DNA from: Escherichia coli | GTDB lineage: Bacteria > Pseudomonadota > Gammaproteobacteria > Enterobacterales > Enterobacteriaceae | Reading direction: 5' to 3' (one strand) | Assembly (NCBI RefSeq): GCF_024502345.1 | Contig: NZ_JALDNN010000001.1 | Length of the DNA: 64,000 nucleotides | Shown here: in pieces, positions 1 to 64,000 of the stretch | How the letters are laid out: each line of letters begins with the position of its first letter | Position numbering within the stretch: the first letter of the stretch is position 1 | Position numbers and translations under genes: made by a program | The notes under the pieces: model-generated | The model's database searches: none | What the model saw: the letters and a program-made list of their open reading frames with translations, nothing else | Told to the model about the DNA's origin: nothing

Positions 1-10828: not shown

Positions 10829-11941
10829 ATGACGGATAATCCGAATAAAAAAACATTCTGGGATAAAGTCCATCTCGATCCCACAATGCTGCTGATTTTA
10901 CTGGCATTGCTGGTTTACAGCGCCCTGGTTATCTGGAGCGCCAGCGGTCAGGATATTGGCATGATGGAGCGTAAAATCGGCCAAATCGCGATGGGTCTGG
11001 TCATCATGGTGGTGATGGCGCAAATTCCTCCACGCGTTTATGAAGGCTGGGCCCCCTATCTCTATATCATCTGTATTATTTTGCTGGTGGCGGTAGATGC
11101 TTTCGGTGCCATCTCTAAAGGCGCTCAACGCTGGCTGGACCTCGGTATTGTTCGTTTTCAGCCGTCGGAAATTGCCAAAATAGCCGTACCACTGATGGTT
11201 GCGCGCTTTATCAACCGCGACGTTTGCCCGCCATCGTTGAAGAACACTGGCATCGCGCTGGTGCTGATATTTATGCCCACGCTGCTGGTGGCTGCACAGC
11301 CTGACCTGGGAACATCAATCCTCGTTGCGCTTTCCGGTCTGTTTGTACTGTTCCTCTCTGGCCTTAGCTGGCGTCTGATTGGCGTCGCAGTAGTGCTGGT
11401 AGCGGCGTTCATTCCGATTCTGTGGTTCTTCCTGATGCATGATTACCAGCGCCAGCGCGTAATGATGCTCCTGGACCCGGAATCAGACCCACTCGGCGCG
11501 GGCTATCACATTATTCAGTCTAAAATTGCTATTGGCTCCGGCGGATTACGCGGCAAAGGCTGGCTGCACGGCACTCAGTCACAGCTTGAATTTCTCCCCG
11601 AACGCCATACCGACTTTATCTTCGCGGTACTGGCGGAAGAGCTGGGATTAGTGGGCATTTTGATTCTGCTCGCTCTCTACATTCTGCTGATCATGCGCGG
11701 GCTGTGGATAGCCGCCAGAGCGCAAACCACCTTTGGTCGCGTAATGGCTGGCGGCTTAATGCTGATATTATTCGTTTATGTCTTCGTAAATATTGGTATG
11801 GTAAGCGGTATTCTGCCGGTTGTAGGGGTTCCGCTCCCACTGGTCAGTTATGGAGGATCGGCGCTAATTGTGCTGATGGCTGGGTTCGGGATTGTAATGT
11901 CAATCCACACCCACAGGAAAATGTTGTCGAAAAGCGTGTAA
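10829..11941 (+). CDS. mrdB: SEDS peptidoglycan polymerase RodA
   Basis: 370-aa polytopic membrane protein immediately downstream of mrdA. Confidence 0.97.
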
Positions 11942-11951
11942 GAGGTGCGCA

Positions 11952-13040
11952 ATGCGTAAGCAGTGGCTCGGGATCTGCATCGCGGCAGGAATGCTCGCGG
12001 CATGTACAAGCGATGATGGTCAGCAACAGACGGTAAGTGTACCGCAGCCTGCGGTATGTAACGGCCCCATAGTTGAAATTAGCGGGGCGGACCCGCGTTT
12101 CGAACCACTGAACGCGACGGCAAATCAGGATTACCAGCGCGACGGTAAAAGCTACAAAATCGTGCAGGATCCGTCTCGATTTAGCCAGGCGGGACTGGCG
12201 GCAATCTATGATGCCGAACCAGGCAGTAACCTGACGGCCTCTGGCGAAGCTTTCGATCCGACACAGCTGACGGCGGCCCATCCAACGCTTCCGATCCCCA
12301 GCTACGCCAGAATCACTAACCTGGCTAACGGGCGAATGATCGTGGTGCGCATTAATGATCGCGGCCCTTACGGCAACGACCGCGTTATTTCGCTTTCTCG
12401 CGCGGCAGCTGACCGTCTTAACACGTCAAACAACACCAAAGTTCGTATCGATCCGATTATTGTCGCCCAGGATGGTTCGCTTTCTGGTCCTGGTATGGCT
12501 TGTACCACAGTCGCCAAACAGACTTACGCCCTGCCTGCACCTCCCGATTTAAGCGGTGGCGCGGGAACAAGTTCAGTGTCTGGCCCGCAGGGTGACATTC
12601 TTCCGGTCAGTAATTCGACGCTAAAAAGCGAAGATCCGACCGGCGCGCCGGTAACCAGCAGCGGTTTCCTCGGCGCACCAACGACCTTAGCGCCAGGTGT
12701 ACTGGAAGGCAGCGAACCGACGCCTGCGCCACAGCCCGTTGTTACAGCTCCGTCGACAACGCCTGCAACCTCGCCTGCAATGGTGACACCGCAAGCCGCC
12801 TCGCAAAGCGCCAGCGGCAACTTTATGGTGCAGGTCGGGGCCGTTAGCGATCAGGCTCGTGCGCAACAGTACCAACAGCAACTGGGACAGAAGTTCGGCG
12901 TCCCCGGTCGCGTAACTCAAAATGGCGCAGTCTGGCGGATCCAACTTGGCCCATTCGCCAGCAAAGCCGAAGCCAGTACCTTGCAGCAACGTTTGCAAAC
13001 CGAAGCCCAATTACAGTCATTTATTACCACCGCGCAGTAG
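11952..13040 (+). CDS. rlpA: septal ring lytic transglycosylase/lipoprotein RlpA (SPOR domain)
   Basis: 362 aa; lipobox LAAC; Pro/Thr/Ser-rich linker; C-terminal SPOR-like region. Confidence 0.93.
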   Translation: MRKQWLGICIAAGMLAACTSDDGQQQTVSVPQPAVCNGPIVEISGADPRFEPLNATANQDYQRDGKSYKIVQDPSRFSQAGLAAIYDAEPGSNLTASGEAFDPTQLTAAHPTLPIPSYARITNLANGRMIVVRINDRGPYGNDRVISLSRAAADRLNTSNNTKVRIDPIIVAQDGSLSGPGMACTTVAKQTYALPAPPDLSGGAGTSSVSGPQGDILPVSNSTLKSEDPTGAPVTSSGFLGAPTTLAPGVLEGSEPTPAPQPVVTAPSTTPATSPAMVTPQAASQSASGNFMVQVGAVSDQARAQQYQQQLGQKFGVPGRVTQNGAVWRIQLGPFASKAEASTLQQRLQTEAQLQSFITTAQ

Positions 13041-13179
13041 CGTAAAGCAGGCATCTGATGTGTCAATTTCTGTAAATGACGTTAACAAAGTCACGCGGAA
13101 AGTCAGATGCCTGCCGGTAGTGCATTTGCTATAGTAGGGCACTTTTTTTAATTCCATCACGGATGTCGTAGTTCAGACC

Positions 13180-14391
13180 ATGAATACCATTTTTTCCGCT
13201 CGTATCATGAAGCGCCTGGCGCTCACCACGGCTCTTTGCACAGCCTTTATCTCTGCTGCACATGCCGATGACCTGAATATCAAAACTATGATCCCGGGTG
13301 TACCGCAGATCGATGCGGAGTCCTACATCCTGATTGACTATAACTCCGGCAAAGTGCTCGCCGAACAGAACGCAGATGTCCGCCGCGATCCTGCCAGCCT
13401 GACCAAAATGATGACCAGTTACGTTATCGGCCAGGCAATGAAAGCCGGTAAATTTAAAGAAACTGATTTAGTCACTATCGGCAACGACGCATGGGCCACC
13501 GGTAACCCGGTGTTTAAAGGTTCTTCGCTGATGTTCCTCAAACCGGGCATGCAGGTTCCGGTTTCTCAGCTGATCCGCGGTATTAACCTGCAATCGGGTA
13601 ACGATGCTTGTGTCGCCATGGCTGATTTTGCCGCTGGTAGCCAGGACGCTTTTGTTGGCTTGATGAACAGCTACGTTAACGCCCTGGGCCTGAAAAACAC
13701 CCACTTCCAGACGGTACATGGTCTGGATGCTGATGGTCAGTACAGCTCCGCGCGAGATATGGCGCTGATCGGCCAGGCATTGATCCGTGACGTACCGAAT
13801 GAATACTCGATCTATAAAGAAAAAGAATTTACGTTTAACGGTATTCGCCAGCTGAACCGTAACGGCCTGTTATGGGATAACAGCCTGAATGTCGACGGCA
13901 TCAAAACCGGACACACTGACAAAGCGGGTTACAACCTTGTTGCTTCTGCGACTGAAGGCCAGATGCGCTTGATTTCTGCGGTGATGGGCGGACGTACTTT
14001 TAAAGGCCGTGAAGCCGAAAGTAAAAAACTGCTAACCTGGGGCTTCCGTTTCTTCGAAACCGTTAACCCACTGAAAGTAGGTAAAGAGTTCGCCTCTGAA
14101 CCGGTTTGGTTTGGTGATTCTGATCGCGCTTCGTTAGGGGTTGATAAAGACGTGTACCTGACCATTCCGCGTGGTCGCATGAAAGATCTGAAAGCCAGCT
14201 ATGTGCTGAACAGCAGTGAATTGCATGCGCCGCTGCAAAAGAATCAGGTCGTCGGAACTATCAACTTCCAGCTTGATGGCAAAACGATCGAGCAACGCCC
14301 GCTGGTTGTGTTGCAAGAAATCCCGGAAGGTAACTTCTTCGGCAAAATCATTGATTACATTAAATTAATGTTCCATCACTGGTTTGGTTAA
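13180..14391 (+). CDS. dacA: D-alanyl-D-alanine carboxypeptidase PBP5
   Basis: 403 aa; signal peptide; SLTK active-site and KTG motifs. Confidence 0.96.
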
Positions 14392-14448
14392 AAATTGAAC
14401 ACTTGAAAGTGTAATTTCCGTCCCCATATACTAAGCATCAGTAAAAAA

Positions 14449-14478
14449 ACTCCCGCCTTCTGGCGGGAGTTGCTATTT
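14449..14478 (+). terminator. stem-loop terminator downstream of dacA
   Basis: ctcccgcc-ttct-ggcgggag hairpin flanked by A-run upstream and T-rich tail. Confidence 0.5.
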
Positions 14479-14501
14479 AATTACGTTACGCCGGAGCTGA
14501 C

Positions 14502-14765
14502 ATGAAAACCAAACTTAACGAACTGCTTGAATTCCCTACTCCTTTTACTTACAAAGTTATGGGGCAGGCGTTACCTGAGCTGGTTGATCAGGTGGTTGAA
14601 GTAGTACAGCGCCATGCGCCAGGTGACTACACCCCAACGGTAAAACCAAGCAGCAAAGGCAACTACCACTCGGTATCTATCACTATCAACGCCACTCATA
14701 TCGAGCAGGTTGAAACACTATATGAAGAACTGGGCAAAATCGATATTGTCCGCATGGTTCTGTAA
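14502..14765 (+). CDS. ybeD: DUF493 family protein YbeD
   Basis: 87-aa [24 protein letters not shown]..., upstream of lipB. Confidence 0.9.
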
Positions 14766-14865
14766 CTCGCTTCTCCGTTACCCGGCTCCTGGTCGGGTAA
14801 CTCCCCCCTCCTCGCTGTGATATACTTTTCCCCCACTTTTACTCATTCTCCACGGAGATGCCGTT

Positions 14866-15507
14866 TTGTATCAGGATAAAATTCTTGTCCGCCAGCTCGG
14901 TCTTCAGCCTTACGAGCCAATCTCCCAGGCTATGCATGAATTCACCGATACCCGCGATGATAGTACCCTTGATGAAATCTGGCTGGTCGAGCACTATCCG
15001 GTATTCACCCAAGGGCAGGCAGGAAAAGCGGAGCACATTTTAATGCCGGGTGATATTCCGGTGATCCAGAGCGATCGCGGTGGACAGGTGACTTATCACG
15101 GGCCGGGGCAACAGGTGATGTATGTGTTGCTTAACCTGAAACGCCGTAAACTCGGTGTGCGTGAACTGGTGACCTTGCTTGAGCAAACAGTGGTGAATAC
15201 CCTGGCTGAACTGGGTATAGAAGCGCATCCTCGGGCTGACGCGCCAGGTGTCTATGTCGGGGAAAAGAAAATTTGCTCACTGGGTTTACGTATTCGACGC
15301 GGTTGTTCATTCCACGGTCTGGCATTAAACGTCAATATGGATCTTTCACCATTTTTACGTATTAATCCTTGTGGGTATGCCGGAATGGAAATGGCTAAAA
15401 TATCACAATGGAAACCCGAAGCGACGACTAATAATATTGCACCACGTTTACTGGAAAATATTTTAGCGCTACTAAACAATCCTGACTTCGAATATATTAG
15501 CGCTTAA
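14866..15507 (+). CDS. lipB: octanoyltransferase LipB
   Basis: 213 aa; TTG start codon read at 14866. Confidence 0.93.
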
Positions 15508-15766
15508 TTCCATACATCAATGGCCCAATTTACACTGGGTCATTACTCATAATACCTGCTAATGCTTTACATCTCCTTCGCGTTTGTATATTTTCTTTAT
15601 CACTTGCAGAAATGCGATGCTACGCCTTGCTCCGTAACTCACCCCATTGATTAACTTATTGAAATAGTTGATTATGGTGAGCAAAAGCGTTCCGTTCCAA
15701 TTAGACATAAGATTATTGTAATTTTTTTAAATATTATTTTTCCATGAATAAAATTGGAGTAAGTGC

Positions 15767-16720
15767 GTGGATAGTAATAATCAAATCGAACCCTGTTTAA
15801 GCAGAAAGTCGTCAGAAGGTAAACCACAAATATTTACAACCTTACGAAATATTGATCTTAACCTTCTGACTATTTTTGAAGCTGTATATGTACATAAAGG
15901 GATCGTTAATGCAGCGAAAGTGCTTAATCTGACCCCCTCGGCAATCAGTCAGTCTATTCAGAAACTGCGCGTTATATTCCCTGACCCATTGTTTATTCGC
16001 AAAGGCCAGGGTGTCACTCCTACCGCATTTGCGATGCATCTACATGAGTATATCAGTCAGGGCCTTGAGTCCATTCTTGGCGCGCTGGATATCGAAGGAA
16101 GCTATGATAAGCAACGAACGATAACTATTGCGACCACCCCCTCGGTCGGAGCCCTGGTCCTTCCTGTCATTTATCGGGCGATTAAAACTCACTATCCGCA
16201 GCTTTTACTGCGCAACCCGCCCATCAGCGACGCGGAAAACCAACTCAGTCAGTTTCAAACCGATCTCATCATCGATAACATGTTTTGCACCAATCGTACG
16301 GTGCAACATCATGTTCTGTTCACCGACAATATGGTGTTAATTTGCCGCGAGGGAAATCCACTACTCTCTTTAGAAGATGACAGAGAGACTATCGACAACG
16401 CTGCACATGTACTCCTGTTACCGGAAGGACAAAATTTCAGCGGTCTGCGGCAGAGAATTCAAGAGATGTTTCCGGACCGGCAGATCAGCTTCACCAGCTA
16501 CAACATTTTGACAATAGCTGCACTGGTTGCCAACAGTGACATGTTAGCGATTATTCCCAGCCGTTTTTATAACCTGTTTAGCCGTTGCTGGCCGCTGGAA
16601 AAACTGCCTTTTCCGTCCTTAAATGAGGAGCAAATAGATTTCTCTATCCACTACAACAAATTCAGCCTGCGTGATCCCATCCTGCACGGAGTAATAGATG
16701 TTATCCGTAATGCATTTTGA
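15767..16720 (+). CDS. ybeF: LysR-family transcriptional regulator YbeF
   Basis: 317 aa with N-terminal HTH (LTPSAISQSIQKLR); GTG start; between lipB and lipA. Confidence 0.85.
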   Translation: MDSNNQIEPCLSRKSSEGKPQIFTTLRNIDLNLLTIFEAVYVHKGIVNAAKVLNLTPSAISQSIQKLRVIFPDPLFIRKGQGVTPTAFAMHLHEYISQGLESILGALDIEGSYDKQRTITIATTPSVGALVLPVIYRAIKTHYPQLLLRNPPISDAENQLSQFQTDLIIDNMFCTNRTVQHHVLFTDNMVLICREGNPLLSLEDDRETIDNAAHVLLLPEGQNFSGLRQRIQEMFPDRQISFTSYNILTIAALVANSDMLAIIPSRFYNLFSRCWPLEKLPFPSLNEEQIDFSIHYNKFSLRDPILHGVIDVIRNAF

Positions 16721-16928
16721 AAAAGTATTGTTACAGCCAGATCACAGCGCAGAACGATAAAATGGCACAATCCAACAACAATTTTACATTTTCGCGACCG
16801 CTTTGGCTGCTTTCAGGTCCGTTTCAATGATATACTGCCAGTCGTTAATTCAAAAATAGTTGATAATTACAACAATCTATTGAATTGAAACGCTTTCCTT
16901 CGTAATTCGCAACTGGAACACGCACGCT

Positions 16929-17894
16929 ATGAGTAAACCCATTGTGATGGAACGCGGTGTAAAATACCGCGATGCCGATAAGATGGCCCTTATCCCGGTT
17001 AAAAACGTGGCAACAGAGCGCGAAGCCCTGCTGCGCAAGCCGGAATGGATGAAAATCAAGCTTCCAGCGGACTCTACACGTATCCAGGGCATCAAAGCCG
17101 CAATGCGCAAAAATGGCCTGCATTCTGTCTGCGAGGAAGCCTCCTGCCCTAACCTGGCGGAATGCTTCAACCAAGGCACAGCAACGTTTATGATCCTCGG
17201 CGCTATTTGTACCCGCCGTTGTCCGTTCTGTGACGTTGCCCACGGTCGCCCGGTAGCTCCTGATGCCAATGAACCAGTGAAACTGGCGCAGACCATTGCC
17301 GATATGGCGCTGCGTTATGTGGTTATCACCTCCGTTGACCGTGATGACCTGCGCGATGGCGGTGCCCAGCACTTTGCGGATTGCATTACTGCCATTCGGG
17401 AAAAAAGCCCGCAAATCAAAATTGAAACTCTGGTGCCGGATTTCCGCGGTCGTATGGATCGTGCTCTGGATATTCTGACTGCAACGCCACCAGATGTGTT
17501 CAACCATAACCTGGAAAACGTACCGCGTATTTACCGTCAGGTACGGCCTGGTGCAGATTACAACTGGTCGCTGAAGCTGCTGGAACGCTTTAAAGAAGCG
17601 CATCCGGAAATCCCGACCAAGTCTGGTCTGATGGTGGGTCTGGGTGAAACCAATGAAGAAATTATTGAGGTAATGCGCGACCTGCGCCGTCATGGTGTGA
17701 CGATGTTAACGCTGGGGCAATATTTGCAGCCAAGCCGCCATCACCTGCCGGTTCAACGTTACGTTAGCCCGGATGAGTTCGACGAAATGAAAGCCGAAGC
17801 GCTGGCGATGGGCTTTACCCATGCTGCATGCGGTCCGTTTGTCCGCTCTTCTTACCACGCCGATTTGCAGGCGAAAGGGATGGAAGTTAAGTAA
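16929..17894 (+). CDS. lipA: lipoyl synthase (radical SAM)
   Basis: 321 aa; CxxxCxxC radical-SAM motif (CTRRCPFC) plus N-terminal Cys cluster. Confidence 0.97.
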
Positions 17895-17923
17895 ACCTGT
17901 AATAATTACTTACATCTGTCTGA

Positions 17924-17955
17924 TAAAAAACCCGCTTTTTGAAGCGGGTTTTTTG
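17924..17955. terminator. bidirectional intrinsic terminator between lipA and tatE
   Basis: aaaaaacccgctt-tttg-aagcgggtttttt; A-run and T-run on both sides. Confidence 0.7.
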
Positions 17956-17994
17956 TATCGAACAAGATATTGAGGGAGCGTCCTGCTCGCCACG

Positions 17995-18198
17995 TCACTC
18001 TTTATGAGAGAGCTTTTCAGCCTGAAGATCAACGTCTGCGCCTTTTTTCGCCGCAGCATCGTCATCATTCATCGCCTTCTTGAACCCTTTAATGGCCGCT
18101 CCAAGGTCTCCGCCCAGCGTACGTAACTTCTTAGTCCCAAACAGCAGAACGACCAGCGCCGCAACTACCAGCAGTTTGGTAATACTAATCTCACCCAT
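17995..18198 (-). CDS. tatE: twin-arginine translocase subunit TatE
   Basis: 67 aa [33 protein letters not shown]... Confidence 0.93.
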
Positions 18199-18326
18199 AG
18201 ATACCTTCTTGACATATAACCGGCAACAGAACGCGCCTTAAAAACCAGAGAATATTAACGGTCATTCGACGCGCGCACACAATAGCAATCTGTAACAAGG
18301 TGAATCAAGCGCCGAGTAAAAAAACA

Positions 18327-19121
18327 TCATAATAATTGCGGCGACGCAAAGCGACGGTTGTTTAAGACGGGCAGTTGCGCGCGCACCTGACGCACACGTT
18401 CGGGCGTCACTTCCGCCATAATGAGTGCAGGCATTTCTGACGCTGCCGCAATGGTGACGCCAAAGGGATCTATAATCCGGCTTTGCCCGATATTTTTGTT
18501 CCCGCACTCCCCCGCCGCCACCATATAACAGGTGGTATCCAGCGCACGAGCGGCAAGCAACGTTGACCAGTGATGCTCTTTGAGCGGCCCGCGAACCCAG
18601 GCGGCAGGAAGCACCAGGATTTCAGCTCCCTGTAATGCCTGTGCCAGCGCCAGCTCTGGAAAGCGTAAGTCATAACAGGTCATCAGACCGACCTTCATCC
18701 CTTCCACCTCCAGTAACGGAGCTATTTCATTACCAGCATCAACATGGCGTGATTCCTGAATGGCAAATGCATCATAGAGATGCAGTTTGGCATAACGGGC
18801 GACAATGTTTCCTGCCTGTAGCGCCACCAGCATATTCCATGCGCGCCCCGGCGTTGAAGGAACATGAATCGTCAGAATTGTCGTCATCATGTTACGTTTA
18901 CTTTCTCGCCGTAAACGTCCGAGGAATTCGCCTTCCAGCAGCTGTGCTGATTTAACCGATAGATCTGCATCATGATCATCGCGTGCCAGCAATGCTTCCG
19001 GCAGGACAAACAGCGATACGTCGTTTTCCGCCGCCTGCGCCATCAACGAGGCACAAATCTCAGCGTTCTTTTCCCACACAGATGTAACAGCAAACTGTCC
19101 TGCAGCAACCAGCATTGCCAC
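18327..19121 (-). CDS. ybeM: carbon-nitrogen hydrolase (nitrilase superfamily; deaminated glutathione amidase-like), intact
   Basis: Uninterrupted 264-codon ORF upstream of tatE; nitrilase-superfamily fold expected from locus and length. Confidence 0.85.
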
Positions 19122-19207
19122 CTCCTGTCAGAGTCGTAAAATTCGCCAACGACGATTATTCGGCGTTACACTTATCACTCATACAAATCAAATAGCAGGA
19201 TTTTGCA

Positions 19208-19591
19208 GTGTTACAACTTCTTTTAGCAGTTTTTATTGGCGGTGGTACAGGAAGCGTGGCGAGATGGCTGTTAAGTATGCGATTTAACCCGCTGCATCAG
19301 GCGATTCCGTTGGGGACGCTGGCAGCAAACCTGATTGGGGCATTCATCATAGGAATGGGATTCGCCTGGTTCAGCAGGATGACGAACATTGATCCAGTGT
19401 GGAAAGTATTAATCACCACCGGATTTTGTGGCGGTCTAACAACCTTCTCAACATTTTCGGCAGAAGTGGTGTTTTTGTTACAAGAGGGCCGCTTTGGCTG
19501 GGCGTTACTGAACGTTTTCGTCAACCTTCTGGGGTCTTTTGCCATGACAGCACTGGCTTTCTGGCTGTTTTCGGCCTCAACCGCACACTAA
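19208..19591 (+). CDS. crcB: fluoride ion channel CrcB/FluC
   Basis: 127-aa four-TM ORF, GTG start, adjacent to cspE. Confidence 0.9.
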
Positions 19592-19595
19592 AGAC

Positions 19596-19627
19596 CAAAA
19601 AAAAACCCGCTGATTAAGCGGGTTTTG
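19596..19627. terminator. bidirectional intrinsic terminator between crcB and cspE (convergent)
   Basis: aaaaaaaaacccgct-gattaa-gcgggtttt. Confidence 0.7.
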
Positions 19628-19645
19628 AATTCTTGCTGACGTATC

Positions 19646-19855
19646 TTACAGAGCGATTACGTTTGCAGCAGAAGGGCCTTTGGCACCGTTAGTGATTTCG
19701 AACTCTACGCGCTGACCTTCAGCAAGAGTTTTAAAACCATTAGTCTGGATTGCAGAGAAGTGTACGAACACGTCTTTGCTGCCGTCTTCCGGAGTAATGA
19801 AACCGAATCCTTTGGACTCATTAAACCACTTAACGTTACCTTTAATCTTAGACAT
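19646..19855 (-). CDS. cspE: cold-shock-domain protein CspE
   Basis: 69 aa [37 protein letters not shown]...; track ORF is a 5' extension. Confidence 0.95.
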
Positions 19856-20029
19856 CAAAATTACCTTTACATGAAAAATAGACACAAATGCTGTGTCGGT
19901 TACCAGTACACCAATTGTGGTACGCTTTGTCCAGTGCAACTTTACTAAAAAGTGATAAAAGTCGCGTTATTTTTGATGTTACTTATTTTAGCTATTGATT
20001 TTAAAGAAGTTACTAAAACTTCATTTGTC

Positions 20030-20590
20030 TCAAAACTGAAAGCGCATCCAGGCAAAGTACACATTGCCATTGTTGTAGGTACCCGGAATGTAGGTCATCT
20101 GAAAAGTCACTGGGCCATAACCCACGGAGGCCAATGGCAGTAGAACCGGGAGAGGGATGTAATTCCAGTTATCGCGTGCCGTTACGCCAGCGGTGAATCC
20201 CAGACCTAAATGAAAATTTTCATCCGCCAGCGGTCGCCAGGTACTTTCCCATCCGTATCCGGCAATCGGTTCCCATTTGTTCCACGAGTCCTTAAATGCC
20301 ATGGCATACAGGCCATGCCAGTTTCCTTTTTCATCCCAACGCGACAGGCCAAAACCGCCACCCCACGGTCGCTCGTTATAGCGATCGGTTTTTTCTTTGT
20401 CGTAAGCGAAACGTGCATGCCAGGTGATGGCAGGAATATATAAATCATAATGTTCAGGCTGTTGCCAGGTTTGTGCAATATTTTCTCTAAACGTTGTCAT
20501 CCACTCATCTGCGTTAGCAAAAACTTTACCAACGCTGATTAACTGAATAAAAACAAAGGAAAAGATAGCGACATATTTACTCACGTTCAT
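20030..20590 (-). CDS. pagP: lipid A palmitoyltransferase PagP
   Basis: 186 aa starting [16 protein letters not shown]; outer-membrane beta-barrel. Confidence 0.93.
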
Positions 20591-21178
20591 TTGTGACCAT
20601 AAAACATTTATCAAAAATCTACTACTAGCATAGCAAAGCTACAATTAACATAACCTTAATAGACCCAACATAAAGAATAATCTGAATAGCTGCTCTATTT
20701 ATTTCCGCTTGTTCAAGTTAAATATTTCCGCGCATCGATTAAAGATGATGCGTCGTTTTCTGCGATGGGAATAGTCAAAAAAGAAAAACCAAGTCTTTTT
20801 TGATGACAAAATGCAATCAAGGAAAAATTATTTTATTTTTTAACTAGATACAACAATCATCTTAACGAAGTATATAATATAAATCGTCAACCTATGCTCA
20901 TGTTAGATTATTTTTTGAGCGCACAGCCGCAGCTAACACCATTGCAATTAACAAATTTGCATCAATCCACCATCAATTTACACACATTATTATGTGATAA
21001 TTGCCAACCGCTAAATATGCGTTTTGTTATCTATGTATAAAAACAGCAACTTCAATGTCTTAATGGCAGTTTTTCTTGATTTTAATCAGCATTCATCGCC
21101 AATTTATTGGGCATATTTTTTCCTTAAGCTTTAGGAATTTTTTATTATTTACTTTGGGGCCTGGAGACAGGAAAAATT

Positions 21179-22564
21179 ATGCTGACATTCATTGAACTCC
21201 TTATTGGGGTTGTGGTTATTGTGGGTGTAGCTCGCTACATCATTAAAGGGTATTCCGCCACTGGTGTGTTATTTGTCGGTGGCCTGTTATTGCTGATTAT
21301 CAGTGCCATTATGGGGCACAAAGTGTTACCGTCCAGCCAGGCTTCAACAGGCTACAGCGCCACGGATATCGTTGAATACGTTAAAATATTACTAATGAGC
21401 CGCGGCGGCGACCTCGGCATGATGATTATGATGCTGTGTGGATTTGCCGCTTACATGACCCATATCGGCGCGAATGATATGGTGGTCAAGCTGGCGTCAA
21501 AACCATTGCAGTATATTAACTCCCCTTACCTGCTGATGATTGCCGCCTATTTTGTCGCCTGTCTGATGTCTCTGGCCGTCTCTTCCGCAACCGGTCTGGG
21601 TGTTTTGCTGATGGCAACCCTATTTCCGGTGATGGTAAACGTTGGTATCAGTCGTGGCGCAGCTGCTGCCATTTGTGCCTCCCCGGCGGCGATTATTCTC
21701 GCACCGACTTCAGGGGATGTGGTGCTGGCGGCGCAAGCTTCCGAAATGTCGCTGATTGACTTCGCCTTCAAAACGACGCTGCCTATCTCAATTGCTGCAA
21801 TTATCGGCATGGCGATCGCCCACTTCTTCTGGCAACGTTATCTGGATAAAAAAGAGCACATCTCTCATGAAATGTTAGATGTCAGTGAAATCACCACCAC
21901 TGCTCCTGCGTTTTATGCCATTTTGCCGTTCACGCCGATCATCGGTGTACTGATTTTTGACGGTAAATGGGGTCCGCAATTACACATCATCACTATTCTG
22001 GTGATTTGTATGCTGATTGCCTCCATTCTGGAGTTCCTCCGCAGCTTTAATACCCAGAAAGTTTTCTCTGGTCTGGAAGTGGCTTATCGCGGAATGGCAG
22101 ATGCGTTTGCTAACGTGGTGATGCTGCTGGTTGCCGCTGGGGTATTCGCTCAGGGGCTTAGCACCATCGGCTTTATTCAAAGTCTGATTTCTATCGCTAC
22201 CTCGTTTGGTTCGGCGAGTATCATCCTGATGCTGGTATTGGTGATTCTGACCATGCTGGCGGCAGTCACGACCGGTTCAGGCAATGCGCCGTTTTATGCG
22301 TTTGTTGAGATGATCCCGAAACTGGCGCACTCTTCCGGCATTAACCCGGCGTATTTGACTATCCCGATGCTGCAGGCGTCAAACCTGGGCCGTACCCTTT
22401 CGCCCGTTTCTGGCGTAGTCGTTGCGGTTGCCGGGATGGCGAAGATCTCGCCGTTTGAAGTCGTAAAACGCACCTCGGTACCGGTGCTTGTTGGTTTGGT
22501 GATTGTTATCGTTGCTACAGAGCTGATGGTGCCAGGAACGGCAGCAGCGGTCACAGGCAAGTAA
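21179..22564 (+). CDS. dcuC: anaerobic C4-dicarboxylate transporter DcuC
   Basis: 461-aa polytopic membrane protein, uninterrupted; preceded by long AT-rich control region. Confidence 0.95.
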   Translation: MLTFIELLIGVVVIVGVARYIIKGYSATGVLFVGGLLLLIISAIMGHKVLPSSQASTGYSATDIVEYVKILLMSRGGDLGMMIMMLCGFAAYMTHIGANDMVVKLASKPLQYINSPYLLMIAAYFVACLMSLAVSSATGLGVLLMATLFPVMVNVGISRGAAAAICASPAAIILAPTSGDVVLAAQASEMSLIDFAFKTTLPISIAAIIGMAIAHFFWQRYLDKKEHISHEMLDVSEITTTAPAFYAILPFTPIIGVLIFDGKWGPQLHIITILVICMLIASILEFLRSFNTQKVFSGLEVAYRGMADAFANVVMLLVAAGVFAQGLSTIGFIQSLISIATSFGSASIILMLVLVILTMLAAVTTGSGNAPFYAFVEMIPKLAHSSGINPAYLTIPMLQASNLGRTLSPVSGVVVAVAGMAKISPFEVVKRTSVPVLVGLVIVIVATELMVPGTAAAVTGK

Positions 22565-22572
22565 ATAGTAAT

Positions 22573-22600
22573 GCCGGAGGCAAGTTTCCTCCGGCTTTAT
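22573..22600 (+). terminator. intrinsic terminator downstream of dcuC
   Basis: gccggagg-caagttt-cctccggc followed by tttat. Confidence 0.65.
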
Positions 22601-22604
22601 CATG

Positions 22605-23285
22605 TCACCCACTGTGGTATATGCGTTGTGGTCTGCCAACTTTGCCGTGAACAATTTCAGCAATAATCAGATGGCGGCTGGCGCAATATTCAAGATAACG
22701 CCTGGCAGTGGTGCGACTGATGGTCAGTGCCTGCGCCACCGTTTCTGCCGTATGTTGCACACCAGGCTCTTTAAACAGTTTTCGCACCGCGTTTAGCGTC
22801 AAGGGATCAATGCCGGTCGGCAGTTCGTCTTTAGGTTCACCGCGAGCATAGGCATTAAACATCTCATCAATTTGCTTCTGGCTGGCGCTATCAATACTTT
22901 CCAGCATATGTTTACGCTGGCGGAAACGGGTTAGCGTTTGCCCCAGCCGTTCATAGGCAATGGGCTTAATGAGATAATCAAATACACCACAACGTACGGC
23001 TTCAGACACCGTTTCCATATCGCTGGCTGCAGTGGTAAACACCACGTCGCCGGGATAATGCGCCTGCACCAGTTCATGCAATAAATTAATCCCTCTGCCG
23101 TCAGGAAGATAGTTATCGAGCAAGATTAGCCCCGGCTTAAAACGCTCGATCATCATTCGGGCCTGCGCCAGGTTTCCCGCCAGTAATATCTGACTGAATC
23201 CGGGAATGTGACGAATATATTCCGCATGCATCTCTGCCAGCGGCGTTTCGTCCTCAACGATCAATAGGGTTAATGGAGCTGTCAT
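22605..23285 (-). CDS. dpiA: two-component response regulator DpiA (CitB)
   Basis: 226 aa; receiver domain with phospho-acceptor Asp (LILLDNYLPDG) plus C-terminal HTH. Confidence 0.93.
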   Translation of the reverse strand: MTAPLTLLIVEDETPLAEMHAEYIRHIPGFSQILLAGNLAQARMMIERFKPGLILLDNYLPDGRGINLLHELVQAHYPGDVVFTTAASDMETVSEAVRCGVFDYLIKPIAYERLGQTLTRFRQRKHMLESIDSASQKQIDEMFNAYARGEPKDELPTGIDPLTLNAVRKLFKEPGVQHTAETVAQALTISRTTARRYLEYCASRHLIIAEIVHGKVGRPQRIYHSG

Positions 23286-24912
23286 TAGGTTTCACTTTCG
23301 GAATATAGATTGAAAATAAGGTACCGCAGGGATCATTATCTTCGAGAGTGATAACACCACCGCAGCGCGTTACATAGCTGGCAATCAAGTACAACCCAAT
23401 GCCATGTTCACCGGGCTCGTCAGCACGCGTACTGACCCCCTGCTCAAATATTTTGTCTCGTAGAGACTCTGGAACGCCGCAGCCCTGATCGGCGACTTCA
23501 ATCACCACATCATCGCCTTCATCGCTGAGGAATAATTCAACGATCTTGTTTCCTTCATCGCTACGCAGGCTGGCTTCGAAGGCGTTATCAAGTAAATTTC
23601 CCACAATGGCGGCAAACTCGGTGCTATCCAGTCCTGGCGGCAGTTGCGAAAGCTGGCTACCGGGGACGATGATCATTTTTAGCCCCAGTTCGCGGGCGCG
23701 CTGAACTTTACCAAAAAGCAGCCCCGCCACCTGGCGATCGGCAAACGCCTCGCGCAGGCTGTCAATAAGCTGTTGCTGGGCCTGAGACTCCCCCTGCACC
23801 ATCGCCAGCACGCGATCATACTCTTTCATCTGCAACAGACCATTGAGCGTCGACATCCAATTGAGATGCTCGTGTCGCAATGTACGAAGGCTCTCGACGT
23901 ATTGTTTTATTTGCGTCAGTTGCGCATTGAGGGTGGAAATTTCGTCTTTACTACGAAAGCTGATAATGGCCCCCAGCAAATCATCACCTGAACGAATAGC
24001 TTCCCGATTGGCAATAACGCTCAGACCGTTAAAGTTAGCCACCACATCCTGACGTTTTTCATCAATCTGTTCGGTAAAGAAATCGGCGGGCCTGACCACT
24101 TCAGCAATGGGTTTACCCAACCATTGCCGTCCGGGGGAACTCAGCCCCAGCATCTTTCTTGCGTTACGATTGATGGCGGTAATGTAACCGTGCGGATCCA
24201 CCGCAATCAGCCCTTCATAAACCGAACTAAACAGCGCCTCTTGCTGACGGACCACGCGTGCGATTTGCTTTGGCTCCATGCCCATCATCTGCCGACGGAT
24301 ATGCGCGGCCAGGAACCACGACAGCAACATCAGAATCCCTAACAGCACGACAAACACACCTGCCATCGGTAATAAAAACTCAGCCCGCCAGCTATCGATT
24401 TTACTCACCAGGTAGCCAATCGACACCACGCCGATGACTTTTCCATCGTCATCAAAGATTGGCGTTTTGGCGCGCATCGCCATACCCATTGACCCTTTCC
24501 CGGTAATGAAGTAGCTCTCCCCTTTCTCCAGCGCGCCCTGTTTGGTGAACTGCATAGGATAACCAATTTTCTCCGGATTAGGATGGTAAAGGCGGATCGA
24601 GTGCCGGTCGCCAATCACCACATAATCAAAATCGGTATCTCTTTGTAATTTGTTAGCGATGGTCGCCAGCCGTTTGTAGTCACGCGTTTTTACTGCGCTG
24701 ATGATACTGTCATTGGAGGCAATAATTTTCGCCTGATTCATTGCCATGTCGCGTACATGAAGCGTTAAATAGTCCTCAAAACTGGCCGTAAAATATTGCG
24801 CCAGGGCTGCAATGACAAATATTGAGAACACCAGAATCAGCAAAAAGATACGCAGCGGAAATGCCAGTCTTTGGAAAAATGCAAACTGTTTATTCTCGTT
24901 AAGCTGCAACAT
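23254..24912 (-). CDS. dpiB: sensor histidine kinase DpiB (CitA)
   Basis: 552 aa from MLQLNENKQ; two TM segments, periplasmic domain, HATPase; overlaps dpiA start by 32 bp. Confidence 0.93.
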   Translation of the reverse strand: MLQLNENKQFAFFQRLAFPLRIFLLILVFSIFVIAALAQYFTASFEDYLTLHVRDMAMNQAKIIASNDSIISAVKTRDYKRLATIANKLQRDTDFDYVVIGDRHSIRLYHPNPEKIGYPMQFTKQGALEKGESYFITGKGSMGMAMRAKTPIFDDDGKVIGVVSIGYLVSKIDSWRAEFLLPMAGVFVVLLGILMLLSWFLAAHIRRQMMGMEPKQIARVVRQQEALFSSVYEGLIAVDPHGYITAINRNARKMLGLSSPGRQWLGKPIAEVVRPADFFTEQIDEKRQDVVANFNGLSVIANREAIRSGDDLLGAIISFRSKDEISTLNAQLTQIKQYVESLRTLRHEHLNWMSTLNGLLQMKEYDRVLAMVQGESQAQQQLIDSLREAFADRQVAGLLFGKVQRARELGLKMIIVPGSQLSQLPPGLDSTEFAAIVGNLLDNAFEASLRSDEGNKIVELFLSDEGDDVVIEVADQGCGVPESLRDKIFEQGVSTRADEPGEHGIGLYLIASYVTRCGGVITLEDNDPCGTLFSIYIPKVKPNDSSINPIDR

Positions 24913-25291
24913 TGTTTTCCTTGCGGGTTGTCCCGAGCCTCTTTGACGGATGTAATTAAAATGTTGAATCAAAATACATAGATATTAATTATAATCGTGG
25001 CAAATTTTATTCATTAAATCAATTAAATCACTTAAACCTGCGGGTCATTTCGTAATTACATTAATTAAAAAACTTAAAACCATTAAATAAATAAAAAACC
25101 ACTAACTCTATGTGAAATAAATCAAAATTTCACGCCGAAATACTCCTTAGGATGTATAGCGAAAGGAGAAAAAGATATACCTCAATCACCCCCCTTTCTC
25201 CCAAGTGAAAATAAAAGGTTATCAGTTTGCAACATTGAACAACATTCGTTGCAAATCGATAACAACATGCACCTTCAGGATACTATTTATT

Positions 25292-26350
25292 ATGTTCGGC
25301 AATGATATTTTCACCCGCGTAAAACGTTCAGAAAATAAAAAAATGGCGGAAATCGCCCAATTCCTGCATGAAAATGATTTGAGCGTTGACACCACAGTCG
25401 AAGTATTTATTACCGTAACCCGCGATGAAAAGCTTATCGCGTGCGGTGGAATTGCCGGAAATATTATTAAATGCGTTGCTATCAGTGAATCCGTTCGCGG
25501 TGAAGGACTGGCGCTGACATTAGCCACTGAACTGATAAACCTCGCCTATGAGCGGCACAGCACGCATCTGTTTATTTATACCAAAACCGAATACGAGGCG
25601 CTGTTCCGCCAGTGCGGTTTTTCCACGTTGACCAGCGTACCAGGCGTGATGGTGCTGATGGAAAACAGCGCCACGCGATTGAAACGCTATGCCGAATCGC
25701 TGAAAAAATTTCGTCATCCCGGGAACAAGATTGGCTGCATTGTGATGAACGCCAATCCCTTTACGAAGGGTCACCGTTATCTGATTCAACAAGCTGCGGC
25801 ACAGTGCGACTGGTTGCATCTGTTTTTAGTCAAAGAAGATTCTTCACGCTTCCCCTATGAAGACCGGCTGGATCTGGTGTTAAAAGGCACCGCCGATATT
25901 CCACGCCTGACTGTGCATCGCGGCTCCGAATACATCATCTCCCGCGCTACGTTCCCTTGCTACTTCATTAAAGAACAGAGCGTCATTAACCATTGTTACA
26001 CCGAAATTGATCTGAAGATTTTCCGTCAGTACCTCGCTCCCGCACTGGGTGTAACTCACCGCTTTGTCGGTACTGAACCCTTTTGTCGCGTTACCGCCCA
26101 GTACAACCAGGATATGCGCTACTGGCTGGAAACGCCGACTATCTCCGCACCGCCCATCGAACTGGTTGAAATTGAGCGGCTGCGTTACCAGGAGATGCCG
26201 ATATCCGCTTCCCGGGTACGTCAACTGCTGGCGAAAAACGATCTCACGGCTATCGCGCCGCTGGTCCCTGCAGTCACGCTGCATTATTTGCAGAACCTGC
26301 TTGAGCACTCCCGCCAGGACGCGGCAGCTCGTCAAAAGACCCCCGCATGA
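25292..26350 (+). CDS. citC: [citrate (pro-3S)-lyase] ligase
   Basis: 352 aa from MFGNDIFTRV; first gene of cit operon divergent from dpiB. Confidence 0.93.
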   Translation: MFGNDIFTRVKRSENKKMAEIAQFLHENDLSVDTTVEVFITVTRDEKLIACGGIAGNIIKCVAISESVRGEGLALTLATELINLAYERHSTHLFIYTKTEYEALFRQCGFSTLTSVPGVMVLMENSATRLKRYAESLKKFRHPGNKIGCIVMNANPFTKGHRYLIQQAAAQCDWLHLFLVKEDSSRFPYEDRLDLVLKGTADIPRLTVHRGSEYIISRATFPCYFIKEQSVINHCYTEIDLKIFRQYLAPALGVTHRFVGTEPFCRVTAQYNQDMRYWLETPTISAPPIELVEIERLRYQEMPISASRVRQLLAKNDLTAIAPLVPAVTLHYLQNLLEHSRQDAAARQKTPA

Positions 26351-26364
26351 GAAACAGGTGAAAA

Positions 26365-26661
26365 ATGAAAATAAACCAGCCCGCCGTTGCAGGCACCCTT
26401 GAGTCTGGGGATGTGATGATACGCATCGCCCCACTCGATACGCAGGATATCGACCTGCAAATCAACAGCAGCGTTGAGAAACAGTTTGGCGATGCAATTC
26501 GCACCACCATTCTGGACGTTCTCGCCCGCTACAACGTGCGCGGCGTACAGCTGAATGTCGATGACAAAGGCGCACTGGACTGCATTTTACGTGCACGACT
26601 GGAAGCCCTGCTGGCACGCGCCAGCGGTATCCCGGCTCTGCCATGGGAGGATTGCCAATGA
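26365..26661 (+). CDS. citD: citrate lyase acyl carrier protein (gamma subunit)
   Basis: 98 aa [23 protein letters not shown]... Confidence 0.95.
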
Positions 26662-27566
26662 TTTCCGCTTCGCTGCAACAACGTAAAACTCGCACCCGCC
26701 GCAGCATGTTGTTTGTGCCTGGTGCCAATGCCGCGATGGTCAGCAACTCCTTCATCTACCCGGCTGATGCCCTGATGTTTGACCTCGAAGACTCCGTAGC
26801 ATTGCGTGAAAAAGACACCGCCCGCCGCATGGTTTACCACGCGCTGCAACATCCGCTGTATCGCGATATTGAAACCATTGTGCGTGTCAACGCGCTGGAT
26901 TCCGAATGGGGTGTCAACGACCTGGAAGCCGTCGTTCGCGGTGGTGCGGACGTTGTGCGTCTGCCGAAAACCGATACCGCTCAGGATGTTCTGGATATCG
27001 AAAAAGAGATCCTGCGTATCGAAAAAGCCTGTGGTCGTGAACCCGGCAGCACCGGCCTGCTGGCGGCGATTGAATCTCCGCTGGGCATTACCCGCGCAGT
27101 GGAAATCGCTCACGCTTCCGAGCGTTTGATCGGTATCGCCCTCGGTGCAGAAGACTATGTGCGCAACCTGCGTACAGAACGCTCCCCGGAAGGAACTGAA
27201 CTGCTGTTCGCTCGCTGCTCCATTTTGCAGGCCGCGCGCTCTGCGGGTATTCAGGCGTTCGATACCGTCTATTCCGACGCTAACAACGAAGCTGGATTCC
27301 TGCAAGAAGCCGCCCACATCAAACAGCTGGGCTTTGACGGCAAATCGCTGATCAACCCGCGTCAGATTGATCTGCTGCACAACCTCTACGCACCGACCCA
27401 GAAAGAAGTGGATCACGCCCGCCGCGTCGTAGAAGCCGCTGAAGCCGCCGCTCGCGAAGGCCTCGGCGTGGTTTCCCTGAACGGCAAGATGGTGGACGGT
27501 CCGGTTATCGATCGCGCCCGTCTGGTGCTCTCCCGTGCAGAACTTTCCGGCATCCGCGAAGAATAA
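26658..27566 (+). CDS. citE: citrate lyase beta subunit (citryl-ACP lyase)
   Basis: 302 aa from [10 protein letters not shown]; overlaps citD stop. Confidence 0.95.
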
Positions 27567-27576
27567 GGCAATCAAA

Positions 27577-29109
27577 ATGACGCAGAAAATTGAACAATCT
27601 CAACGACAAGAACGGGTAGCGGCCTGGAATCGTCGCGCTGAATGCGATCTTGCCGCTTTCCAGAACTCGCCAAAGCAAACCTACCAGGCTGAAAAAGCGC
27701 GCGATCGCAAACTGTGCGCCAACCTGGAAGAGGCGATTCGTCGCTCTGGTTTACAGGACGGCATGACGGTTTCCTTCCATCACGCTTTCCGTGGCGGTGA
27801 CCTGACCGTCAATATGGTGATGGACGTCATCGCGAAGATGGGCTTTAAAAACCTGACCCTGGCGTCCAGCTCCCTGAGTGATTGCCATGCGCCGCTGGTA
27901 GAACACATTCGCCAGGGCGTGGTTACCCGCATTTATACCTCCGGCCTGCGCGGTCCACTGGCGGAAGAGATCTCCCGTGGTCTGCTGGCGGAACCGGTGC
28001 AGATCCACTCTCACGGCGGACGTGTGCATCTGGTACAGAGCGGCGAACTGAATATTGATGTGGCTTTCCTCGGCGTCCCGTCATGTGATGAATTCGGTAA
28101 TGCCAACGGCTACACCGGTAAAGCCTGCTGCGGCTCCCTCGGTTATGCAATGGTTGATGCCGACAACGCAAAACAGGTCGTGATGCTTACCGAAGAACTG
28201 CTGCCTTATCCGCATAATCCGGCAAGCATTGAGCAAGATCAGGTTGATCTGATCGTCAAAGTTGATCGCGTTGGCGATGCTGCAAAAATCGGCGCTGGTG
28301 CTACCCGTATGACCACTAACCCGCGCGAACTGCTTATTGCCCGTAGCGCTGCGGATGTGATTGTCAACTCTGGCTACTTCAAAGAAGGTTTCTCCATGCA
28401 AACCGGCACCGGCGGCGCATCGCTGGCGGTAACCCGTTTCCTGGAAGACAAAATGCGTAGCCGCGATATTCGCGCCGACTTCGCCCTTGGCGGTATTACC
28501 GCGACGATGGTTGACCTGCACGAAAAAGGTCTGATCCGCAAACTGCTGGATGTGCAGAGCTTTGACAGCCATGCTGCGCAATCGCTGGCCCGTAACCCCA
28601 ATCACATCGAAATCAGCGCCAACCAGTACGCTAACTGGGGTTCGAAAGGCGCATCGGTTGATCGTCTCGACGTGGTGGTACTGAGCGCGCTGGAAATTGA
28701 CACGCAGTTCAACGTTAACGTGCTGACCGGTTCTGACGGCGTACTGCGTGGCGCTTCCGGTGGTCACTGCGATACCGCGATTGCCTCTGCGCTTTCCATC
28801 ATCGTCGCGCCGCTGGTACGCGGTCGTATTCCGACTCTGGTGGATAACGTGCTGACCTGCATCACCCCGGGCTCCAGTGTCGATATTCTGGTCACAGACC
28901 ACGGTATCGCAGTTAACCCGGCACGTCCGGAACTGGCAGAACGTCTGCAGGAAGCGGGCATTAAAGTGGTTTCCATTGAGTGGCTGCGCGAACGCGCGCG
29001 TCTGCTGACCGGTGAACCACAGCCGATTGAATTCACCGACCGCGTCGTTGCCGTTGTGCGTTACCGCGATGGCTCGGTGATCGATGTTGTGCATCAGGTG
29101 AAGGAATAA
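27577..29109 (+). CDS. citF: citrate lyase alpha subunit (citrate CoA-transferase)
   Basis: 510 aa from MTQKIEQSQRQ. Confidence 0.95.
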   Translation: MTQKIEQSQRQERVAAWNRRAECDLAAFQNSPKQTYQAEKARDRKLCANLEEAIRRSGLQDGMTVSFHHAFRGGDLTVNMVMDVIAKMGFKNLTLASSSLSDCHAPLVEHIRQGVVTRIYTSGLRGPLAEEISRGLLAEPVQIHSHGGRVHLVQSGELNIDVAFLGVPSCDEFGNANGYTGKACCGSLGYAMVDADNAKQVVMLTEELLPYPHNPASIEQDQVDLIVKVDRVGDAAKIGAGATRMTTNPRELLIARSAADVIVNSGYFKEGFSMQTGTGGASLAVTRFLEDKMRSRDIRADFALGGITATMVDLHEKGLIRKLLDVQSFDSHAAQSLARNPNHIEISANQYANWGSKGASVDRLDVVVLSALEIDTQFNVNVLTGSDGVLRGASGGHCDTAIASALSIIVAPLVRGRIPTLVDNVLTCITPGSSVDILVTDHGIAVNPARPELAERLQEAGIKVVSIEWLRERARLLTGEPQPIEFTDRVVAVVRYRDGSVIDVVHQVKE

Positions 29110-29112
29110 GCC

Positions 29113-30517
<1,405 letters not shown>

Positions 30518-30567
30518 TTATTTAAACACTTGATAAATTTTGAAATATTAATTTTCGGAGAACCCGT

Positions 30568-32031
30568 ATGTCTTTAGCAAAAGATAATATATGGAAACTA
30601 TTGGCCCCACTAGTGGTGATGGGCGTCATGTTTCTTATCCCTGTCCCCGACGGTATGCCGCCGCAGGCATGGCATTACTTCGCTGTGTTTGTGGCAATGA
30701 TTGTCGGCATGATCCTCGAGCCAATTCCGGCAACAGCGATCAGTTTTATTGCGGTTACTATTTGCGTTATTGGCAGTAATTACCTGCTCTTTGATGCCAA
30801 AGAATTAGCTGACCCAGCGTTTAATGCGCAAAAACAGGCGCTGAAATGGGGTCTGGCTGGTTTTTCCAGCACCACGGTATGGCTGGTATTTGGCGCATTT
30901 ATTTTTGCATTAGGGTATGAAGTTTCCGGGTTAGGTCGTCGCATTGCCCTTTTCCTGGTGAAATTCATGGGCAAACGCACGCTGACGTTGGGTTATGCGA
31001 TTGTCATTATCGACATTCTGCTGGCACCGTTTACACCGTCCAACACCGCGCGTACCGGGGGTACGGTTTTTCCGGTCATTAAAAACCTGCCGCCGCTGTT
31101 TAAATCATTCCCGAACGATCCGTCCGCGCGTCGTATTGGCGGCTATTTGATGTGGATGATGGTCATTAGTACCAGTCTGAGTTCGTCCATGTTTGTCACC
31201 GGTGCGGCACCAAACGTGCTGGGTCTGGAGTTCGTCAGCAAAATTGCCGGTATCCAGATTAGCTGGTTGCAGTGGTTCCTCTGCTTCCTGCCGGTTGGGG
31301 TTATCTTGCTTATCATTGCGCCGTGGCTTTCCTACGTGCTGTACAAACCGGAAATCACACACAGTGAAGAAGTGGCAACCTGGGCAAGTGATGAACTAAA
31401 AACCATGGGTGCGCTGACACGCAGAGAGTGGACGCTGATTGGCCTTGTATTGCTCAGCTTAGGTTTGTGGGTATTTGGCAGTGAAGTCATTAATGCTACT
31501 GCGGTTGGTCTGCTGGCAGTTTCGCTAATGCTGGCCCTGCACGTTGTGCCGTGGAAAGACATTACCCGTTATAACAGCGCATGGAACACGCTGGTCAACC
31601 TGGCAACTCTGGTTGTGATGGCTAACGGCCTGACTCGTTCTGGTTTTATTGACTGGTTCGCCGGTACCATGAGTACGCACCTGGAAGGATTCTCACCAAA
31701 CGCAACGGTGATTGTACTGGTTCTGGTGTTCTACTTTGCACACTACCTGTTTGCCAGCCTGTCTGCGCACACGGCAACCATGCTGCCGGTTATTCTGGCC
31801 GTCGGTAAAGGTATTCCGGGCGTACCAATGGAACAACTGTGTATCCTGCTGGTGCTGTCTATCGGTATCATGGGCTGTCTGACGCCGTATGCAACCGGTC
31901 CTGGGGTGATTATTTACGGCTGTGGCTATGTGAAATCAAAAGATTACTGGCGTCTTGGCGCAATCTTCGGGGTGATTTACATCTCTATGTTGCTGTTGGT
32001 TGGCTGGCCGATTCTCGCCATGTGGAACTAA
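30568..32031 (+). CDS. citT: citrate:succinate antiporter
   Basis: 487-aa polytopic membrane protein at end of cit operon. Confidence 0.93.
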   Translation: MSLAKDNIWKLLAPLVVMGVMFLIPVPDGMPPQAWHYFAVFVAMIVGMILEPIPATAISFIAVTICVIGSNYLLFDAKELADPAFNAQKQALKWGLAGFSSTTVWLVFGAFIFALGYEVSGLGRRIALFLVKFMGKRTLTLGYAIVIIDILLAPFTPSNTARTGGTVFPVIKNLPPLFKSFPNDPSARRIGGYLMWMMVISTSLSSSMFVTGAAPNVLGLEFVSKIAGIQISWLQWFLCFLPVGVILLIIAPWLSYVLYKPEITHSEEVATWASDELKTMGALTRREWTLIGLVLLSLGLWVFGSEVINATAVGLLAVSLMLALHVVPWKDITRYNSAWNTLVNLATLVVMANGLTRSGFIDWFAGTMSTHLEGFSPNATVIVLVLVFYFAHYLFASLSAHTATMLPVILAVGKGIPGVPMEQLCILLVLSIGIMGCLTPYATGPGVIIYGCGYVKSKDYWRLGAIFGVIYISMLLLVGWPILAMWN

Positions 32032-32052
32032 TACGTTCGCCAAACGCTGAAT

Positions 32053-32087
32053 AAATCATCACGCCCGCCAGGTAAGCCCACCTGGCG
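32053..32087 (+). terminator. intrinsic terminator downstream of citT
   Basis: cccgccaggt-aagccc-acctggcggg followed by tttttt. Confidence 0.75.
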
Positions 32088-32144
32088 GGCTTTTTTATGA
32101 TTTAATAGATAGTATTCAGTGTATGTATGAGTTCCACACCCATT

Positions 32145-32951
32145 ATGAAAGCATTCTGGCGTAACGCCGCGTTGCTCGCGGTTTCTCTGCTTCCCTTCTC
32201 TTCTGCCAACGCCTTAGCGTTGCAGGCAAAACAGTATGGCGATTTTGATCGCTATGTCCTGGCTCTCTCCTGGCAAACCGGATTTTGCCAGAGTCAACAC
32301 GATCGAAATCGTAACGAACGAGATGAATGTCGCCTGCAAACCGAAACGACCAACAAAGCTGATTTTCTGACCGTACATGGTCTGTGGCCAGGATTACCTA
32401 AATCGGTCGCTGCCCGTGGTGTTGATGAACGCCGCTGGATGCGCTTCGGTTGCGCTACTCGCCCAATCCCGAATCTACCAGAAGCGCGCGCCAGCCGGAT
32501 GTGTTCATCGCCGGAAACCGGATTATCACTGGAAACGGCCGCTAAACTAAGTGAAGTCATGCCAGGAGCTGGCGGACGTTCCTGCCTGGAACGCTACGAA
32601 TATGCCAAACACGGTGCCTGCTTTGGTTTTGATCCGGACGCATACTTCGGTACGATGGTACGCCTGAATCAAGAAATTAAAGAGAGCGAAGCCGGAAAAT
32701 TCCTTGCGGATAATTACGGTAAAACAGTGAGCCGCCGTGACTTTGACGCCGCCTTTGCCAAAAGCTGGGGAAAAGAGAACGTGAAAGCAGTTAAGCTAAC
32801 GTGCCAGGGTAACCCTGCGTATTTGACTGAAATTCAGATCTCGATCAAAGCTGACGCCATCAACGCTCCGCTTTCTGCAAACTCATTCTTGCCACAACCT
32901 CACCCAGGTAACTGTGGCAAAACCTTTGTGATTGATAAAGCGGGTTATTAA
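32145..32951 (+). CDS. rna: periplasmic ribonuclease I (RNase T2 family)
   Basis: 268 aa from MKAFWRNAALLAVSLLPFSSANA (signal peptide); HGLWP catalytic motif. Confidence 0.93.
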   Translation: MKAFWRNAALLAVSLLPFSSANALALQAKQYGDFDRYVLALSWQTGFCQSQHDRNRNERDECRLQTETTNKADFLTVHGLWPGLPKSVAARGVDERRWMRFGCATRPIPNLPEARASRMCSSPETGLSLETAAKLSEVMPGAGGRSCLERYEYAKHGACFGFDPDAYFGTMVRLNQEIKESEAGKFLADNYGKTVSRRDFDAAFAKSWGKENVKAVKLTCQGNPAYLTEIQISIKADAINAPLSANSFLPQPHPGNCGKTFVIDKAGY

Positions 32952-33087
32952 TCCTCTGATTTACAAAACACGCTAATTCGTCTTCCATAATCATGACGAT
33001 TAAGAATTATACATAATGCGCTGCATTGAGGAATTCCCTGAATGTGACGCAAATCACTTCAAAGAGTGAGCAACAGTCAGTATCATC

Positions 33088-33121
33088 ATGTGAGTTAAAC
33101 CCTCGCCGCCTGACGGTGAGG
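33088..33121 (+). terminator. intrinsic terminator between rna and rnk
   Basis: ccctcgccg-cctga-cggtgaggg followed by ttttctttt. Confidence 0.65.
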
Positions 33122-33179
33122 GTTTTCTTTTGGGTATGTTTATCTGCGACACTCGCAGTACCGACGACATGGAGTAAAA

Positions 33180-33590
33180 ATGTCCAGACCAACTATCATC
33201 ATTAACGACCTGGATGCCGAACGCATCGATATTCTGCTGGAGCAACCCGCCTATGCTGGTTTGCCAATCGCCGACGCGTTAAACGCAGAGTTGGATCGCG
33301 CCCAAATGTGTTCGCCAGAAGAGATGCCACACGACGTGGTGACAATGAACAGCCGGGTTAAATTCCGCAATCTTAGCGATGGCGAAGTGCGTGTGCGCAC
33401 GCTGGTGTATCCGGCAAAAATGACCGATAGCAATACTCAGCTTTCCGTTATGGCTCCGGTAGGTGCCGCACTGCTGGGACTGCGCGTTGGCGATTCCATT
33501 CACTGGGAACTTCCGGGCGGCGTTGCAACCCACCTTGAAGTGCTGGAACTCGAATACCAGCCAGAAGCTGCTGGCGACTACCTGCTTTAA
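33180..33590 (+). CDS. rnk: regulator of nucleoside diphosphate kinase (GreA/GreB-like)
   Basis: 136 aa [22 protein letters not shown]... Confidence 0.92.
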
Positions 33591-33727
33591 TCCCATCTGC
33601 ACAAGCGATAACTCGCTTTGCCCAGAGGATGCACTCGCATCCTCTTTACGCAAAATCAGCAATTTTTCCTGGTTCTCACTGTTCACTTTTGCTGCAAAAT
33701 TATTCCGTTTCGTTTGTGGGAATAACC

Positions 33728-33817
33728 ATGGCAGAAGCATTTTACATCCTGATAGGATTTCTGATTATGGCGGCGATTATCGTCATGGCTGTCCTTTACC
33801 TCGAAAACCACTCCTGA
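33728..33817 (+). CDS. candidate small hydrophobic protein (29 aa, single predicted TM helix)
   Basis: Hand translation MAEAFYILIGFLIMAAIIVMAVLYLENHS; weak GGGAA SD-like sequence upstream; lies inside a 62-aa track ORF. Confidence 0.3.
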   Translation: MAEAFYILIGFLIMAAIIVMAVLYLENHS

Positions 33818-33820
33818 CGA

Positions 33821-34655
33821 TCATATTGTTCCCCCCGGCATCGCATTCACCAGACCTGAAACCGCCTTCTGCGCCGCCTCTGCGCTTTGTGCACCGGGTA
33901 CCAGAATCACCTTACGGCACTCCTCTTCACGTTTTTCGAAAATCTCATATCCCCGGGCGGCCTCTTCAAACGGCATATAGTGGGTAACAATTTCTTCTGG
34001 TTTCAGTAATCCTTTCTCAATTAACGGTAATAATTCTCCCAGCCATGCGTGAACGTGGGTCTGTCCCATTTTAAACGTCAACCCTTTATCAAAGGCGTCG
34101 CCAAACAGGAAACCGTGAATAAATCCAGCGTAGACGCCCGGTACGCTAACAATGCCGCCACGCCTGACCGCCCCAATACACTGACGCAACGCTTTACCGC
34201 TGCTGCCCTCCAGTTTCAGGTTAGTCAGCACCGTTTCCGTGGTGCTGCCTTTCGCTTCAAAACCGACGGCGTCTATTACTGCATCCACGCCCCGGTGACC
34301 TGCCGTTTGTTCAATAATTGACTGTGCCGGATCGCTATCTTCATCGAAATTAATCGGGATCGCGCCGTAGCGGTCGGCGGCGAAACGCAAGCGGTAGGGA
34401 TGATGATCAACAACAAAAATCTGTTCCGCACCGAGCAACCGTGCACAGGCGATTGTCAACAATCCCACAGGACCAGCACCATAGACTGCAACGCTTGAAC
34501 CTTGTTGGATCTGCGCATTTTTTGCTGCCTGCCATGCCGTTGGCAGAATATCAGAAAGGAAAAGCGCTTTATCATCTGCAAGCAAAGGCGGTACTTTAAA
34601 CGGCCCCACATTCCCTCTAGGGACGCGGACATATTCCGCCTGCCCACCATGTTCA
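33821..34655 (-). pseudogene. ybdR: 5'-truncated Zn-dependent alcohol dehydrogenase family gene (Rossmann and C-terminal part only)
   Basis: 262-aa ORF retains the GAGPVG NAD-binding motif and C-terminus but lacks the N-terminal catalytic domain; homology stops at an in-frame TAA about 45 nt upstream and AT-rich sequence follows. Confidence 0.7.
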
Positions 34656-34772
34656 GTGAGAATATATTAATCACAGAAACCGTTTGTAAGGAAAAAGAAC
34701 CAGACAAATATCAGGGATAAATATTATAATCATGGTGAATGATTTGTTCATGATTAACAGGGAGAAAGGGTT

Positions 34773-35201
34773 ATGTATAAGACAATCATTATGCCAGTTG
34801 ATGTATTTGAAATGGAATTGAGCGACAAAGCTGTTCGCCACGCTGAATTCCTCGCCCAGGATGACGGAGTTATTCATCTACTTCACGTACTACCCGGGTC
34901 AGCCAGCCTGAGCCTGCACCGTTTTGCCGCTGATGTGCGTCGTTTTGAAGAGCATCTGCAACATGAAGCAGAAGAACGTCTGCAAACGATGGTCAGCCAC
35001 TTCACCATCGATCCTTCCCGCATTAAACAACATGTCCGTTTTGGTAGCGTGCGGGATGAAGTCAATGAGTTGGCAGAAGAACTGGGGGCTGATGTTGTAG
35101 TTATTGGTTCTCGCAACCCATCGATTTCGACCCATCTGTTAGGTTCTAACGCCTCGAGCGTGATCCGCCACGCCAATCTGCCTGTACTGGTCGTTCGCTA
35201 A
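34773..35201 (+). CDS. uspG: universal stress protein G
   Basis: 142 aa [29 protein letters not shown]... Confidence 0.93.
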
Positions 35202-35221
35202 CAGATAAAAGTATTTATGCC

Positions 35222-35254
35222 GCCCTGCCTGGAACATCCCGGCAGGGCTTTTTA
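35222..35254 (+). terminator. intrinsic terminator downstream of uspG
   Basis: gccctgcc-...-ggcagggc followed by ttttt. Confidence 0.7.
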
Positions 35255-35261
35255 ATGCCAT

Positions 35262-35292
35262 AAAAAAGCCGCCAGGTTTGACCCCGGCGGCT
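35262..35292 (-). terminator. intrinsic terminator downstream of ahpF (minus strand)
   Basis: Reverse strand reads agccgccggggtcaaacctggcggc followed by tttttt. Confidence 0.65.
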
Positions 35293-35321
35293 AAGCAATT
35301 GCAGGTGAATCTTACTTCTTC

Positions 35322-36887
35322 TTATGCAGTTTTGGTGCGAATCAGGTAGTCAAAAGCACTCAGAGAGGCTTTGGCACCTTCGCCAGTGGCGATGATGATC
35401 TGCTTGTACGGAACCGTCGTACAGTCACCCGCTGCGAACACGCCTTTGACGTTGGTTTCGCATTTCGCATCAATGATAATCTCGCCCATGCGGTTACGTT
35501 CGACTGCGCCTTCCAGCCAGTTGGTGTTCGGCAGCAGACCAATCTGGACGAAAATACCGGCCAGTTCGATGTTGTGAATATCGCCGCTGACACGATCTCG
35601 ATATTCCAGACCAACGACTTTGCTGCCGTCGCCTTTCACTTCCGTGGTTTGCGCATTCAGAATAATGTCGACGTTTTTCAGGCTGCGCAGTTTGTCCTGC
35701 AGCACCTGGTCGGCTTTCATTTCTGGCGCAAATTCCAGCAGCGTTACGTGCTCAACGATACCCGCCAGGTCGATTGCCGCTTCCACGCCGGAGTTACCGC
35801 CGCCGATAACCGCTACGCGTTTGCCTTTAAACAGCGGGCCGTCGCAGTGCGGGCAGTAGGTCACGCCTTTGGTGCGATACTGATCTTCGCCCGGAACGTT
35901 CATGTTGCGCCATTTTGCTCCGGTCGCCACGATAATGCTGCGTGCTTTCAGTACCGCGCCAGAAGCTGTTTCAATCTGATGCAGACCACCTTCAACTGCT
36001 GCTGGGATCAGTTTGCTGGCGCTCTGGCTGTCGATCACATCAACGTCGTATTCATCAACGTGAACTTTCAGTGCGCCTGCCAACTTCTGCCCTTCAGTCT
36101 TCGGTACAGAAATGTAGTTTTCGATATCAACGGTATCGAGGATCTGACCACCAAAACGTTCGCCCATCAGACCGGTACGGATGCCTTTACGTGCGGAGTA
36201 AATTGCTGCCGCTGCACCCGCCGGGCCGGAACCAACGATTAATACGTCATAAGCATCACGCTTGTTCAGCTCTTCTGCCGCACGTTTTTCCGCGCCAGTA
36301 TCAATTTTGGCAACGATTTCAGTCAACGTCATGCGGCCCTGACCAAACTCTTTCCCGTTTACGAACACTGCCGGAACGCCCATCACGTTACGATCGGTGA
36401 TTTCGTTCTGGAAGGTGCCGCCATCAATTGCAGTGTGCTTGATGCGCGGGTTCAGTACGCTCATCAGGTTCAGCGCCTGCACCACGTCCGGGCAGTTGTG
36501 GCAAGAGAGCGAGTAATAGGTTTCGAATTCAAAATCACCGTCAATATGGCGAATCTGCTCCAGCAGAGACTGCGCTTCTTTCGACGGATGACCACCGGTC
36601 CACAGCAACGCCAGTACCAGCGAGGTGAACTCATGGCCCAGCGGGGAGCCTGCAAAACGTGGCCCCTGGTTGGAACCTGGGTTGGTGATCAGGAAAGACG
36701 GCTTACGCACTGGCAAGCTGTTATCTTCTTTAAAGGTGACTTTGTCTGACAGTTCTGCGATTTCAGCCAACAGTTCCTTGATTTCTGCCGATTTAGCGCT
36801 GTCATCCAGCGTGGCAATTAACTCAACAGGCTTGGTCAATTTCTCAAGGTAAGCCTTGAGTTGAGTTTTCATATTTGTGTCGAGCAT
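35322..36887 (-). CDS. ahpF: alkyl hydroperoxide reductase subunit F
   Basis: 521 aa from [17 protein letters not shown]; CxxC redox motifs; FAD/NAD Rossmann motifs. Confidence 0.97.
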
Positions 36888-37131
36888 GTTTATCTCCTGG
36901 GCTTTAAACATCATCATGCAAGCGGCCTCTACGGCTACCTGGATGCAGCTTGCATCATGGTGCGGGGAAGAAAATCGGGTGCCGCAGCACCCGAAGAATT
37001 AGGTGAATTTCCGAAGTATTTCGCGTCAGAGCAAGGCGGCTAGCCTGTGAATCCCCGGGAGCTTACACAAGTAAGTGACCGGGGTGAGCGGGCGACGCCA
37101 ACGCCGCTATGGCGTGAAAGACGAAGGAAAT

Positions 37132-37695
37132 TTAGATTTTACCAACCAGGTCCAGAGACGGAGCCAGAGTTGCTTCACCTTCTTTCCATTTAGCCGGGCA
37201 AACTTCACCTGGGTGAGAAGCTACGTACTGTGCTGCTTTGATTTTACGCAGCAGGTCAGACGCGTCACGGCCAATGCCTTCAGCGGTAACTTCGATTGCC
37301 TGGATGATACCCTGCGGGTCAACAACGAAGGTCGCACGGTCAGCCAGACCTTCATCTTCACGCATGTTGTCGAAGTTACGGGTCAGGGCGCCAGTCGGGT
37401 CGCCGATCATCGCATATTTGATTTTAGCGATGGTTTCAGAGCTGCTGTGCCATGCTTTGTGGGTGAAGTGAGTATCGGTAGATACTGCGTATACGTCTAC
37501 GCCCAGTTTCTGCAGTTCTTCGTAGTGGTCAGCAACGTCACCCAGTTCGGTCGGGCATACGAAAGTAAAGTCAGCCGGGTAGAAGAAGAAGACGCTCCAG
37601 CGGCCTTCGGTATCTTTTTCGGTGATTTCGATGAATTCGCCGTTTTTGAATGCCTGGTTTTTAAAAGGTTTAATTTTGGTGTTAATCAAGGACAT
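37132..37695 (-). CDS. ahpC: alkyl hydroperoxide reductase subunit C (peroxiredoxin)
   Basis: 187 aa [28 protein letters not shown]...; peroxidatic Cys motif FTFVCPTE. Confidence 0.97.
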
Positions 37696-38066
37696 CTATA
37701 CTTCCTCCGTGTTTTCGATGAGATGTAAGGTAACCAATTTTTACCGATTCGGCTAATGCGTTTCCATTATCAAATCGATAAGTTTTACCTTACAACCTTC
37801 GTAAGACAACTTTGTGAACTTTGCACCGCCAGCGGCGATAAAAAGTAAAATGGCCCCCTTTCCAGGTGACCGTGTAATCTGAACTACCCTTTGGTATCTT
37901 CAGCGCCTGCCTGCAGGCTGAGGTGTTGCCCTTACAAATGCAACAACGACATGGATTACAACACCCTCATAAACAAAGGGCAATCACCTGATCTAAGCTC
38001 TTACCTATGACAGTGATAGGTTATGCCTTTTACTCGACTTTTGCACTGACTGAAAAGGACAAATTA
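37696..38066. promoter_or_regulatory. ahpC / dsbG divergent control region (expected OxyR-dependent ahpC promoter)
   Basis: Position only; OxyR regulation of ahpCF is established knowledge, the site itself was not pinpointed. Confidence 0.3.
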
Positions 38067-38813
38067 ATGTTAAAAAAGATACTTTTACTGGCTCTGCTTC
38101 CTGCAATCGCCATCGCAGAGGAACTTCCTGCTCCAGTAAAAGCGATTGAAAAACAGGGCATTACAATCATCAAAACGTTCGATGCCCCCGGAGGAATGAA
38201 AGGTTATCTCGGAAAGTATCAGGATATGGGCGTCACCATCTACCTGACTCCAGATGGTAAGCACGCTATCTCTGGTTATATGTACAACGAGAAAGGTGAA
38301 AACCTGAGTAACACACTTATCGAAAAAGAAATTTACGCACCAGCCGGACGCGAAATGTGGCAACGGATGGAACAATCCCACTGGCTCCTCGACGGTAAAA
38401 AAGACGCGCCGGTCATTGTCTACGTCTTCGCCGATCCGTTCTGCCCATATTGTAAACAGTTCTGGCAGCAGGCGCGCCCGAGGGTAGATTCTGGCAAAGT
38501 GCAATTAAGAACATTGTTGGTTGGGGTTATCAAGCCAGAAAGCCCGGCGACAGCAGCGGCAATTCTTGCCTCCAAAGATCCCGCAAAAACCTGGCAACAA
38601 TATGAAGCCTCTGGTGGCAAGCTTAAGCTAAACGTGCCTGCAAACGTAAGTACAGAGCAAATGAAAGTGTTAAGTGACAATGAGAAACTGATGGACGATC
38701 TGGGGGCAAATGTCACGCCGGCTATCTATTACATGAGTAAGGAAAATACGCTACAACAGGCCGTGGGGTTGCCCGATCAGAAAACGCTTAATATCATTAT
38801 GGGGAATAAATAA
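38067..38813 (+). CDS. dsbG: periplasmic thiol:disulfide isomerase DsbG
   Basis: 248 aa from [15 protein letters not shown] (signal peptide); CPYC thioredoxin motif; track start at 38007 is an upstream extension. Confidence 0.93.
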
Positions 38814-38825
38814 AAGGTAATTCAT

Positions 38826-38861
38826 GGATGGTTGAACTATATCTCTGCTTTTCAACCATCC
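38826..38861 (+). other. stable stem-loop downstream of dsbG (no T-run)
   Basis: ggatggttgaa ... ttcaaccatcc inverted repeat with 14-nt loop. Confidence 0.3.
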
Positions 38862-39021
38862 TAAAAAAGCATGAATTGCTCGCTCTGCCCTAAGTGGCTG
38901 TGCTATTTTAGAAAAACTTAATCCTGAGTTAAGCAAAAAAACATAATCAATAAAAATATATACGCAAAAAACATTGATTAAGTGAATATATCATGGAAGA
39001 AAAATATAACCGGAGTAGTGT

Positions 39022-39924
39022 ATGGCCAATCTCTACGACTTGAAAAAGTTCGACTTAAATCTTCTTGTCATATTTGAGTGTATTTACCAGCATTTAAGCA
39101 TTAGCAAAGCTGCTGAATCACTATATATCACCCCATCAGCCGTGAGCCAGTCGTTACAACGCTTACGTGCGCAATTTAATGACCCTTTATTCATTCGCTC
39201 AGGAAAAGGTATCGCGCCGACGACAACAGGGTTGAATCTGCATCACCATCTTGAGAAAAATCTCAGAGGCCTTGAACAAACAATTAATATAGTCAATAAG
39301 TCCGAACTAAAGAAAAACTTTATTATCTACGGCCCTCAGCTCATTTCTTGCTCTAATAATAGTATGCTGATCCGCTGCCTACGGCAAGATGCCTCTGTCG
39401 AGATTGAGTGCCATGATATCCTCATGTCAGCAGAGAATGCTGAAGAACTGTTGGTTCACCGCAAAGCCGATCTGGTGATCACCCAAATGCCAGTGATCAG
39501 CCGTTCCGTCATTTGCATGCCATTGCATACGATTCGCAATACTCTCATTTGTAGTAATAGGCATCCACGAATTACTGACAATAGCACTTATGAACAAATT
39601 ATGGCAGAAGAGTTCACCCAATTAATATCTAAATCAGCAGGGGTTGATGATATTCAAATGGAAATAGACGAGAGATTTATGAATCGCAAAATTTCATTTC
39701 GTGGTTCCTCTTTGCTGACAATCATTAATAGCATTGCAGTTACAGATTTACTGGGAATAGTCCCCTATGAACTTTATAACTCCCACCGTGACTCTCTTAA
39801 TTTAAAAGAGATAAAACTAGAACATCCGTTACCTTCAATAAAGCCTTACATTTCCTATAATAAATCTTCTTTAAACAATCTGGTGTTCTCACGATTTATT
39901 GACCGTCTAAATGAGTGTTTTTGA
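39022..39924 (+). CDS. ybdO: LysR-family transcriptional regulator YbdO
   Basis: 300 aa; N-terminal HTH (ITPSAVSQSLQRLR); AT-rich gene. Confidence 0.88.
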   Translation: MANLYDLKKFDLNLLVIFECIYQHLSISKAAESLYITPSAVSQSLQRLRAQFNDPLFIRSGKGIAPTTTGLNLHHHLEKNLRGLEQTINIVNKSELKKNFIIYGPQLISCSNNSMLIRCLRQDASVEIECHDILMSAENAEELLVHRKADLVITQMPVISRSVICMPLHTIRNTLICSNRHPRITDNSTYEQIMAEEFTQLISKSAGVDDIQMEIDERFMNRKISFRGSSLLTIINSIAVTDLLGIVPYELYNSHRDSLNLKEIKLEHPLPSIKPYISYNKSSLNNLVFSRFIDRLNECF

Positions 39925-40176
39925 TATATAACCTCAGACAGCTACTATAACTTTCACCTATTTATTCACAGCGCGAATGAAAAATAAAACACTCTGCTTT
40001 TCAGTGTTTACTTTATAATTAACAGTCTTATCTCACTGATCACCCTGTAACGTTCAGAGAGCGTCTTCAGATGTCTATTTATAAAATTCCTCTTCCGCTC
40101 AATATTCTGGAAGCTGCACGAGAGCGTATTACCTGGACACTCAACACCCTACCCCGCGTTTGTGTCTCATTTTCTG

Positions 40177-40185
40177 GCGGCAAAG
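40177..40185. repeat. target-site duplication, left copy
   Basis: GCGGCAAAG immediately 5' of the left repeat; identical 9-mer at 41243..41251. Confidence 0.85.
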
Positions 40186-40203
40186 GGCTTTGTTGAATAA
40201 ATC
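40186..40203. repeat. IS903-family left terminal inverted repeat
   Basis: GGCTTTGTTGAATAAATC. Confidence 0.9.
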
Positions 40204-40262
40204 GAACTTTTGCTGAGTTGAAGGATCAGATCACGTATCTTCCCGACAACGCAGACCGTTCC

Positions 40263-41186
40263 GTGGCAAAGCAAAAGTTCAAAATCACCAACTGGCCCAC
40301 CTACAATAAAGCCCTCATCAACCGTGGCTCCATAACTTTCTGGCTGGATGATGAAGCTATTCAGGCCTGGTATGAGTCAGCAACACCTTCTTCACGAGGC
40401 AGACCTCAGCGCTATTCTGACCTTGCCATCACGACTGTGCTGGTCATTAAACGCGTATTCAGGCTGACCCTGCGCGCTGCGCAGGGCTTTATTGATTCCA
40501 TTTTTTCTCTGATGAACGTTCCGCTACGCTGCCCGGATTACAGCTGTGTCAGCAGGCGGGCAAAGTCGGTTAATGTCAGTTTCAAAACGCCCACCCGGGG
40601 TGAAATCGCACACCTGGTAATTGATTCCACCGGGCTGAAGGTCTTCGGTGAAGGCGAGTGGAAAGTCAAAAAGCATGGCCAGGAACGCCGCCGTATCTGG
40701 CGTAAGCTGCATCTCGCCGTTGACAGTAAAACACATGAAATCATCTGCGCTGACCTGTCGCTGAACAACGTTACGGACTCAGAGGCCTTCCCCGGGTTAA
40801 TCCGGCAAACCCACCGGAAAATCAGGTCAGCCGCCGCCGATGGCGCTTACGATACCCGGCTATGTCACGATGAACTGCGGCGTAAGAAAATCAGCGCGCT
40901 TATCCCTCCCCGAAAAGGTGCGGGTTACTGGCCCGGTGAATATGCAGACCGTAACCGTGCAGTGGCTAATCAGCGAATGACCGGGAGTAATGCGCGGTGG
41001 AAATGGACAACAGATTACAACCGTCGCTCGATAGCGGAAACGGCGATGTACCGGGTAAAACAGCTGTTCGGGGGTTCACTGACACTGCGTGACTACGATG
41101 GTCAGGTTGCAGAGGCTATGGCCCTGGTACGAGCGCTGAACAAAATGACGAAAGCAGGTATGCCTGAAAGCGTGCGTATTGCCTGA
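40263..41186 (+). CDS. IS903-family transposase (DDE)
   Basis: 307 codons from GTG (track ORF starts at an upstream TTG, 40218); fills almost the whole element; strong resemblance to IS903/IS102 transposase as recalled. Confidence 0.88.
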   Translation: MAKQKFKITNWPTYNKALINRGSITFWLDDEAIQAWYESATPSSRGRPQRYSDLAITTVLVIKRVFRLTLRAAQGFIDSIFSLMNVPLRCPDYSCVSRRAKSVNVSFKTPTRGEIAHLVIDSTGLKVFGEGEWKVKKHGQERRRIWRKLHLAVDSKTHEIICADLSLNNVTDSEAFPGLIRQTHRKIRSAAADGAYDTRLCHDELRRKKISALIPPRKGAGYWPGEYADRNRAVANQRMTGSNARWKWTTDYNRRSIAETAMYRVKQLFGGSLTLRDYDGQVAEAMALVRALNKMTKAGMPESVRIA

Positions 41187-41224
41187 AAACACAACCCGCT
41201 ACGGGGGAGACTTACCCGAAATCT

Positions 41225-41242
41225 GATTTATTCAACAAAGCC
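41225..41242. repeat. IS903-family right terminal inverted repeat
   Basis: GATTTATTCAACAAAGCC, exact reverse complement of the left repeat. Confidence 0.9.
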
Positions 41243-41251
41243 GCGGCAAAG
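41243..41251. repeat. target-site duplication, right copy
   Basis: GCGGCAAAG immediately 3' of the right repeat. Confidence 0.85.
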
Positions 41252-42329
41252 ACTCTGGTTTAATGCTGCATCTGACAGCCGAACTTGCCCGACAAATGGG
41301 CAAAAAAATCTGCGTTTTGTTTATCGACTGGGAGGCGCAATTCTCTTGCACCATTAACTATGTTCAGTCCCTGCGCGAGTTGTACACCGATGTCATCGAA
41401 GAGTTTTACTGGGTTGCGCTCCCGCTTACGACGCAAAATTCCCTTTCACAATACCAACCCGAATGGCAGTGCTGGGAACCTGATGTCGAATGGGTGCGTC
41501 AGCCCCCGCAAGATGCGATAACCGATCCTGACTTTTTCTGCTTTTACCAGCCAGGCATGACCTTCGAACAATTTGTACGTGAGTTTGCCGAATGGTTTTC
41601 ACAAAAACGTCCGGCGGCGATGATGATCGGCATCCGTGCGGATGAGTCCTACAACCGTTTTGTCGCCATCGCCAGTTTAAATAAACAACGTTTTGCCGAC
41701 GATAAACCCTGGACTACGGCCGCACCAGGCGGTCATAGCTGGTACATTTATCCCATTTACGACTGGAAAGTGGCTGATATCTGGACCTGGTATGCAAATC
41801 ATCAAAGTCTCTGCAACCCACTGTATAACCTAATGTATCAGGCAGGCGTTCCTCTGCGTCATATGCGAATTTGCGAACCTTTTGGCCCGGAGCAACGACA
41901 AGGATTATGGCTCTATCACGTTATCGAACCGGATCGCTGGGCTGCTATGTGCGCACGAGTCAGCGGGGTAAAAAGTGGCGGCATTTACGCCGGACATGAC
42001 AATCATTTCTATGGGCATCGGAAAATCCTCAAGCCAGAACATTTAGACTGGCAAGAATATGCATTATTGCTGCTCAATAGCATGCCGGAAAAAACAGCTG
42101 AGCATTACCGCAATAAAATCGCCATTTATTTGCACTGGTATCAGAAAAAAGGCATCGAGGTTCCACAAACCCAGCAAGGGGACATTGGCGCGAAAGATAT
42201 CCCCTCCTGGCGGCGGATATGCAAAGTTTTACTCAATAACGATTACTGGTGTCGGGCATTATCATTTAGTCCTACGAAAGCGAAGAACTATCAGCGTTAT
42301 AACAAACGGATAAAAGGAAAACGTCAGGA

Positions 42330-42959
42330 ATGGGGGATACTATGCAACAACGATTAACGCAGGATTTAACGCAATTTCTCGCCAGCTTGCCGGAAGATGA
42401 TCGCATCAAAGCGATTAATGAAATCCGCATGGCGATCCATCAGGTTAGCCCCTTTCGTGAAGAGCCAGTGGATTGCGTTCTGTGGGTTAAAAACAGCCAA
42501 CTTATGCCTAATGATTACAACCCAAACAACGTGGCACCACCCGAAAAAAAACTGCTGAAAAAATCCATTGAAATAGATGGTTTTACCCAACCCATTGTGG
42601 TCACGCATACGGATAAAAATGCCCTGGAAATCGTGGATGGTTTTCACCGCCATGAAATTGGTAAAGGCTCATCATCATTAAAATTACGCTTAAAAGGTTA
42701 TTTGCCGGTGACCTGTCTGGAAGGTACGCGTAATCAACGCATCGCCGCGACTATTCGTCATAATCGCGCTCGTGGACGCCATCAAATCACCGCCATGTCG
42801 GAAATCGTCCGTGAACTTAGCCAGTTGGGATGGGACGATAATAAAATTGGCAAAGAGCTGGGAATGGACAGCGACGAAGTGCTGCGCCTGAAGCAAATTA
42901 ACGGCCTGCAAGAGTTGTTTGCCGACCGTCAATATTCCCGCGCCTGGACGGTTAAATAG
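42330..42959 (+). CDS. ybdM: ParB/Srx-like nuclease-domain protein YbdM
   Basis: 209 aa; start overlaps ybdN end by 28 bp; ParB N-terminal-domain-like protein. Confidence 0.85.
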   Translation: MGDTMQQRLTQDLTQFLASLPEDDRIKAINEIRMAIHQVSPFREEPVDCVLWVKNSQLMPNDYNPNNVAPPEKKLLKKSIEIDGFTQPIVVTHTDKNALEIVDGFHRHEIGKGSSSLKLRLKGYLPVTCLEGTRNQRIAATIRHNRARGRHQITAMSEIVRELSQLGWDDNKIGKELGMDSDEVLRLKQINGLQELFADRQYSRAWTVK

Positions 42960-44120
42960 CTAAAGCTGGCGCAGGCGTTCAGCGGCTGCCAGCAACGTCG
43001 ATTCCTTCTTGGCAAAACAGAGACGAATCAGTTTATGAGGGAAGGGATCGGCGCAAAACACCGATAGCGGAATCGCCGCTACGCCGTGCTCCTGCGTCAG
43101 CCACTGGCAAAACTCAACATCATCCAGGGTAGATACGGCGCTGTAATCCACCAGCAAAAAGTATGTACCTTCACACGGTAAAATCTCCAGCCGGCTTTCA
43201 TTTAAAGCATTCACCAGAATATCGCGCTTCTGGCGATAAAAGTCCGGTAACGCAAGATAATGCTCAGGTTCTGCACGTAGCATATCCGCAATTGCCAGCT
43301 GTGCCGGGGTATTTACCGAAAATGTCAGATACTGATGTACCTTGCGAATTTCGGCACTGATGGGCGCTGGCGCTATGCAATAACCCACTTTCCAGCCGGT
43401 CATATGATAGGTCTTGCCAAACGATGACACCGCCACTGCCCGCTCACGCAGCTGCGGATGCGCCAGCACACTGGCATGGCCCTGTTGTGAAAAGTTGATG
43501 TGCTCGTAGACTTCATCGCTAATGACAAAAATCTCGTGCCCGGCGATCGCCTGCCACAAAGCGGCGAAATCAGCCTGCTGCCAGACAGTTGCACTGGGAT
43601 TATGCGGAGTGTTGAGGATCACCAGTCTGGTGCGCTCGCTTAACAATGCGGCAAATTCCTGCCAGTCAACGCGAAAATGCGGTGGTTGCAGTGCCATACG
43701 CTTCACTATTCCCCCAGAAAGCGCGATAGCGGGAGCGTAACTGTCATAGCTGGGATCAAAACAAATCACTTCATCGCCATTGCGCACCAGTGCGGTAATC
43801 GCCGCGTATAACGCTTCCGTCGCCCCTGCCGTTACGGTGATATCGCTATCGGCATCTGGTTGATAGCCATACAAACGTTCCGTTTTCTGAGCAATCGCCT
43901 CGCGCAAGGCCTGCACGCCGGTCATGGGCGCGTATTGGTTTGCCCCCTGGGCAACGTGGTACGCCAGCCGCTCCTGTAAATAGCGCGGACCATCAAAATC
44001 AGGAAAGCCTTGCGACAGGTTAATCGCCTGGTGTTGCTGCGCCAGCGCGCTCATCTGGGTGAAAATAGTGGTGCCAAGTTGTGGAAGTTTGCTTTGTGGA
44101 ATCAGAGGGTTATTTGTCAT
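42960..44120 (-). CDS. ybdL: PLP-dependent methionine aminotransferase
   Basis: 386 aa; class-I aminotransferase with PLP-lysine motif (SFGKTYHMTGWKVGY). Confidence 0.93.
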   Translation of the reverse strand: MTNNPLIPQSKLPQLGTTIFTQMSALAQQHQAINLSQGFPDFDGPRYLQERLAYHVAQGANQYAPMTGVQALREAIAQKTERLYGYQPDADSDITVTAGATEALYAAITALVRNGDEVICFDPSYDSYAPAIALSGGIVKRMALQPPHFRVDWQEFAALLSERTRLVILNTPHNPSATVWQQADFAALWQAIAGHEIFVISDEVYEHINFSQQGHASVLAHPQLRERAVAVSSFGKTYHMTGWKVGYCIAPAPISAEIRKVHQYLTFSVNTPAQLAIADMLRAEPEHYLALPDFYRQKRDILVNALNESRLEILPCEGTYFLLVDYSAVSTLDDVEFCQWLTQEHGVAAIPLSVFCADPFPHKLIRLCFAKKESTLLAAAERLRQL

Positions 44121-44228
44121 TTTTATTGTACCTGACGAAGTTGCGTGTTGAAGGCACTATAACACGATGCTAGTATTTGGCAATCAAGACGTTTAGATGT
44201 CTAAATAAAACAATAAGGACAACACAAC

Positions 44229-45317
44229 ATGCCTCACAATCCTATCCGCGTGGTCGTCGGCCCGGCTAACTACTTTTCACATCCAGGAAGTTTCAATCAC
44301 CTGCACGATTTTTTCACTGATGAACAACTTTCTCGCGCGGTGTGGATCTACGGCGAACGCGCCATTGCTGCGGCGCAAACCAAACTTCCGCCAGCGTTTG
44401 GACTTCCAGGGGCAAAGCATATTTTGTTTCGTGGTCATTGCAGCGAAAGCGATGTACAGCAACTGGCGGCTGAGTCCGGTGACGATCGCAGCGTGGTGAT
44501 TGGCGTCGGCGGCGGCGCACTACTCGACACCGCGAAAGCCCTCGCCCGCCGTCTCGGTCTGCCATTTGTTGCCGCTCCAACGATCGCCGCCACCTGCGCC
44601 GCCTGGACACCGCTCTCCGTCTGGTATAACGATGCCGGACAGGCGCTGCATTATGAGATTTTCGACGACGCCAATTTTATGGTGCTGGTGGAACCAGAGA
44701 TTATCCTCAATGCGCCGCAACAATATCTGCTGGCGGGGATCGGTGACACGCTGGCGAAATGGTATGAAGCGGTGGTGCTGGCTCCGCAACCAGAAACGTT
44801 GCCGCTAACCGTGCGACTGGGGATCAATAATGCGAAGGCCATTCGCGACGTCTTGTTAAACAGTAGCGAACAGGCGCTGAGCGATCAGCAAAATCAACAG
44901 TTAACGCAATCATTTTGCGATGTGGTGGATGCCATTATCGCCGGAGGTGGAATGGTCGGTGGTTTGGGCGATCGTTTTACGCGTGTGGCGGCGGCTCATG
45001 CCGTGCATAACGGTCTGACCGTGCTGCCGCAAACCGAGAAGTTTCTTCACGGCACCAAAGTCGCCTACGGAATTCTGGTGCAAAGCGCCTTGCTGGGTCA
45101 GGATGATGTTCTGGCGCAATTAACCGGGGCGTATCAGCGTTTTCATCTGCCGACTACGCTGGCGGAGCTGGAAGTGGATATCAATAATCAGGCGGAGATC
45201 GACAAAGTGATTGCCCACACCTTGCGCCCGGTGGAGTCCATTCATTACCTGCCAGTCACGCTGACACCAGATACGTTGCGTGCAGCGTTCGAAAAAGTGG
45301 AATCGTTTAAAGCCTGA
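44229..45317 (+). CDS. ybdH: iron-containing alcohol dehydrogenase family oxidoreductase (hydroxycarboxylate dehydrogenase HcxA)
   Basis: 362 aa with GGGALLD nucleotide-binding motif. Confidence 0.9.
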   Translation: MPHNPIRVVVGPANYFSHPGSFNHLHDFFTDEQLSRAVWIYGERAIAAAQTKLPPAFGLPGAKHILFRGHCSESDVQQLAAESGDDRSVVIGVGGGALLDTAKALARRLGLPFVAAPTIAATCAAWTPLSVWYNDAGQALHYEIFDDANFMVLVEPEIILNAPQQYLLAGIGDTLAKWYEAVVLAPQPETLPLTVRLGINNAKAIRDVLLNSSEQALSDQQNQQLTQSFCDVVDAIIAGGGMVGGLGDRFTRVAAAHAVHNGLTVLPQTEKFLHGTKVAYGILVQSALLGQDDVLAQLTGAYQRFHLPTTLAELEVDINNQAEIDKVIAHTLRPVESIHYLPVTLTPDTLRAAFEKVESFKA

Positions 45318-45326
45318 CGTGCAAAT

Positions 45327-45524
45327 TTAGCAGCAGCGCGCGCCGCCTTTTCCACCGTAGCGCGCGTCCTGCCGCTCACGGAAAAACTCCTCGTAGGTCA
45401 TCGGCGTTTGATCGGGATGGTTAACCCGCATATGTTCGACATAGTTGTCGTAATCAGGCATACCAATCATCAGCTTCGCCGCCTGACCTAAATATTTTCC
45501 GGCTTTTGCCAGTGAATCAAACAT
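45327..45524 (-). CDS. ybdD: DUF466 small protein, cotranscribed with cstA
   Basis: 65 aa [33 protein letters not shown]... Confidence 0.88.
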
Positions 45525-45556
45525 CTTGGCCTCCGCTAACCATGTTGCTGAAAGAG

Positions 45557-45593
45557 TGCCGGATGCGGCGTGAACGCTTTATCCGGCCTACAA
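45557..45593. repeat. REP (repetitive extragenic palindrome) element
   Basis: gccggatgcggcgtgaacgctttatccggcctaca matches the canonical E. coli REP consensus. Confidence 0.75.
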
Positions 45594-45613
45594 ATGCTAT
45601 CAACGCACTCGGT

Positions 45614-45700
45614 CAGTCCCCTCGCCCCACCGGGGAGAGGGTTAGGGTGAGGGGGAACCCTCGGCGCCATGCCAACATTCGCCAACATTCTCCCTCACTC
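45614..45700. repeat. GC-rich extragenic repeat element (ccc ctc gcc cca ... ggg tga ggg type), copy 1
   Basis: gtcccctcgccccaccggggagagggttagggtgaggggg; near-exact reverse complement of 53090..53131. Confidence 0.6.
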
Positions 45701-45705
45701 TGACT

Positions 45706-47811
45706 TTAGTGCGCGCCTTTCGCCTGCGCCACGATCTCCTCGACATTTTCCGGCATCGGCTCATACGGCGTTTCTTTCGCCGTTGGCTTCGGATCTTTCA
45801 ATGCCGCAAGTGCCGTCTTAATCGAGAACAGTGCCAGAACCACCACGACCACCATAAAGAAGATGGTTAACCCAGCATCCAGACGGTTGTTGAACACCAG
45901 TTGCGCCAGTTGTGACTCAGTATACTGCGACGGAATATTGCCGCTGTCGATCATTGCCTGGAACTTGTTAGCAATCGCCAGGAAGCCGACTTTCGCATCC
46001 GGGCTAAACGCTTTCTGCCAGCCTGCGGTCAGGGTACAAATCAGCAGCCAGGCCGTTGGTACCAGCGCCACCCAAGCGTAACGTTGACGTTTCATCTTGA
46101 ACAACACCACGGCACAGAGCATCAGCGCCATCCCTGCCAGCATCTGGTTGGCAATACCAAACAGCGGCCACAGAGTGTTAATACCGCCCAGCGGATCGAC
46201 CACACCCTGATGGAGGAAGTAGCCCCACGCCAGCACGCACAGCGCTGTTGCCAACAGGTTAGCAGGCAGTGAATCGGTCCGTTTCAGGCCCGGAGAAACC
46301 ACGCCCAGCAGATCCTGCAACATAAAGCGCGCAGCACGCGTACCTGCATCCACCGCTGTCAGAATAAACAGTGCTTCAAACAGAATGGCGAAGTGATACC
46401 AGAACGCTACATCCATCATACCACCCAGCGCACCGTGCAGGATGTAAGCCATCCCCACCGCCAACGTCGGCGCACCGCCCGCACGGGAAATGATCGACTG
46501 TTCACCCACTTCGCTGGCAATCTGGTTGAGCGTATCCGGAGTAATCGCAAAGCCCCAGCTACTCACCACTTGCGCGGCAGAAGCGACCACATCCGCCGTC
46601 CCTGCCGGAGCCAGCACCGCCATCGGGCTGTTCATGGCGAAGTAAACGCCCGGATCGATGATACAGGCGGAAACCAGCGCCATAATCGCCACGAAGGATT
46701 CCATTAACATTCCACCGTAGCCGATAAAACAAGCCTGCCCTTCGTTCGCCAGCATCTTCGGCGTGGTGCCGGAAGAGATCAGCGCATGGAAGCCTGACAC
46801 CGCGCCACAGGCGATGGTGATAAACAGGAACGGGAACAGATTACCGGTCCATACCGGGCCAGTGCCATCGACAAATTTGGTCAGCGCAGGCATGGTCAGC
46901 GTCGGACGCATAATCAAAATGCCTACCGCCAGACCGACGATAGTCCCGATTTTCAGGAAGGTAGAGAGGTAGTCACGCGGGGCCAGCAGTAACCACACCG
47001 GCAGCACCGCCGCCACAAAACCGTAGCCCACCAGCATCCAGGTCAGCTGCACGCCGGTAAAGTCAAAGTACGGTGCCCAGGTCGGGCTTTCTGCCACCCA
47101 GCCGCCAGAGATAATGGCGAAAATCAGGAATACCAGACCGATGACCGACACTTCACCAATACGCCCCGGACGCAGATAGCGCAGGTAGATTCCCATAAAA
47201 ATCGCCAGCGGAATGGTGAACGCAACGGTATACGTTCCCCACGGGCTATGAGTCAGGGCTTTCACCACGATCATCGCCAGTACTGCAAGGATAATGACCA
47301 TGATCATAAAGCAGGCCACCAGCGCTATCACCCCGGCGGTTGGCCCCATCTCTTCTTTGACCAGCTCACCCAGCGAACGACCGTCACGGCGCGTAGAAAC
47401 AAACAGCACCATAAAATCCTGCACCGCACCGGCGAGAACCACCCCGGCGAGCAGCCAGATCATCCCCGGCAGGTAACCCATTTGCGCCGCCAGTACCGGA
47501 CCCACCAACGGACCTGCTCCGGCAATGGCCGCAAAATGGTGACCGAACAGCACTTTCTTGTCCGTCGGCACATAGTCCAGCCCGTCGTTATGGCGCACCG
47601 CTGGCGTCATACGCGTCGGGTCAACCGCCAGCACATTTTTGGCGATATACAACCCATAAAAACGGTAAGCGATCAGATAGATACAGACCGACGCCACCAC
47701 AATCCACAGCGCGTTGATCTGTTCCCCACGATTTAAAGCAATGTATCCCAGAGCAAATGCTCCCATTACAGAGAGCACTGTCCAGACGAGGTATTTCCCT
47801 GATTTGTTCAT
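45706..47811 (-). CDS. cstA: carbon starvation protein A (peptide/pyruvate transporter family)
   Basis: 701-aa polytopic membrane protein upstream of ybdD. Confidence 0.95.
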   Translation of the reverse strand: MNKSGKYLVWTVLSVMGAFALGYIALNRGEQINALWIVVASVCIYLIAYRFYGLYIAKNVLAVDPTRMTPAVRHNDGLDYVPTDKKVLFGHHFAAIAGAGPLVGPVLAAQMGYLPGMIWLLAGVVLAGAVQDFMVLFVSTRRDGRSLGELVKEEMGPTAGVIALVACFMIMVIILAVLAMIVVKALTHSPWGTYTVAFTIPLAIFMGIYLRYLRPGRIGEVSVIGLVFLIFAIISGGWVAESPTWAPYFDFTGVQLTWMLVGYGFVAAVLPVWLLLAPRDYLSTFLKIGTIVGLAVGILIMRPTLTMPALTKFVDGTGPVWTGNLFPFLFITIACGAVSGFHALISSGTTPKMLANEGQACFIGYGGMLMESFVAIMALVSACIIDPGVYFAMNSPMAVLAPAGTADVVASAAQVVSSWGFAITPDTLNQIASEVGEQSIISRAGGAPTLAVGMAYILHGALGGMMDVAFWYHFAILFEALFILTAVDAGTRAARFMLQDLLGVVSPGLKRTDSLPANLLATALCVLAWGYFLHQGVVDPLGGINTLWPLFGIANQMLAGMALMLCAVVLFKMKRQRYAWVALVPTAWLLICTLTAGWQKAFSPDAKVGFLAIANKFQAMIDSGNIPSQYTESQLAQLVFNNRLDAGLTIFFMVVVVVLALFSIKTALAALKDPKPTAKETPYEPMPENVEEIVAQAKGAH

Positions 47812-47991
47812 AGTTGTTATCCGTGTGCGTGTCCATAGAGATGTTACATTTTGTTTCTATAACATCTTTGTACAATTTAACAACACGGCAACCATGTAAA
47901 TCGGAGTTGAAACCAATATTTAACTTAACAATGTTAACTCGATCACTCCGTTAACCGAGTTTTCCTGCAATCTCATTTAATTCTGTCGGGC

Positions 47992-49153
<1,162 letters not shown>

Positions 49154-49154
<1 letters not shown>

Positions 49155-50011
49155 TATTTCACCTCGCGGGAGAGTAGCTTCCACCAGGCGTCGATGGTCG
49201 GGTTTTTCGCCAGCATGACAAAGTCGATATCACCATGCACTTTGCGCCAGCGCGCCGCCAGCGCCATCATGCGCACCGAATCCAGACCGTAGTCGATCAG
49301 GTTGTCGTCATCGAACGGTTCATCGGACTCGTCCAGCAACGGCAGGATAACCTCACGCAGCGCCGCTTTGCTGGCGGGGACAGGTGCTGGCAGTAATTCT
49401 TCAGTCATCACCACCCGGCCAGACCGCCCGGCCACATATTTCAGCGACATCAAATGCTCGTCACGGCTGAAATCGGCCAGCGCATCCGCCACCATAAACG
49501 GTTTAATATCGCGCATAAATGCGTCGGTTGCGGTGGTCATACAGCCAATGTGGGCATATACCCCGGTAATAATCAGCTGGTTACGTCCACTCTCTTTGAG
49601 CATTTGCTCCAGCGGAGAACGATGAAACGCGCTGTAGCGCCACTTCACCAGCACCGTGTCGTCGGCATCTGGCGTCAGGCGATCCACCACCTTTTGCTGT
49701 TCCGGCGAACGGGTCAGGCCCGGCCCCCACATATCATTCAACAGCGCCCGATCTTCATCGCTCTGCTCTTTCGGCTGGGCGGTGTAATAAACCGGGATAT
49801 TGTGCTGTTTGCAGTAGTCGCGCAGCGCAGCAATATTCGCGATCACCTGCTCCATCATCGGGCAGTTCTCGCCCCAGAAGCTGACAAAATAGTCCTGCAT
49901 ATCATGGATTAACAACGCGGCACGTTGCGGTTCAAAGGCCCAGTCAACTTTATTCTGCGGAATATCGTGAGACTCCGGCAGTGCGTAAGCCTGTAATTTT
50001 GGAATAGCCAT
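49154..50011 (-). CDS. entB: isochorismatase / aryl carrier protein
   Basis: 285 aa; C-terminal carrier-protein serine motif (DYGLDSVRMM); overlaps entA start. Confidence 0.96.
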
Positions 50012-50024
50012 CGTGTTCTCTCCT

Positions 50025-51635
50025 TCAGGCTGATGCGCGTAACGCCAGCCACTGACGTAATTGTTTTTTATCGACTTTCCCGACCGCCGTCAGCGGAAGT
50101 GAATCCACACACTCCACGCGATCCGGTAATTTAAATTCGGCAATACCCTGTTCACGCAGGAAACGACGCACCTGCACCGCGCGCAGCGGCTCTTTTACCA
50201 CCAGATAAGCACAGCTTTTTTCGCCCATCAGCTCATCTTCCATGCTCACCAGTGCGGCATAGATCACCGCCGGATGGCGCAGCAGCAGGTTTTCGATCTC
50301 TTCGGCAGCGATCTTCTCGCCGCCACGGTTGATCTGATCTTTCTCGCGCCCCTGCACGGTGATGTAACCCTCTGGATCAATAGAGATCAGATCGCCGGAA
50401 CAGTAAAAACCGTTGGCATCAAAGGCACTGGCATTGTGCTGCGGACTTTTGTAATAACCGCGGAAGGTGTACGGCCCGCGCGTCATCAGGCGTCCAACTT
50501 CCCCTTGCGGCAGTGGATTTCCTTCAGCATCAGCAACCCATACTTCATCGTCCGGACACATTGGGTAACCCTGGGTATGGATAATTTTCTCCGCGCTATC
50601 ATCAAGTCGGGTGTAGTTCACCAGCCCTTCCGCCATGCCAAACACCTGCTGCAACAGGCAGCCAATCTCAGCGGGAATACGCGCCGCAAGGGTGGCTGAA
50701 AGACGTGCGCCGCCGACCTGTAACAGTTTCAGCGAGGCAAGCTGCGCCCGGCTTTCACCTTCGGTCAGCGCCTGCAACCACAGGCTGACTGCCGGTGGCA
50801 CCAGCGCGGTGACGTTCACCTGATGTTTTTCAATCAATGGGAAGCAAAGCGTGGCGCTGGGATCGGCCGCCAGAACAACCGTTCCTCCGGCAAGAAAGAC
50901 GCCCAGCGATCCCGGCGAACTCATGGCGTAGTTATGAGCCGCCGGGATCGCGCACAGGTAGCGTGTCTGTTGTGTGAACTGACAAATCTCGACGCTACGA
51001 CGCACGCTGTAGTAGTAGTCGTTATGAGTGCGCGGGATCAGTTTCGGTGTGCCGGTGGTGCCGCCGGAAAGCTGGAAATAGGCCACTTCATCAGCAGGTG
51101 ATGGCGTGGCAGTAAAATCCTCAGCCGGATGGTTAATCGCATCCTGCAAGTTATGCTCACCGCTGTCGTTGTGCAGTTGCACCACGCGAATGGAGGAATG
51201 TTCTGTGACGAAAGTATTGAGGAAATCATCCCCGCTAAACAGCGCATGTTGGCGATCGGCAATCAGCAATGCGGGTTCAATCTGGCTGGCATAGGCGTTC
51301 AGTTCACTACGCTGATGGCTGAACAGCGCCAGCACCGGCGCAACGCCCAGTTTCAGCAGCGCGAAAAAGGTAATATACAATTCAGCGACGTTACCCAGTT
51401 GTACCAGCGCGGTTTCACCAGGTTTAATGCCCTGACGGCGTAAACTACACGCGAGGTTATCCGCCGCCTGATTCAGCTCCCGGTAACTCAACTGTCGCTC
51501 GCCGTCGATAACCGCGATGCTGTCACTCGCAGCGTGGCGAGTCAGAATGTCGGTCAGCGGCAAATCCTGCCAGTAGCCTTTTTCCCGATAGCGACGGGCA
51601 AACTCTTCCGGCCAGCGGGTGAATGGAATGCTCAT
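50025..51635 (-). CDS. entE: 2,3-dihydroxybenzoate-AMP ligase
   Basis: 536-aa adenylate-forming enzyme (SGGTTGTPK motif). Confidence 0.96.
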
Positions 51636-51644
51636 CCTCGCTCC

Positions 51645-52820
51645 TTAATGCAATCCAAAAACGTTCAACATGGTAGAAAGTTTGACGCCTGTTTCGCGCC
51701 ACTCACCCAACGGTGACGACGCAGGCACAATCCCCGCTCCGGCAAACAGACGCACCTGATTTTCCCGCAGCTTCGCGCAGCGGATGGTCACCACCCATTC
51801 GCCGTTACCTTCGCTGTCACACCAACCCACAATGCCGCCAAACAGTTCGCGGTCGAATGGCTCCAGTTCAGCAATAACCTGGGTCGCGGCCTGATGCGGG
51901 AAACCGCTCAGCGCGGGGGTTGGATGCAGCAGACAGGCCAGAGTCAGTGCGTTTTCTTGCGAATTCGCTTTACCTTCAAAGGGAGTTGCGAGATGCCACA
52001 GCGTCGGCGTGGTAATCAATTGTGGAGAGGAGGGAACGTGTAACTCACTACTGCGTTCGCGCAGTACCTCTTTCATCGCCTGAGTCACCAGTTCATGTTC
52101 ATGGCGATCTTTTTCTGACGCCAGCAGACGATTACCCGCTTCGCGATCGAGCACTTCATCCGGCTGACGACGCGCGGAACCGGCTAACGGAATGGAGCTA
52201 AAACGCTCGCCGTCTTTACGTAGCAGCAGTTCCGGGCTGGCCCCCAGCAGGACGCCACCATCAGCCAGCGGGACATGGAAGTTGTAACTAACCGGGTTTT
52301 GCGCAATCAACCGTTCCAGCAATACGCCACTATCAATGGCGGCGTCAGTGGTGATATCAATCAATCGTGACAACACCACTTTGTCGACCTGCGGCGTGGC
52401 GGTAAGTGCGGCGGCGCGGGCAACCATCTGTTCAAACGTGGTTTGTTCAGGAATTGCCTGGCGTTCCACCACGTTCAGCGACTGGCTGCGGGTAAAACGG
52501 CGGGCTGAGGTCTGTTTTTCCTGGCGGGAGAACGACTGCCAGGATTCGGGAATATACAGCGACGAAGGCTGACGTGGATCGAAGGGAATCGCCCCGACCA
52601 TCACCGGATTTTTGATGCCCTGCGCTTTGGCATCGGCAAACAGCGCGGCGAGTTTTTGCTGGAAGGGACTGTCGGGCGAATCCCCGTTCACAGCCGGTTC
52701 ATCGAAGCGGGCGAAACATCCTGACGTCGTAAAACTGCGGTACGGCGACATAAAGAAAAAGCGATTGGGCGCAAGTGTTGCCATGGTCTGCTGTACTTCC
52801 TCAGCCAGTGACGTATCCAT
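51645..52820 (-). CDS. entC: isochorismate synthase
   Basis: 391 aa from [18 protein letters not shown]. Confidence 0.95.
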
Positions 52821-52848
52821 ATCATCCTCCACAAAATGATAAAGGCTT

Positions 52849-52867
52849 TAATAATGATTATCATTTA
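52849..52867. promoter_or_regulatory. Fur box in entC / fepB divergent promoter region
   Basis: aataatgattatcatttat is a close match to the GATAATGATAATCATTATC consensus. Confidence 0.55.
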
Positions 52868-53026
52868 TATTTTCGGTCGCTAACCTAAAAGCAAACGCGC
52901 ACTATGTCAACTCTTGAGGTAACGCAATCTGCAACTCGGGGTTGCATCTGGTTGTGGTTACAATGAAAATGAGAAGCATTATTGATGGATTCGCATAAGC
53001 GCAATGTGATGTCCTGCGCCGTTCTG

Positions 53027-53131
53027 CCCCCTCTCCCTTCCAGGGTGAGGGCTGGGGTGAGGGTTAATGTTCGCACCAGTGCTGGCTGTTCCCCTCACCC
53101 TAACCCTCTCCCCAAAGGGGCGAGGGGACGG
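53027..53131. repeat. GC-rich extragenic repeat element, copy 2, with an adjacent partial copy
   Basis: cccctcaccctaaccctctccccaaaggggcgaggggac (reverse complement of copy 1) preceded by ccctctcccttccagggtgagggctggggtgaggg. Confidence 0.6.
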
Positions 53132-53194
53132 ATTGTGCGCTTTGTCGAATTTGTCATTACGCCCTTAACCTTATTAATAACAGGAAGCTGATTT

Positions 53195-54151
53195 GTGAGA
53201 CTCGCCCCGCTCTACCGCAACGCCCTTCTAGTAACAGGACTTTTGCTTTCAGGAATAGCCGCAGTTCAGGCCGCTGACTGGCCGCGTCAGATTACTGACA
53301 GCCGTGGCACACATACACTGGAAAGCCAGCCGCAGCGTATTGTTTCCACCAGCGTCACCCTGACCGGCTCACTGCTGGCGATTGATGCTCCGGTGATCGC
53401 CAGCGGCGCGACCACGCCGAATAACCGCGTCGCGGATGACCAGGGCTTTTTACGCCAGTGGAGCAAGGTGGCGAAAGAACGCAAACTGCAACGGCTCTAT
53501 ATCGGCGAACCGAGCGCCGAAGCCGTTGCCGCGCAAATGCCGGATCTGATTTTAATTAGCGCAACCAGCGGGGATTCGGCGCTGGCACTGTATGATCAGC
53601 TTTCCACCATCGCCCCGACATTAATCATCAATTACGACGACAAAAGCTGGCAGTCGCTGTTAACGCAGCTTGGCGAAATTACCGGGCATGAGAAACAAGC
53701 GGCAGAGCGGATTGCACAGTTTGATAAGCAACTGGCAGCGGCGAAAGAGCAAATCAAATTACCGCCGCAGCCGGTCACTGCCATTGTCTATACCGCCGCT
53801 GCACACAGTGCCAATCTCTGGACGCCGGAATCAGCACAAGGGCAGATGCTGGAACAACTCGGCTTTACGCTGGCGAAGTTGCCCGCAGGGTTAAACGCCA
53901 GCCAAAGCCAGGGCAAACGCCATGACATCATTCAGCTTGGTGGGGAAAATCTGGCTGCGGGGTTAAACGGTGAATCGCTATTCCTGTTCGCTGGTGATCA
54001 GAAAGATGCCGATGCGATTTATGCCAATCCACTGCTCGCGCACCTTCCCGCAGTACAAAACAAGCAGGTTTATGCGCTGGGAACCGAGACGTTCCGTCTG
54101 GATTACTACAGCGCCACGCAAGTGCTGGAACGACTTAAGGCGCTGTTTTAA
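53195..54151 (+). CDS. fepB: periplasmic ferric enterobactin-binding protein
   Basis: 318 aa, GTG start, signal peptide [26 protein letters not shown]. Confidence 0.95.
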
Positions 54152-54154
54152 GCA

Positions 54155-55405
54155 TTAACTGTCAGACGCTGTCACCTGCGGCGGCGTCTGGCGAAAACGT
54201 CGCAACTCCACCAGCACCAGCAATAACAACACGCCGATAATCAACAAACCAAAACCGCTCGCGCTTGCGGAAGCAACCGGTGTCATCATCGCGCCCAAAC
54301 CACCCAGCAGCGCCGCGCCTATGGCATCGCCCGTCACGTTCTGCGCCGTCCACAAACCGTTAATCCGCCCTAACATCGCTTCCGGGGTTTGCGTTTGCAG
54401 CATTGTATATTGCAGCAACGAACTAACCGCGCTCAGCCAGCCGAACAGCGCCAGACAAACCACGCCTAAAATCCACATCGGCATCAGGCCAAACAGACCA
54501 ATGGCGAGGAACGATCCCAGCGTGGAGAGCAGCATCAATAACCCTGGTCGCGCACTATGTGCCAGCTTCCCGCTGGTTAACGCACCAATAGCCGCGCCGA
54601 GCGGGATCGCCGCGTAGAGAAAACCAATCTGTGCCGCTGACATCTGCCAGTTGTCAGCCAGCGCCGGATACAGTACCCGCACCGCGCTCGCCATCGTCAA
54701 TAAACCACCCAGCAGCGCAATCCCGCCCACCAGCGGGCTGGCAAGCAGAAAACGAAATCCTGCCAGTAATGATTTCAACGGATGCTCACGCGGCTGCGGT
54801 GGCGGTGGCAACGCCGGAAGGCTTAACAACGGTAGCAAGGTAATAAACGTGCCCGCCGCCGCCAGCCCGTAGTTCCAGGCTACGCCACCGGTCGCCAGCA
54901 ATAAACCGCCAATCATGGGCGAAATCACCGACCCCAGACGCACGGTCAACATGGTGATCGCCCCGGCCTGCATTAAGTTTTCACGCCCTACCAGTGCTGG
55001 TGTCGCCGCCAATAGCGCCGTAACGCCAAGCGATGCGAAAAAACCATCCCATAAACCAAGTAAATAGATTGCCAGCAATGACGGCTCCGGCAGCAGTGCA
55101 TTAAGGCACAGTCCAATGAAGCCAATGCCACAGGTGCCGCGCGCCAGCAAAATCACTTTTTTGCGCTCATAGCGATCCGCCAGCACACCGCCAACCATCA
55201 GGCCAACAAACATCGCGCCGCCGGTCAGCGTCACCGAAAGCCCCACCTGCCAGGTAGAATGCGTCATCATCTGGATCTGCACCGGCACCGCGACGCCGAG
55301 CAAACCCAGAGACACAATTGAGATAAAACGAGCGAGGAATACTGCGCGAAACGCCGGGTGCGTTTTCAACAGGCTGAGGTTAAGCAGCCAGGATTGTTTA
55401 TTCAT
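54155..55405 (-). CDS. entS: enterobactin exporter (MFS)
   Basis: 416-aa 12-TM ORF convergent with fepB. Confidence 0.93.
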
Positions 55406-55478
55406 TACAATGCCTTGCCATCAAATATTTTAAATACCTATTCTTAGGCTGCACATGCTAACATATCCAAATAATATC

Positions 55479-55503
55479 GATAACGATAATTAATTTTATT
55501 ATC
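55479..55503. promoter_or_regulatory. Fur box-like sequence in entS / fepD divergent promoter region
   Basis: gataacgataattaattttattatc, in an AT-rich divergent promoter. Confidence 0.5.
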
Positions 55504-56520
55504 ATGGAAGTTCGTATGTCTGGTTCTGTTGCCGTGACACGCGCCATTGCCGTGCCCGGATTGCTGTTATTACTGATTATCGCGACGGCATTAAGCCTGC
55601 TCATTGGGGCAAAATCACTCCCCGCTTCCGTAGTGCTGGAGGCCCTCTCCGGCACCTGCCAGAGCGCCGACTGCACCATCGTGCTCGACGCGCGACTGCC
55701 GCGCACCCTTGCCGGTTTACTTGCAGGCGGCGCGCTTGGCCTTGCCGGGGCGTTGATGCAAACCCTCACCCGAAATCCACTTGCCGACCCCGGCTTGCTT
55801 GGCGTGAATGCCGGAGCCAGCTTTGCCATTGTGCTGGGTGCGGCGCTGTTTGGTTACTCATCCGCGCAGGAACAACTGGCGATGGCCTTCGCCGGGGCGC
55901 TGGTGGCCTCATTGATTGTTGCCTTTACCGGCAGTCAGGGCGGCGGGCAGTTAAGTCCGGTGCGTTTAACCCTGGCGGGCGTGGCGCTGGCGGCGGTGCT
56001 GGAAGGACTGACCAGCGGCATCGCCCTGCTTAATCCTGACGTCTACGATCAACTGCGTTTCTGGCAAGCCGGTTCGCTGGATATTCGCAATCTACATACC
56101 TTAAAAGTGGTGCTGATCCCGGTGCTGATCGCCGGAGCAACCGCGCTATTACTGAGCCGCGCGCTGAACAGTTTGAGCCTCGGCAGTGACACCGCGACGG
56201 CGCTGGGCAGTCGCGTGGCGCGCACACAGTTGATTGGTCTGCTGGCGATTACCGTGCTTTGTGGTAGTGCGACGGCGGTAGTTGGCCCGATTGCCTTTAT
56301 TGGCCTGATGATGCCGCATATGGCGCGTTGGCTGGTGGGTGCCGATCATCGCTGGTCGCTGCCCGTCACGCTACTTGCTACCCCTGCCCTGCTGCTGTTT
56401 GCCGATATCATCGGGCGGGTGATTGTGCCCGGTGAACTGCGCGTTTCTGTGGTCAGTGCGTTTATTGGTGCACCGGTGCTGATCTTCCTCGTGCGACGTA
56501 AAACGCGAGGTGGTGCATGA
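55504..56520 (+). CDS. fepD: ferric enterobactin ABC transporter permease
   Basis: 338-codon ORF (alternative ATG 12 nt downstream); FecCD-family permease. Confidence 0.93.
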   Translation: MEVRMSGSVAVTRAIAVPGLLLLLIIATALSLLIGAKSLPASVVLEALSGTCQSADCTIVLDARLPRTLAGLLAGGALGLAGALMQTLTRNPLADPGLLGVNAGASFAIVLGAALFGYSSAQEQLAMAFAGALVASLIVAFTGSQGGGQLSPVRLTLAGVALAAVLEGLTSGIALLNPDVYDQLRFWQAGSLDIRNLHTLKVVLIPVLIAGATALLLSRALNSLSLGSDTATALGSRVARTQLIGLLAITVLCGSATAVVGPIAFIGLMMPHMARWLVGADHRWSLPVTLLATPALLLFADIIGRVIVPGELRVSVVSAFIGAPVLIFLVRRKTRGGA

Positions 56521-57509
56521 TTTACGTCTCTCGCCGATTACTAATCACCTGTTTGCTGCTGATTTCCGCCTGTGTGGTTGCAGGTATCTGGGGATTACGC
56601 AGCGGTGCCGTCACGCTGGAAACCTCGCAGGTATTCGCCGCGCTGATGGGCGATGCGCCGCGCAGTATGACGATGGTGGTCACCGAATGGCGTTTACCAC
56701 GCGTGCTGATGGCGCTGTTGATTGGCGCAGCACTGGGCGTCAGTGGCGCGATTTTTCAGTCGCTGATGCGTAACCCGCTCGGCAGCCCTGACGTAATGGG
56801 TTTTAACACCGGGGCGTGGAGCGGCGTGCTGGTGGCGATGGTGCTGTTTGGTCAGGACCTGACGGCTATCGCGCTGGCAGCAATGGTGGGCGGCATTATC
56901 ACTTCGCTGTTGGTCTGGCTGCTCGCCTGGCGTAACGGTATCGACACCTTTCGGTTGATTATTATCGGTATCGGCGTTCGCGCCATGCTGGTGGCCTTTA
57001 ATACCTGGCTGTTGCTGAAAGCGTCTTTAGAAACGGCGCTAACAGCAGGTTTGTGGAATGCCGGATCGCTCAACGGCCTGACGTGGGCAAAAACCTCGCC
57101 TTCCGCACCCATCATTATATTGATGCTAATTGCCGCCGCCTTACTGGTACGCCGGATGCGCTTGCTGGAAATGGGCGATGATACCGCGTGTGCGCTGGGC
57201 GTCAGCGTCGAACGTTCGCGTCTGTTAATGATGCTGGTTGCAGTGGTGCTTACCGCTGCGGCAACAGCGCTTGCCGGGCCGATTTCCTTTATTGCTTTAG
57301 TCGCGCCGCACATTGCCCGACGCATTAGCGGCACCGCTCGCTGGGGGCTAACCCAGGCGGCGCTATGCGGGGCGCTGTTACTGCTGGCGGCCGATCTCTG
57401 CGCCCAACAACTGTTTATGCCGTATCAACTTCCGGTTGGCGTCGTTACCGTCAGCCTCGGCGGTATTTACCTTATCGTCTTGTTAATTCAGGAGTCTCGC
57501 AAAAAATGA
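56517..57509 (+). CDS. fepG: ferric enterobactin ABC transporter permease
   Basis: 330 aa; overlaps fepD stop. Confidence 0.95.
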   Translation: MIYVSRRLLITCLLLISACVVAGIWGLRSGAVTLETSQVFAALMGDAPRSMTMVVTEWRLPRVLMALLIGAALGVSGAIFQSLMRNPLGSPDVMGFNTGAWSGVLVAMVLFGQDLTAIALAAMVGGIITSLLVWLLAWRNGIDTFRLIIIGIGVRAMLVAFNTWLLLKASLETALTAGLWNAGSLNGLTWAKTSPSAPIIILMLIAAALLVRRMRLLEMGDDTACALGVSVERSRLLMMLVAVVLTAAATALAGPISFIALVAPHIARRISGTARWGLTQAALCGALLLLAADLCAQQLFMPYQLPVGVVTVSLGGIYLIVLLIQESRKK

Positions 57510-58321
57510 CCGAATCAGTAGCCCGTTTGCGCGGCGAACAGTTAACCCTGGGATATGGCAAATATACCGTTGCGGAGAATCTGACAGTAGAAATACCTGA
57601 TGGTCACTTCACGGCAATTATCGGGCCAAATGGCTGCGGTAAATCCACTTTACTGCGTACCTTAAGCCGCCTGATGACGCCTGCTCACGGGCATGTCTGG
57701 CTGGATGGCGAGCACATCCAACATTACGCCAGTAAAGAGGTTGCACGCCGGATTGGTCTGTTGGCGCAAAATGCTACCACGCCGGGCGATATCACCGTGC
57801 AGGAGCTGGTGGCGCGTGGGCGTTACCCGCATCAACCGCTGTTTACCCGCTGGCGCAAAGAAGATGAAGAAGCGGTAACGAAAGCGATGCAGGCCACGGG
57901 AATAACTCATCTGGCGGATCAAAGCGTGGATACCCTTTCTGGCGGACAACGCCAGCGCGCGTGGATCGCGATGGTGCTGGCCCAGGAAACGGCAATTATG
58001 CTGCTCGACGAACCCACGACCTGGCTGGATATCAGTCATCAGATTGATCTACTGGAACTGTTAAGCGAACTGAACCGCGAGAAAGGCTATACCCTGGCGG
58101 CGGTGCTGCACGATCTTAATCAGGCCTGTCGTTACGCCAGCCATTTGATTGCATTGCGGGAAGGGAAAATTGTTGCTCAGGGAGCGCCGAAGGAGATTGT
58201 CACTGCTGAACTGATTGAGCGCATTTATGGTCTGCGATGCATGATCATTGACGATCCGGTAGCCGGAACGCCGCTTGTGGTGCCGCTCGGACGAACGGCA
58301 CCTTCAACCGCAAATAGTTAA
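57506..58321 (+). CDS. fepC: ferric enterobactin ABC transporter ATPase
   Basis: 271 aa from MTESVARLRGEQ; Walker A GPNGCGKST; track ORF is a 5' extension. Confidence 0.95.
   Translation: MTESVARLRGEQLTLGYGKYTVAENLTVEIPDGHFTAIIGPNGCGKSTLLRTLSRLMTPAHGHVWLDGEHIQHYASKEVARRIGLLAQNATTPGDITVQELVARGRYPHQPLFTRWRKEDEEAVTKAMQATGITHLADQSVDTLSGGQRQRAWIAMVLAQETAIMLLDEPTTWLDISHQIDLLELLSELNREKGYTLAAVLHDLNQACRYASHLIALREGKIVAQGAPKEIVTAELIERIYGLRCMIIDDPVAGTPLVVPLGRTAPSTANS

Positions 58322-64000: not shown

Follow-up and report, generated by a model that had tools for sequence, protein, structure and literature searches.

Among the systems described so far, the exonuclease-blocking 3' stem-loops of selective RNA processing and stabilisation (REP hairpins between cistrons, e.g., malE-malF) consist of a stable hairpin placed behind the stop codon of a gene whose downstream neighbour has the same direction. 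At steady state such messages end a few nucleotides beyond the stem, and transcripts reading through into the next gene are found as well. In intrinsic terminators the transcription unit closes with a GC-rich stem, and the 3' end resides 7-9 nt after the stem and within a U tract. In his-type pauses ~10-12 nt separate the base of the hairpin from the RNA 3' end, with G at position -10 and a pyrimidine at position -1, and in overlapping terminator-promoter junctions the same nucleotides end one transcription unit and start the next. Each of these systems has features in common with a hairpin that is encoded between the genes rlpA and dacA of Escherichia coli, and a literature search found no paper describing this rlpA-dacA hairpin. 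Within this work the hairpin was found to be a conserved RNA structure, which, in the reading that we favour, caps the message ending with rlpA.

The locus was analysed within a window, meaning the whole 64-kb stretch of E. coli DNA that was available. It belongs to a cluster of genes on the + strand, whereby rlpA closes the rsfS-rlmH-mrdA-mrdB-rlpA transcription unit and dacA, which encodes PBP5, is followed by ybeD and lipB as next genes of the open reading frame (ORF) list (Table 1). The spacer between rlpA and dacA comprises ~139 nt in the window and equals that of K-12 MG1655, save for a tract of seven T in the window versus six T in K-12. Alignment of both spacers allowed for the transfer of coordinates, with a window position x corresponding to K-12 position 677142 - x upstream of the T tract and to 677143 - x downstream of it. 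When the 401 bases around the spacer were compared with complete E. coli genomes, matches of at least 95% identity were obtained in 5424 of 5426 genomes, each of them located under rlpA and dacA. Neither in K-12 nor in the other records listed is any feature annotated within the spacer.

Table 1. Positions of genes, RNA structures, promoter elements and RNA ends at the rlpA-dacA junction.
Feature	Position in the window (K-12 position)	Strand	Basis and remarks
mrdA	8925-10826	+	ORF list; cell-shape cluster of E. coli
mrdB	10829-11941	+	ORF list; cell-shape cluster
rlpA ORF	11952-13040	+	ORF list; RefSeq annotation of matching E. coli records
rlpA stop codon TAG	13038-13040	+	ORF list; RefSeq annotation
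Weak antisense RNA 3' end	13041 (664101)	-	Term-seq, 1166-1788 reads
Hairpin 1, whole	13047-13114	+	RNA fold and pair counts
Hairpin 1, 5' arm GCAGGCAUCUGA	13047-13058	+	Repeat search, fold, covariation; the arm that follows changes of the 3' arm
Hairpin 1, 3' arm UCAGAUGCCUGC	13103-13114	+	More conserved arm; overlaps the putative dacA -35 region
Hairpin 1, basal helix, 12-13 bp		+	Fold; the 13th pair is an extra U-G pair
Hairpin 1, inner helix, 7 bp	13067-13073/13095-13101	+	Fold
Hairpin 1, apical helix, 4 bp	13077-13080/13090-13093	+	Fold; not conserved
Putative dacA -35 hexamer ATGCCT	13107-13112	+	Deduced from the distances to the mapped start and to the -10 element
Hairpin 2 and T7	13119-13143 and 13143-13149	+	Fold; overlaps the -10 element and the beginning of the dacA transcript (start and first bases)
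Abundant RNA 3' ends	13124, 13125 (664018, 664017)	+	Term-seq, coordinate mapping
Extended -10 element of the dacA promoter, TGcTATAGT	13127-13135	+	Nearly invariant across Enterobacterales
dacA transcription start A (transcript begins ACU)	13141 (664001)	+	SMRT-Cappable-seq; SEnd-seq re-analysis
dacA (PBP5) coding sequence	13180-14391	+	ORF list; RefSeq annotation

An earlier note on this DNA had described a 12-bp inverted repeat between both genes, and this repeat proved to be real, with the letters given for its arms being correct. As identified by the repeat search, the arms GCAGGCATCTGA (13047-13058) and TCAGATGCCTGC (13103-13114) are 12 nt long each, complementary at 12 of 12 positions and separated by 44 nt. 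The placement given before, i.e., arms near 13049 and 13107 enclosing a loop of ~46 nt, pointed to the right site and was off by 2-4 nt, as the arms begin at 13047 and 13103. What had to be given up is the view that the repeat lies immediately before the ribosome-binding region of dacA: 65 nt separate the 3' arm from the ATG at 13180, and these harbour the core promoter of dacA, the start of its transcript and a leader of 39 nt. Perfect inverted repeats of at least 12 bp with a loop of up to 60 nt were identified at four distinct loci of the window, and first-order Markov simulations yielded a chance expectation of 0.385 (mean) per 64-kb window and of ~0.0008 per 139-nt spacer. A third copy of the arm 12-mer was not found in the 64-kb window with one mismatch allowed. 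The other perfect repeats of at least 12 bp locate to 17925-17954 (loop 4-6 nt), 50906-50951 (loop 22 nt) and 59617-59653 (loop 9-13 nt), and are probably terminators.

A calculation of the folding energy, which had been named as a check in the earlier note, bears out the structure hereafter referred to as hairpin 1: the + strand between 13044 and 13126 folds with a dG of -32.4 kcal/mol (z -5.46), whereby 0 of 200 shuffles folded as well. The fold of the whole spacer amounts to -44.5 on the + strand (z -4.3) versus -33.6 on the opposite strand. Like the stem of an intrinsic terminator, hairpin 1 is a stable and GC-rich stem-loop. The hairpin region is present as a single copy and at the same site in 5424 of 5426 E. 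coli genomes, and sensitive blastn searches with the 139-nt spacer returned a median of one site per genome of E. coli, flanked by rlpA and dacA in every case. Membership in a family of dispersed repeats (REP/BIME, ERIC, MITE) was considered and rejected, because the element is single-copy. A comparison with Rfam at a permissive threshold gave chance matches only, the best overlap being MIR477 with 16.4 bits versus a gathering threshold of 65 (E 6.3).

The conservation of the hairpin was followed with one genome per species, which resulted in 80 Enterobacterales loci possessing a DacA relative. In 79 of the 80 loci the RlpA C-terminal motif ends the ORF directly upstream of dacA, and the one exception is Edwardsiella ictaluri, where the ORF before dacA is without this motif. 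The spacer measures 135-145 nt in 43 of the 46 aligned Enterobacteriaceae loci and up to 153 nt in the remainder. Folding each spacer revealed the same hairpin design nearly throughout the Enterobacteriaceae and in Erwinia, whereby the 3' arm of the basal helix coincides with a G/A-R-T-G-Y-C motif and the 5' arm locates just past the rlpA stop. The arms are lineage-specific and still complementary to each other (GGUAUCCGA/UCGGAUGCC, GGCACCUGA/UCAGGUGCC, CUGGCACCAG/CUGGUGCCAG and CCCGACUUUGCG/CGCAAAGUCGGG), and also the arms of Erwinia differ yet match (CCGGCAUCC/GGAUGCCGG).

For the analysis of covariation, 47 distinct Enterobacteriaceae sequences were aligned with MAFFT. RNAalifold recovered only 6 pairs from this alignment because the 5' arms are out of register with one another, and therefore the basal helix, comprising 16 pairs, was supplied by hand and compared with slid and shuffled controls. 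Of the cells of the basal helix 78.5% are paired, as compared to 33-41% when the partners were slid by 1-3 columns, and double changes were counted in 52 cells versus 14-27 in the slid controls, with 0 of 500 shuffles reaching 52. These counts are not to be taken as probabilities because the sequences are related, but the slid controls keep this relatedness and are still far lower. One of the basal pairs is split between U-A (21) and C-G (20) among the 47 sequences. When the pairs were counted helix by helix, 83% were obtained for the basal helix; the inner helix was found to be 77% paired, including one C-G/G-C swap (10 versus 9), and the apical helix is paired to 51% across the alignment, meaning that it is not conserved. 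The sequence of the hairpin interior is more conserved than a simple cap would require. Within the spacer, conservation is highest in TTTGCTATAGTAAGGCACTTTTTTTAA, which contains the extended -10 element of the dacA promoter.

In the longer spacers of more distant genera, folding identified a separate GC-rich hairpin after the rlpA stop, and as a consequence it is suggested that the rlpA-dacA junction needs a 3' hairpin signal of this kind. In five loci from Rahnella, Hafnia and relatives, a GC-rich hairpin with a T-rich tail (e.g., GCGGGGCTGCGGCCCCGTTTTTAT) locates to the first 40 nt past the rlpA stop, and a different, short hairpin (AAGUCAG/CUGACUU) was found around the dacA -35 region of this group. 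The consensus scanner, whose tail rule is strict, called no + strand terminator in the longer spacers of Rahnella, Hafnia, Yersinia and Serratia.

The changes within the helix also reveal the strand on which it is kept. Wobble pairs that are usable only in + strand RNA (G-U) were counted 51 times, versus 15 A-C combinations which could pair only when the opposite strand is transcribed. Two U-G pairs within the inner helix are almost invariant, and the + strand fold is the more stable one in 55 of 77 distinct loci. As compensatory changes and + strand G-U pairs keep the helix, and as G-U pairs are mismatches in DNA, the element is read as RNA, and the repeat hence is a selected RNA structure of + strand transcripts running from rlpA to dacA. 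An exception was observed for the three loci of the Cedecea group, where the - strand fold of the hairpin region is better by 12.6 kcal/mol.

The Term-seq data published for K-12, a further check that had been proposed, document an RNA 3' end of high abundance at a distance of 10-11 nt from the base of hairpin 1, whereby the RNA ends with ...GCCUGCCGGUAGUGCA(U). In two of the growth-condition tables of Adams et al. (2021), 91,306 reads are given for 664018 and 41,794 reads for 664017, and these tables contain similar read counts for the ybeD terminator (PMC7815308). The end was classed as 'orphan' because it locates more than 50 nt past rlpA, it is absent from the list of Rho termination regions, and supplementary file 3 tabulates 664017 as a candidate 5'-UTR event ('upstream ORF, -54, dacA') (PMC7815308). 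The 664018 entry of the first table is missing from the corresponding sheet of this file (PMC7815308). Since the dacA transcription start resides 16 nt downstream of the 3' end, the latter derives from transcripts begun upstream, and it belongs to the rlpA transcript and not to the dacA 5' UTR. Among the entries listed in PMC10667835, 664017/664018 is not found as an RNase-dependent end. Transcription does proceed beyond this position, as SMRT-Cappable-seq revealed a read-through rlpA-dacA-ybeD transcript with its start at 665332 (PMC6131387), and within the SEnd-seq re-analysis rsfS to lipB is treated as one complex operon (PMC10667835).

The suggestion that the hairpin acts as a weak terminator of rlpA was thus retained in part. 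It resides in the rlpA 3' UTR and an RNA 3' end is close by, but the 9 nt following its stem (CGGUAGUGC) contain two U and no U tract, the end lies too far from the stem, and the consensus scanner called no + strand terminator between 12500 and 13700. Because a U tract is lacking and the end is found at 10-11 rather than 7-9 nt, hairpin 1 is not a canonical terminator. A stable stem near the 3' end of the message with a steady-state end shortly past the stem, as found here, is one of the characteristics of a stabiliser hairpin.

Also the opposite strand was considered. Read on the - strand (GCCUGCUUUACG), the same hairpin is followed after 6 nt by the weak 3' end of an antisense RNA. On this strand a perfect TTGACA is present from 13066 to 13061 with TACGCT 16 nt further (within 13039-13066), and going by these motifs both could form an antisense promoter. 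An older in vitro study described the CFT073 ORF c0723 as transcribed 'upstream of dacA, opposite direction' (PMC3141248). In the stretches of SMRT-Cappable-seq and SEnd-seq data that were searched, neither an antisense start nor a 5' end was found at the hairpin base.

The start of dacA was placed at the same nucleotide by two independent maps, whereby SMRT-Cappable-seq identified dacA transcripts running from 664001 to 662669 (PMC6131387) and Table S1 of the SEnd-seq re-analysis gives 664001 as dacA start with ACU as first bases (PMC10667835). This start lies 27 nt downstream of hairpin 1 and 6 nt past the -10 element, with hairpin 1 spanning -94 to -27 relative to it. Judged from this geometry, the -35 hexamer of dacA is probably ATGCCT, which resides within the 3' arm of hairpin 1, 17 nt before the -10 element, and matches TTGACA at 3 of 6 positions. 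In ~68 of 81 sequences, including those of Serratia, Yersinia, Erwinia and Pantoea, a G/A-R-T-G-Y-C motif is situated exactly 21 nt before TGnTATAGT. The consensus scanner called no promoter in the spacer, and it misses the dacA promoter because the -35 hexamer matches the consensus at these three positions only; the promoter assignment therefore rests on the mapped starts and on conservation. That the 3' arm is conserved and the 5' arm adapts would follow from the 3' arm being the -35 region of the promoter.

Further conserved elements were observed up- and downstream of the start. Inside the hairpin, a nearly invariant palindrome of 17 bp (TGTnA-N7-TnACA; here TGTAAATGACGTTAACA) occupies 13071-13087, and its centre at 13079 corresponds to -62 from the dacA start. 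The fourth positions of the palindrome are not complementary, for which reason it looks more like a putative protein site on DNA than like an RNA helix. A CRP site in the hairpin interior was considered and rejected, the spacing of the half-sites being 7 and not 6. Within the dacA leader, a strongly conserved block (CATCACGGATGTCGT) comprises 13156-13179. No Shine-Dalgarno motif is present within 5-10 nt of the dacA ATG at 13180, and the conserved block contains a tiny upstream frame (ATG TCG TAG, 13163-13171), which in other genera consists of ATG, 3 or 4 codons and TGA, with the stop 2 nt before the dacA ATG. This upstream frame suggests translational coupling or re-initiation.

Next to hairpin 1, a second hairpin with a weaker stem begins 5 nt further downstream. 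In many genera the promoter spacer carries TATAGC, the perfect complement of GCTATA of the -10 region, and in E. coli GUGC pairs with GCAC instead. When compared with shuffles of the promoter spacer over all loci, hairpin 2 was found to be not consistently more stable (median p 0.30), and the idea of hairpin 2 as a selected structure was dropped as unsupported overall; its stem is not conserved as one structure. Hairpin 2 together with T7 was not called by the consensus scanner, and on the basis of its letters it is a weak candidate for an intrinsic-terminator-like element of rlpA. For the final T of the tract (K-12 663994) a 3' end is recorded, with the lowest count bin and an FDR of 0.04 (PMC10667835), and given this count bin it is treated as a hint only, and an indirect one, of exonuclease trimming. 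Judged by the order of the sheets in this source, the entry most likely represents an end that is enriched in an exonuclease mutant, i.e., delta-pnp. Counted from the dacA start, the T7 tract itself (T6 in K-12) spans +3 to +9, and it is conserved throughout Enterobacterales. It could provide rlpA with a terminator tail, dacA with a slippage-prone start region, or both. A genome-wide study of reiterative initiation published in 2025 does not mention dacA in its main text (PMC12709180).

Considering the mapped ends and the conservation of the helix, we favour, with moderate confidence, the reading that hairpin 1 is a stable 3' cap or stabiliser of the mrd-rlpA message, whereby the 3' end would be formed by weak downstream termination or by cleavage, each followed by trimming. 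Polymerase coming from rlpA would transcribe through the spacer, and some of the transcripts would stop at hairpin 2 and the T tract or beyond, while others continue into dacA. As an alternative to termination, the RNA may be cut within the AU-rich sequence GCAUUUGC, which resembles the preference of RNase E for cutting before UU. Subsequently, 3'-to-5' exonucleases would strip the unprotected tail, the weak hairpin 2 included, until they stall ~10 nt short of hairpin 1, a distance of the order known for RNase II and PNPase. This would yield the abundant end at 13124/13125 and leave the upstream message protected. Counted against this reading are the absence of 664017/664018 from the RNase-dependent ends among the entries listed in PMC10667835, the silence of the consensus scanner on a + strand terminator and on a promoter, the stability of hairpin 2, which hardly exceeds that of its shuffles, the reversed strand preference of the Cedecea group and the high sequence conservation of the hairpin interior. 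The 3' arm would be pinned by its promoter function, and the 5' arm would evolve to keep complementarity; as the ~139-nt spacer must also house the dacA promoter, the 3' arm would have been built from its -35 region.

Over and above this, other reaction schemes were weighed. In one of them, hairpin 1 would act directly as a terminator of non-canonical type or as a hairpin-stabilised pause, with polymerase halting or releasing 10-11 nt past the stem and hence within the promoter spacer. The mapped 3' end sits at this distance from the stem base, which is also the spacing between hairpin and 3' end in his-type pauses, G at -10 (G13116) and U at -1 (U13125) fit the elemental pause consensus, and no Rho termination region is reported at the site. 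However, CGGUAGUGC with its two U implies a hybrid that is not weak, position +1 is U and the consensus G is absent, total-RNA Term-seq reports stable released ends and not paused nascent RNA, read-through transcripts exist and the scanner calls no terminator, so that we consider this scheme rather unlikely. Less credit still is given to a cis-regulatory leader structure of dacA, acting as attenuator or translation control element; a dacA leader structure had been named in the earlier note as the alternative to a terminator. The hairpin indeed locates upstream of dacA, its 3' end was listed under dacA in the Term-seq report (PMC7815308) and read-through transcripts include it. Yet in both data sets dacA transcription starts 27 nt downstream of the hairpin, which therefore lies outside the main dacA leader, with only read-through transcripts carrying it upstream of dacA; the 3' end precedes this start, so it does not come from the dacA promoter; and inspection by eye saw no conserved pairing between hairpin and translation start. 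All this renders the leader structure very improbable.

If a separate, stable RNA were cut from the rlpA 3' UTR, to act in trans or as a protein-binding decoy, this would fit the great abundance of the 3' end, which closes an operon of weak expression, as well as the conservation of interior blocks such as UGUAAA and UUAACAAAGUCA beyond the needs of pairing. The latter is explained equally well by promoter-upstream elements acting at the DNA level, and a 5' end or start was found neither in K-12 664050-664109, among the entries of one re-analysed SEnd-seq set, nor in 664070-664129 by SMRT-Cappable-seq. In addition, the mapped 3' end is without a U tail for Hfq, as would be expected of an Hfq-type 3'UTR sRNA, and neither an Rfam family nor a publication matches, which makes such an RNA improbable. 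Comparably doubtful is the idea that the hairpin couples transcription of the elongasome operon (mrdA, mrdB, rlpA) to the firing of the PBP5 promoter, or that it persists as a functional ~80-nt RNA; folding of the hairpin is completed with the rlpA-derived polymerase at about -17 of the dacA promoter, and the 3' arm would be the -35 region of the latter. Finally, the symmetry could be one of DNA, i.e., a protein-binding palindrome or a cruciform, or a chance by-product of the promoter sequence, given that the 3' arm coincides with promoter sequence and that the palindrome of the interior is conserved. Against this, the arms lie 56 bp apart from centre to centre, which is abnormal for an operator, pairing is kept via G-U wobbles that are mismatched in DNA and on the other strand, and the chance expectation per spacer is far below one; we regard this as the least probable of all schemes considered.

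With hairpin 1 as a 3' cap, the mrd-rlpA unit of cell elongation gains a defined and conserved 3' end. The dacA (PBP5) promoter becomes precisely placed, with its extended -10 element, a weak putative -35 element and the start A13141, and the 'orphan' Term-seq end is reassigned from a possible dacA 5'-UTR event to the upstream gene. The same DNA would serve as RNA 3' arm for rlpA and as -35 region for dacA, whereby the free arm tracks the constrained one. Mutations of the dacA -35 region would also break the rlpA hairpin, and promoter studies carried out there therefore need a control for this. That one arm is probably common to the -35 region of the next gene is a tidy solution and unsurprising in a junction of 139 nt.

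Comparison with the systems described at the outset reveals highest similarity to the exonuclease-blocking 3' stem-loops, with which hairpin 1 shares its position (behind a stop codon, both neighbouring genes having the same direction), an RNA 3' end that at steady state is found shortly past the stem, and the read-through into the next gene. The rlpA hairpin differs from the REP hairpins in being single-copy and unrelated in sequence, and from this class as a whole in that its 3' arm is common to the promoter of the next gene; moreover, its stabilising effect is a predicted one. With intrinsic terminators the locus has the GC-rich stem at the end of the transcription unit in common, as well as a second hairpin with T7 that follows 5 nt later, whereas hairpin 1 is without a U tract, encloses an interior of 44 nt and is followed by an end at 10-11 nt instead of 7-9 nt within a U run. 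The distance between hairpin base and 3' end, G at -10 and the pyrimidine at -1 are those of his-type pauses, but a G at +1 is missing, the hairpin does not reside in a leader region, and its end is known from released RNA. As in overlapping terminator-promoter junctions, the same nucleotides take part in ending one unit and starting the next, and here this sharing is documented by covariation, with the free arm tracking the promoter-constrained arm.

Follow-up and report, generated by a model that had tools for sequence, protein, structure and literature searches.

An intact ybeM gene in Escherichia coli, predicted to encode a deaminated glutathione amidase and frameshifted in K-12

Introduction

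Enzymes of the nitrilase superfamily work through a Cys thiolate that forms a thioester acyl-enzyme, with a Glu as general base and with a Lys and a second Glu that stabilise the intermediate. Glutathione is synthesised by E. coli (gshA, gshB), and the YbeM homologue of E. coli itself is said to have been assayed by Peracchi et al. in their PNAS article of 2017. Deaminated glutathione (dGSH) is described in PMC10452834 and PMC7041631 as the 2-oxo analogue of glutathione that arises from side reactions of transaminases. The same papers, citing Peracchi et al. 2017, state that Nit1 hydrolyses dGSH to 2-oxoglutarate and cysteinylglycine and has a repair role, and that it is found in many bacteria. 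Loss of Nit1 gives mild phenotypes in mice, yeast and Arabidopsis, according to PMC7041631.

Among proteins of solved structure, the closest to YbeM are NitFhit of C. elegans (1EMS) and Nit2 of S. cerevisiae (4H5U, 4HG3, 4HG5, 4HGD), which have the fold predicted for YbeM and Glu, Lys, Glu and Cys at the corresponding positions. The identity to them is however only about 28-30%, and YbeM is shorter than the eukaryotic Nit1 branch (262 against about 300 ordered residues), having neither the Fhit fusion of NitFhit nor the insertions of yeast Nit2. The Nit2 or omega-amidase group, with mouse 2W1V, yeast Nit3 (1F89) and E. coli YafV, shares superfamily, fold and triad with YbeM, but the mouse and yeast proteins are weaker matches (E 4e-22 and 6e-20), and YafV, the separate Nit2-type paralogue that E. 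coli has (PMC8788347), is a different protein with a different substrate, alpha-ketoglutaramate.

In K-12, ybeM is treated as a pseudogene and has served as a site for neutral integration (PMC7242477). Inside the ybeM of CFT073 there is an NsrR ChIP-seq peak at +345 nt, with a ybeM expression of 0.30-fold, and the gene is also a ChIP-chip target of NsrR in K-12 (PMC5320621). Here we describe ybeM in a stretch of E. coli DNA of 64,000 nucleotides, below called the window. We put the probability at roughly 0.9 that 18327..19115 on its minus strand is an intact, ancestral E. coli ybeM that would encode a 262-residue dGSH amidase (EC 3.5.1.128) of the Nit1 type in the nitrilase superfamily. The expression of the gene, the activity of the protein and the dGSH substrate are what we infer from the sequence.

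The ybeM locus and its neighbours

The list of open reading frames of the window has an uninterrupted frame at 18327..19121 on the minus strand, with 264 codons from a GTG and a stop. In random sequence the probability of 264 stop-free codons is about 3e-6, and a chance origin of the frame is decisively ruled out by its matches to Pfam and NCBIfam families, which are given below. The features of the locus are the following.

17995..18198, minus strand: tatE, the downstream neighbour of ybeM on the same strand (ORF translation and annotation of syntenic loci)
18327..19115, minus strand: ybeM coding sequence, 262 codons and TGA (ORF, PF00795, NF033621, and a CDS that RefSeq annotates on the identical sequence of strain 88-3493)
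19119..19121, minus strand: GTG that opens the mechanical ORF of 264 codons; it overlaps the last base of GGAGG, and orthologues start two codons downstream
19121..19125, minus strand: Shine-Dalgarno-like GGAGG, read from the sequence, at a spacing of 5 nt before the ATG at 19115
19208..19591, plus strand: crcB, fluoride exporter gene, divergent from ybeM (ORF and annotation of syntenic loci)

The ATG at 19115, which gives 262 aa, is almost certainly where ybeM starts, and the GTG at 19119..19121 is likely not a start, since GGAGG lies at a proper place in front of the ATG and the orthologues are all 262 aa long. The aligned orthologues begin at the Met of this ATG, and RefSeq annotates the identical sequence in strain 88-3493 as a gene of 789 nt (262 aa). 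The first-pass annotation had described an intact C-N hydrolase ORF of 264 codons upstream of tatE. The uninterrupted frame and the family matches bear out that it is intact, but the figure of 264 codons holds for the open frame from the GTG and not for the coding sequence.

The gene order crcB, ybeM, tatE, lipA is the same as in NC_000913.3 and in other RefSeq genomes, and the gene is thus a positional orthologue of ybeM. Strain 88-3493 (WP_001401281.1), which has the same synteny from crcB to lipA, is 100% identical at the DNA level over a query of 1,011 nt that covers ybeM and its flanks. Over a longer stretch of 22 kb (8000..30000) the highest identity reached in the 5,426 complete genomes of E. 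coli is 99.3%, compared to the 100% of the ybeM segment in 88-3493, which would mean either that the strain from which the window comes lies outside the collection of complete genomes or that the region is a mosaic.

Because a fluoride riboswitch could constrain the ybeM promoter, we looked for one in the 92-nt spacer between crcB and ybeM, and found no Rfam match to it there at the gathering threshold. The sole Rfam match was a cspA thermoregulator (RF01766, 124.5 bits) at 19598..20040 on the minus strand, covering the 5' leader and the coding region of cspE. A scan for promoters and terminators gave numbers that were not above the shuffled expectation, and we therefore draw no conclusion on the operon structure with tatE. 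One antisense ORF of 106 aa and two same-strand ORFs of 81 and 67 aa that overlap ybeM lack a Pfam match even at E 1, and were rejected as spurious. There is also an out-of-frame ORF of 47 aa inside ybeM (18722..18865, minus strand) that begins with MFLQRRGAH; the same peptide has been described from a 29-bp ybeM fragment, the over-expression of which, from UTI89 DNA, led to filamentation, and the authors consider this effect an artefact of fragment expression (PMC6206680).

Family, predicted fold and catalytic residues

YbeM is assigned to the nitrilase or C-N hydrolase superfamily. Residues 5-247 match the Pfam family CN_hydrolase (PF00795) over profile positions 2-255 of 256, with an E of 4.3e-41 and 141.4 bits, where the gathering score of the family is 23.2. 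The NCBIfam model NF033621 (de_GSH_amidase) is matched over positions 2-260 of 260, and its curated whole-protein cut-off of 355 bits is passed with 450.8. Models for other members of the superfamily are not reached, i.e. those for the YafV-type or Nit2 amidohydrolase (NF007757, 61.5 bits against 249), N-carbamoylputrescine amidase (TIGR03381, 63.4 against 410) and true nitrilase (NF040852, 61.5 against 500), and the scores of YbeM likewise stay well short of the formamidase and aliphatic amidase cut-offs. The closest solved sequences belong to the Nit1 branch, NitFhit (1EMS, 1.6e-29) and yeast Nit2 (4H5U, 1.1e-26), and mouse Nit2 and yeast Nit3 rank behind them.

The AlphaFold model, for which 24 orthologues were used, has a mean pLDDT of 79 and a pTM of 0.83, with strands and helices alternating as expected, and would adopt the alpha-beta-beta-alpha sandwich fold. 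The confidence is low at residues 113-124, which include Glu121, and at 174-178 and 251-262. When this predicted structure was compared with the PDB by Foldseek, the best 50 matches listed were all from the nitrilase superfamily, with TM up to 0.83. Chains of yeast Nit2 came first (TM 0.82-0.83, E about 2e-20), and among the best fold matches is yeast Nit2 C169S with an endogenous peptide-like ligand (4HGD).

The catalytic residues were placed by a HMMER alignment to 1EMS, for which the triad Glu54/Lys127/Cys169 has been published, and their conservation was followed in 24 full-length YbeM orthologues of 71-84% identity.

18996..18998, minus strand: GAA codon of the catalytic Glu40, motif LPE, aligned to NitFhit Glu54; invariant in the 24 orthologues
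18786..18788, minus strand: AAA codon of the catalytic Lys110, motif YAKLHLYD, aligned to NitFhit Lys127; invariant in the 24 orthologues
18753..18755, minus strand: GAA codon of the second active-site Glu121, motif QES, aligned to NitFhit Glu143; invariant in the 24 orthologues
18675..18677, minus strand: TGT codon of the nucleophile Cys147, motif TCYDLRFPE, aligned to Cys169 of NitFhit and of yeast Nit2; invariant

The Glu-Lys-Cys triad is thus present in the frame (E40/K110/C147, which in the numbering of 264 codons are E42, K112 and C149), together with a second Glu (E121), and the position in yeast Nit2 to which Cys147 aligns is the one that is mutated in 4HGD. Since the catalytic residues of the superfamily are conserved, we propose that Cys147 would attack the amide carbonyl of dGSH with Glu40 acting as general base, and that Lys110 and Glu121 would stabilise the tetrahedral intermediate. 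Cysteinylglycine would then leave, and hydrolysis of the YbeM thioester would release 2-oxoglutarate. In the cell this reaction could serve as a step of metabolite repair or salvage.

The specificity for a substrate can however not be read from a catalytic triad, and in the Foldseek comparison the omega-amidase Nit2 (2W1V) and an N-carbamoylputrescine amidohydrolase have TM scores similar to those of the best matches to YbeM. It could then be argued that this intact member of the Nit branch has some other 2-oxo-acid amide or small amide as its physiological substrate, and that the name of the amidase has been transferred too far. We find this improbable. The dGSH amidase model is exceeded by a wide margin (450.8 against 355) and the YafV-type, N-carbamoylputrescine amidase and nitrilase cut-offs are far from reached, proteins of the Nit1 branch are the best matches in sequence as well as in fold, and for a Nit2-type role E. 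coli has the separate paralogue YafV (PMC8788347). A dGSH amidase is the reading that we keep.

The Ser258 variant

The allele of the window differs from the others at one position close to the end of the protein.

18342..18344, minus strand: codon 258, Ser instead of Pro (RRFAPPQLL), from alignments; the surrounding 71-mer is found in 43 of 5,426 genomes

Every other E. coli allele that we compared has Pro258, as have nearly all orthologues, and the 43 genomes with the exact Ser258 71-mer are mainly of O145:H28 and O169:H41, with strain 88-3493 as a further carrier. The replacement of a conserved C-terminal Pro, the rarity of the variant and the dispensability of the gene, to which we return below, would all agree with an open frame that gives an impaired product, through Pro258Ser or through lack of expression, and thus with a cryptic loss-of-function allele. 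The invariant core, catalytic residues included, is nevertheless intact throughout, and residue 258 belongs to a tail that the model does not place with confidence, five positions short of the C-terminus. The allele has moreover persisted in several serotype lineages (O145:H28, O169:H41) without secondary lesions, and a good Shine-Dalgarno sequence is present. Loss of function through Ser258 is on these grounds unlikely, and the idea of a cryptic null allele as a whole seems to us very improbable compared to an intact gene.

The K-12 deletion and the ancestral state

The ybeM of K-12 MG1655 (NC_000913.3), at the same locus and in the same orientation, is annotated as a pseudogene (b4581, 658031..658818, 788 nt), and in another MG1655 assembly it is flagged as 'frameshifted' by PGAP. 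A global alignment with NC_000913.3 gave 12 substitutions over 789 nt and a deletion of one nucleotide, which sits between 658229 and 658230 of the K-12 sequence.

18916, minus strand: G of the Arg67 codon (CGT), CDS nt 200, present here and absent in K-12 (pairwise alignments to NC_000913.3 and other genomes)

After the deletion K-12 reads GGA CTT TAC ... TGA TGA, which gives 66 native and 9 aberrant residues, and this stub of 75 aa keeps Glu40 but is without Lys110, Glu121 and Cys147. The predicted dGSH amidase is absent from K-12 because of one G deleted in codon 67. The first-pass annotation had taken the gene of K-12 to be a frameshifted pseudogene, and it was right in this; K-12 does not have the same intact frame, and the alignment locates the lesion.

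To see how the deletion is distributed we searched 5,426 complete E. coli genomes, 5,424 of which have the ybeM locus, with allele probes of 70-71 nt, for which any mismatch or gap brings the identity below 99%. An exact copy of the 70-mer with the K-12 deletion is present in 860 of the 5,424 genomes with the locus (~16%, about one in six) and the intact 71-mer of the window in 3,552, and the remainder differ by SNPs. Two of the carriers are wild strains, 300709 from human stool in Mozambique (4.88 Mb) and FORC 064 from cucumber in Korea (4.87 Mb), and in both of them the gene is annotated as 'frameshifted'. Apart from V33A and V37A, they agree with the K-12 haplotype at all other variable sites. 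Because wild carriers are on the same haplotype as K-12, the data suggest that the codon-67 deletion arose once, in a natural lineage. The frameshift is, as judged by these genomes, a natural polymorphism of a lineage, and neither specific to K-12 nor a laboratory artefact.

The two exceptions, V33A and V37A, are nonsynonymous changes (CDS nt 98 and 110) that are found in K-12 and are absent from 300709 and FORC 064. They are located beside the catalytic Glu, and would fit with drift after the inactivation of the gene. The combination is found exactly in 365 genomes, and among the matches listed five out of five are laboratory derivatives of K-12. By subtraction, and assuming that all 365 carry the deletion, we estimate that roughly 500 of the complete genomes (about 10%) have it without being K-12.

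Intact orthologues of 262 aa are found in E. fergusonii, several Citrobacter, Salmonella enterica, Leclercia, Kosakonia, Enterobacter and Cronobacter, and the gene is also intact in the divergent E. coli BL21, ATCC 25922 and O157:H7. The intact alleles differ mostly by synonymous substitutions. Compared with BL21 there are 8 synonymous and 2 nonsynonymous ones, and compared with ATCC 25922 there are 14 and 3; two residues thus differ from the BL21 protein (WP_000959109.1) and three from that of ATCC 25922. As judged by the outgroup orthologues, which are intact at 262 aa, intact ybeM is shown to be the ancestral state. The opposite order, in which the K-12 frameshift is the original form and the reading frame was secondarily restored here, has a negligible probability, being a logical possibility alone that is refuted by the intact orthologues of 262 aa in E. 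fergusonii, Citrobacter, Salmonella and other Enterobacteriaceae, and opposed by BL21, ATCC 25922 and O157:H7 being intact despite their divergence and by the confinement of the deletion to a single haplotype. That this strain retains the ancestral functional allele, as had been suggested from the first reading, stands with regard to the ancestral, intact form, while 'functional' is a prediction made from sequence.

Other lesions in ybeM

There are further genomes in which ybeM has been broken. In O166:H15 JNE21-003 (NZ_AP041809.1; locus L016, 3099..6016) the IS21-like element ISEc62 (istA/istB) is inserted after about nt 698, near the 3' end of the gene, and in O103 WL1467 (locus L014, 1037..1826) there is a +1 insertion of an A at CDS nt 174. 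Both lesions are independent of the codon-67 deletion. Since the gene has been lost in about 16% of the genomes, and through further independent lesions, ybeM is clearly dispensable under many conditions, which agrees with the mild phenotypes upon loss of Nit1 that are reported in PMC7041631.

In some public assemblies all the genes nearby (pagP, lipA, tatE and others) are frameshifted, and such error-ridden assemblies inflate the apparent number of ybeM pseudogene alleles in protein-cluster databases. The clusters P0044 (215 aa), P0041 (214 aa) and P0058 (205 aa), the sizes of which pool sequences at 90% identity, were rejected as natural frameshift alleles, the first two because pagP and lipA are also broken on the contigs examined, so that these assemblies are error-ridden. 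A ybeM frameshift in UTME-9 was likewise rejected, as the neighbouring genes are broken too and the assembly is error-prone.

Discussion

RefSeq already annotates the gene where it is intact and the pseudogene of K-12, and the finding is as such an ordinary one that was already known.

A possible connection to nitrosative stress may be noted as well. The sequence ATGATGCATTT at 18765..18775 on the minus strand (CDS nt 341-351) agrees with the NsrR half-site consensus AAGATGCATTT in 10 of 11 positions, and it overlies the codons of the motif KLHLYDAF around the catalytic Lys. The window has no other match of this kind, while chance alone would give 1.96, and by itself the match is not significant, but we mention it since the published ChIP peak falls at the same place. 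One could speculate that ybeM is a conditionally dispensable repair gene that has repeatedly been lost in a lineage-specific way, through the old deletion in the clade that includes K-12 and through sporadic hits by IS elements and frameshifts, and that where it is intact it is tied to nitrosative stress by an intragenic NsrR operator. We hold this combined picture to be doubtful.

For the species as a whole the distribution means that K-12 is an unfaithful reference at the ybeM locus. An apparently functional dGSH amidase, as predicted here, is encoded by about five out of every six complete genomes of E. coli, but not by K-12 and its natural sister clade. As K-12 is without this enzyme, metabolic models and knockout collections that are based on K-12 would omit the glutathione-repair step. 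The neutrality of the K-12 ybeM integration site would for its part not be transferable to strains in which ybeM is intact.

Follow-up and report, generated by a model that had tools for sequence, protein, structure and literature searches.

The window, a 64,000-nucleotide stretch of an Escherichia coli genome (RefSeq assembly GCF_024502345.1, contig NZ_JALDNN010000001.1), carries the divergent genes pagP and dcuC, and the open reading frame list together with the K-12 annotation delimits between them a regulatory spacer of 588 bp (20591-21178). The minus-strand gene pagP begins with the ATG at 20590 (RefSeq protein MNVSKYV..., 186 aa) and dcuC, on the plus strand, with the ATG at 21179. The preliminary description had placed the interval at 20615-21178, about 560 bp, having used an in-frame TTG at 20614 as the pagP start; since pagP starts at the ATG, the longer limits apply. 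Its account of the interval as non-coding, long and AT-rich is nevertheless borne out. The GC content of the spacer is 31.3% versus 51.5% for the window, and lower values occur in only 36 of 63,413 sliding 588-bp windows, all of them shifts of this same spacer, which is thus the lowest-GC stretch of the window. No intergenic gap in the K-12 annotation of these 64 kb is longer; the three next longest (378, 374 and 371 bp) are divergent promoter regions too. The K-12 and E. coli genome annotations place no feature inside the spacer. Of 5426 complete E. coli genomes, 5381 carry the spacer; that of the window differs from K-12 MG1655 by 4 SNPs and is 100% identical in O26/O111/O103 strains. Across genera its length ranges from 281 bp in Klebsiella to 588 bp in E. 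coli; blocks close to the two genes are kept, whereas the centre is conserved in neither length nor sequence, which places both promoters in the outer parts of the spacer.

On the dcuC side, the preliminary description had reported no perfect FNR box that could be aligned by eye. As regards an alignable box this is incorrect, as TTGATTTTAATCAG at 21076-21089 (plus strand) fits the consensus TTGAT-N4-ATCAA at 9 of 10 positions, its dyad centre (21082.5) lying 96.5 bp upstream of the dcuC ATG. FNR occupies this region in vivo; a ChIP-seq summit upstream of dcuC was mapped to 655,298 on U00096.2 (PMC3688515), which our conversion places at about 21072 of the window, some 10 bp from the site. In the same study dcuC is a Category 1 gene, directly activated by FNR through one site, whose sigma-70 occupancy and mRNA both rise without oxygen (PMC3688515). 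The site is conserved as well. Of 78 Enterobacteriaceae loci, 59 have such a site with at most one mismatch in the 200 bp preceding dcuC, in most cases 90-106 bp before the ATG, versus a background of 0.004 such sites per 200 bp elsewhere in the same 78 loci, and it is kept in 20 of the 33 dcuC loci that have no pagP upstream. The right half-site reads ATCAG rather than ATCAA in nearly all Enterobacteriaceae. The 64 kb as a whole hold nine FNR-type sites with at most one mismatch, versus 2.4 expected. The partial half-sites described earlier are indeed present, but their counts are those of chance for this base composition: six TTGAT/ATCAA in the spacer versus 3.0 expected (P ~0.09) and two TGTGA versus 1.1 (P ~0.29).

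Downstream of the FNR dyad lies the block TTATTnGGCAyATT, conserved in Escherichia, Citrobacter, Salmonella, Enterobacter, Lelliottia, Klebsiella, Raoultella and Yokenella, within which we predict the dcuC -10 hexamer CATATT (21112-21117, plus strand). The candidates for this hexamer are weak, matching 4 of 6 positions in E. coli and 3 in the majority of other genera. The -10-like block begins 29.5 bp past the dyad centre, a spacing as for class II FNR promoters (-41.5). From the geometry of these two conserved elements we infer a dcuC transcription start at 21124-21127 on the plus strand (656,020-656,023 on the minus strand of K-12), which would put the dyad centre at about -41.5 to -44.5 and leave a 5' UTR of about 52-55 nt. 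Directly before the ATG is a conserved block with the Shine-Dalgarno region CAGGAA (21168-21173, plus strand), kept in 17 genera or species and reading ACAGGGG in other genera. A start elsewhere, or class I geometry, is possible for dcuC because the entry of Myers et al. 2013 for this gene reads 'TSS not in peak region' (PMC3688515). The closest known kind are the class II FNR promoters ynfE, nikA, pykA and focA-pflB (~-40.5/-41.5; Myers et al. 2013, Table 1). Like these, dcuC has one near-consensus dyad, followed some 30 bp past its centre by a weak -10, and a -35 cannot be recognised; FNR is bound in vivo and mRNA shows an FNR-dependent anaerobic rise. Unlike these, dcuC has its -41.5 geometry assigned by us from sequence features, carries ATCAG as the right half-site, and is preceded by roughly 140 bp of additional DNA whose conservation is genus-specific. 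In the proposed mechanism, without oxygen one FNR dimer would bind TTGATTTTAATCAG (21076-21089), in the last ~110 bp of the spacer, and from about -41.5 would bring sigma-70 RNA polymerase to the weak -10 CATATT, which has no usable -35; the transcript would begin at about 21124-21127 with a leader of about 55 nt containing the conserved Shine-Dalgarno. The preliminary description had suggested a complex anaerobic promoter. The anaerobic part agrees with the FNR site, the -10-like block and the ChIP-seq and expression data, but complexity is not demonstrable; this would be a simple one-site FNR promoter.

The constraint on the dcuC side reaches further upstream than the promoter itself. The segment 20936-21178 diverges by 0.8-3.3% between alleles of E. 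coli phylogroups, versus 9.5-17.9% in the adjoining centre, and its upstream 140 bp (20936-21075, taken on the plus strand and delimited by allele divergence) are constrained in E. coli and the genus Escherichia and not beyond; blocks common to Escherichia species are not alignable in other genera. A consensus scan finds there an ArcA-like direct repeat, TGTTATCTATGTATAA, at 21025-21040 with 2 mismatches, and Park et al. predicted that the dcuC/crcA spacer contains an ArcA site. These ~140 bp upstream of the FNR site probably hold auxiliary sites, for which ArcA is one candidate.

On the pagP side, we predict an extended -10, TGcTATGCT, at 20627-20635 of the minus strand, whose TGn-TAnnnT pattern is kept in 18 species and which corresponds to the Salmonella -10 TATTAT (PMC3335776). 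The pagP start would then lie near 20620, giving a 5' UTR of about 30 nt. PhoP boxes were scored as (T/G)GTTTA-N5-(T/G)GTTTA, at or upstream of the -35 and in phase with the -10, and two overlapping candidate readings compete, neither a strong match to consensus. The first is the direct repeat TATTAA-GGTTA-TGTTAA (20645-20661, minus strand), 12 nt upstream of the -10; as a PhoP box, TATTAAGGTTATGTTAA has 3 mismatches and is conserved across genera. Its half-sites align with a block conserved upstream of pagP in 18 species, tGTTAAg-N5-ATTcA, and the Salmonella pagP PhoP box CTGTTTATAGTTTGTTAAG, which has been footprinted (PMC3335776), aligns through its second half with the first half-site of the repeat. 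The repeat also fits the ArcA direct-repeat pattern with 1 mismatch. The other reading, TCTTTATGTTGGGTCTA (20660-20676, minus strand), has 2 mismatches, lies upstream of the first by 1-1.5 helical turns and is conserved less well across genera. Phosphorylated PhoP (PhoP-P) binds the DNA upstream of pagP, shifting the corresponding Shigella flexneri fragment in EMSA, and pagP mRNA is lower in a delta-phoPQ mutant of that species (PMC5775216). The nearest known relative is the Salmonella pagP promoter, of PhoP 'architecture IV' (Zwir et al. 2012), which is orthologous in gene and position and shares with E. coli the half-site TGTTAA/TATTAA and the -10 TAnnnT. In Salmonella 23 nt separate the footprinted box from the -10 downstream of it and another box lies beyond, whereas in E. 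coli the best-phased repeat is 12 nt upstream, more like architecture I/II, and the half-site 11 bp further up is degenerate. In the first ~70 bp of the spacer, a PhoP-type direct repeat may overlap the place of the -35 in a promoter with an extended -10, TGcTATGCT (20635-20627), that would initiate near 20620.

Expression of pagP also depends on H-NS, SlyA and RcsB. A pagP-lacZ fusion is up 18-fold in a delta-hns background and SlyA counteracts H-NS, the authors pointing out three SlyA-like sites (PMC4147861); RcsB and GadE are reported to contribute to pagP expression, with RcsB and SlyA as activators. A genomic SELEX table marks the pagP/dcuC spacer as an RpoD-holoenzyme peak with H-NS (PMC3946193). 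The composition of the spacer, at 31.3% GC the lowest in the window against 51.5% overall and with A- and T-runs in its sequence, is of the H-NS type. Genetics, the gSELEX flag and base composition together suggest that H-NS occupies the spacer core directly. The middle ~200 bp would then serve as a spacer and as a platform for H-NS silencing of pagP, which SlyA and RcsB would relieve, and H-NS on the AT-rich core likely also curbs spurious promoters. Other promoters silenced by H-NS and countersilenced by SlyA/RcsB include, besides E. coli pagP itself, those of the K5 capsule, hlyE, and Salmonella pagC and ugtL. The pagP spacer resembles them in its 31% GC, A/T tracts, derepression in delta-hns and dependence on SlyA/RcsB; unlike them, it is ancestral to Enterobacteriaceae and not horizontally acquired, and its AT-rich tract also adjoins an FNR-activated promoter. 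The preliminary description considered neither the pagP promoter nor H-NS silencing, to which much of what the interval holds would be due.

Allele comparison delimits within the spacer a hypervariable AT-rich core (20736-20935), spacer or H-NS-bound filler. Between the window and an O157-type strain the core diverges by 17.9%, versus 0.2-0.4% in the flanking coding sequences and 0.5-0.8% at their third codon positions. Relative to the promoter-proximal parts its divergence is 1.5-5 times as high in all lineage pairs and about 13-22 times as high between the O157-type strain and the window. Among 5,376 genomes the core falls into discrete haplotypes, 14-18% apart between phylogroups; within 5% of a haplotype are ~3,274 genomes of the window type, ~1,029 of the B2/81009 type and ~455 of the O157 type. 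We favour a core of unconstrained AT-rich DNA that may be near mutational equilibrium; it evolves rapidly and is found in discrete haplotypes.

Does the core rather behave as a horizontally exchanged, 'switched' cassette, with haplotype-specific regulation of pagP/dcuC under diversifying or lineage-specific selection? Switched or hypervariable intergenic regions are known from E. coli pan-genomes; regulatory switching has reportedly been described by Oren et al. in 2014, and the Piggy tool by Thorpe et al. in 2018. As in such regions, the flanking genes are conserved and the core exists in discrete, deeply diverged haplotypes with few intermediates, only 10-21 genomes falling in the 90-95% identity band for B2/81009-type and O157-type queries. 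The O157-type core, 17.9% off despite near-identical flanks, is moreover a mosaic that implies recombination breakpoints within the spacer. However, the haplotypes are collinear homologues about 14-18% apart and not unrelated replacements, only ~200 bp are affected, and both promoters lie outside. The core is homologous and collinear in all Escherichia species and merely faster in every pair, as expected for unconstrained DNA; in the B2 allele its excess over third-position divergence is only ~1.5-2.8-fold; no conserved motif tells the haplotypes apart; and recombination that homogenises conserved flanks and stalls at the divergent core explains the mosaic equally well. We consequently hold the cassette to be unlikely. 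Somewhat less likely still, and offered as speculation, is that the core is a lineage-specific module whose haplotypes (A/B1, B2, E/O157, others) determine how strongly H-NS silences, or how much spurious or antisense transcription arises, an Ssr31-like RNA included (see below); if this were true, palmitoylation of lipid A (pagP) and/or efflux of succinate (dcuC) would be tuned differently by core haplotypes in commensal and pathogenic phylogroups.

The spacer had also been considered large enough for an unannotated small RNA, and such an RNA has been proposed in Shigella flexneri, where Wang et al. 2016 list Ssr31 as a computational candidate in the pagP/dcuC spacer, 295 nt as predicted, with a promoter and terminator pair and RT-PCR 'Yes' (PMC4782007). 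The forward primer matches exactly at 20661 and the reverse primer lies at about 20830-20850 with a difference in the length of a T-run, so that the equivalent of the amplicon is 20661-20850 on the minus strand (primers of PMC4782007). An E. coli counterpart, encoded in the central spacer on the pagP strand, would further agree with the sigma-70-like hexamers of the core, ATGACA-17-AATTAT (20803-20831, plus strand) and TTAAGA-17-TAAAAA (minus strand), pairs that were proposed from gSELEX (PMC3946193), and with the long intergenic location, which together with one published candidate giving an RT-PCR signal recalls intergenic Hfq-type sRNA genes. The Shigella RT-PCR over 20661-20850 does attest to some transcription of the core. 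The signal of Ssr31 is, however, an RT-PCR product, not shown to be strand-specific, that read-through, a long leader of pagP or spurious transcription would equally yield. Both hexamer pairs are mutated in other alleles (O157, B2), and nowhere is the spacer conserved less than here, with 14-18% divergence between phylogroups and no compensatory pattern. Rfam searches of the spacer at E up to 10 return nothing beyond two matches at chance level (E 1.9 and 3.8), both to unrelated families and far under gathering scores, and the sequence folds no better than shuffled sequence (MFE z -0.58 for the minus strand and -1.29 for the plus strand). The sole terminator-like hairpin from a consensus scan, GCGCATCGATTAAAGATGATGCGT followed by CGTTTTC (20730-20753), shows its T-run solely on the plus strand, opposite to Ssr31. 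As a terminator it fails within E. coli, its 3' arm reading ATGTAT, ACACAT or ATGCAT in other alleles while the 5' arm is invariant and no change compensates; we judge it a chance feature. The spacer thus differs from Hfq-type sRNA genes, which have their own promoter and a Rho-independent terminator, in having no conserved terminator, structure or seed-like block, no Rfam family and a high sequence turnover. The 3'-end tables of Adams et al. do not mention pagP/dcuC, and the supplements on Shigella M90T give only read counts for dcuC. A small RNA gene here is very improbable, and this suggestion of the preliminary description finds no footing in the sequence. A small protein is less credible than that. 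Five open reading frames of 35-48 codons lie in the spacer and two with TTG starts, 21024-21134 and 21076-21195, are intact in all four alleles compared, but these two sit in promoter DNA conserved for other reasons, have no Shine-Dalgarno, overlap the FNR site and the -10, and begin upstream of the predicted dcuC start, while the three in the variable part are disrupted in other E. coli alleles by stops, loss of the start or a frameshift; we give this reading almost no weight at all.

Nor do other regulators alter the picture. The earlier statement that there is no perfect CRP box is correct: the dyad TGTGA-N6-TCACA is absent from the spacer, the best match, TGTGATAATTGCCAAC, having 3 mismatches in 10 and only one good half-site. 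Likewise, the spacer contains no exact NarL heptamer (TACYYMT), with single-mismatch matches scattered, so that the scan for FNR, CRP and NarL motifs that had been proposed yields the FNR site and no CRP or NarL site. Consensus scans for CRP, NarL, IHF, EvgA, RcsB, SlyA and the GAD box return weak matches only, typical of AT-rich DNA. Two further candidates, an A/T-only perfect inverted repeat at 20775-20803 and the 18-bp palindrome TTCCTTAAGCTTTAGGAA at 21120-21137, are conserved neither beyond E. coli nor among its alleles. A sigma-70 consensus scan gives 2 promoter-like sites versus 4.7 in shuffled sequence, that is, fewer, and promoter crowding is therefore unsupported. A sigma-54 (RpoN)/NtrC-dependent promoter would account for the RpoN holoenzyme, NtrC and combined gSELEX peaks between dcuC and pagP (map position 655,760; PMC8743547), but the GG-N10-GC core occurs on neither strand of 20561-21208, TGGCAC-N5-TTGCW is matched at best with 3-4 mismatches and without the invariant dinucleotides, and SELEX with naked AT-rich DNA in vitro readily enriches sequences non-specifically. 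Such a promoter is highly improbable. The RpoN/NtrC peaks themselves are not explained by a model of FNR, PhoP and H-NS.

Given the above, we read the interval, with a probability of roughly 85%, as a shared divergent control region of pagP and dcuC, in which an FNR promoter and a PhoP/H-NS promoter face away from each other with fast-evolving filler between. It is an ordinary spacer of a known regulatory kind, largely described before. If this reading is right, little changes: there are two published inputs, FNR on dcuC and PhoP, H-NS, SlyA and RcsB on pagP, and an unconstrained spacer. Phylogenetic footprinting locates the dyad, -10 and leader of what is probably the FNR-dependent promoter of dcuC; within the FNR peak, Myers et al. 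2013 gave no start for it. The core is an example of within-species hypervariability beside strongly constrained promoters, and its variability is relevant to pan-genome analyses of intergenic regions and to reporter constructs that carry the pagP/dcuC spacer.

The window, from E. coli, runs in reverse of K-12 MG1655 (K-12 coordinate = 677,147 minus window position), and the neighbourhood carries crcB, cspE, pagP on the minus strand, dcuC on the plus strand and dpiA/dpiB. In RefSeq, pagP begins with the ATG at 20590; therefore the spacer between the divergent pagP and dcuC spans 20591-21178, 588 bp. The preliminary description had placed it at 20615-21178, with the correct end, but with a start that followed an in-frame TTG upstream of the RefSeq ATG. 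Its impression of an unusually long and AT-rich interval is borne out. The GC content is 31.3% versus 51.5% for the window, with lower values in just 36 of 63,413 equal-length sliding windows, each overlapping the spacer region, and no other intergenic gap is as long in the equivalent 64 kb of K-12, where the next three (378, 374 and 371 bp) are likewise divergent promoter regions. It differs from K-12 at 4 positions, is 100% identical in several O26, O111 and O103 strains and is found in 5,381 of 5,426 complete E. coli genomes, the match being absent in 45; no annotated feature lies under it. In the urinary isolate E. coli MINF_8D (locus L005, NZ_LR890606.1, 3001-4252), the spacer is cut down to its first 150 bp, which an IS1 and then citC follow; dcuC, dpiA and dpiB have thus been lost, apparently through IS1. 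Outside the spacer, the cspE mRNA matches the cspA thermoregulator family of Rfam (RF01766; 19598-20040, minus strand, 124 bits, E 6e-33), as expected for a cspA paralogue.

The half-sites noted previously are present, but at chance level for the composition (TTGAT/ATCAA, 6 versus 3.0 expected; TGTGA, 2 versus 1.1). The accompanying statement that no perfect FNR box could be aligned by eye overlooked a full dyad, TTGATTTTAATCAG, that matches 9 of 10 consensus positions at 21076-21089. Among 80 dcuC loci sampled as species representatives across Enterobacteriaceae, 78 have enough upstream sequence, and 59 of these 78 carry an FNR site with at most one mismatch less than 200 bp from the dcuC start codon, nearly all at 90-106 bp upstream and nearly always as TTGAT-N4-ATCAG; the background frequency in the remainder of these loci is 0.004 per 200 bp. 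The site persists in 20 of 33 dcuC loci in which pagP is not the neighbour, and therefore belongs to dcuC. In the window as a whole, FNR-consensus matches with at most one mismatch number 9 versus 2.4 expected from shuffles, those besides that of dcuC lying at 417-434 (two overlapping), 7776, 17046, 30293, 37676, 39644 and 52351.

Alignment of the last 190 bp on the dcuC side from 17 species reveals two further conserved blocks, the Shine-Dalgarno region and TTATTnGGCAyATT, which begins about 20 bp past the dyad. The latter contains a predicted dcuC -10 element, CATATT (21112-21117), starting 29.5 bp downstream of the dyad centre, which is where the -10 hexamer is expected in a class II FNR promoter (site at -41.5). 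Given this spacing, we predict that dcuC transcription starts near 21124-21127, with a leader of about 55 nt. A consensus scan of the spacer finds no CRP site and an exact-match scan no NarL heptamer, in agreement with the result ascribed to Zientz and colleagues (1999), by which dcuC is reportedly FNR-dependent and not glucose-repressed. Between U00096.2 and the newer genome version we take the offset to be +777 bp, arising from IS1 and 1-bp differences; converted with this assumed offset, the FNR ChIP-seq summit for dcuC falls at about window position 21072, 10 bp off the dyad centre. The summit itself, at 655,298 in U00096.2, comes from Myers et al. (2013, PMC3688515), who list dcuC as a directly FNR-activated operon with one site, annotate its entry as "TSS not in peak region" and find both sigma-70 occupancy and dcuC mRNA increased without oxygen. 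Thus, of the complex anaerobic promoter that had been suggested, the promoter exists, as conserved dyad, ChIP-seq and induction without oxygen indicate, but it is simpler than supposed. Upstream of the dyad, about 140 bp (20936-21075) hardly vary between E. coli alleles and are kept in part within the genus, but not outside it.

On the pagP side, the direct repeat tGTTAAg-N5-ATTcA and, after it, TGn-TAnnnT are common to 18 species upstream of the gene. On the minus strand of E. coli these correspond to a PhoP-box-like repeat, TATTAA-GGTTA-TGTTAA (20661-20645), and a predicted extended -10 of pagP, TGcTATGCT (20635-20627). In an alignment with Salmonella (PMC3335776), the first half-site of the repeat falls on the second half of the footprinted PhoP box, and the -10 on TATTAT; an alternative PhoP-box reading, TCTTTATGTTGGGTCTA, has fewer mismatches but lower conservation. 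In Shigella flexneri, PhoP-P shifts a pagP upstream fragment and pagP mRNA is lower in delta-phoPQ (PMC5775216). In E. coli K-12, delta-hns derepresses pagP 18-fold (PMC4147861), and a genomic SELEX table places an H-NS flag and an RpoD-holoenzyme peak in the spacer (PMC3946193). Induction of pagP in biofilm requires SlyA, with RcsB and GadE as further inputs. RcsB control of E. coli pagP has been shown genetically; Enterobacter mori (TAAGAATATTCTC, locus L037) and Lelliottia (TAAGAATATTCCC, locus L022) have near-perfect RcsB-box-like sequences some 100-115 bp ahead of pagP, and E. coli has no counterpart at that position. An ArcA site has been predicted somewhere in the dcuC/crcA spacer (Park et al. 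2013), where a motif scan finds weak ArcA-like repeats. The direct repeat TATTAAGGTTATGTTA (20645-20661, minus strand) fits both the PhoP box and, with 1 mismatch, the ArcA pattern TGTTA-N6-TGTTA, and may be that predicted site. RpoN and NtrC SELEX peaks have also been reported in the spacer (PMC8743547); they are not backed by the sequence, as the interval holds no GG-N10-GC core.

Between the two promoter regions lies a hypervariable core: in a four-allele E. coli alignment, differences are concentrated at about 20736-20935. Compared with an O157-type strain, the core diverges by 17.9% (36 of 201 positions) versus 0.4% for pagP, 0.2% for dcuC, 0.5-0.8% for third codon positions and 0.8-1.4% for the promoter-proximal parts. 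Core divergence is about 1.5-5 times that of the two promoter-proximal parts in every lineage pair, other Escherichia species included, and about 13-22 times in the pair of O157-type strain and window. Across 5,376 genomes the core haplotypes are discrete, with few intermediates; within E. coli they lie 14-18% apart. The contrast between core and flanking genes in the O157-type strain places recombination breakpoints inside the spacer; the mosaic may have come about either by import of the core or by homogenisation of the flanks. Across genera the spacer measures between 281 bp (Klebsiella) and 588 bp (E. coli). Since the promoter-proximal blocks are kept across genera and the centre is not, neither promoter seems to require the additional DNA of E. 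coli. Five other pagP-dcuC spacers, from Enterobacter and one Citrobacter (loci L019, L037, L046, L047 and L050), are much longer, at 694-899 bp, and richer in GC (0.40-0.47); in L050, 334 bp separate the FNR site from the ATG, suggesting an insertion of DNA or an additional gene.

Might the core encode a small RNA, as the preliminary description proposed for the interval? Wang et al. (2016, PMC4782007) list Ssr31 of Shigella flexneri, a computational candidate of 295 nt between pagP and dcuC on the pagP strand, with RT-PCR scored "Yes", and its primers map to 20661-20850; that RT-PCR, however, would also pick up a long pagP leader, read-through or the spurious transcripts that are frequent in AT-rich DNA. 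No part of the core resembles a gene. It has no Rfam match, and the folding energies of both strands fall within the shuffled distribution. Its sole terminator-like hairpin loses the 3' arm in other alleles without compensation, its ORFs are broken in other E. coli alleles and the SELEX-proposed sigma-70-like hexamers carry mutations in the O157 and B2 alleles. With structural and conservation tests negative, we consider a core-encoded counterpart of Ssr31 very improbable, and the small RNA proposal is left without support. The 10-mer directly before the dcuC start codon, AGGAAAAATT (21169-21178), has an exact copy 349 bp upstream in the core (20820-20829); there, ATT and a 5-codon frame come next, so this copy probably arose by chance in DNA so rich in A and T.

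The spacer is thus a known kind of element whose regulators are already published, to which we add where the FNR-dependent dcuC promoter probably lies and that the core is hypervariable. On the simplest reading, this core would be AT-rich DNA free of constraint and close to mutational equilibrium, which may also serve as a platform for H-NS.

Follow-up and report, generated by a model that had tools for sequence, protein, structure and literature searches.

The 379-bp spacer between the divergent genes dpiB (of the citrate-sensor pair dpiBA) and citC (of the citrate-lyase operon) of Escherichia coli (24913-25291 of the window, by which we mean the whole stretch of 64,000 nucleotides analysed) carries two arrays of 9-bp head-to-tail repeats, and these arrays are most likely tandem operators for the phosphorylated response regulator DpiA (DpiA~P; CitB), placed upstream of a class-II-type citC promoter. 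What is shown here for this assignment comprises the repeats as such and the statistics on them, besides their conservation across genera, the constant distance that they keep to the core promoter and a specificity for cit loci. An earlier note on this DNA had proposed the repeats as candidate DpiA sites, and this proposal has gained support: in 14 genera, no other part of the spacer is conserved as well as the arrays, which lie at a fixed distance from the citC core promoter; in ~550 kb of related loci, phased arrays are seen almost exclusively upstream of citC; the citrate response of the Citrobacter rodentium promoter is abolished by a truncation that takes away everything upstream of the CRP-like box; and MaeR, a homologous regulator, recognises three repeats in tandem that share the ATTWAA core. 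The control region is already known and well studied, and its DpiA sites are already curated; added here are a base-level grammar (3 + 5 units, a 9-bp period and fixed spacing) and its conservation across genera.

Full-length matches to NCBIfam equivalogs were obtained for DpiB (23254-24912, minus strand), DpiA (22605-23285, minus strand), CitC (25292-26350, plus strand), DcuC (21179-22564, plus strand), CitD and CitE. Since the RefSeq annotation of E. coli gives a spacer of the same length and the equivalogs agree, the gene names and coordinates reported previously for dpiB, citC and the spacer are correct. The segment 24500-25700 has matches in 5,420 of 5,426 complete genomes with an identity of 95-99.8%; polymorphism within the species gave no discrimination between the arrays and the leader, because E. 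coli genomes are too similar (95-100%). DpiA, of which DcuR is a paralogue, is composed of a receiver domain and a "DpiA-like" HTH_64 domain. The closest solved relative of DpiA is the receiver domain of MaeR (5lwk, E=2e-18), while PDB holds no entry covering the DpiA-like HTH_64 DNA-binding domain. An Rfam scan of 24600-25600 gave zero family matches.

The G+C content of the spacer is 31.4% against 51.5% for the whole window, which confirms its earlier description as very AT-rich, and it falls to 20.5% in the core (24950-25130); no other 180-bp stretch of the 64-kb window is as low. Another stretch below 30% G+C, at 856-1457, comprises a 173-aa minus-strand ORF with its upstream region and is unrelated to the cit locus. 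The string quoted in the earlier note for iterated attaaatca-like units, cattaaatcaattaaatcacttaaa, sits at 25012-25036, and Tandem Repeats Finder reports ATTAAATCA x2.7 at 25013-25036; these units are thus real but represent only half of the pattern, a second triplet being present at 25065-25087. Array A (25013-25039, plus strand), the proposed distal DpiA~P operator, has three 9-bp units starting at 25013 (ATTAAATCA), 25022 (ATTAAATCA) and 25031 (CTTAAACCT), and lies ~100-127 bp upstream of the dpiB ATG; relative to the predicted start of citC transcription, it covers ~-147 to -121. Array B (25055-25099, plus strand), the proposed proximal operator, has five 9-bp units, of which the outer two are degenerate, starting at 25055 (ATTACATTA), 25064 (ATTAAAAAA), 25073 (CTTAAAACC), 25082 (ATTAAATAA) and 25091 (ATAAAAAAC), and covers ~-105 to -61. 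The arrays are separated by a gap of 15 bp with their starts 42 bp apart, and the 3 + 5 units in register give the consensus ATWAAAnMM. As would be expected of tandem operators of citrate-family (HTH_64) response regulators, both arrays have at least three head-to-tail AT-rich repeats with an ATTWAA-like core.

The pentamer TTAAA starts at 25014, 25023 and 25032 in array A and at 25065, 25074 and 25083 in array B, with exact 9-bp spacing in both. Two same-strand TTAAA triplets with this spacing were found in 0 of 20,000 dinucleotide-preserving shuffles, whether the spacer or its AT-rich core was shuffled (P<5e-5), and P was ~2e-4 when the triplets were allowed to consist of whatever 5-mer, at whatever spacing between 7 and 12 bp. 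On either strand of the 64-kb window, no other 9-bp-phased TTAAA triplet is present, so that the pair in the spacer is unique.

The composition of the core, the most AT-rich stretch of the window, is typical of H-NS targets, and a genomic SELEX study with RpoS holoenzyme alone lists a peak in the citC-dpiB spacer of K-12 (PMC5493296), which indicates affinity for RNA polymerase. Both observations would suit a reading in which the arrays mainly bind or nucleate nucleoid-associated proteins (H-NS, Fis, IHF), or act through intrinsic curvature or in the manner of an UP element, with no specific regulator involved; binding of nucleoid proteins had also been proposed in the earlier note. We regard this reading as unlikely, because the conservation is position-specific, with T2 and A4-A6 of the unit nearly invariant and positions 7-9 variable, because the repeats are strand-specific (all spacer copies are on the citC-sense strand, 7 TTAAA versus 0 TTTAA) and keep a rigid 9-bp phase across genera, and because equally AT-rich stretches elsewhere in the window are without such arrays. 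As to curvature, A-tracts phased at 9 bp do not sum to planar curvature. Silencing of the spacer by H-NS could exist as an added layer and is compatible with DpiA operators; a literature search yielded no usable DpiA ChIP data or motif and no H-NS binding data for the citC/dpiB spacer.

For comparison across species, 80 loci (~550 kb) were retrieved with CitC as a query from contigs of one genome per species, and dpiB is divergent from citC in more than 45 of them. Phased arrays are found 200-280 bp upstream of citC in Escherichia, Citrobacter, Salmonella, Intestinirhabdus, Enterobacter, Hafnia, Buttiauxella, Atlantibacter and Providencia, and in these genera the phased TTAAA are located at about -280/-271/-262 and -238/-229/-220 relative to the citC ATG. 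When both strands of the 80 loci were searched, all phased TTAAA pairs and triplets except one were in the citC upstream spacer, nearly always on the citC strand. The arrays are kept in Serratia and its relatives, in which dpiA, not dpiB, is divergent from citC. In some Enterobacteriaceae (L024, L030, L031 and L038; ~2700-3000), dcuC directly precedes citC with no dpiBA between them, and in these dcuC-citC spacers array B is retained in a shortened form, together with the TGTGA box and TAnnnT. Two properties to be expected of a DpiA/CitB operator were found in the spacer: it is located in the cit control region beside dpiA/dpiB, and its arrays are conserved with the regulator in 14 genera, almost confined to citC upstream spacers in the 80 loci and unique in the 64-kb window.

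When the spacers of 14 enterobacterial genera were aligned, the mean column identity was only 45%, and the blocks 25014-25038 and 25060-25085, which correspond to the arrays, were among the strongest conserved, array B being the most conserved block of the spacer. A matrix pooled from 112 units reads A-T-(T/A)-A-A-A, with variable bases, rich in A/C, at the last three positions; unit scans based on such a matrix are partly circular, whereas the exact-TTAAA scans of the window and of the 80 loci are not. A block of 175 bp (24986-25160) has zero indels across the 14 genera, and within it the distances from A1 to B2 (51 bp), from B2 to the CRP-type box (47 bp) and from the box to the -10 (37 bp) are the same in every genus, in contrast to the 120 to 148 bp that separate the -10 and the citC ATG. 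AT-rich spacers readily acquire short tandem duplications, and units A1 and A2 of E. coli are identical, as would be the case if the repeats were functionless products of neutral replication slippage. The arrays nevertheless stay in register across genera despite spacers with ~45% identity per column, and their distance to the core promoter is without indel in 14 genera. Because of this conservation, we exclude neutral slippage with a confidence close to certainty.

Downstream of the arrays, a CRP/FNR-family box, TGTGA-N6-TCAAA (25111-25126, plus strand, centre 25118.5), shows almost no variation among the 14 genera, and a conserved TAnnnT follows 37 bp downstream. The box differs from the CRP core at one position and from the FNR core at two; with four matches found against 1.8 expected, the count by itself lends no significance to any one of them. 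The predicted citC -10 (25148-25153, plus strand), proposed from conservation, reads TAGGAT here and TACGAT in most other genera, with T1, A2 and T6 invariant in the 14 genera. From the fixed spacings and the end of the indel-free block at 25160, we therefore infer that citC transcription starts near 25160, which would place the centre of the box at ~-41.5, in a class II geometry. A generic scan of the spacer for sigma-70 promoters and terminators gave 0 matches, as expected because the predicted citC promoter is without a -35 element and activator-dependent, and says little beyond that. The heptamer TACTCCT (25141-25147, plus strand) directly abuts the predicted -10 and perfectly matches the NarL heptamer consensus TACYYMT; as a putative nitrate repression site, it is a plausible basis of the reported nitrate repression of citC. 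The Shine-Dalgarno sequence AGGA (25277-25280) and the citC ATG at 25292 (together 25277-25294, plus strand) are both conserved.

The EcoCyc sites of DpiA (CitB) in the citC-dpiB (citA) region are said to have been curated from the work of Yamamoto et al. in 2009 (Biosci Biotechnol Biochem 73:346). An indication of their position is available from a biosensor of citrate and anaerobiosis that was built from the dpiAB-PcitC of C. rodentium (PMC12405535). The citrate response was kept in DTR304, which has the full spacer without heterologous dpiAB and relies on the DpiAB of the E. coli host, and was lost in DTR305, in which C. rodentium PcitC was truncated; the authors had mapped the deleted stretch from EcoCyc as "DpiA operator sites" (PMC12405535). 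The forward primer of DTR305 starts with CATCTAACTCTTTGTGAAATAAATCAAA and aligns to 25099-25126 of the window, so that the box and everything downstream were kept and both arrays were removed with all other DNA upstream of 25099. This indicates that the curated DpiA sites are upstream of 25099 and that the DNA there is needed for induction. As evidence for DpiA sites, the truncation should be read as a deletion of all DNA upstream of the box, rather than of the repeats alone, in a C. rodentium promoter.

Because this published deletion is large (~190 bp) and contains other conserved blocks (24951-24965 and 24992-25005), the repeats might be operators of another specific regulator, such as ArcA, NarL/NarP or a cross-talking DcuR, with DpiA binding elsewhere upstream; the reported response of citC to anaerobiosis and nitrate besides citrate would suit such a regulator. 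We consider this improbable. The unit core ATTAAA matches the repeats TTATT(A/T)AA that the homologous MaeR binds as three tandem copies in its own divergent spacer, where mutation of the repeats abolishes binding (PMC5457438), the ArcA 15-mer consensus has no match in the spacer at three or fewer mismatches, and the arrays accompany dpiA/dpiB-cit loci whatever their gene order. The unit is also unlike the NarL heptamer.

One of these other blocks, TGTAATTAAAATGTT (24951-24965, plus strand), has two TGT(A/T), TGTA and TGTT, 11 bp apart, lies 39-53 bp upstream of the dpiB ATG and is conserved from E. coli to Providencia. It is ArcA-like, and its assignment as an ArcA site was dropped on account of four mismatches to the 15-mer consensus. 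The conserved block AATCGTGGCAAATT (24992-25005) adjoins array A on the dpiB side, reads GATCGTTGCAGATT in other genera, i.e., AATC-N6-GATT, and possibly belongs to the dpiB promoter; a second copy, TCGTTGCAAAT, is present at 25246-25256 in the citC leader of Escherichia only. A dpiB promoter composed of TATAAT (24988-24995) and TTGCCA (24998-25003) was rejected, since this pair is not conserved in other genera.

In the citC leader, the block AAATAAAAGGTTATCAGTTTGCAAC (25210-25233, plus strand) is conserved and, in Escherichia, supplies the left arm of an inverted repeat of 16 nt (25218-25233/25248-25263; 88% complementary, arms 14 nt apart), of which this arm alone is conserved outside the genus. 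The minus-strand ORF at 25222-25527 (101 aa), antisense to citC, is nog1, described as an "overlapping orphan gene" (Fellner et al., 2015; PMC4683798). The description "completely embedded in citC" holds only when citC starts at GTG 25205, as in the EDL933 annotation. This GTG is CTG in other Escherichia clades and 25205-25291 has indels between genera, while both the Shine-Dalgarno sequence and ATG 25292 show conservation, which puts the final ~70 nt of nog1 in the citC leader.

The upstream region of dcuC, whose comparison the earlier note had suggested as a check, has isolated units only and no 9-bp-phased array. At 21076-21089, ~100 bp upstream of the dcuC ATG (21179), TTGATTTTAATCAG differs from the FNR consensus at one position and probably serves the anaerobically induced dcuC as its FNR site. 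Operators of DcuR at dcuB, frdA and dctA were reportedly described by Abo-Amer et al. in 2004 as tandem (T/A)(A/T)(T/C)(A/T)AA hexamers, which ATTAAA fits. As a point against the DpiA assignment, a K-12-like genome (L082) shows no clear 9-bp-phased array upstream of dcuB, a target of DcuR, where a grammar shared by DcuR and DpiA was sought.

On the proposed assignment of the arrays to DpiA, the sensor kinase DpiB (CitA) would phosphorylate DpiA under anoxia with citrate, and DpiA~P would then occupy the repeats head-to-tail as a cooperative oligomer, presumably with one HTH_64 domain per ATTAAA core. It would activate from ~-60 to -150 a citC promoter that is predicted to depend on activators in the absence of a -35 element, and the parts of this promoter would be the box at ~-41.5, TAGGAT and the start near 25160, with co-regulators that would be CRP or FNR judging from the box. 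Array A faces the dpiB side and probably serves in autoregulation of dpiBA as well. Another point against DpiA is the 9-bp period, which falls short of one turn of the helix and is uncommon where regulators bind in tandem. The 42 bp between the array starts correspond to four helical turns. With a head-to-tail period of 9 bp, successive monomers would spiral round the helix by ~-51 degrees per unit, and this would be an unusual, filament-like binding mode for a response regulator. We suggest only tentatively that the strict 9-bp ATTAAA grammar, with 3 + 5 units and an invariant distance to the CRP-type box and -10, is a not-yet-formalised operator code of the DpiA-like HTH_64 family. If true, the filament-like mode might explain the reported affinity of DpiA for AT-rich replication origins.

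The spacer is the switch for citrate fermentation in the gut by E. coli and its relatives, and is already in use as a part of citrate/anaerobiosis biosensors (PMC12405535). A base-level map, covering eight phased putative DpiA units, the CRP/FNR-type box, the NarL-type heptamer, the -10 and the 175-bp stretch of fixed spacing, is useful for engineering or mutating this promoter. The arrays are a real but ordinary feature, highly non-random, and the finding leaves the current understanding of the cit system unchanged.

Sites of CitB and CRP in the citS-citC control region of Klebsiella pneumoniae are said to have been described by Meyer, Dimroth and Bott in 1997 and 2001. According to PMC2735749, phospho-CitB and cAMP-CRP bind the Klebsiella spacer and activate the divergent cit promoters; this system shares with the present one an orthologous regulator, A+T-rich targets and a divergent cit control region with cAMP-CRP as a co-activator. 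A conserved CRP-type box lies beside the arrays here too, while the gene order differs, citS-oadGAB-citAB versus citC in Klebsiella and dpiBA versus citC here. The closest counterpart is the set of DpiA (CitB) operators of E. coli in EcoCyc, with the same locus, genes and regulator, and the curated sites are upstream of the CRP-like box, as judged from the primer design in PMC12405535. MaeR of Lactobacillus casei belongs to another phylum, responds to malate and has one array of three repeats versus 3 + 5 units here, and its repeat spacing is said to vary between species, in contrast to the fixed 9 bp of the present arrays (PMC5457438). It is, however, a regulator of the citrate family, and its three tandem repeats with an ATT(A/T)AA core, which are like the units found here, are located in the maeP-maeK spacer, as here a divergent spacer between the regulator's own operon and a catabolic operon, where phosphorylation enhances the binding of MaeR (PMC5457438).

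Follow-up and report, generated by a model that had tools for sequence, protein, structure and literature searches.

YoaI, a small protein of the inner membrane under the control of PhoB, binds the sensor kinase EnvZ and activates it (Vellappan et al., PMC11429745). It is found in the membrane fraction, and a C-terminal GFP fusion fluoresces, which places the C-terminus in the cytoplasm. Binding to EnvZ was seen in a two-hybrid assay, and YoaI stimulates EnvZ-OmpR reporters. The residues S26, V27 and E31 of YoaI are described as invariant, and replacement of the last of these by alanine or glutamine (E31A and E31Q) abolishes both binding and activation of EnvZ. Overexpression of YoaI delays growth, and an effect that is independent of EnvZ has also been reported (PMC11429745).

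The second gene of concern here, yldA, was named by VanOrsdel et al. (2018; Proteomics 18:1700064, PMC6001520), who provided 80 short ORFs of E. coli MG1655 with a chromosomal C-terminal SPA tag and obtained a specific immunoblot band for 36 of them. YldA was among these 36 detected small proteins. In the literature that we searched, neither a published function for YldA nor a published experiment on its localisation, topology, partner or phenotype was found. A statement of any link between YldA and YoaI was likewise not found in that literature, and both the YoaI paper (PMC11429745) and a 2025 review (PMC12648545) are without mention of YldA.

In this report, we describe the yldA locus in a window of Escherichia coli DNA (the whole stretch of 64,000 nucleotides that was analysed) and compare it with the corresponding loci of other Enterobacteriaceae and with YoaI. 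The explanation that we consider best, with a probability of roughly 85%, is that yldA is a real gene for a protein of little more than one transmembrane helix, homologous to YoaI and probably a modulator of a larger membrane protein. Since the gene is already named and annotated and its product was detected in 2018, its recovery here is a rediscovery and not a new gene; the residual novelty of the case is the link between YldA and YoaI.

A sequence-only reading of this DNA had proposed a micro-protein of 29 residues, encoded by an ATG-initiated ORF between rnk and ybdR. The coordinates, the translation and the flanking genes were all confirmed from the sequence. The features of the locus are listed below, with the evidence for each in brackets.

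33180 to 33590, + strand: rnk, the upstream co-directional neighbour and synteny anchor
33599 to 33621 and 33624 to 33645, + strand: two hairpins in the rnk 3' region (fold and alignment)
33718 to 33721, + strand: Shine-Dalgarno-like GGGA, 6 nt before the yldA ATG (sequence, and same position in most orthologues)
33728 to 33817, + strand: yldA coding sequence (sequence, RefSeq WP_000796528.1, Pfam and NCBIfam matches, identity to YLDA_ECOLI, SPA-tag detection, conservation and pN/pS)
33737 to 33802, + strand: predicted transmembrane helix, codons 4-25 (mean Kyte-Doolittle value 2.71; the conserved face is residues 16-26, the C-terminal half)
33803 to 33814, + strand: predicted cytoplasmic tail, codons 26-29, ENHS (invariant Glu26, aligned with Glu31 of YoaI)
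33821 to 34648, - strand: ybdR, convergent, a 5'-truncated pseudogene here (blastn against the reference locus L001)

The coding sequence extends on the + strand from an ATG at 33728-33730 to a TGA at 33815-33817 and comprises 29 sense codons, translated as MAEAFYILIGFLIMAAIIVMAVLYLENHS. A megablast search of positions 33500-34000 against 5,426 complete E. coli genomes returned the RefSeq label "yldA: small membrane protein YldA" at 33728..33817, and yldA is annotated by RefSeq at the same position in thousands of E. coli genomes. The peptide matches the Pfam family PF23689 (YldA-like) with 73.6 bits (cut-off 27) and the NCBIfam equivalog NF041476 (YldA) with 57.9 bits (cut-off 45), in both cases over residues 1-29 of 29. 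An exact look-up identified the UniProt entry YLDA_ECOLI as the identical sequence, and the peptide is the same as the entry in Table 1 of VanOrsdel et al. 2018 (PMC6001520). In comparison with E. coli K-12, the gene itself has the same sequence and occupies the same slot between rnk and ybdR. It is therefore practically certain that the ORF is yldA and a genuine translated gene. What had been offered as a possibly coding micro-protein has thus turned out to be an annotated gene with a conserved frame and an SPA-tagged product detected by immunoblot, and epitope tagging at the native locus, which the sequence-only reading had suggested as a check, had already been published with a positive outcome (chromosomal SPA tag, PMC6001520).

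A longer version of the same frame was also considered and rejected. The ORF list gives 33629..33817, corresponding to 62 residues, because the listing begins at the first in-frame ATG, at 33629. This start lies inside a conserved hairpin of rnk, and the extension is not conserved in frame, because the length of the spacer between rnk and yldA varies (129-313 nt).

The Shine-Dalgarno-like GGGA of yldA has a calculated anti-SD duplex energy of -4.2 kcal/mol. The ribosome-binding site had been called weak, and this judgement held in part: the sequence is only modest, but it lies near the median of the 58 large ORFs of the window (-3.75 kcal/mol at the first ATG of each, a crude comparison set), and of random 20-mers 83% are weaker and only 17% reach its strength. 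Most of the orthologues described below carry an SD-like run at the same position, mostly GGGGA, which is weaker or absent in a few of the 36 loci; their median anti-SD energy is -7.45 kcal/mol.

Conservation of yldA was assessed in a comparative set of 82 loci, consisting of 80 rnk-anchored loci from different species of Enterobacteriaceae and, for reference, the E. coli loci L001 and L002, whose small ORFs were searched by HMM; being anchored on rnk, this search covers yldA copies near rnk only. A YldA-like ORF on the strand of rnk was found in 36 of the 82 loci, and every one of these 36 begins with ATG and has exactly 29 codons. It mostly starts about 130-150 nt after the rnk stop codon, and 233-313 nt after it in two loci with insertions. 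In the rnk slot, the gene occurs in Escherichia, part of Citrobacter, Enterobacter, Lelliottia, Leclercia, Phytobacter, one Kosakonia and Pseudenterobacter. In the other 46 loci, the small-ORF HMM search of the slot between rnk and uspG did not find yldA beside rnk; among them are those of Salmonella arizonae and diarizonae, the C. freundii group, Kluyvera, most Kosakonia and Trabulsiella. To judge from this distribution, many relatives can do without yldA. A 3' remnant is all that is left of the gene in one E. cloacae genome (locus L033).

The pattern of substitution within the gene is that expected of a coding sequence under constraint. Among 36 distinct yldA sequences, pairwise differences per site average 0.277 at the first codon position, 0.215 at the second and 0.517 at the third, and the pooled pN/pS in the yldA frame is 0.385. 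Four of the five control frames give pN/pS values of 1.14-1.55; the fifth, an antisense frame that shares wobble positions with yldA, gives 0.51. The synonymous bias and the frame conservation that the sequence-only reading had named as a check are thus both present. The 34 distinct YldA orthologues have the consensus MxExLxITLxFLIxxAIIVxAVLYLERHW, in which M1, E3, A21, V22, L25 and E26 are invariant. Column entropy shows a much tighter constraint on the C-terminal half, with a mean of 0.47 bits over residues 16-26 against 1.64 bits over residues 4-15 in the N-terminal half.

Variation within E. coli points in the same direction. Two alleles are found, one or the other of them in 5422 of 5426 complete genomes: the first, of the window and K-12 type, accompanied by ybdR, in 3604 genomes, and the second, MSEALGITAFYIFIAAIIVAAVLYLEQRW, without ybdR, in 1818. 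The two proteins are 52% identical (pS 0.80, pN 0.36), and the DNA of the two haplotypes beyond the rnk hairpin is not alignable by blastn, but both alleles retain the length of 29 codons and the motif AAIIVxAVLYLE. That haplotypes so divergent keep both is strong evidence that selection acts on the YldA peptide, and not merely on the DNA. To judge from these sequence comparisons, yldA is a 29-codon gene under purifying selection, which about half of the sampled species of Enterobacteriaceae carry downstream of rnk.

The peptide is exceptionally hydrophobic. The sequence-only reading had pointed to an uninterrupted hydrophobic stretch of the length of a transmembrane helix, and this description is borne out by the best 19-residue Kyte-Doolittle window of YldA, which reaches 2.97; the 274 other ATG ORFs of 25-60 residues in the six frames of the window all lie below it, with a maximum of 2.41. 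The ORF is beyond chance expectation in this respect, since its hydrophobicity exceeds that of all the other small ORFs. Location in the membrane is what we infer from this prediction and from homology to the membrane protein YoaI. Lysine and arginine residues of YldA orthologues are confined to the C-terminal end, with a mean of 0 at the N-terminus and of 1.06 at the C-terminus, where a mean of 0.79 histidine residues is added. In agreement with these positive charges, and with the cytoplasmic C-terminus of YoaI, YldA would be oriented in the inner membrane with its N-terminus in the periplasm and its C-terminal tail (LERHW in the consensus, LENHS here) in the cytoplasm. The tail of the window allele, ENHS, contains no arginine, and for this allele alone the positive-inside argument is weak.

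The neighbourhood of yldA is more variable than the gene. The stop codons of yldA and ybdR converge at a distance of 3 nt, the ybdR stop being located at 33821 on the minus strand. In the window, ybdR lacks 507 bp at the junction 34649/34650 (blastn against L001), a 5' deletion by which the locus differs from that of K-12, where ybdR is without it; the ybdR of strain FDAARGOS_943 is in the same state as that of the window and is annotated as "incomplete; missing N-terminus". In the E. coli haplotype devoid of ybdR, uspG is co-directional with yldA and follows 124 nt downstream. Depending on the species, the stretch from rnk to uspG holds yldA alone, ybdR alone, both genes or neither, and as all four combinations occur, yldA is not functionally tied to ybdR.

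How yldA is transcribed was approached through the intergenic sequence. The stem of the second hairpin, GAGGATGC/GCATCCTC, is found exactly in 57 of 85 loci, some of which have no yldA, and both hairpins between rnk and yldA belong to rnk and not to yldA. Only a short T run follows them, and they were not called as intrinsic terminators in a scan of the window, the alternative E. coli haplotype and Lelliottia. A search of the same three sequences upstream of yldA gave no sigma-70 consensus promoter, inspection by eye gave no convincing PhoB box upstream of the gene, a promoter scan found no antisense promoter-like site over yldA, and positions 33400-34000 gave no match to an Rfam RNA at E values up to 1. 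Because the rnk hairpins lack a U-tract, read-through from rnk is possible; a promoter that is non-consensus or dependent on an activator is the other possibility. Published work gives two signs that yldA is transcribed: the pair ybdR-yldA figures in a list of convergent excludons as one seen in at least 50% of the RNA-seq samples (PMC12288877), and yldA stands in a Table 2 just before the heading "Downregulated genes (Cluster 5)", and is apparently up-regulated (PMC10100675). Cluster 6 of the latter study is made up of 100 genes that NaF induces in a dose-dependent manner, alongside genes of envelope stress, of osmotic stress and of phoPQ/rstAB.

Apart from its own families, YldA matches a single other one, NF041475, the YoaI equivalog. 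The score of the window peptide is 22.5 bits (E 8.7e-5), below the cut-off of 45; all 34 distinct YldA orthologues match the model, with a best E value of 1.2e-8, and all remain below the cut-off, the highest scores being about 35 bits. YldA would thus be a homologue of YoaI and not its equivalog. Alignment of the YldA profile with YoaI (YOAI_ECOLI) by hhalign gave a probability of 91.5% and an E value of 8.7e-7 over 27 gapless columns, in a register that pairs YldA 2-28 with YoaI 7-33. In this register, S26, V27 and E31 of YoaI are aligned with A21, V22 and E26 of YldA, all three of which are invariant in YldA. The identity of YoaI to the YldA orthologues is 28-48%.

Two short hydrophobic helices can also resemble each other by convergence, and shuffled versions of YoaI were used as a control for hydrophobic composition. 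Against the YldA HMM, YoaI scores 18.9 bits, a value reached by none of 20,000 shuffles of the whole sequence and by 3 of 20,000 shuffles of the core in which the termini were kept; the Pfam YldA model gave no match to E. coli YoaI. A profile combining YldA and YoaI, searched against 1.84 billion representative proteins, retrieved 67 clusters only at E values up to 0.001. Some of the sequences retrieved bridge the two families: P0078 (...MNDPAFFDTLCITAVFLVIASALVMSVLYLERRW), P0089 and P0091 combine an N-terminus of the YoaI type with a C-terminus of the YldA type, VLYLERRW/H. P0078, which has a precomputed Pfam YldA match, is neighboured by DUF441, tRNA_edit, NUDIX, DUF444 and PrkA genes. We take this neighbourhood to be the counterpart of the yeaL/yeaK/yeaH/yeaG region around yoaI in E. 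coli, where yoaI lies, in K-12, between yeaK and yeaL. Taken together, the profile matches, the alignment and the bridging sequences make it very probable that YldA is homologous to YoaI, in a shortened form.

Several other readings of the locus have to be weighed against that of a YoaI-like modulator. Were the ORF a chance intergenic one, its peptide functionless and its translation noise, a modest Shine-Dalgarno sequence in the window allele, the failure to find a consensus promoter and the absence of the locus from many relatives would all be natural; such an ORF would not keep 29 codons in 36 of 36 loci, concentrate its variation at third positions, show a pN/pS of 0.385 against more than 1.1 in four control frames, or persist with its C-terminal motif in two E. 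coli haplotypes whose flanks cannot be aligned, nor do the immunoblot detection and the outlying hydrophobicity fit. The probability of this reading is next to nothing, and for practical purposes the pattern of conservation, together with the tagging result already published, refutes it. The same purifying selection on amino acids, especially in residues 16-26, also speaks against the idea that the peptide is irrelevant and that it is the translation or transcription of yldA that matters, as a leader or uORF for uspG or by interference with ybdR. The position of yldA 124 nt upstream of co-directional uspG in the ybdR-less haplotype would suit a leader, and the head-on convergence with ybdR in the K-12 type, with 3 nt between the stops, would suit interference; yet a pure leader would not need a conserved peptide, the same peptide family occurs at an unrelated locus (YoaI), and yldA and ybdR occur in all four combinations. 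We regard this reading as very improbable. Much the same holds for a membrane-damaging peptide resembling the type I toxins (cf. TisB, DinQ, Ibs, Ldr and ShoB) and repressed by the convergent ybdR antisense transcript. YldA is a short, hydrophobic peptide, the excludon list has the yldA transcript overlapping that of the convergent ybdR, and overexpression of its homologue YoaI delays growth. However, tagged YldA accumulates in normally growing cells and is tolerated at its native level, and yldA is kept in about 1818 genomes of E. coli, and in many species, that lack ybdR and hence that antisense partner. Moreover, neither an antisense promoter nor an Rfam sRNA was found over yldA, and the gene is single-copy at a fixed syntenic position. 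Type I toxin loci are often repeated.

The main alternative would make YldA not a modulator of a sensor kinase but a stoichiometric accessory subunit, or a stabiliser, in a complex formed by a transporter or an enzyme. Pairs of this kind are AcrZ-AcrB, KdpF-KdpABC, CydX-CydAB and MgtS-MgtA. The evidence for a conserved single helix fits such a role equally well, many bacterial small membrane proteins bind transporters or oxidases (PMC12648545), and the EnvZ-independent effect of YoaI implies a further target even for the paralogue. Against it, no transporter or oxidase operon adjoins yldA, whose neighbours are rnk, ybdR and uspG and which occurs with or without ybdR, and the only homologue that has been characterised targets a histidine kinase by means of a residue that is invariant in YldA. 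An accessory subunit is thus possible, though we would not expect it.

In the reading that we prefer, that of a YoaI-like membrane modulator, YldA would be a minimal bitopic inner-membrane protein consisting of little more than one transmembrane helix, a homologue of YoaI five residues shorter. It would probably dock onto a larger inner-membrane protein through the conserved half of the helix that lies in the cytoplasmic leaflet and through the invariant Glu26, which would be the counterpart of YoaI Glu31, needed by YoaI to bind and activate EnvZ. Everything in this picture beyond "translated and conserved" is what we infer, and its parts differ in strength. By analogy with YoaI and other bacterial small membrane proteins, YldA is rather likely to be a modulator or a subunit of a larger membrane protein; that this partner is a histidine kinase, EnvZ or another, is a much more tentative proposal. 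Equally speculative is the full form of the model, in which YldA and YoaI constitute one small enterobacterial superfamily of minimal proteins with a single helix and YldA is a second connector of the YoaI type. Through Glu26 it would bind a sensor histidine kinase (EnvZ or other) in its cytoplasmic or membrane-proximal part, and so tune a two-component system when the cell is under stress of an envelope, osmotic or ionic kind.

The case is a positive control, in that a genuine small membrane protein was recognised from raw sequence. In addition, homology to YoaI turns YldA, a protein of unknown function, into a specific and cheap functional lead. Experimental confirmation of the link would provide a function for YldA and a second member of a family of kinase-connector micro-proteins.

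The mode of action proposed for YldA, binding of a tiny bitopic protein to a histidine kinase, is that of MgrB with PhoQ and of the larger proteins MzrA and SafA (PMC11429745, PMC12648545). YldA has no sequence relationship to MgrB, MzrA or SafA, and the comparison is one of analogy only; MgrB, moreover, acts through its periplasmic part, whereas YldA is essentially without periplasmic residues. With YoaI, the likeness extends to the sequence. Both proteins have a single transmembrane helix, a glutamate ahead of it (E3 in YldA, E8 in YoaI) and a C-terminal tail of the L-E-R type, and V22 and E26 of YldA correspond to V27 and E31 of YoaI. The two differ in that Ala21 of YldA replaces the invariant Ser26 of YoaI, that YldA, with 29 residues, lacks the first five, periplasmic N-terminal residues of YoaI (34 residues, NF041475), and that yldA is located between rnk and ybdR or uspG, unlike yoaI.

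Escherichia coli carries yldA, which encodes a predicted small membrane protein and in the window lies between rnk and ybdR, as one of two alleles, K-12-type versus a second allele with just 52% identity to it. The locus is dimorphic as a whole: the K-12-type allele together with ybdR is present in 3604 E. coli genomes, and the other allele without ybdR in 1818. The region compared was as follows:
Window 33652-34755 versus 6153-6429 of the second E. coli reference locus (L002): haplotype comparison region.
From the rnk hairpin to the uspG promoter region, no blastn alignment between the two haplotypes was obtained. The second allele is common to E. albertii, E. marmotae and Escherichia clade strains, and the nearest relative of the K-12-type peptide is YldA of the Citrobacter amalonaticus group (72-76%). 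The dimorphism, the unalignable DNA and these allele relationships suggest that K-12-type strains acquired their yldA-ybdR segment from outside, by recombination.

Presence and absence of yldA and ybdR occur in all four combinations in the rnk-uspG slot of 80 rnk-anchored loci from other Enterobacteriaceae (region about 3400-5000), and in E. cloacae DSM 26481 yldA is reduced to a 3' remnant (L033, 3473-3511). The slot is a small gain-and-loss hotspot. In the window, yldA is untouched by a deletion in its neighbour:
Window 33821-34770: region of the ybdR remnant (- strand), a 5'-truncated pseudogene, and of its deletion junction at 34649/34650.
Compared with E2863, K-12 and similar strains, the window lacks 507 bp at this junction. 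The deletion has cost ybdR about 137 codons from its N-terminal end, along with the region upstream of the gene. The gene is in the same truncated state in E. coli FDAARGOS_943, where it is annotated as 'incomplete; missing N-terminus', and is full-length in most ybdR-carrying genomes, in which the blast match falls into two pieces spanning the junction.

Two features lie upstream of yldA or extend it in that direction:
Window 33599-33621 and 33624-33645: hairpins 3' of rnk.
Window 33629-33817: extended yldA ORF of 62 aa, from mechanical ORF lists.
The 33624-33645 hairpin has an 8-bp stem, GAGGATGC/GCATCCTC, identical in 57 of 85 loci from many genera, with a variable loop; in C. amalonaticus (L017) two copies (3445, 3608) stand on either side of an insertion of about 170 bp. 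It is followed by just about three T residues and received no intrinsic terminator call. For a plain terminator, a stem that is invariant instead of covarying is unusual.

The extended 62-aa ORF starts at an in-frame upstream ATG within this hairpin (AGAGGATGC), and some database entries of 33-169 aa (e.g. P0013, P0061 and P0067) are over-extended forms of this kind or frameshift fusions with rnk. These longer forms were rejected as isoforms and are regarded as annotation artefacts. A further long form is a fusion:
L083 2501-2704: P0046, a 67-aa ORF on a metagenome scaffold.
In it, codons 1-19 of the alternative E. coli allele run on into K-12-type sequence, namely the upstream region and the complete yldA. 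Since the fusion is known from a single 4-kb metagenome scaffold only, it is either a recombinant of the two E. coli haplotypes or an assembly chimera.

Comparison with YoaI, the 34-aa proposed homologue, drew on a combined YldA/YoaI profile search, which included:
L084 3001-3138: P0078, with a Pfam YldA match.
P0078, P0089 and P0091 combine a YoaI-type N-terminus with a YldA-type C-terminus (VLYLERRW/H), and the neighbourhood of P0078 is yoaI-like (DUF441, tRNA_edit, NUDIX, DUF444 and PrkA). By sequence, these three proteins form a bridge between the YldA and YoaI families.

Follow-up and report, generated by a model that had tools for sequence, protein, structure and literature searches.

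ERIC/IRU elements were reportedly described by Sharples and Lloyd in 1990 and by Hulton et al. in 1991, the latter presumably with the copy between ahpC and ahpF among its original examples, and short as well as long variants are said to have been described by Wilson and Sharp in 2006. They are MITEs of about 127 bp, imperfect palindromes with an ERIC1R/ERIC2 core that lie at transcribed intergenic sites, and TA flanks have been described for elements of this type (review, PMC3184786). Intercistronic RNase III sites such as those of pflB-pflA and metY-nusA-infB are intergenic helices of about 20 bp that are cut in vivo and in vitro, and after the cut the two parts of a polycistronic mRNA decay independently of each other (Gordon et al. 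2017). Intercistronic attenuators separate an upstream gene that is highly expressed from a downstream gene of the same operon that is expressed less, by means of a GC-rich hairpin and a U-tract, with in vivo 3' ends falling within the U-tract. In the ahpC-ahpF spacer analyzed here, the order along the transcript is an ERIC/IRU element, an intrinsic terminator, an RNase III hairpin, and the ahpF ribosome-binding site. We consider it probable that the first three are independent RNA-level modules on the ahpCF sense transcript, and that termination and processing together favor ahpC.

Both genes are on the minus strand of the window, the 64,000-nt stretch of Escherichia coli DNA that was analyzed. 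ahpC occupies 37132-37695 (187 aa plus a TAA stop at 37134-37132) in the ORF list, and RefSeq records annotate the same protein as ahpC; ahpF occupies 35322-36887 (521 aa, with its ATG at 36887-36885), with the start that RefSeq annotates. The spacer between them, window 36888-37131, measures exactly 244 nt, in agreement with the roughly 245 nt of the original prediction, which had been made from the sequence alone. It differs by one base, at window 36931, from that of E. coli K-12 MG1655 (NC_000913.3, 639509-639752). The sense-strand spacer RNA is predicted to fold at -86 kcal/mol, compared with -71.7 +/- 4.7 kcal/mol for 200 dinucleotide-preserving shuffles (z = -3.03; 0 of 200 as low), which upholds the earlier claim that the region is structured. 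The best match of the spacer among 5,426 complete E. coli genomes is 99.6%, so none of them is identical to this strain over the interval. The base at 36931, in the apical part of hairpin 2 (see below), is T in this genome and C in K-12 and in all other sequences aligned.

The ahpF Shine-Dalgarno (SD) sequence GGAG (36894-36897, minus strand) lies 6 nt upstream of the ATG and 3' of hairpin 2, and the alignment shows this region kept as AGGAG/AGGGA. An N-terminal extension of ahpF was considered and rejected as coding. The ORF begins at 36917, inside hairpin 2 and 30 nt upstream, and would add 10 residues; the mechanical call of a 531-aa AhpF arises because ATGATGATG (window 36888-36917, minus strand), in the 3' arm of hairpin 2, is in the ahpF frame and stop-free up to the true start. 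The RefSeq start is MLDTNMK. Since an in-frame TAA interrupts the extension in Enterobacter sp. Bisph1 (locus L010), the 10 residues are, on comparative grounds, an unconserved annotation trap.

An intrinsic terminator, putatively a leaky attenuator, was located by a terminator scan at 36968-36994 (minus strand; spacer positions 138-164). Its stem-loop, UCGGGUGC-UGCG-GCACCCGA (36994-36975, minus strand), has an 8-bp stem with six GC pairs and a 4-nt loop, with a predicted folding energy of -16.6 kcal/mol for the hairpin, and is followed by the U-tract UUUUCUU (36974-36968, minus strand), which is interrupted by a C. A pair resembling ggtgcggg/cccgcacc had been proposed previously; a repeat of this kind does exist, but it was mis-specified, and the true one is the perfect 8-nt repeat tcgggtgc/gcacccga at 36975-36982 and 36987-36994. 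Curated Term-seq 3' ends in K-12 fall at 639668 (two growth conditions) and 639670 (a third condition) in Supplementary file 1 of Adams et al. 2021 (PMC7815308). These correspond to spacer positions 160 and 162, or window 36972 and 36970, inside the U-tract, and the sequence printed with them is that of this hairpin. Supplementary file 2 of that study lists no Rho-termination region at the terminator (PMC7815308). Rho-dependent termination was also set aside as a candidate when an apparent '6395' match in the Rho table proved to be a fragment of an unrelated number. The arrangement of a GC-rich hairpin, U-tract, and in vivo 3' ends is that of other intercistronic attenuators, which it differs from in that it shows no sign of control by a ligand, a protein, or the ribosome and so looks constitutive.

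To look at the spacer across species, we compared ahpC loci from 80 species-representative genomes. No ahpC-ahpF spacer in this set (about 70 species) is shorter than 68 nt, and those of 68 to 79 nt (Erwinia, Pantoea, Brenneria, Providencia, and Arsenophonus) contain little beyond the terminator and the ribosome-binding site. A simple scan of 22 Enterobacterales spacers recovered a hairpin followed by a U-tract in 20 of them. Genera that lack hairpin 2 (Erwinia, Pantoea, Brenneria, and Arsenophonus) have a longer U-tract (6-8 U), and in Leclercia (locus L018) the U-tract is degenerate. Across 19 Enterobacterales species, the 7-bp core stem has undergone three double compensatory changes (C-G to T-A, G-C to C-G, and G-C to A-T) and eight one-sided changes to G.U, with no broken pairs and with 15 different loop sequences. 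All of the wobbles are G.U on the sense strand and would be A.C mismatches on the other, and this strand preference indicates an RNA structure in the ahpCF transcript. Terminator-like hairpins that are not homologous to this terminator were found in 23 of 48 spacers of other Proteobacteria, a figure that stands without a chance control, and ahpCF operons in general may have kept a terminator between their two genes by convergence. In Pseudomonas, Variovorax, Snodgrassella, and Marinobacterium (within loci L029-L087), the ahpC-ahpF spacers carry GC-rich hairpins with U-tracts that are unrelated to it.

The RNase III substrate, hairpin 2, lies at 36908-36963 (minus strand; spacer positions 169-224), as delimited by an inverted repeat and by folding. 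The repeat atgcaagc/gcttgcat that had been noticed earlier is real and forms part of a 21-nt inverted repeat (36909-36929 and 36942-36962, 81% complementary), for which folding predicts, at -23 kcal/mol, a helix of about 20 bp (20 pairs) interrupted by single-nucleotide bulges. A new RNase III site at K-12 639695, listed as 'Intergenic (ahpC-ahpF)' and cut in vitro by the purified enzyme, has been reported (Gordon et al. 2017, PMC5371410). This coordinate corresponds to spacer position 187 (window 36945) and falls within the 5' arm of hairpin 2, inside the atgcaagc/gcttgcat hairpin. In the same study, the half-life of ahpC mRNA was about 14 min in the wild type and about 6 min in an rnc mutant while that of ahpF was unchanged, and the authors proposed that after the cut ahpC mRNA is left with a protective hairpin at its 3' end (PMC5371410). 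The original prediction of partial termination or a processing site therefore finds a match of both kinds in published K-12 data, as 3' ends and an RNase III cut within the interval map onto the spacer structures. The helix length, intergenic position, and cleavage in vivo and in vitro, with uncoupled decay of the two mRNA halves, are those of the pflB-pflA and metY-nusA-infB sites; in contrast to these, the ahpC-ahpF cut stabilizes the upstream product rather than triggering its decay, and the hairpin is restricted to one clade.

That clade comprises Escherichia, Citrobacter, Enterobacter, Leclercia, and Superficieibacter. Across 15 clade sequences, 95.3% of cells in the hairpin 2 alignment are paired. 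In the main helix, 9 of 18 pairs never vary and only one true compensatory pair is present, and the conservation could reflect something besides pairing. Comparative support for the structure is modest, and it is the experimental evidence that carries the argument.

The ahpCF operon has three promoters, all upstream of ahpC (Conway et al. 2014). Transcripts initiated there would pass through the ERIC element and reach the terminator, where a fraction of the polymerases would stop independently of Rho, generating abundant monocistronic ahpC mRNA with structured hairpins at its 3' end. The remaining polymerases would read through to produce ahpCF mRNA, and RNase III would cut hairpin 2 of this transcript, separating the cistrons so that they decay independently. 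The ahpC half, ending in the protective terminator and ERIC hairpins, would be the longer lived. Termination and processing would together render ahpC mRNA both more abundant and more stable than ahpF mRNA, in keeping with AhpC decamers being in excess of AhpF dimers. We infer that termination is partial, and that its net effect with processing is to set the AhpC:AhpF ratio; the earlier quantitative claim that the spacer sets ahpC above ahpF would follow from this scheme.

The mapped 3' ends could also originate without termination. If polymerases read through in full and RNase III cut hairpin 2, 3'-to-5' exonucleases might remove about 25 nt and halt at the GC-rich hairpin, whose only role would then be that of an exonuclease block. 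No more than 25-27 nt separate the mapped 3' ends from the RNase III site downstream, Term-seq cannot tell termination from processing, and Gordon et al. propose a stabilizing hairpin 3' of ahpC after cleavage (PMC5371410). However, a pure exonuclease block needs no U-tract, and the U-tract is conserved across Enterobacterales and reaches 6-8 U where spacers of 68-79 nt have no hairpin 2 to be cut. A conserved U-tract that is longer in genera lacking hairpin 2 argues for genuine termination. Further, ahpC mRNA persists in the rnc mutant with a 6-min half-life (PMC5371410). Trimming as the sole source of the 3' ends is thus unlikely, and the ends are better explained by termination.

The largest palindrome of the spacer, in its ahpC-side half, had gone unnamed in the original prediction. 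It is a full-length ERIC/IRU repeat of 127 nt at 37005-37131 (minus strand; spacer positions 1-127), directly 3' of the ahpC stop codon. Its central core (37047-37090, plus strand) agrees at 41 of 44 bases with the reverse complement of ERIC1R joined to ERIC2, primer sequences that were confirmed in the literature; the search returned one match, with none expected by chance. The imperfect palindrome consists of 27-nt terminal arms (37006-37032 and 37106-37132, 74% complementary) and 14-nt central arms (37053-37066 and 37071-37084), and the element alone folds as one long hairpin at a predicted -44.6 kcal/mol. Of 5,426 complete E. coli genomes, 5,425 match a 131-nt segment containing it, at 41,224 places in all (E <= 1e-3); the median is 8 places per genome and the highest number 15, and genomes without an ERIC at the ahpC site still have matches elsewhere at 60-90% identity. 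The length, imperfect palindrome, core, transcribed intergenic location, dispersal in many copies in E. coli, and short internally deleted variants at the same site are those of the described family, and there is no essential difference. As to the TA flanks described for ERIC-type MITEs, the TA in the TAA stop of ahpC adjoins the left end, and TCACCTA follows the right end without a TA next to it; no clean TA target duplication can be seen. The spacer is indeed long for an operon, as had been claimed, but the cause had not been recognized; it is unusually long because of this 127-nt insertion, which makes up about half of it.

A search of window 36500-37500 against Rfam in E-value mode recovered no family at its gathering score. 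Matches below threshold to V_AS5, a Vibrio antisense RNA (22.8 bits, threshold 96, E = 0.04), and CssrA, a Shigella sRNA (19.4 bits, threshold 93), lie within 37007-37177 on the plus strand, antisense to the operon, and overlap the ERIC core. These two models probably contain ERIC-like repeat sequence, and for this reason the matches were not used as evidence.

The ERIC element is polymorphic at this site in E. coli. Approximately 1,762 of 5,426 genomes (32%), including K-12, have the full element and a spacer of 244 nt; about 1,114-1,123 (21%), including O157:H7, have no ERIC and a spacer of 128 nt; and the remainder (about 47%), including ST131, carry a short ERIC with 74 internal nucleotides deleted and a spacer of 170 nt, in several SNP sub-variants. 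The ahpC-distal 114 nt of the spacer are essentially invariant across all three alleles. Just outside the element, the flank reads GTTCCGCAATCGCG in empty sites and TCACC in filled ones, differing in length as well (14 nt versus 5 nt). Because of this difference the 128-nt allele is not a clean unoccupied site and may not be a simple never-occupied one. Full copies at the same position are present in Citrobacter werkmanii, Enterobacter sp. Bisph1, Superficieibacter electus, and one MAG; short copies occur in E. albertii and another MAG, and Citrobacter sp. FP75 has a 15-nt remnant. Among five orthologous full copies from five genera, the palindrome has been kept by compensatory changes at 7 of 36 pairs. 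The copy in Superficieibacter electus (locus L021, 2065-2189) is 94% identical to the E. coli copy at window 37005-37131, while for the same pair of species identity is 67% at the third codon positions of ahpC and 69% in the remainder of the spacer; the Citrobacter and Enterobacter copies are 75-81% identical to that of E. coli. The high identity of the Superficieibacter copy could reflect strong constraint, independent insertions of consensus-like elements at one hot spot, or horizontal exchange.

One could regard the ERIC element itself as the main regulator, with its long hairpin stabilizing or destabilizing ahpC mRNA, for example as an entry site for RNase E or RNase III, and with the alleles differing in ahpC expression. 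According to a review, De Gregorio et al. 2005 showed for Yersinia that an ERIC downstream of a gene can introduce an RNase E site and so set off decay of the mRNA upstream. The compensatory upkeep of the palindrome across five genera and the disparity between the Superficieibacter copy and the ahpC third codon positions would agree with such a function, although one would expect a transposable-element relic, too, to keep its palindrome at the level of DNA. Against it, the mapped 3' ends and the mapped RNase III site are both outside the element, and its absence or internal deletion in so many E. coli genomes implies that it is not required for ahpCF function. In partition-function folding, the pairing probability of the terminator is about 1.0 and the accessibility of the SD is almost equal with full, short, or no ERIC. 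Interference of the ERIC with the terminator or the SD was accordingly dropped as a candidate; the predicted folds show no effect on the former and almost none on the latter, and the element appears structurally autonomous. We therefore judge a main regulatory role of the ERIC to be improbable.

Termination at the conserved hairpin and processing at hairpin 2 remain the preferred source of the bias toward ahpC, with the ERIC as a tolerated repeat insertion in the ahpC 3' UTR, given that a fifth of E. coli genomes have none here. It is dispensable at the locus, since E. coli lineages carry a full copy, a short copy, or none, and it may add 3' protection to ahpC mRNA. A stronger version, in which the element is no neutral passenger, seems doubtful to a similar degree as the regulatory role: the full, short, and absent alleles would give heritable differences in 3'-end protection of ahpC mRNA or in terminator efficiency, and selection on the RNA hairpin would explain the conservation of the full copy across genera. 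If this were true, the AhpC:AhpF ratio or peroxide tolerance would vary among K-12 (full), ST131 (short), and O157:H7 (none).

A separate ahpF promoter in the spacer, with independent ahpF expression and incidental hairpins, would suit the length of the spacer and the TTGCAT hexamer in the conserved block GCTTGCATGATGATGTTT, but it is very unlikely and was set aside, as a crude sigma-70 scan found no sense-strand sigma-70-like site within the spacer, no -10-like hexamer can be read at the proper spacing from TTGCAT, the three known promoters are all upstream of ahpC (Conway et al. 2014), and genera with spacers of 68-79 nt have only the terminator and ribosome-binding site and no room for one.

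Every component of the spacer is already known from publications (the ERIC from 1990-91, the RNase III site from 2017, and the Term-seq 3' ends from 2021), and a full-text literature search for ahpC-ahpF together with ERIC, Term-seq, or an internal terminator found nothing further. The present analysis assembles these three known elements and corrects the idea that the length of the spacer is itself functional; half of it is a repeat insertion that is missing in many E. coli strains. The spacer offers a compact textbook example of the way in which a single operon may yield unequal amounts of two subunits, with a leaky terminator and an RNase III cut that would favor the abundant peroxidase AhpC over the reductase AhpF.

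A further sense-strand Term-seq 3' end is present on the other side of ahpC, at K-12 638796 in all three conditions (Adams et al. 2021, PMC7815308). Its sequence context, GGAAAGGGGGCCATTTTACTTTTT, matches the window exactly within 37834-37894 (minus strand), placing the end at about window 37844, 149 nt upstream of the ahpC start codon. Attenuation within the dsbG-ahpC intergenic region, or a short transcript upstream, may account for this end.

Follow-up and report, generated by a model that had tools for sequence, protein, structure and literature searches.

What does the ybdNM gene pair of Escherichia coli do, and what has become of it in a strain in which ybdN is interrupted? The locus is the well-known ybdO-ybdN-ybdM locus, whose silenced gene pair also is common in phages and plasmids. 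In the literature, YbdM has been termed "completely uncharacterized" (PMC8764527). In the window (the whole 64,000-nucleotide stretch of E. coli DNA that was analyzed), the neighbors of the locus are dsbG, ahpCF and ybdL, a convergent aminotransferase gene. The genes lie where the initial annotation of this DNA had placed them (ybdO at 39022-39924, ybdN from 40071, ybdM at 42330-42959), and the reported 28-bp overlap is exact, as the ybdN frame ends at 42357 and ybdM starts at 42330. The features are as follows.

38814-39021, no strand: dsbG-ybdO intergenic region, the AT-richest stretch (31.7% GC), with the ybdO promoter and upstream H-NS element known from the literature
39022-39924, plus strand: ybdO (citR), LysR-type repressor of ybdNM, ORF of 300 aa, 39.3% GC
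39925-40070, plus strand: ybdO-ybdN intergenic region, 35.6% GC
40071-40185, plus strand: ybdN 5' fragment, codons 1 to 38 and one base, ending in SFSGGK
40177-40185, no strand: left copy of the 9-bp target-site duplication GCGGCAAAG
40186-41242, plus strand: IS903B (IS5 family), 1,057 bp, transposase ORF at 40218-41186 in the ybdN orientation
41243-41251, no strand: right copy of the 9-bp target-site duplication GCGGCAAAG
41252-42357, plus strand: ybdN 3' fragment, from the remainder of codon 39 (D) to codon 406 and stop
42330-42959, plus strand: ybdM, intact, 209 aa, IbrB-like, its first 28 bp overlapping the ybdN end

An insertion sequence does interrupt ybdN, as had been proposed. The 1,057-bp element at 40186-41242 ends in 18-bp terminal inverted repeats (GGCTTTGTTGAATAAATC, at 40186-40203 and 41225-41242), and alignment showed that the 9-bp sequence duplicated at its flanks is present once in the intact E. 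coli strain F9792. Its transposase scored 357 bits against the NCBIfam IS5 family transposase model NF033579 (cut-off, 140), and 100% identical copies in other E. coli genomes are annotated in RefSeq as "IS5-like element IS903B family transposase". Length (about 1,057 bp), 18-bp repeats, 9-bp duplication and IS5-family transposase together identify the element as IS903B, of which the window holds a single copy. The SGGKDS PP-loop attributed to ybdN is split in the window between the GGK and DS codons; it is recovered once 40186-41251 is removed in silico. Joining 40071-40185 to 41252-42357 restores a 406-aa YbdN that is 99% identical to E. coli YbdN, and no secondary lesions were found in the disrupted gene. 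As it stands, the reading frame of the 5' fragment continues into the IS and encodes 41 aa before a stop (ending SFSGGKGLC), and the longest ORF remaining in the 3' fragment starts at M43 (41263) and lacks the PP-loop. Because IS903B splits this loop, any YbdN product is without the ATP-binding motif, and the module is dead in the window; ybdM is intact, with its upstream coupling lost.

The insertion had been read as a sign that the locus is dispensable or counter-selected. Dispensability in that strain is what a single recent IS event shows, and nothing more; for counter-selection there is no support, given the absence of this IS junction from all 5,426 complete E. coli genomes, the lack of secondary lesions and dN/dS values of 0.03 to 0.04 for ybdO, ybdN and ybdM alike, which indicate strong purifying selection on the E. 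coli locus. The ybdN-ybdM DNA is present in 5,420 of the 5,426 genomes, and 5,400 carry most of the 3' ybdN-ybdM stretch at one aligned place. The order ybdO-ybdN-ybdM-ybdL is kept in Citrobacter, Enterobacter, Pseudocitrobacter and Kluyvera, and ybdN overlaps ybdM by 28 bp in all enteric orthologs. The term "AT-rich island" therefore does not hold in the sense of a variable region, as the locus is core and syntenic across Enterobacteriaceae genera. As a statement on composition it is right for ybdO and its flanking intergenic regions only; ybdN (47.6% GC) and ybdM (47.0%) fall outside it (window, 51.5%).

The adjacent LysR gene had been called a dedicated regulator, and published data agree. 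YbdO matches the NCBIfam CitR model NF047710 over residues 1 to 294 at 463.5 bits, above the 400-bit cut-off, and RefSeq annotates ybdO as citR. A YbdO/CitR ChIP-exo peak lies at the locus, and in a ybdO deletion ybdN rises by 5.5 log2 and ybdM by 2.5 log2, so that YbdO/CitR keeps ybdNM almost silent (PMC9068703). H-NS in turn represses ybdO, through elements at -250 to -176 and +27 to +164, with transcription starting 107 bp upstream of the ATG (PMC4720273). Between ybdO and ybdN, an 18-nt imperfect inverted repeat (39976-39993/40003-40020) is a candidate operator, offered only as a lead. A promoter-like site at 39921-39948 likewise is only a lead, because such sites are no more numerous than chance would give (3 against 4.6 expected). 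A search of this intergenic region for a terminator-like site found none.

Pfam analysis of YbdN revealed a PAPS_reduct domain (PF01507, residues 30 to 234, 1.2e-13) followed by DUF3440 (PF11922, residues 237 to 383, 5.1e-23). The structure model gave a PAPS-reductase-like PP-loop fold, in line with the superfamily originally assigned; the closest solved folds are FAD synthase, APS/PAPS reductase and CysD, and DUF3440 yielded no informative structural match. In a 40-sequence alignment of the family, G37, K38, S40, D64 and E66 are invariant and G165, R167, E170, S171 and R174 near-invariant. No cysteine is either; in place of C246, many members have A, D or N. YbdN is of the IbrA type and belongs to the PAPS-reductase-like clade, as a predicted PP-loop ATP pyrophosphatase that does not depend on cysteines and carries DUF3440 as a fused, all-helical domain. 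RefSeq names the product "phosphoadenosine phosphosulfate reductase". Assignment as CysH was rejected, as YbdN scored 34.8 bits against TIGR02057 (cut-off, 254.2) and 34 against NF002537 (cut-off, 154), and its C terminus is DUF3440 without an invariant cysteine.

For YbdM, the structure model likewise gave the ParB/sulfiredoxin fold that had been predicted, together with a helix-turn-helix (HTH). The ParB/Srx N-terminal domain carries NxYNPN, DGxHR and TIRHNRARGxH motifs, and N61, N64, P65, N66, D103, G104, R107, R143 to G149 and H151 are invariant in the family. In a profile alignment to Noc and ParB, NxYNPN coincides with ParB box I, and DGxHR lines up with the GERR box. The architecture is KorB/ParB/Noc-like, with box I-, II- and III-like motifs kept and a C-terminal HTH of the KorB type, after which the 209-aa model ends. 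Structural neighbors are sulfiredoxin, SbnI and the free serine kinase SerK, and sequence-level membership in these families was not found (E values, 0.045 to 0.17). These features are consistent with a short, ParB/KorB-like protein of the IbrB type, with a predicted nucleotide-binding ParB/Srx domain and an HTH. YbdM was rejected as a ParB/Spo0J partition protein: TIGR00180 gave 15.8 bits (cut-off, 58.45), no parA lies nearby, and the C-terminal dimerization domain is absent.

The suggested grouping with IbrA/IbrB was confirmed. RefSeq describes YbdM as an "IbrB-like domain-containing protein", the ortholog P0048 bears the name "IbrA family prophage gene co-activator", and the pair matches the phage families phrog_2302 (YbdN, 1.6e-76) and phrog_2159 over its full length. 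The ybdNM pair is the copy of the two-gene IbrA/IbrB module that Enterobacteriaceae at large carry on the chromosome, where it has a LysR repressor of its own, YbdO/CitR. In 77/77 loci with room for it, from many phyla, IbrA is followed immediately by an IbrB-like ORF on the same strand, an arrangement that phage records share; in 65 of the 77, the start of this ORF falls within the span from 80 bp before to 150 bp after the IbrA stop. The two genes are thus an obligate pair, coupled in translation, in every phylum sampled. The pair occurs in 224 phage records, lytic and temperate phages among the carriers, and in 855 plasmid records, with paralogous pairs (about 58% identical) adjoining the iuc and iro loci on virulence plasmids. 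The module thus lives mainly on phages, prophages and plasmids. A SNF2-family helicase gene lies immediately upstream in 18 loci, and this partner also is found in Lactobacillus phage phiAQ113; in mycobacteriophage Gaia, a gene in the same position, within the replication module, is an exonuclease/helicase by annotation alone. No SNF2 partner was found at Enterobacteriaceae ybdNM loci. Phage records label the genes "co-activator of prophage gene expression IbrA/IbrB". The experiment behind this label is said to be that of Sandt et al. (J Bacteriol, 2002), in which IbrAB reportedly activated prophage eib genes.

Of three rival readings of the module's function, the first is small-molecule nucleotide or sulfur metabolism, in which YbdN would adenylate or reduce a sulfate- or phosphate-containing metabolite, as do CysD, CysH and FMN adenylyltransferase, and YbdM would be a kinase, like sulfiredoxin or serine kinase, or a pathway sensor or regulator. 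The nearest solved folds are indeed small-molecule enzymes for YbdN and sulfiredoxin, SbnI and free serine kinase for YbdM, the RefSeq name of YbdN is that of such an enzyme, and the cys regulon rises by 2 to 2.8 log2 in the ybdO deletion, in which ybdN is derepressed (PMC9068703). However, CysH/PAPS-reductase models reach 34 to 35 bits against cut-offs of 154 to 254, nothing invariant in the YbdN family corresponds to the catalytic cysteine of CysH, and YbdM has a KorB-type HTH. A passenger of phages and plasmids with a SNF2 DNA translocase as partner also fits a pathway poorly, and no transporter or other pathway genes co-occur with the module. We consider this reading distinctly unlikely. 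In the second, the pair is purely regulatory and without DNA chemistry: YbdM would be a DNA clamp of the KorB/VirB kind, switched by NTP, that activates genes or relieves their silencing, and YbdN would only make or remove a nucleotide ligand or load YbdM. The retained ParB boxes and the position in H-NS-bound, AT-rich DNA speak for it, as does the precedent of the ParB-like VirB, which counteracts H-NS silencing in Shigella. It is nonetheless unlikely, if worth keeping in view, as a full catalytic PP-loop enzyme beside every IbrB and the SNF2 partner suggest that catalysis on a macromolecule is central, and the 209-aa YbdM lacks the C-terminal dimerization domain of ParB clamps. The third, modification of tRNA or rRNA bases, would have YbdN adenylate a base carbonyl as TilS, ThiI and TtcA do, with YbdM as specificity or NTPase subunit. 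We regard it as highly improbable: no RNA-binding domain (THUMP, PUA or TilS C-domain) is present, Pfam giving only DUF3440 beyond the catalytic domain; conserved cysteines for thiolation are lacking; and the partner proteins are of DNA type (ParB/HTH, SNF2).

The pair also had been described as DndC/DndB-like, which holds at the superfamily level and no further. YbdN reached 22.2 bits against the DndC model TIGR03183 (cut-off, 290.4), only over residues 145 to 223, and YbdM had no DndB match in NCBIfam at E ≤ 0.01 or in PADLOC at E ≤ 0.1. DndA-, DndD- or DndE-like neighbors were found neither at the locus nor recurrently in 80 related loci. DndC binds [4Fe-4S] through three cysteines and has a Cys dyad (PMC10853773), features that YbdN lacks, since its family alignment has no invariant cysteine. 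With the model far under its cut-off and no operon partners, YbdN was rejected as DndC. A defense role, proposed as plausible, would have YbdN/YbdM mark or sense DNA like DndBC, SspD and BrxP and protect from phages and plasmids. Besides the shared superfamilies, it can draw on weak partial PADLOC-DB 2.0 matches (DndC, 21.8 bits, 2e-5; BrxP, 18.5 bits, 1.2e-4; MTase_II, 16.6 bits), on a faint resemblance of the SNF2 partner in other taxa to the helicases DpdE, ZorD and BrxH, and on a 29-fold rise in YbdM protein with a CTX-M-15 plasmid, whose cost is slightly raised by ybdM deletion (PMC8764527). Yet the PADLOC matches are limited to the PP-loop or ParB core, and no significant defense component match was obtained for either protein. 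The cassette has no nuclease or other effector gene, and conserved cysteines that could transfer sulfur are missing from the family. Unlike defense islands, the locus is core and syntenic. At several nonenteric chromosomal loci sampled from other phyla, the pair adjoins housekeeping genes (histidine kinases, EttA, GalE, AddAB, ClpA), and lytic and temperate phages themselves carry the pair. We therefore give defense little credence.

The most likely function, to which we assign slightly less than an even chance, is enzymatic: the two proteins would act on DNA, depend on a nucleotide and change either the state of the DNA or expression. Catalytic conservation, obligate pairing, the SNF2 link, the mobile-element habitat, regulation and purifying selection point this way. 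Folds and motifs predict that the pair has ATP pyrophosphatase activity, binds NTP and DNA, and forms a YbdN-YbdM complex. YbdM would dock on DNA via its HTH, with bound NTP as switch or phosphoryl donor, and recruit YbdN, which would spend ATP (to AMP and PPi) in adenylating a target on the DNA or a DNA-bound ligand. The changed DNA or nucleoprotein state might then alter expression of nearby or silenced genes, as IbrAB for prophage eib genes; phage copies probably use this chemistry to prime or protect the genome of the phage.

Several observations run against a DNA-directed function. The PAPS-reductase-like clade also holds the small-molecule enzymes CysD, FMN adenylyltransferase and CysH, so a non-DNA substrate is conceivable. 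ParB/Srx proteins with a DGxHR-type motif include the kinases SbnI and SerK (serine) and sulfiredoxin; DUF3440 gave no informative structural match and the Enterobacteriaceae copy has no SNF2 partner; and the E. coli phenotypes in the literature are so far small and nonspecific. Induction of the cys regulon upon ybdNM derepression could point instead to sulfur-nucleotide metabolism.

A bolder form of the DNA-directed reading, which we think rather unlikely, would make IbrA/IbrB, with its frequent SNF2 partner, an undescribed system of DNA modification or DNA-linked nucleotide transfer. The ParB/Srx subunit would bind DNA and phosphorylate or open a site, and the cysteine-free PAPS-reductase-like subunit would adenylate it or substitute via an adenylated intermediate. 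The covalent mark would relieve silencing and shield phage or plasmid DNA from host nucleases, enterobacteria keeping a domesticated copy under tight repression by CitR and, via ybdO, H-NS.

Among known systems, sulfiredoxin and SbnI/SerK are ParB/Srx-fold phosphotransferases that act on proteins or free amino acids and, unlike YbdM, have no HTH. KorB, ParB, Noc and VirB are NTP-switched DNA binders with a ParB N-domain and HTH, and the YbdM profile aligns to Noc and ParB over boxes I and II; YbdM differs in having DGxHR in place of the GERR arginine patch and an extra invariant TIRHNRARGxH, and in lacking a C-terminal dimerization domain and a ParA partner. CysH, CysD and the eukaryote-type FMN adenylyltransferase share the catalytic fold of YbdN and its SGGKDS, GxRxxES..R and DW..D.W motifs, whereas YbdN falls far under every curated cut-off, lacks a catalytic C-terminal cysteine, has the extra DUF3440 domain of about 170 aa and always is paired with IbrB. 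The DndB motif is DGQHR, which the DGFHR of YbdM resembles. Like DndC/DndB (and SspD and BrxP), ybdNM joins a ParB-superfamily protein to an ATP pyrophosphatase of the PP-loop, PAPS-reductase-like type in a DNA-linked setting (PMC10853773), but it has no restriction module, and its gene order is enzyme, then ParB. IbrA/IbrB shares with ybdNM a PAPS_reduct and DUF3440 protein followed directly by a ParB-N and HTH protein. In contrast to the many phage and nonenteric IbrA/IbrB cassettes with a SNF2 partner, ybdNM stands without one; it is inherited vertically on the chromosome, has a LysR repressor of its own and is disrupted here by an IS.

The gene order of the window matched that of E. coli K-12 (ahpF-ahpC-dsbG-ybdO-ybdN-ybdM-ybdL-ybdH) in reversed orientation, and ybdO-ybdN-ybdM is the already known locus b0601 to b0603. 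The features of the locus are as follows.

39022-39924, ybdO, a 300-aa ORF
40071 (start) to 42357 (end), ybdN, interrupted by an IS element
40186-41242, IS element of 1057 bp with 18-bp terminal inverted repeats (GGCTTTGTTGAATAAATC) and a flanking 9-bp direct repeat (GCGGCAAAG)
42330-42959, ybdM, a 209-aa ORF

The end of ybdN and the start of ybdM have 28 bp in common, as the initial annotation reported. The transposase ORF inside the element belongs to the IS5 family (NF033579, 357 bits), and the element is 100% identical to copies labelled IS903B in other E. coli genomes. In silico removal of IS903B and one repeat copy restored a 1221-nt ybdN frame encoding 406 amino acids, 99% identical to E. 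coli YbdN. Alignment with the intact locus of E. coli F9792 revealed a clean insertion with 9 bp duplicated. The insertion point lies within the PP-loop codons: the 5' piece reads SFSGGK followed by GLC and a stop, and the first possible start in the 3' piece is M43. The SGGKDS motif that the initial annotation quoted as present in ybdN is therefore exactly what the element destroyed. No further lesions were found in the disrupted ybdN, and the IS/ybdN junction was observed in 0 of 5426 complete E. coli genomes. The insertion is a trivial, recent, strain-specific null allele. Of the earlier suggestion that the locus is dispensable or counter-selected, dispensability in this strain holds, and these last two observations give no sign of counter-selection; the window copy adds little beyond that dispensability.

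The IS903B transposase gene (from 40218) is co-oriented with ybdN and ybdM (to 42959), and because of this, read-through from the element could still yield transcripts of the intact ybdM and of a ybdN remnant without its PP-loop, in which case YbdM would be made without a functional partner. Separately, 507 bp of F9792, the closest complete genome (L089, 8151-8657), are missing from the window at 34649/34650. They take in some 410 bp at the 5' end of ybdR, a minus-strand gene for a zinc-dependent alcohol dehydrogenase, and the stretch toward uspG. This ybdR deletion is a second inactivating lesion, less than 6 kb from the IS hit.

Of the 5426 complete E. coli genomes, 5420 contained the 3' ybdN-ybdM DNA, and in 5400 a single aligned place covered at least 80% of it. 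The order LysR-ybdN-ybdM-ybdL is common to Citrobacter, Enterobacter, Pseudocitrobacter and Kluyvera. Against one divergent Escherichia genome, dN/dS was 0.031 for ybdO, 0.043 for ybdN and 0.032 for ybdM, values that are usable within Escherichia only, synonymous sites being saturated against other genera. In enterobacteria the chromosomal copy belongs to the core genome and evolves under purifying selection. Its distribution, the kept gene order, the low dN/dS and the absence of the IS junction elsewhere therefore indicate that ybdO-ybdN-ybdM is a conserved core feature of ancestral acquisition. The locus had been described as an AT-rich island; this applies clearly to ybdO and its flanks only, and not to ybdN and ybdM. 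ybdO has been classed as an H-NS-bound horizontally transferred gene (PMC4720273).

GC content of the locus and the window
ybdO: 39.3%
dsbG-ybdO intergenic: 31.7%
ybdO-ybdN intergenic: 35.6%
ybdN (reconstructed): 47.6%
ybdM: 47.0%
whole window: 51.5%

Pfam analysis of YbdN identified two domains, PAPS_reduct (residues 30-234) and DUF3440 (237-383), and its AlphaFold model had a pLDDT of 89.4 and a pTM of 0.85. In an alignment of 40 family members (28-84% identity), G37, K38, S40, D64, E66, W113, W119, P206, D214 and Y230 were invariant, G165, R167, E170, S171 and R174 were near-invariant, and no cysteine was conserved. YbdN scored 18-35 bits against the curated CysH, CysD and DndC models, whose cut-offs are 154-413. 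The motif pattern and these sub-cut-off scores argue that YbdN is a predicted PP-loop ATP pyrophosphatase of the PAPS-reductase-like clade. The RefSeq name, PAPS reductase, was rejected on the CysH score and the missing cysteine, and identity with DndC on the DndC score and, again, the cysteine; with none conserved, the enzyme subunit is not a sulfur enzyme of the DndC or CysH type.

YbdM gave a weak Pfam match to ParB_N and a structure model with a pLDDT of 85.7. The family is very conserved (mean column identity 46% across phyla), with the invariant motifs NxYNPN, DGxHR and RHNRARGxH and an HTH region of the pattern GM..E....Q..G. Against solved structures, single-sequence searches returned marginal matches only and a profile search recovered Noc and ParB only; in the profile alignment NxYNPN coincided with box I and DGxHR with the GERR box. 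The folds initially assigned to both proteins are correct. The module joins a small subunit with a ParB/KorB-like domain and HTH to an enzyme subunit whose catalytic motifs are intact. The phenotype attached to the IbrA/IbrB family name consists of expression effects only. That the pair is purely a KorB/VirB-like regulator is unlikely in our judgment; RNA modification, another activity considered for such an enzyme, we regard as highly improbable.

The YbdN family comprises about 1000 clusters (50% identity; E<=1e-10). Neighbourhoods were compared for 80 loci, with a single genome for each species. All 77 loci with room for it have an IbrB-like ORF immediately after the IbrA gene on the same strand. 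The IbrA/IbrB module is conserved, and its two genes are obligately paired and translationally coupled. By tblastn the YbdN family was detected in phages of Flavobacterium, Mycobacterium, Streptococcus, Arthrobacter, Bacillus and others (224 records), with full-length PHROG matches to phrog_2302 (1.6e-76) and phrog_2159 (3.9e-69). Phages CHPC1230 (Streptococcus), phiAQ113 (Lactobacillus), XCL1123 (Pseudoalteromonas) and Gaia (Mycobacterium) invariably have the two genes side by side, and Flavobacterium phage FCL-2 is another carrier of the pair. A total of 855 plasmid records carry a paralogous pair with about 58% identity to YbdN; on virulence plasmids from Salmonella and Klebsiella it adjoins the genes for aerobactin (iuc/iutA) or salmochelin (iro). 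Examples are L004:8992-10856 and L005:8989-10850, from a Salmonella plasmid and a K. pneumoniae IncFIB/IncHI1B plasmid. The Salmonella pair lies beside iucABCD-iutA with IS3- and IS66-family elements just upstream, and the K. pneumoniae pair beside iroBCDN/fecIA with an IS1 about 7 kb upstream. Phages and plasmids are the main habitat of the module. Besides hundreds of phage genomes, it occurs on virulence plasmids from Klebsiella, E. coli and Salmonella and in gut Bacteroidota, Firmicutes and Akkermansia.

In 18 loci, all outside Enterobacteriaceae (L030, L041, L070 and 15 others; e.g., L070:6664-7992), the gene just upstream of the pair encodes an SNF2-family helicase some 420 aa long (Pfam SNF2-rel_dom and Helicase_C; phrog_62). 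The same helicase (34% identity, E 3e-62) is annotated as hypothetical in phiAQ113 (L002:3833-4999), and Gaia has a gene annotated exonuclease/helicase in this position, inside its replication module. The helicase and IbrA/IbrB form a three-gene cassette, and the partnership is frequent. In 16 Bacteroidota loci (L056:7559-7963 and 15 others) the upstream position is instead occupied by a gene for a conserved protein of about 135 aa, which matched no PHROG or NCBIfam family and gave nothing significant in Pfam (a GNAT hint, E 0.096, was non-significant). L041 is prophage-borne: genes for an endolysin and a tail protein lie close by. The sampled neighbours of several non-enteric chromosomal loci were housekeeping and not defence genes. 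A defence-island context was rejected for this reason, the initially proposed defence role loses its footing, and we consider host defence very unlikely.

YbdO exceeds the cut-off of the curated CitR model and bears the RefSeq name citR. A YbdO ChIP-exo peak lies at the locus, and deletion of ybdO raised ybdN by 5.5 log2 (about 45-fold) and ybdM by 2.5 log2, with the cys and flagellar regulons also up (PMC9068703). ybdO is repressed by H-NS via elements upstream of its promoter and within its coding region (PMC4720273). From this published work, ybdNM is near-silent under YbdO/CitR, itself under H-NS. Two features were noted between ybdO and ybdN.

39921-39948, promoter-like site in the ybdO-ybdN spacer (the count of such sites in this region is not above chance)
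39976-40020, 18-nt imperfect inverted repeat (AATGAAAAATAAAACACT / AGTGTTTACTTTATAATT, 78% complementary)

The repeat follows the promoter-like site and precedes the start codon of ybdN; it is a candidate operator for CitR. A terminator scan of the region found none. The whole cys regulon (cysDNC, cysJI, cysAUW) rose 2-2.8 log2 in the ybdO deletion (PMC9068703 Table 1), which may tie the PAPS-reductase-like YbdN to sulfur-starvation signalling. This induction keeps alive a role in small-molecule or sulfur metabolism, although we judge it distinctly unlikely. YbdM protein was 29-fold higher in cells with a blaCTX-M-15 plasmid, its overexpression lowered growth rate by 10%, and it was called "completely uncharacterized" (PMC8764527).

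The literature searched, which did not include the original IbrAB paper, gave regulation and phenotype data for ybdN and ybdM and no paper with a biochemical function; on this point the initial annotation was right. We tentatively favour DNA-directed action by the pair: YbdM would dock on DNA in a site- or NTP-dependent manner and YbdN would perform ATP-driven adenylation chemistry, with consequences for gene expression and, in phages, possibly genome protection. The missing cysteine, the KorB/ParB-like HTH subunit and the SNF2 partner narrow the hypotheses to directly testable ones.

ybdL, a PLP aminotransferase gene abutting ybdM, was rejected as a DndA analogue: it is convergent to ybdM, is annotated as a methionine-oxo-acid transaminase and is kept beside the pair in Enterobacteriaceae only. 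YbdN and YbdM share superfamilies only with DndC/DndB, BrxP and SspD, and none of the defining Dnd features examined (model scores, cysteines, partner genes) was found, so the likeness to DndC/DndB first drawn does not extend beyond the superfamily. YbdN resembles CysD, FMNAT and CysH in catalytic fold, and YbdM resembles KorB, ParB and Noc, each standing outside those families. The earlier comparison with IbrAB was apt: by architecture, adjacency and annotation, ybdNM is a member of IbrA/IbrB.

Follow-up and report, generated by a model that had tools for sequence, protein, structure and literature searches.

IS903B is commonest on the resistance plasmids of enterobacteria, and IS903 inserts either simply or via cointegrates. 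The DDE transposase of IS903 cleaves the target with a 9-bp stagger and the subsequent gap repair yields a duplication; real transposition is recognizable by such an exact duplication of the target. IS903B has been described as 1,057 bp long with 9-bp direct repeats, and its insertion into mgrB of Klebsiella or into the promoter of that gene, for which insertion "hotspots" were reported, leads to colistin resistance (PMC10513040). A replicative mode of IS903 has been described (PMC3003695), and its preferred target was given as WTTYA-N9-TRAAW (PMC2577343, Table 1). In Escherichia coli, ybdN and ybdM form an operon strongly repressed by CitR (PMC9068703). The closest described relatives of the two encoded proteins are IbrA and IbrB, a PAPS-reductase-like and ParB-like pair of which YbdN and YbdM are core-genome counterparts by annotation and domains only: RefSeq calls YbdM an "IbrB-like domain-containing protein", one protein in the 90% cluster of YbdN bears the name "immunoglobulin-binding regulator", and the shared domains are PAPS_reduct and DUF3440 in YbdN and ParB_N in YbdM. 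The literature on DUF3440 yielded nothing functional, and similarities of YbdN and YbdM to DndC, BrxP and MTase in PADLOC were weak and below threshold, so that no defence-system assignment is made for them.

In the 64,000-nucleotide stretch of E. coli DNA analyzed here (the window), a complete IS903B copy interrupts ybdN (Table 1). The case resembles that of Klebsiella mgrB in the element, the 9-bp direct repeats, the inactivation of a chromosomal gene and the plasmid copy as likely donor, but the mgrB knockout has a known and strongly selected phenotype whereas the ybdN insertion displayed no evident selection. Neither the element nor this kind of event is new; what the set of 5,426 complete E. 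coli genomes does not contain is an insertion at this site (ybdN nt 107-115).

Table 1. Coordinates of the interrupted ybdN locus in the window, followed by ybdN lesions found in other public sequences.
Feature	Position	Strand	Remarks
citR (ybdO), LysR-type repressor of ybdNM, intact	39022..39924	+	NF047710, 463 bits (cut-off 400)
ybdN 5' stub ORF, 41 aa (38 native codons, Gly-Leu-Cys, stop)	40071..40196	+	same product on 5 other public contigs
Left target-site duplication copy, GCGGCAAAG, 9 bp	40177..40185		ybdN nt 107-115
IS903B, complete, 1,057 bp	40186..41242	+	transposase gene codirectional with ybdN; full-length 100% identity to plasmid copies
Left terminal inverted repeat, GGCTTTGTTGAATAAATC, 18 bp	40186..40203	+	
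Transposase CDS, PGAP call, 322 aa	40218..41186	+	TTG start; as WP_000654812.1
Right terminal inverted repeat	41225..41242	-	exact reverse complement of left repeat
Right target-site duplication copy, GCGGCAAAG	41243..41251		
ybdN 3' remnant, rest of codon 39 to stop	41252..42357	+	identical remnant on ENA contig L006
ybdM, IbrB-like / ParB_N-like, 209 aa, intact	42330..42959	+	overlaps ybdN stop by 28 nt
ybdN, +1 C frameshift			L018
ybdN, 64-bp deletion between GAGAGCGT repeats			L019; repeats at window 40057 and 40120
ybdN, IS1 insertion with CGCGTTTG duplication	about nt 84-92 of ybdN		L020, L021 (CP019071.1, JAJKRN010000016.1)
ybdN, IS1-mediated deletion, also removing citR			L023 (CP025886.1)
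ybdN, start codon ATG to ATA			L024
ybdN, W22 to stop, on two allele backgrounds			L025; L026-L031

On its nucleotide identity, the element is IS903B, of the IS903 group of the IS5 family. Along its whole length of 1,057 bp it was 100% identical to copies annotated by PGAP as "IS5-like element IS903B family transposase", full-length identical copies were found on plasmids of E. coli, Salmonella and Citrobacter, and at least 5,000 plasmid records, mostly from Klebsiella, matched it. Its transposase scored 357.4 bits against NCBIfam NF033579 (IS5-family transposase, cut-off 140 bits) and contained the Pfam domains DDE_Tnp_1_5 (PF13737) and DDE_Tnp_1 (PF01609), while the exact protein, named IS903B family transposase, occurred on at least 1,000 public contigs. 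The IS903-family assignment proposed in a preliminary description of this DNA is borne out by the identity to annotated copies and by the NF033579 score. The structural traits of the IS903 group were present (length, 18-bp inverted repeats, 9-bp duplication, a single DDE transposase ORF and near-identity to a PGAP-labelled isoform), as they are in IS903B copies on enterobacterial plasmids and chromosomes, from which this one differed by its insertion site only.

The 18-bp perfect inverted repeats, the 9-bp target duplication and the length of 1057 bp, all claimed earlier, were reproduced on exact realignment and agree with the published features of IS903B (PMC10513040). Identity between the inverted repeats ended exactly at 18 bp, GCGGCAAAG was present on both sides, and the interval 40186-41242 amounts to 1,057 bp. 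With up to three mismatches allowed, the inverted-repeat pattern occurred at two places only in the 64-kb window, against a chance expectation of 0.07 matches, and none of 100 shuffles gave two matches; the chance of an exact 9-bp repeat adjoining both ends of the element is about 4^-9. The only long ORF of the element (40218-41186, plus strand) corresponds exactly to the PGAP coding sequence of one IS903B-annotated record, and an alternative GTG start at 40263 would give a 307-aa form. The catalytic residues are D136, D208 and E274 in the 322-aa form, or D121, D193 and E259 in the numbering of the 307-aa form, as used in the IS903 literature. The copy is unaltered and presumably active, because its ORF and ends are intact and it is identical to widely spread copies.

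The interrupted gene is ybdN as judged by the domain content of its product and the local gene order (dsbG, citR (ybdO), ybdN, ybdM, ybdL), which is the usual context of ybdN. Deletion of the element and of one repeat copy gave a 406-codon ORF from 40071, with SGGKDS at residues 35-40; the uninterrupted frame predicted earlier was recovered, and public data contain proteins identical to the restored one. Restored YbdN displayed the domains PAPS_reduct (PF01507, 30-234) and DUF3440 (PF11922, 237-383), as well as a weak PP-loop match (PF01171, 30-68). The SGGKDS PP-loop is the ATP-pyrophosphatase motif of the PAPS-reductase-like domain. That the insertion splits this motif was correct in the preliminary description, but its placement after codon 38 needs a slight adjustment, as the element starts after the first base of codon 39 (between the G and the AC of Asp39) and not at the boundary of codons 38 and 39.

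The stub protein ends in SFSGGK-GLC, with its stop codon within the inverted repeat. On the other side of the element, the longest ORF of the 3' remnant starts at Met43 (41263-42357, 364 aa) and is devoid of the PP-loop, and no Shine-Dalgarno sequence was evident before Met43. Truncation at residue 38 of 406 would abolish YbdN activity. The YbdN allele of the window (restored ORF 40071-40185 joined to 41252-42357) encodes Lys390 (42307-42309) where 14 of 14 other alleles examined encode Glu390; exact copies of this allele were found on 55 public contigs, and it marks the lineage of the window.

A simple insertion of IS903B into chromosomal ybdN is almost certainly the explanation of this structure. 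Many E. coli genomes contain several copies of IS903B, at as many as 47 places in one genome, and a repeated copy could have been misplaced inside ybdN during assembly. Consistent with such an artefact, 300-bp probes detected neither junction, in either orientation, in any of the 5,426 complete E. coli genomes, and the exact junction patterns were absent from GTDB representative genomes and JGI metagenome contigs. A misplaced repeat, however, would not yield an exact 9-bp duplication that is single-copy in near-identical relatives, and separate assemblies from ENA and Logan show the two junctions again, which makes an assembly artefact practically negligible as an explanation. The right junction was found on an ENA metagenome contig (ERZ27268145 k141_112528) that spans 139 nt of the element, the duplication, the ybdN remnant and the start of ybdM, with 100% identity over 1,527 bp (window 41104-42630). 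The left junction was found in the same orientation on ENA contigs from ERZ19695678 and ERZ27268145 (two of the five other contigs with the stub), which end about 140 nt inside the element, as expected of a k=141 assembly reaching a repeat. The independent support for the junctions, on which the preliminary description had made the authenticity of the insertion depend, is hence available for both of them.

The metagenome contigs with the left junction differed from the window at 3 to 5 positions in 3.1 kb. These contigs (L012 and L013) differed at 37743, 38112 and 38279, in the ahpC-dsbG intergenic region and dsbG, where isolates with an empty site agree with the window; these differences may reflect a strain-mixture consensus or a sister clone.

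The element could in principle mark a larger rearrangement, namely recombination between two IS903B copies, an unresolved cointegrate or the end of a composite transposon, since IS903 can form cointegrates and IS copies are substrates for recombination. Only one IS903B is present in the 64-kb window, though, and the identical 9-bp repeat stands on both sides of it. Both flanks of the element belong to the E. coli core genome; between rihA and fes they align collinearly with strain HS, and they are collinear with close relatives as well. Differing 9-mers at the two ends or non-adjacent flanks were looked for as signs of rearrangement and neither was seen, so that this reading is scarcely credible next to simple insertion.

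Many E. coli chromosomes contain the reconstructed 300-bp empty site with 100% identity, in a gene annotated as ybdN, and the site was covered over at least 80% of its length in 4,014 of the 5,426 complete genomes. The 55 public contigs with exact copies of the restored 406-aa YbdN include those of close relatives, five of which (L007-L011, e.g., GCA_028757225.1 and GCA_023599245.1) were compared and have GCGGCAAAG in one copy. In 13.2 kb of flanking DNA (left, 6.1 kb; right, 7.1 kb), these five were 99.89 to 100% identical to the window, with 0 to 3 SNPs per flank segment and up to 4 in total. They also share the rare 507-bp ybdR deletion of the window. As near-identical relatives carry the empty site, the sequence data strongly support a recent insertion that postdates the very shallow divergence from these relatives. 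The comparison with ybdN of related strains suggested in the preliminary description therefore agrees with its view of a recent and cleanly mapped event. The ybdN::IS903B allele is not unique to the genome of the window, and it appeared to have spread within one clone only.

Several other features characterize the host lineage. Compared with E. coli HS and most genomes, a clean 507-bp deletion between 34649 and 34650 has taken away the DNA between uspG and ybdR together with the first 137 codons of ybdR, which encodes a zinc-dependent alcohol dehydrogenase; its breakpoints displayed no obvious microhomology. The same deletion junction was found in FDAARGOS_943 and FDAARGOS_944, in L007-L011 and in L015, and its presence in close relatives indicates that it predates the IS903B insertion. 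Between rihA and ybeL, a 1.27-kb AT-rich islet (367-1640, 36% GC) is absent from HS and was found in 12 of the 5,426 complete genomes, annotated as a DUF6985 domain protein. Its two ORFs (856-1377 and 427-816), both on the minus strand, share a reading frame with a single in-frame stop (856-858) between them, and are probably a single gene split by a nonsense mutation; no NCBIfam family was found for either. The right flank (41252-64000, ybdL to fes, including the ent/fep cluster) shared 97.7% identity with HS and no more than 98.6% with any of the 5,426 complete genomes, which indicates that the complete E. coli genomes of RefSeq do not include the host lineage. FepE was 95% identical at the protein level, and draft relatives were 100% identical over the first 7 kb of this flank.

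Downstream of the element, the overlap of ybdM with the ybdN stop codon suggests that the insertion probably lowers ybdM expression by polarity, ybdM being probably translationally coupled to ybdN. A promoter at the right end of the element, hybrid or reading outwards, might instead alter the expression of ybdM or of truncated YbdN, which would make the insertion a regulatory change and not a plain knockout. The geometry would allow read-through, as the transposase gene points towards the ybdN remnant and ybdM, and ybdM is intact. Yet a consensus scan found no promoter-like site at or across the right end, and the promoter and terminator scan as a whole gave nothing above shuffled expectation. 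A Met43 product would come without PP-loop or preceding Shine-Dalgarno sequence, and no account of an outward promoter of IS903 was found in the literature. A regulatory effect of this kind is very unlikely, and a knockout with probable polarity on ybdM is the preferred reading.

A second insertion was found at the same site in another lineage. Logan contig SRR34049315_119 (L014/L016) displayed the identical junction base, GGCGGCAAAG directly followed by GGCTTTGTTGAATAAATC, equivalent to window 40185 and 40186. Its next 11 bases matched the other end of the element (29/29 against 23/29), indicating the opposite orientation; the left junction alone was recovered. The background of this contig has an intact 412-aa ybdR and differed from the window at 26 positions in 3.1 kb and at 92 in 9.6 kb (9.6 SNPs per kb). 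Given this different background, in the state of ybdR and in the 26 SNPs over 3.1 kb, the contig is judged to carry an independent IS903-type insertion at the same base pair.

The published consensus does not explain the choice of the ybdN site, which agreed with it at 4 of 10 positions, a score reached by 46% of the positions of the window. The consensus is a preference and not a requirement, and has no bearing on membership in IS903. Two hits on the same base pair, in opposite orientations and on independent backgrounds, together with the IS1 insertion about 20 bp upstream in CP019071.1 and JAJKRN010000016.1, would fit a genuine IS903 hotspot at about nt 100-120 of ybdN, where a local feature attracts the transposase and targeting is not left to chance. 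Against this stand the poor fit to the consensus and the ascertainment bias of a look-up based on the 41-aa stub, which can find same-site events only. The second allele is moreover known from its left junction only, and public data contain so many IS903B insertions that a single coincidence is not very unlikely. A genuine hotspot is therefore a tentative reading, with chance targeting favored. Candidate causes may be DNA structure or nucleoid-protein binding in the citR-ybdN region controlled by H-NS and CitR. The short 5' segment of this CitR/H-NS-silenced gene also collects IS1 insertions, which might point to targeting by chromatin or structure. The more specific proposal that nt 107-115 of ybdN are a natural hotspot of IS903, unpredicted by the consensus, used independently at least twice and in both orientations, with chromatin or DNA structure rather than sequence possibly directing the element, is speculative and on the doubtful side.

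Decay of ybdN was recurrent in public data. At least 8 independent lesions, including IS903 twice, were located in the first 126 nt of the gene (L018-L031 and the same-site events; equivalent to window 40071-40196). The 5' probe of ybdN had no match in 1,336 of the 5,426 complete E. coli genomes (about a quarter), and Met43 remnant ORFs of other YbdN alleles were common. The idea that such 364-aa Met43 ORFs represent many IS hits was rejected, mapping having shown mixed causes that include point mutations, and one candidate lesion (L022) was dropped as uninformative because it consists of a scaffold gap of Ns. Closest to the present case are the IS1 insertion (in CP019071.1 and JAJKRN010000016.1), with CGCGTTTG as duplication, and the IS1-mediated deletion (CP025886.1), which affect the same gene about 20 to 40 bp from the IS903B site and leave the same Met43 remnant ORF, but involve another IS family and other lineages.

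Relaxed selection on a silent and dispensable operon is the simplest reading of ybdNM decay. Loss of ybdN could alternatively be positively selected, expression of ybdNM being costly or toxic, in which case the IS allele would have risen by selection and not by drift. The presence of at least 8 independent lesions in the first 126 nt alone is compatible with it, as are the strong repression of the operon by CitR and the frameshifts of ybdM in E2863 (L002, 5229-5857) and in L010 (7194-7824). Sampling of millions of assemblies is nevertheless expected to reveal this same pattern of lesions in a silent, dispensable gene on which selection is relaxed. In FDAARGOS_943, citR is split by IS1 and ybdNM is intact (L005, 14524-16202), which argues against strong toxicity on derepression. 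Positive selection for the loss of ybdN is thus unlikely, and relaxed selection is retained.

The course of events proposed is that a functional IS903B copy transposed into chromosomal ybdN by simple insertion. The donor would have been a plasmid copy, considering that IS903B is predominantly plasmid-borne (compare PMC10513040). The DDE transposase would have made a 9-bp staggered cut at GCGGCAAAG, with gap repair generating the flanking duplication. A stub of 41 residues would be left of YbdN, a product re-initiated at Met43, if made, would be devoid of the nucleotide-binding loop, and ybdM expression would be lowered by polarity. The insertion was most likely neutral or nearly so, given that ybdNM is repressed by CitR, has no match to its 5' probe in about a quarter of the complete genomes and is inactivated in many lineages.

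Taken as a whole, the insertion is a real and cleanly mapped event, an ordinary IS knockout of a CitR-repressed and repeatedly decaying gene. As a textbook case of a known IS entering a normally silent gene that is not essential, it has little importance in itself, and its biological weight is lower than first estimated, because the allele is not unique, the same site was hit elsewhere and ybdN was repeatedly inactivated. The allele ybdN::IS903B provides a clean lineage marker of one E. coli clone, sampled in several public datasets, that also has the 507-bp ybdR deletion and the rare rihA-ybeL islet. It is a sign of exposure of the strain to IS903B, which usually arrives on resistance plasmids. 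Its residual value lies in the same-site insertion of opposite orientation and in the recurrent decay of ybdN, and it adds one data point on the choice of targets by IS903 in vivo and on the frequent loss of the IbrAB-like ybdNM.
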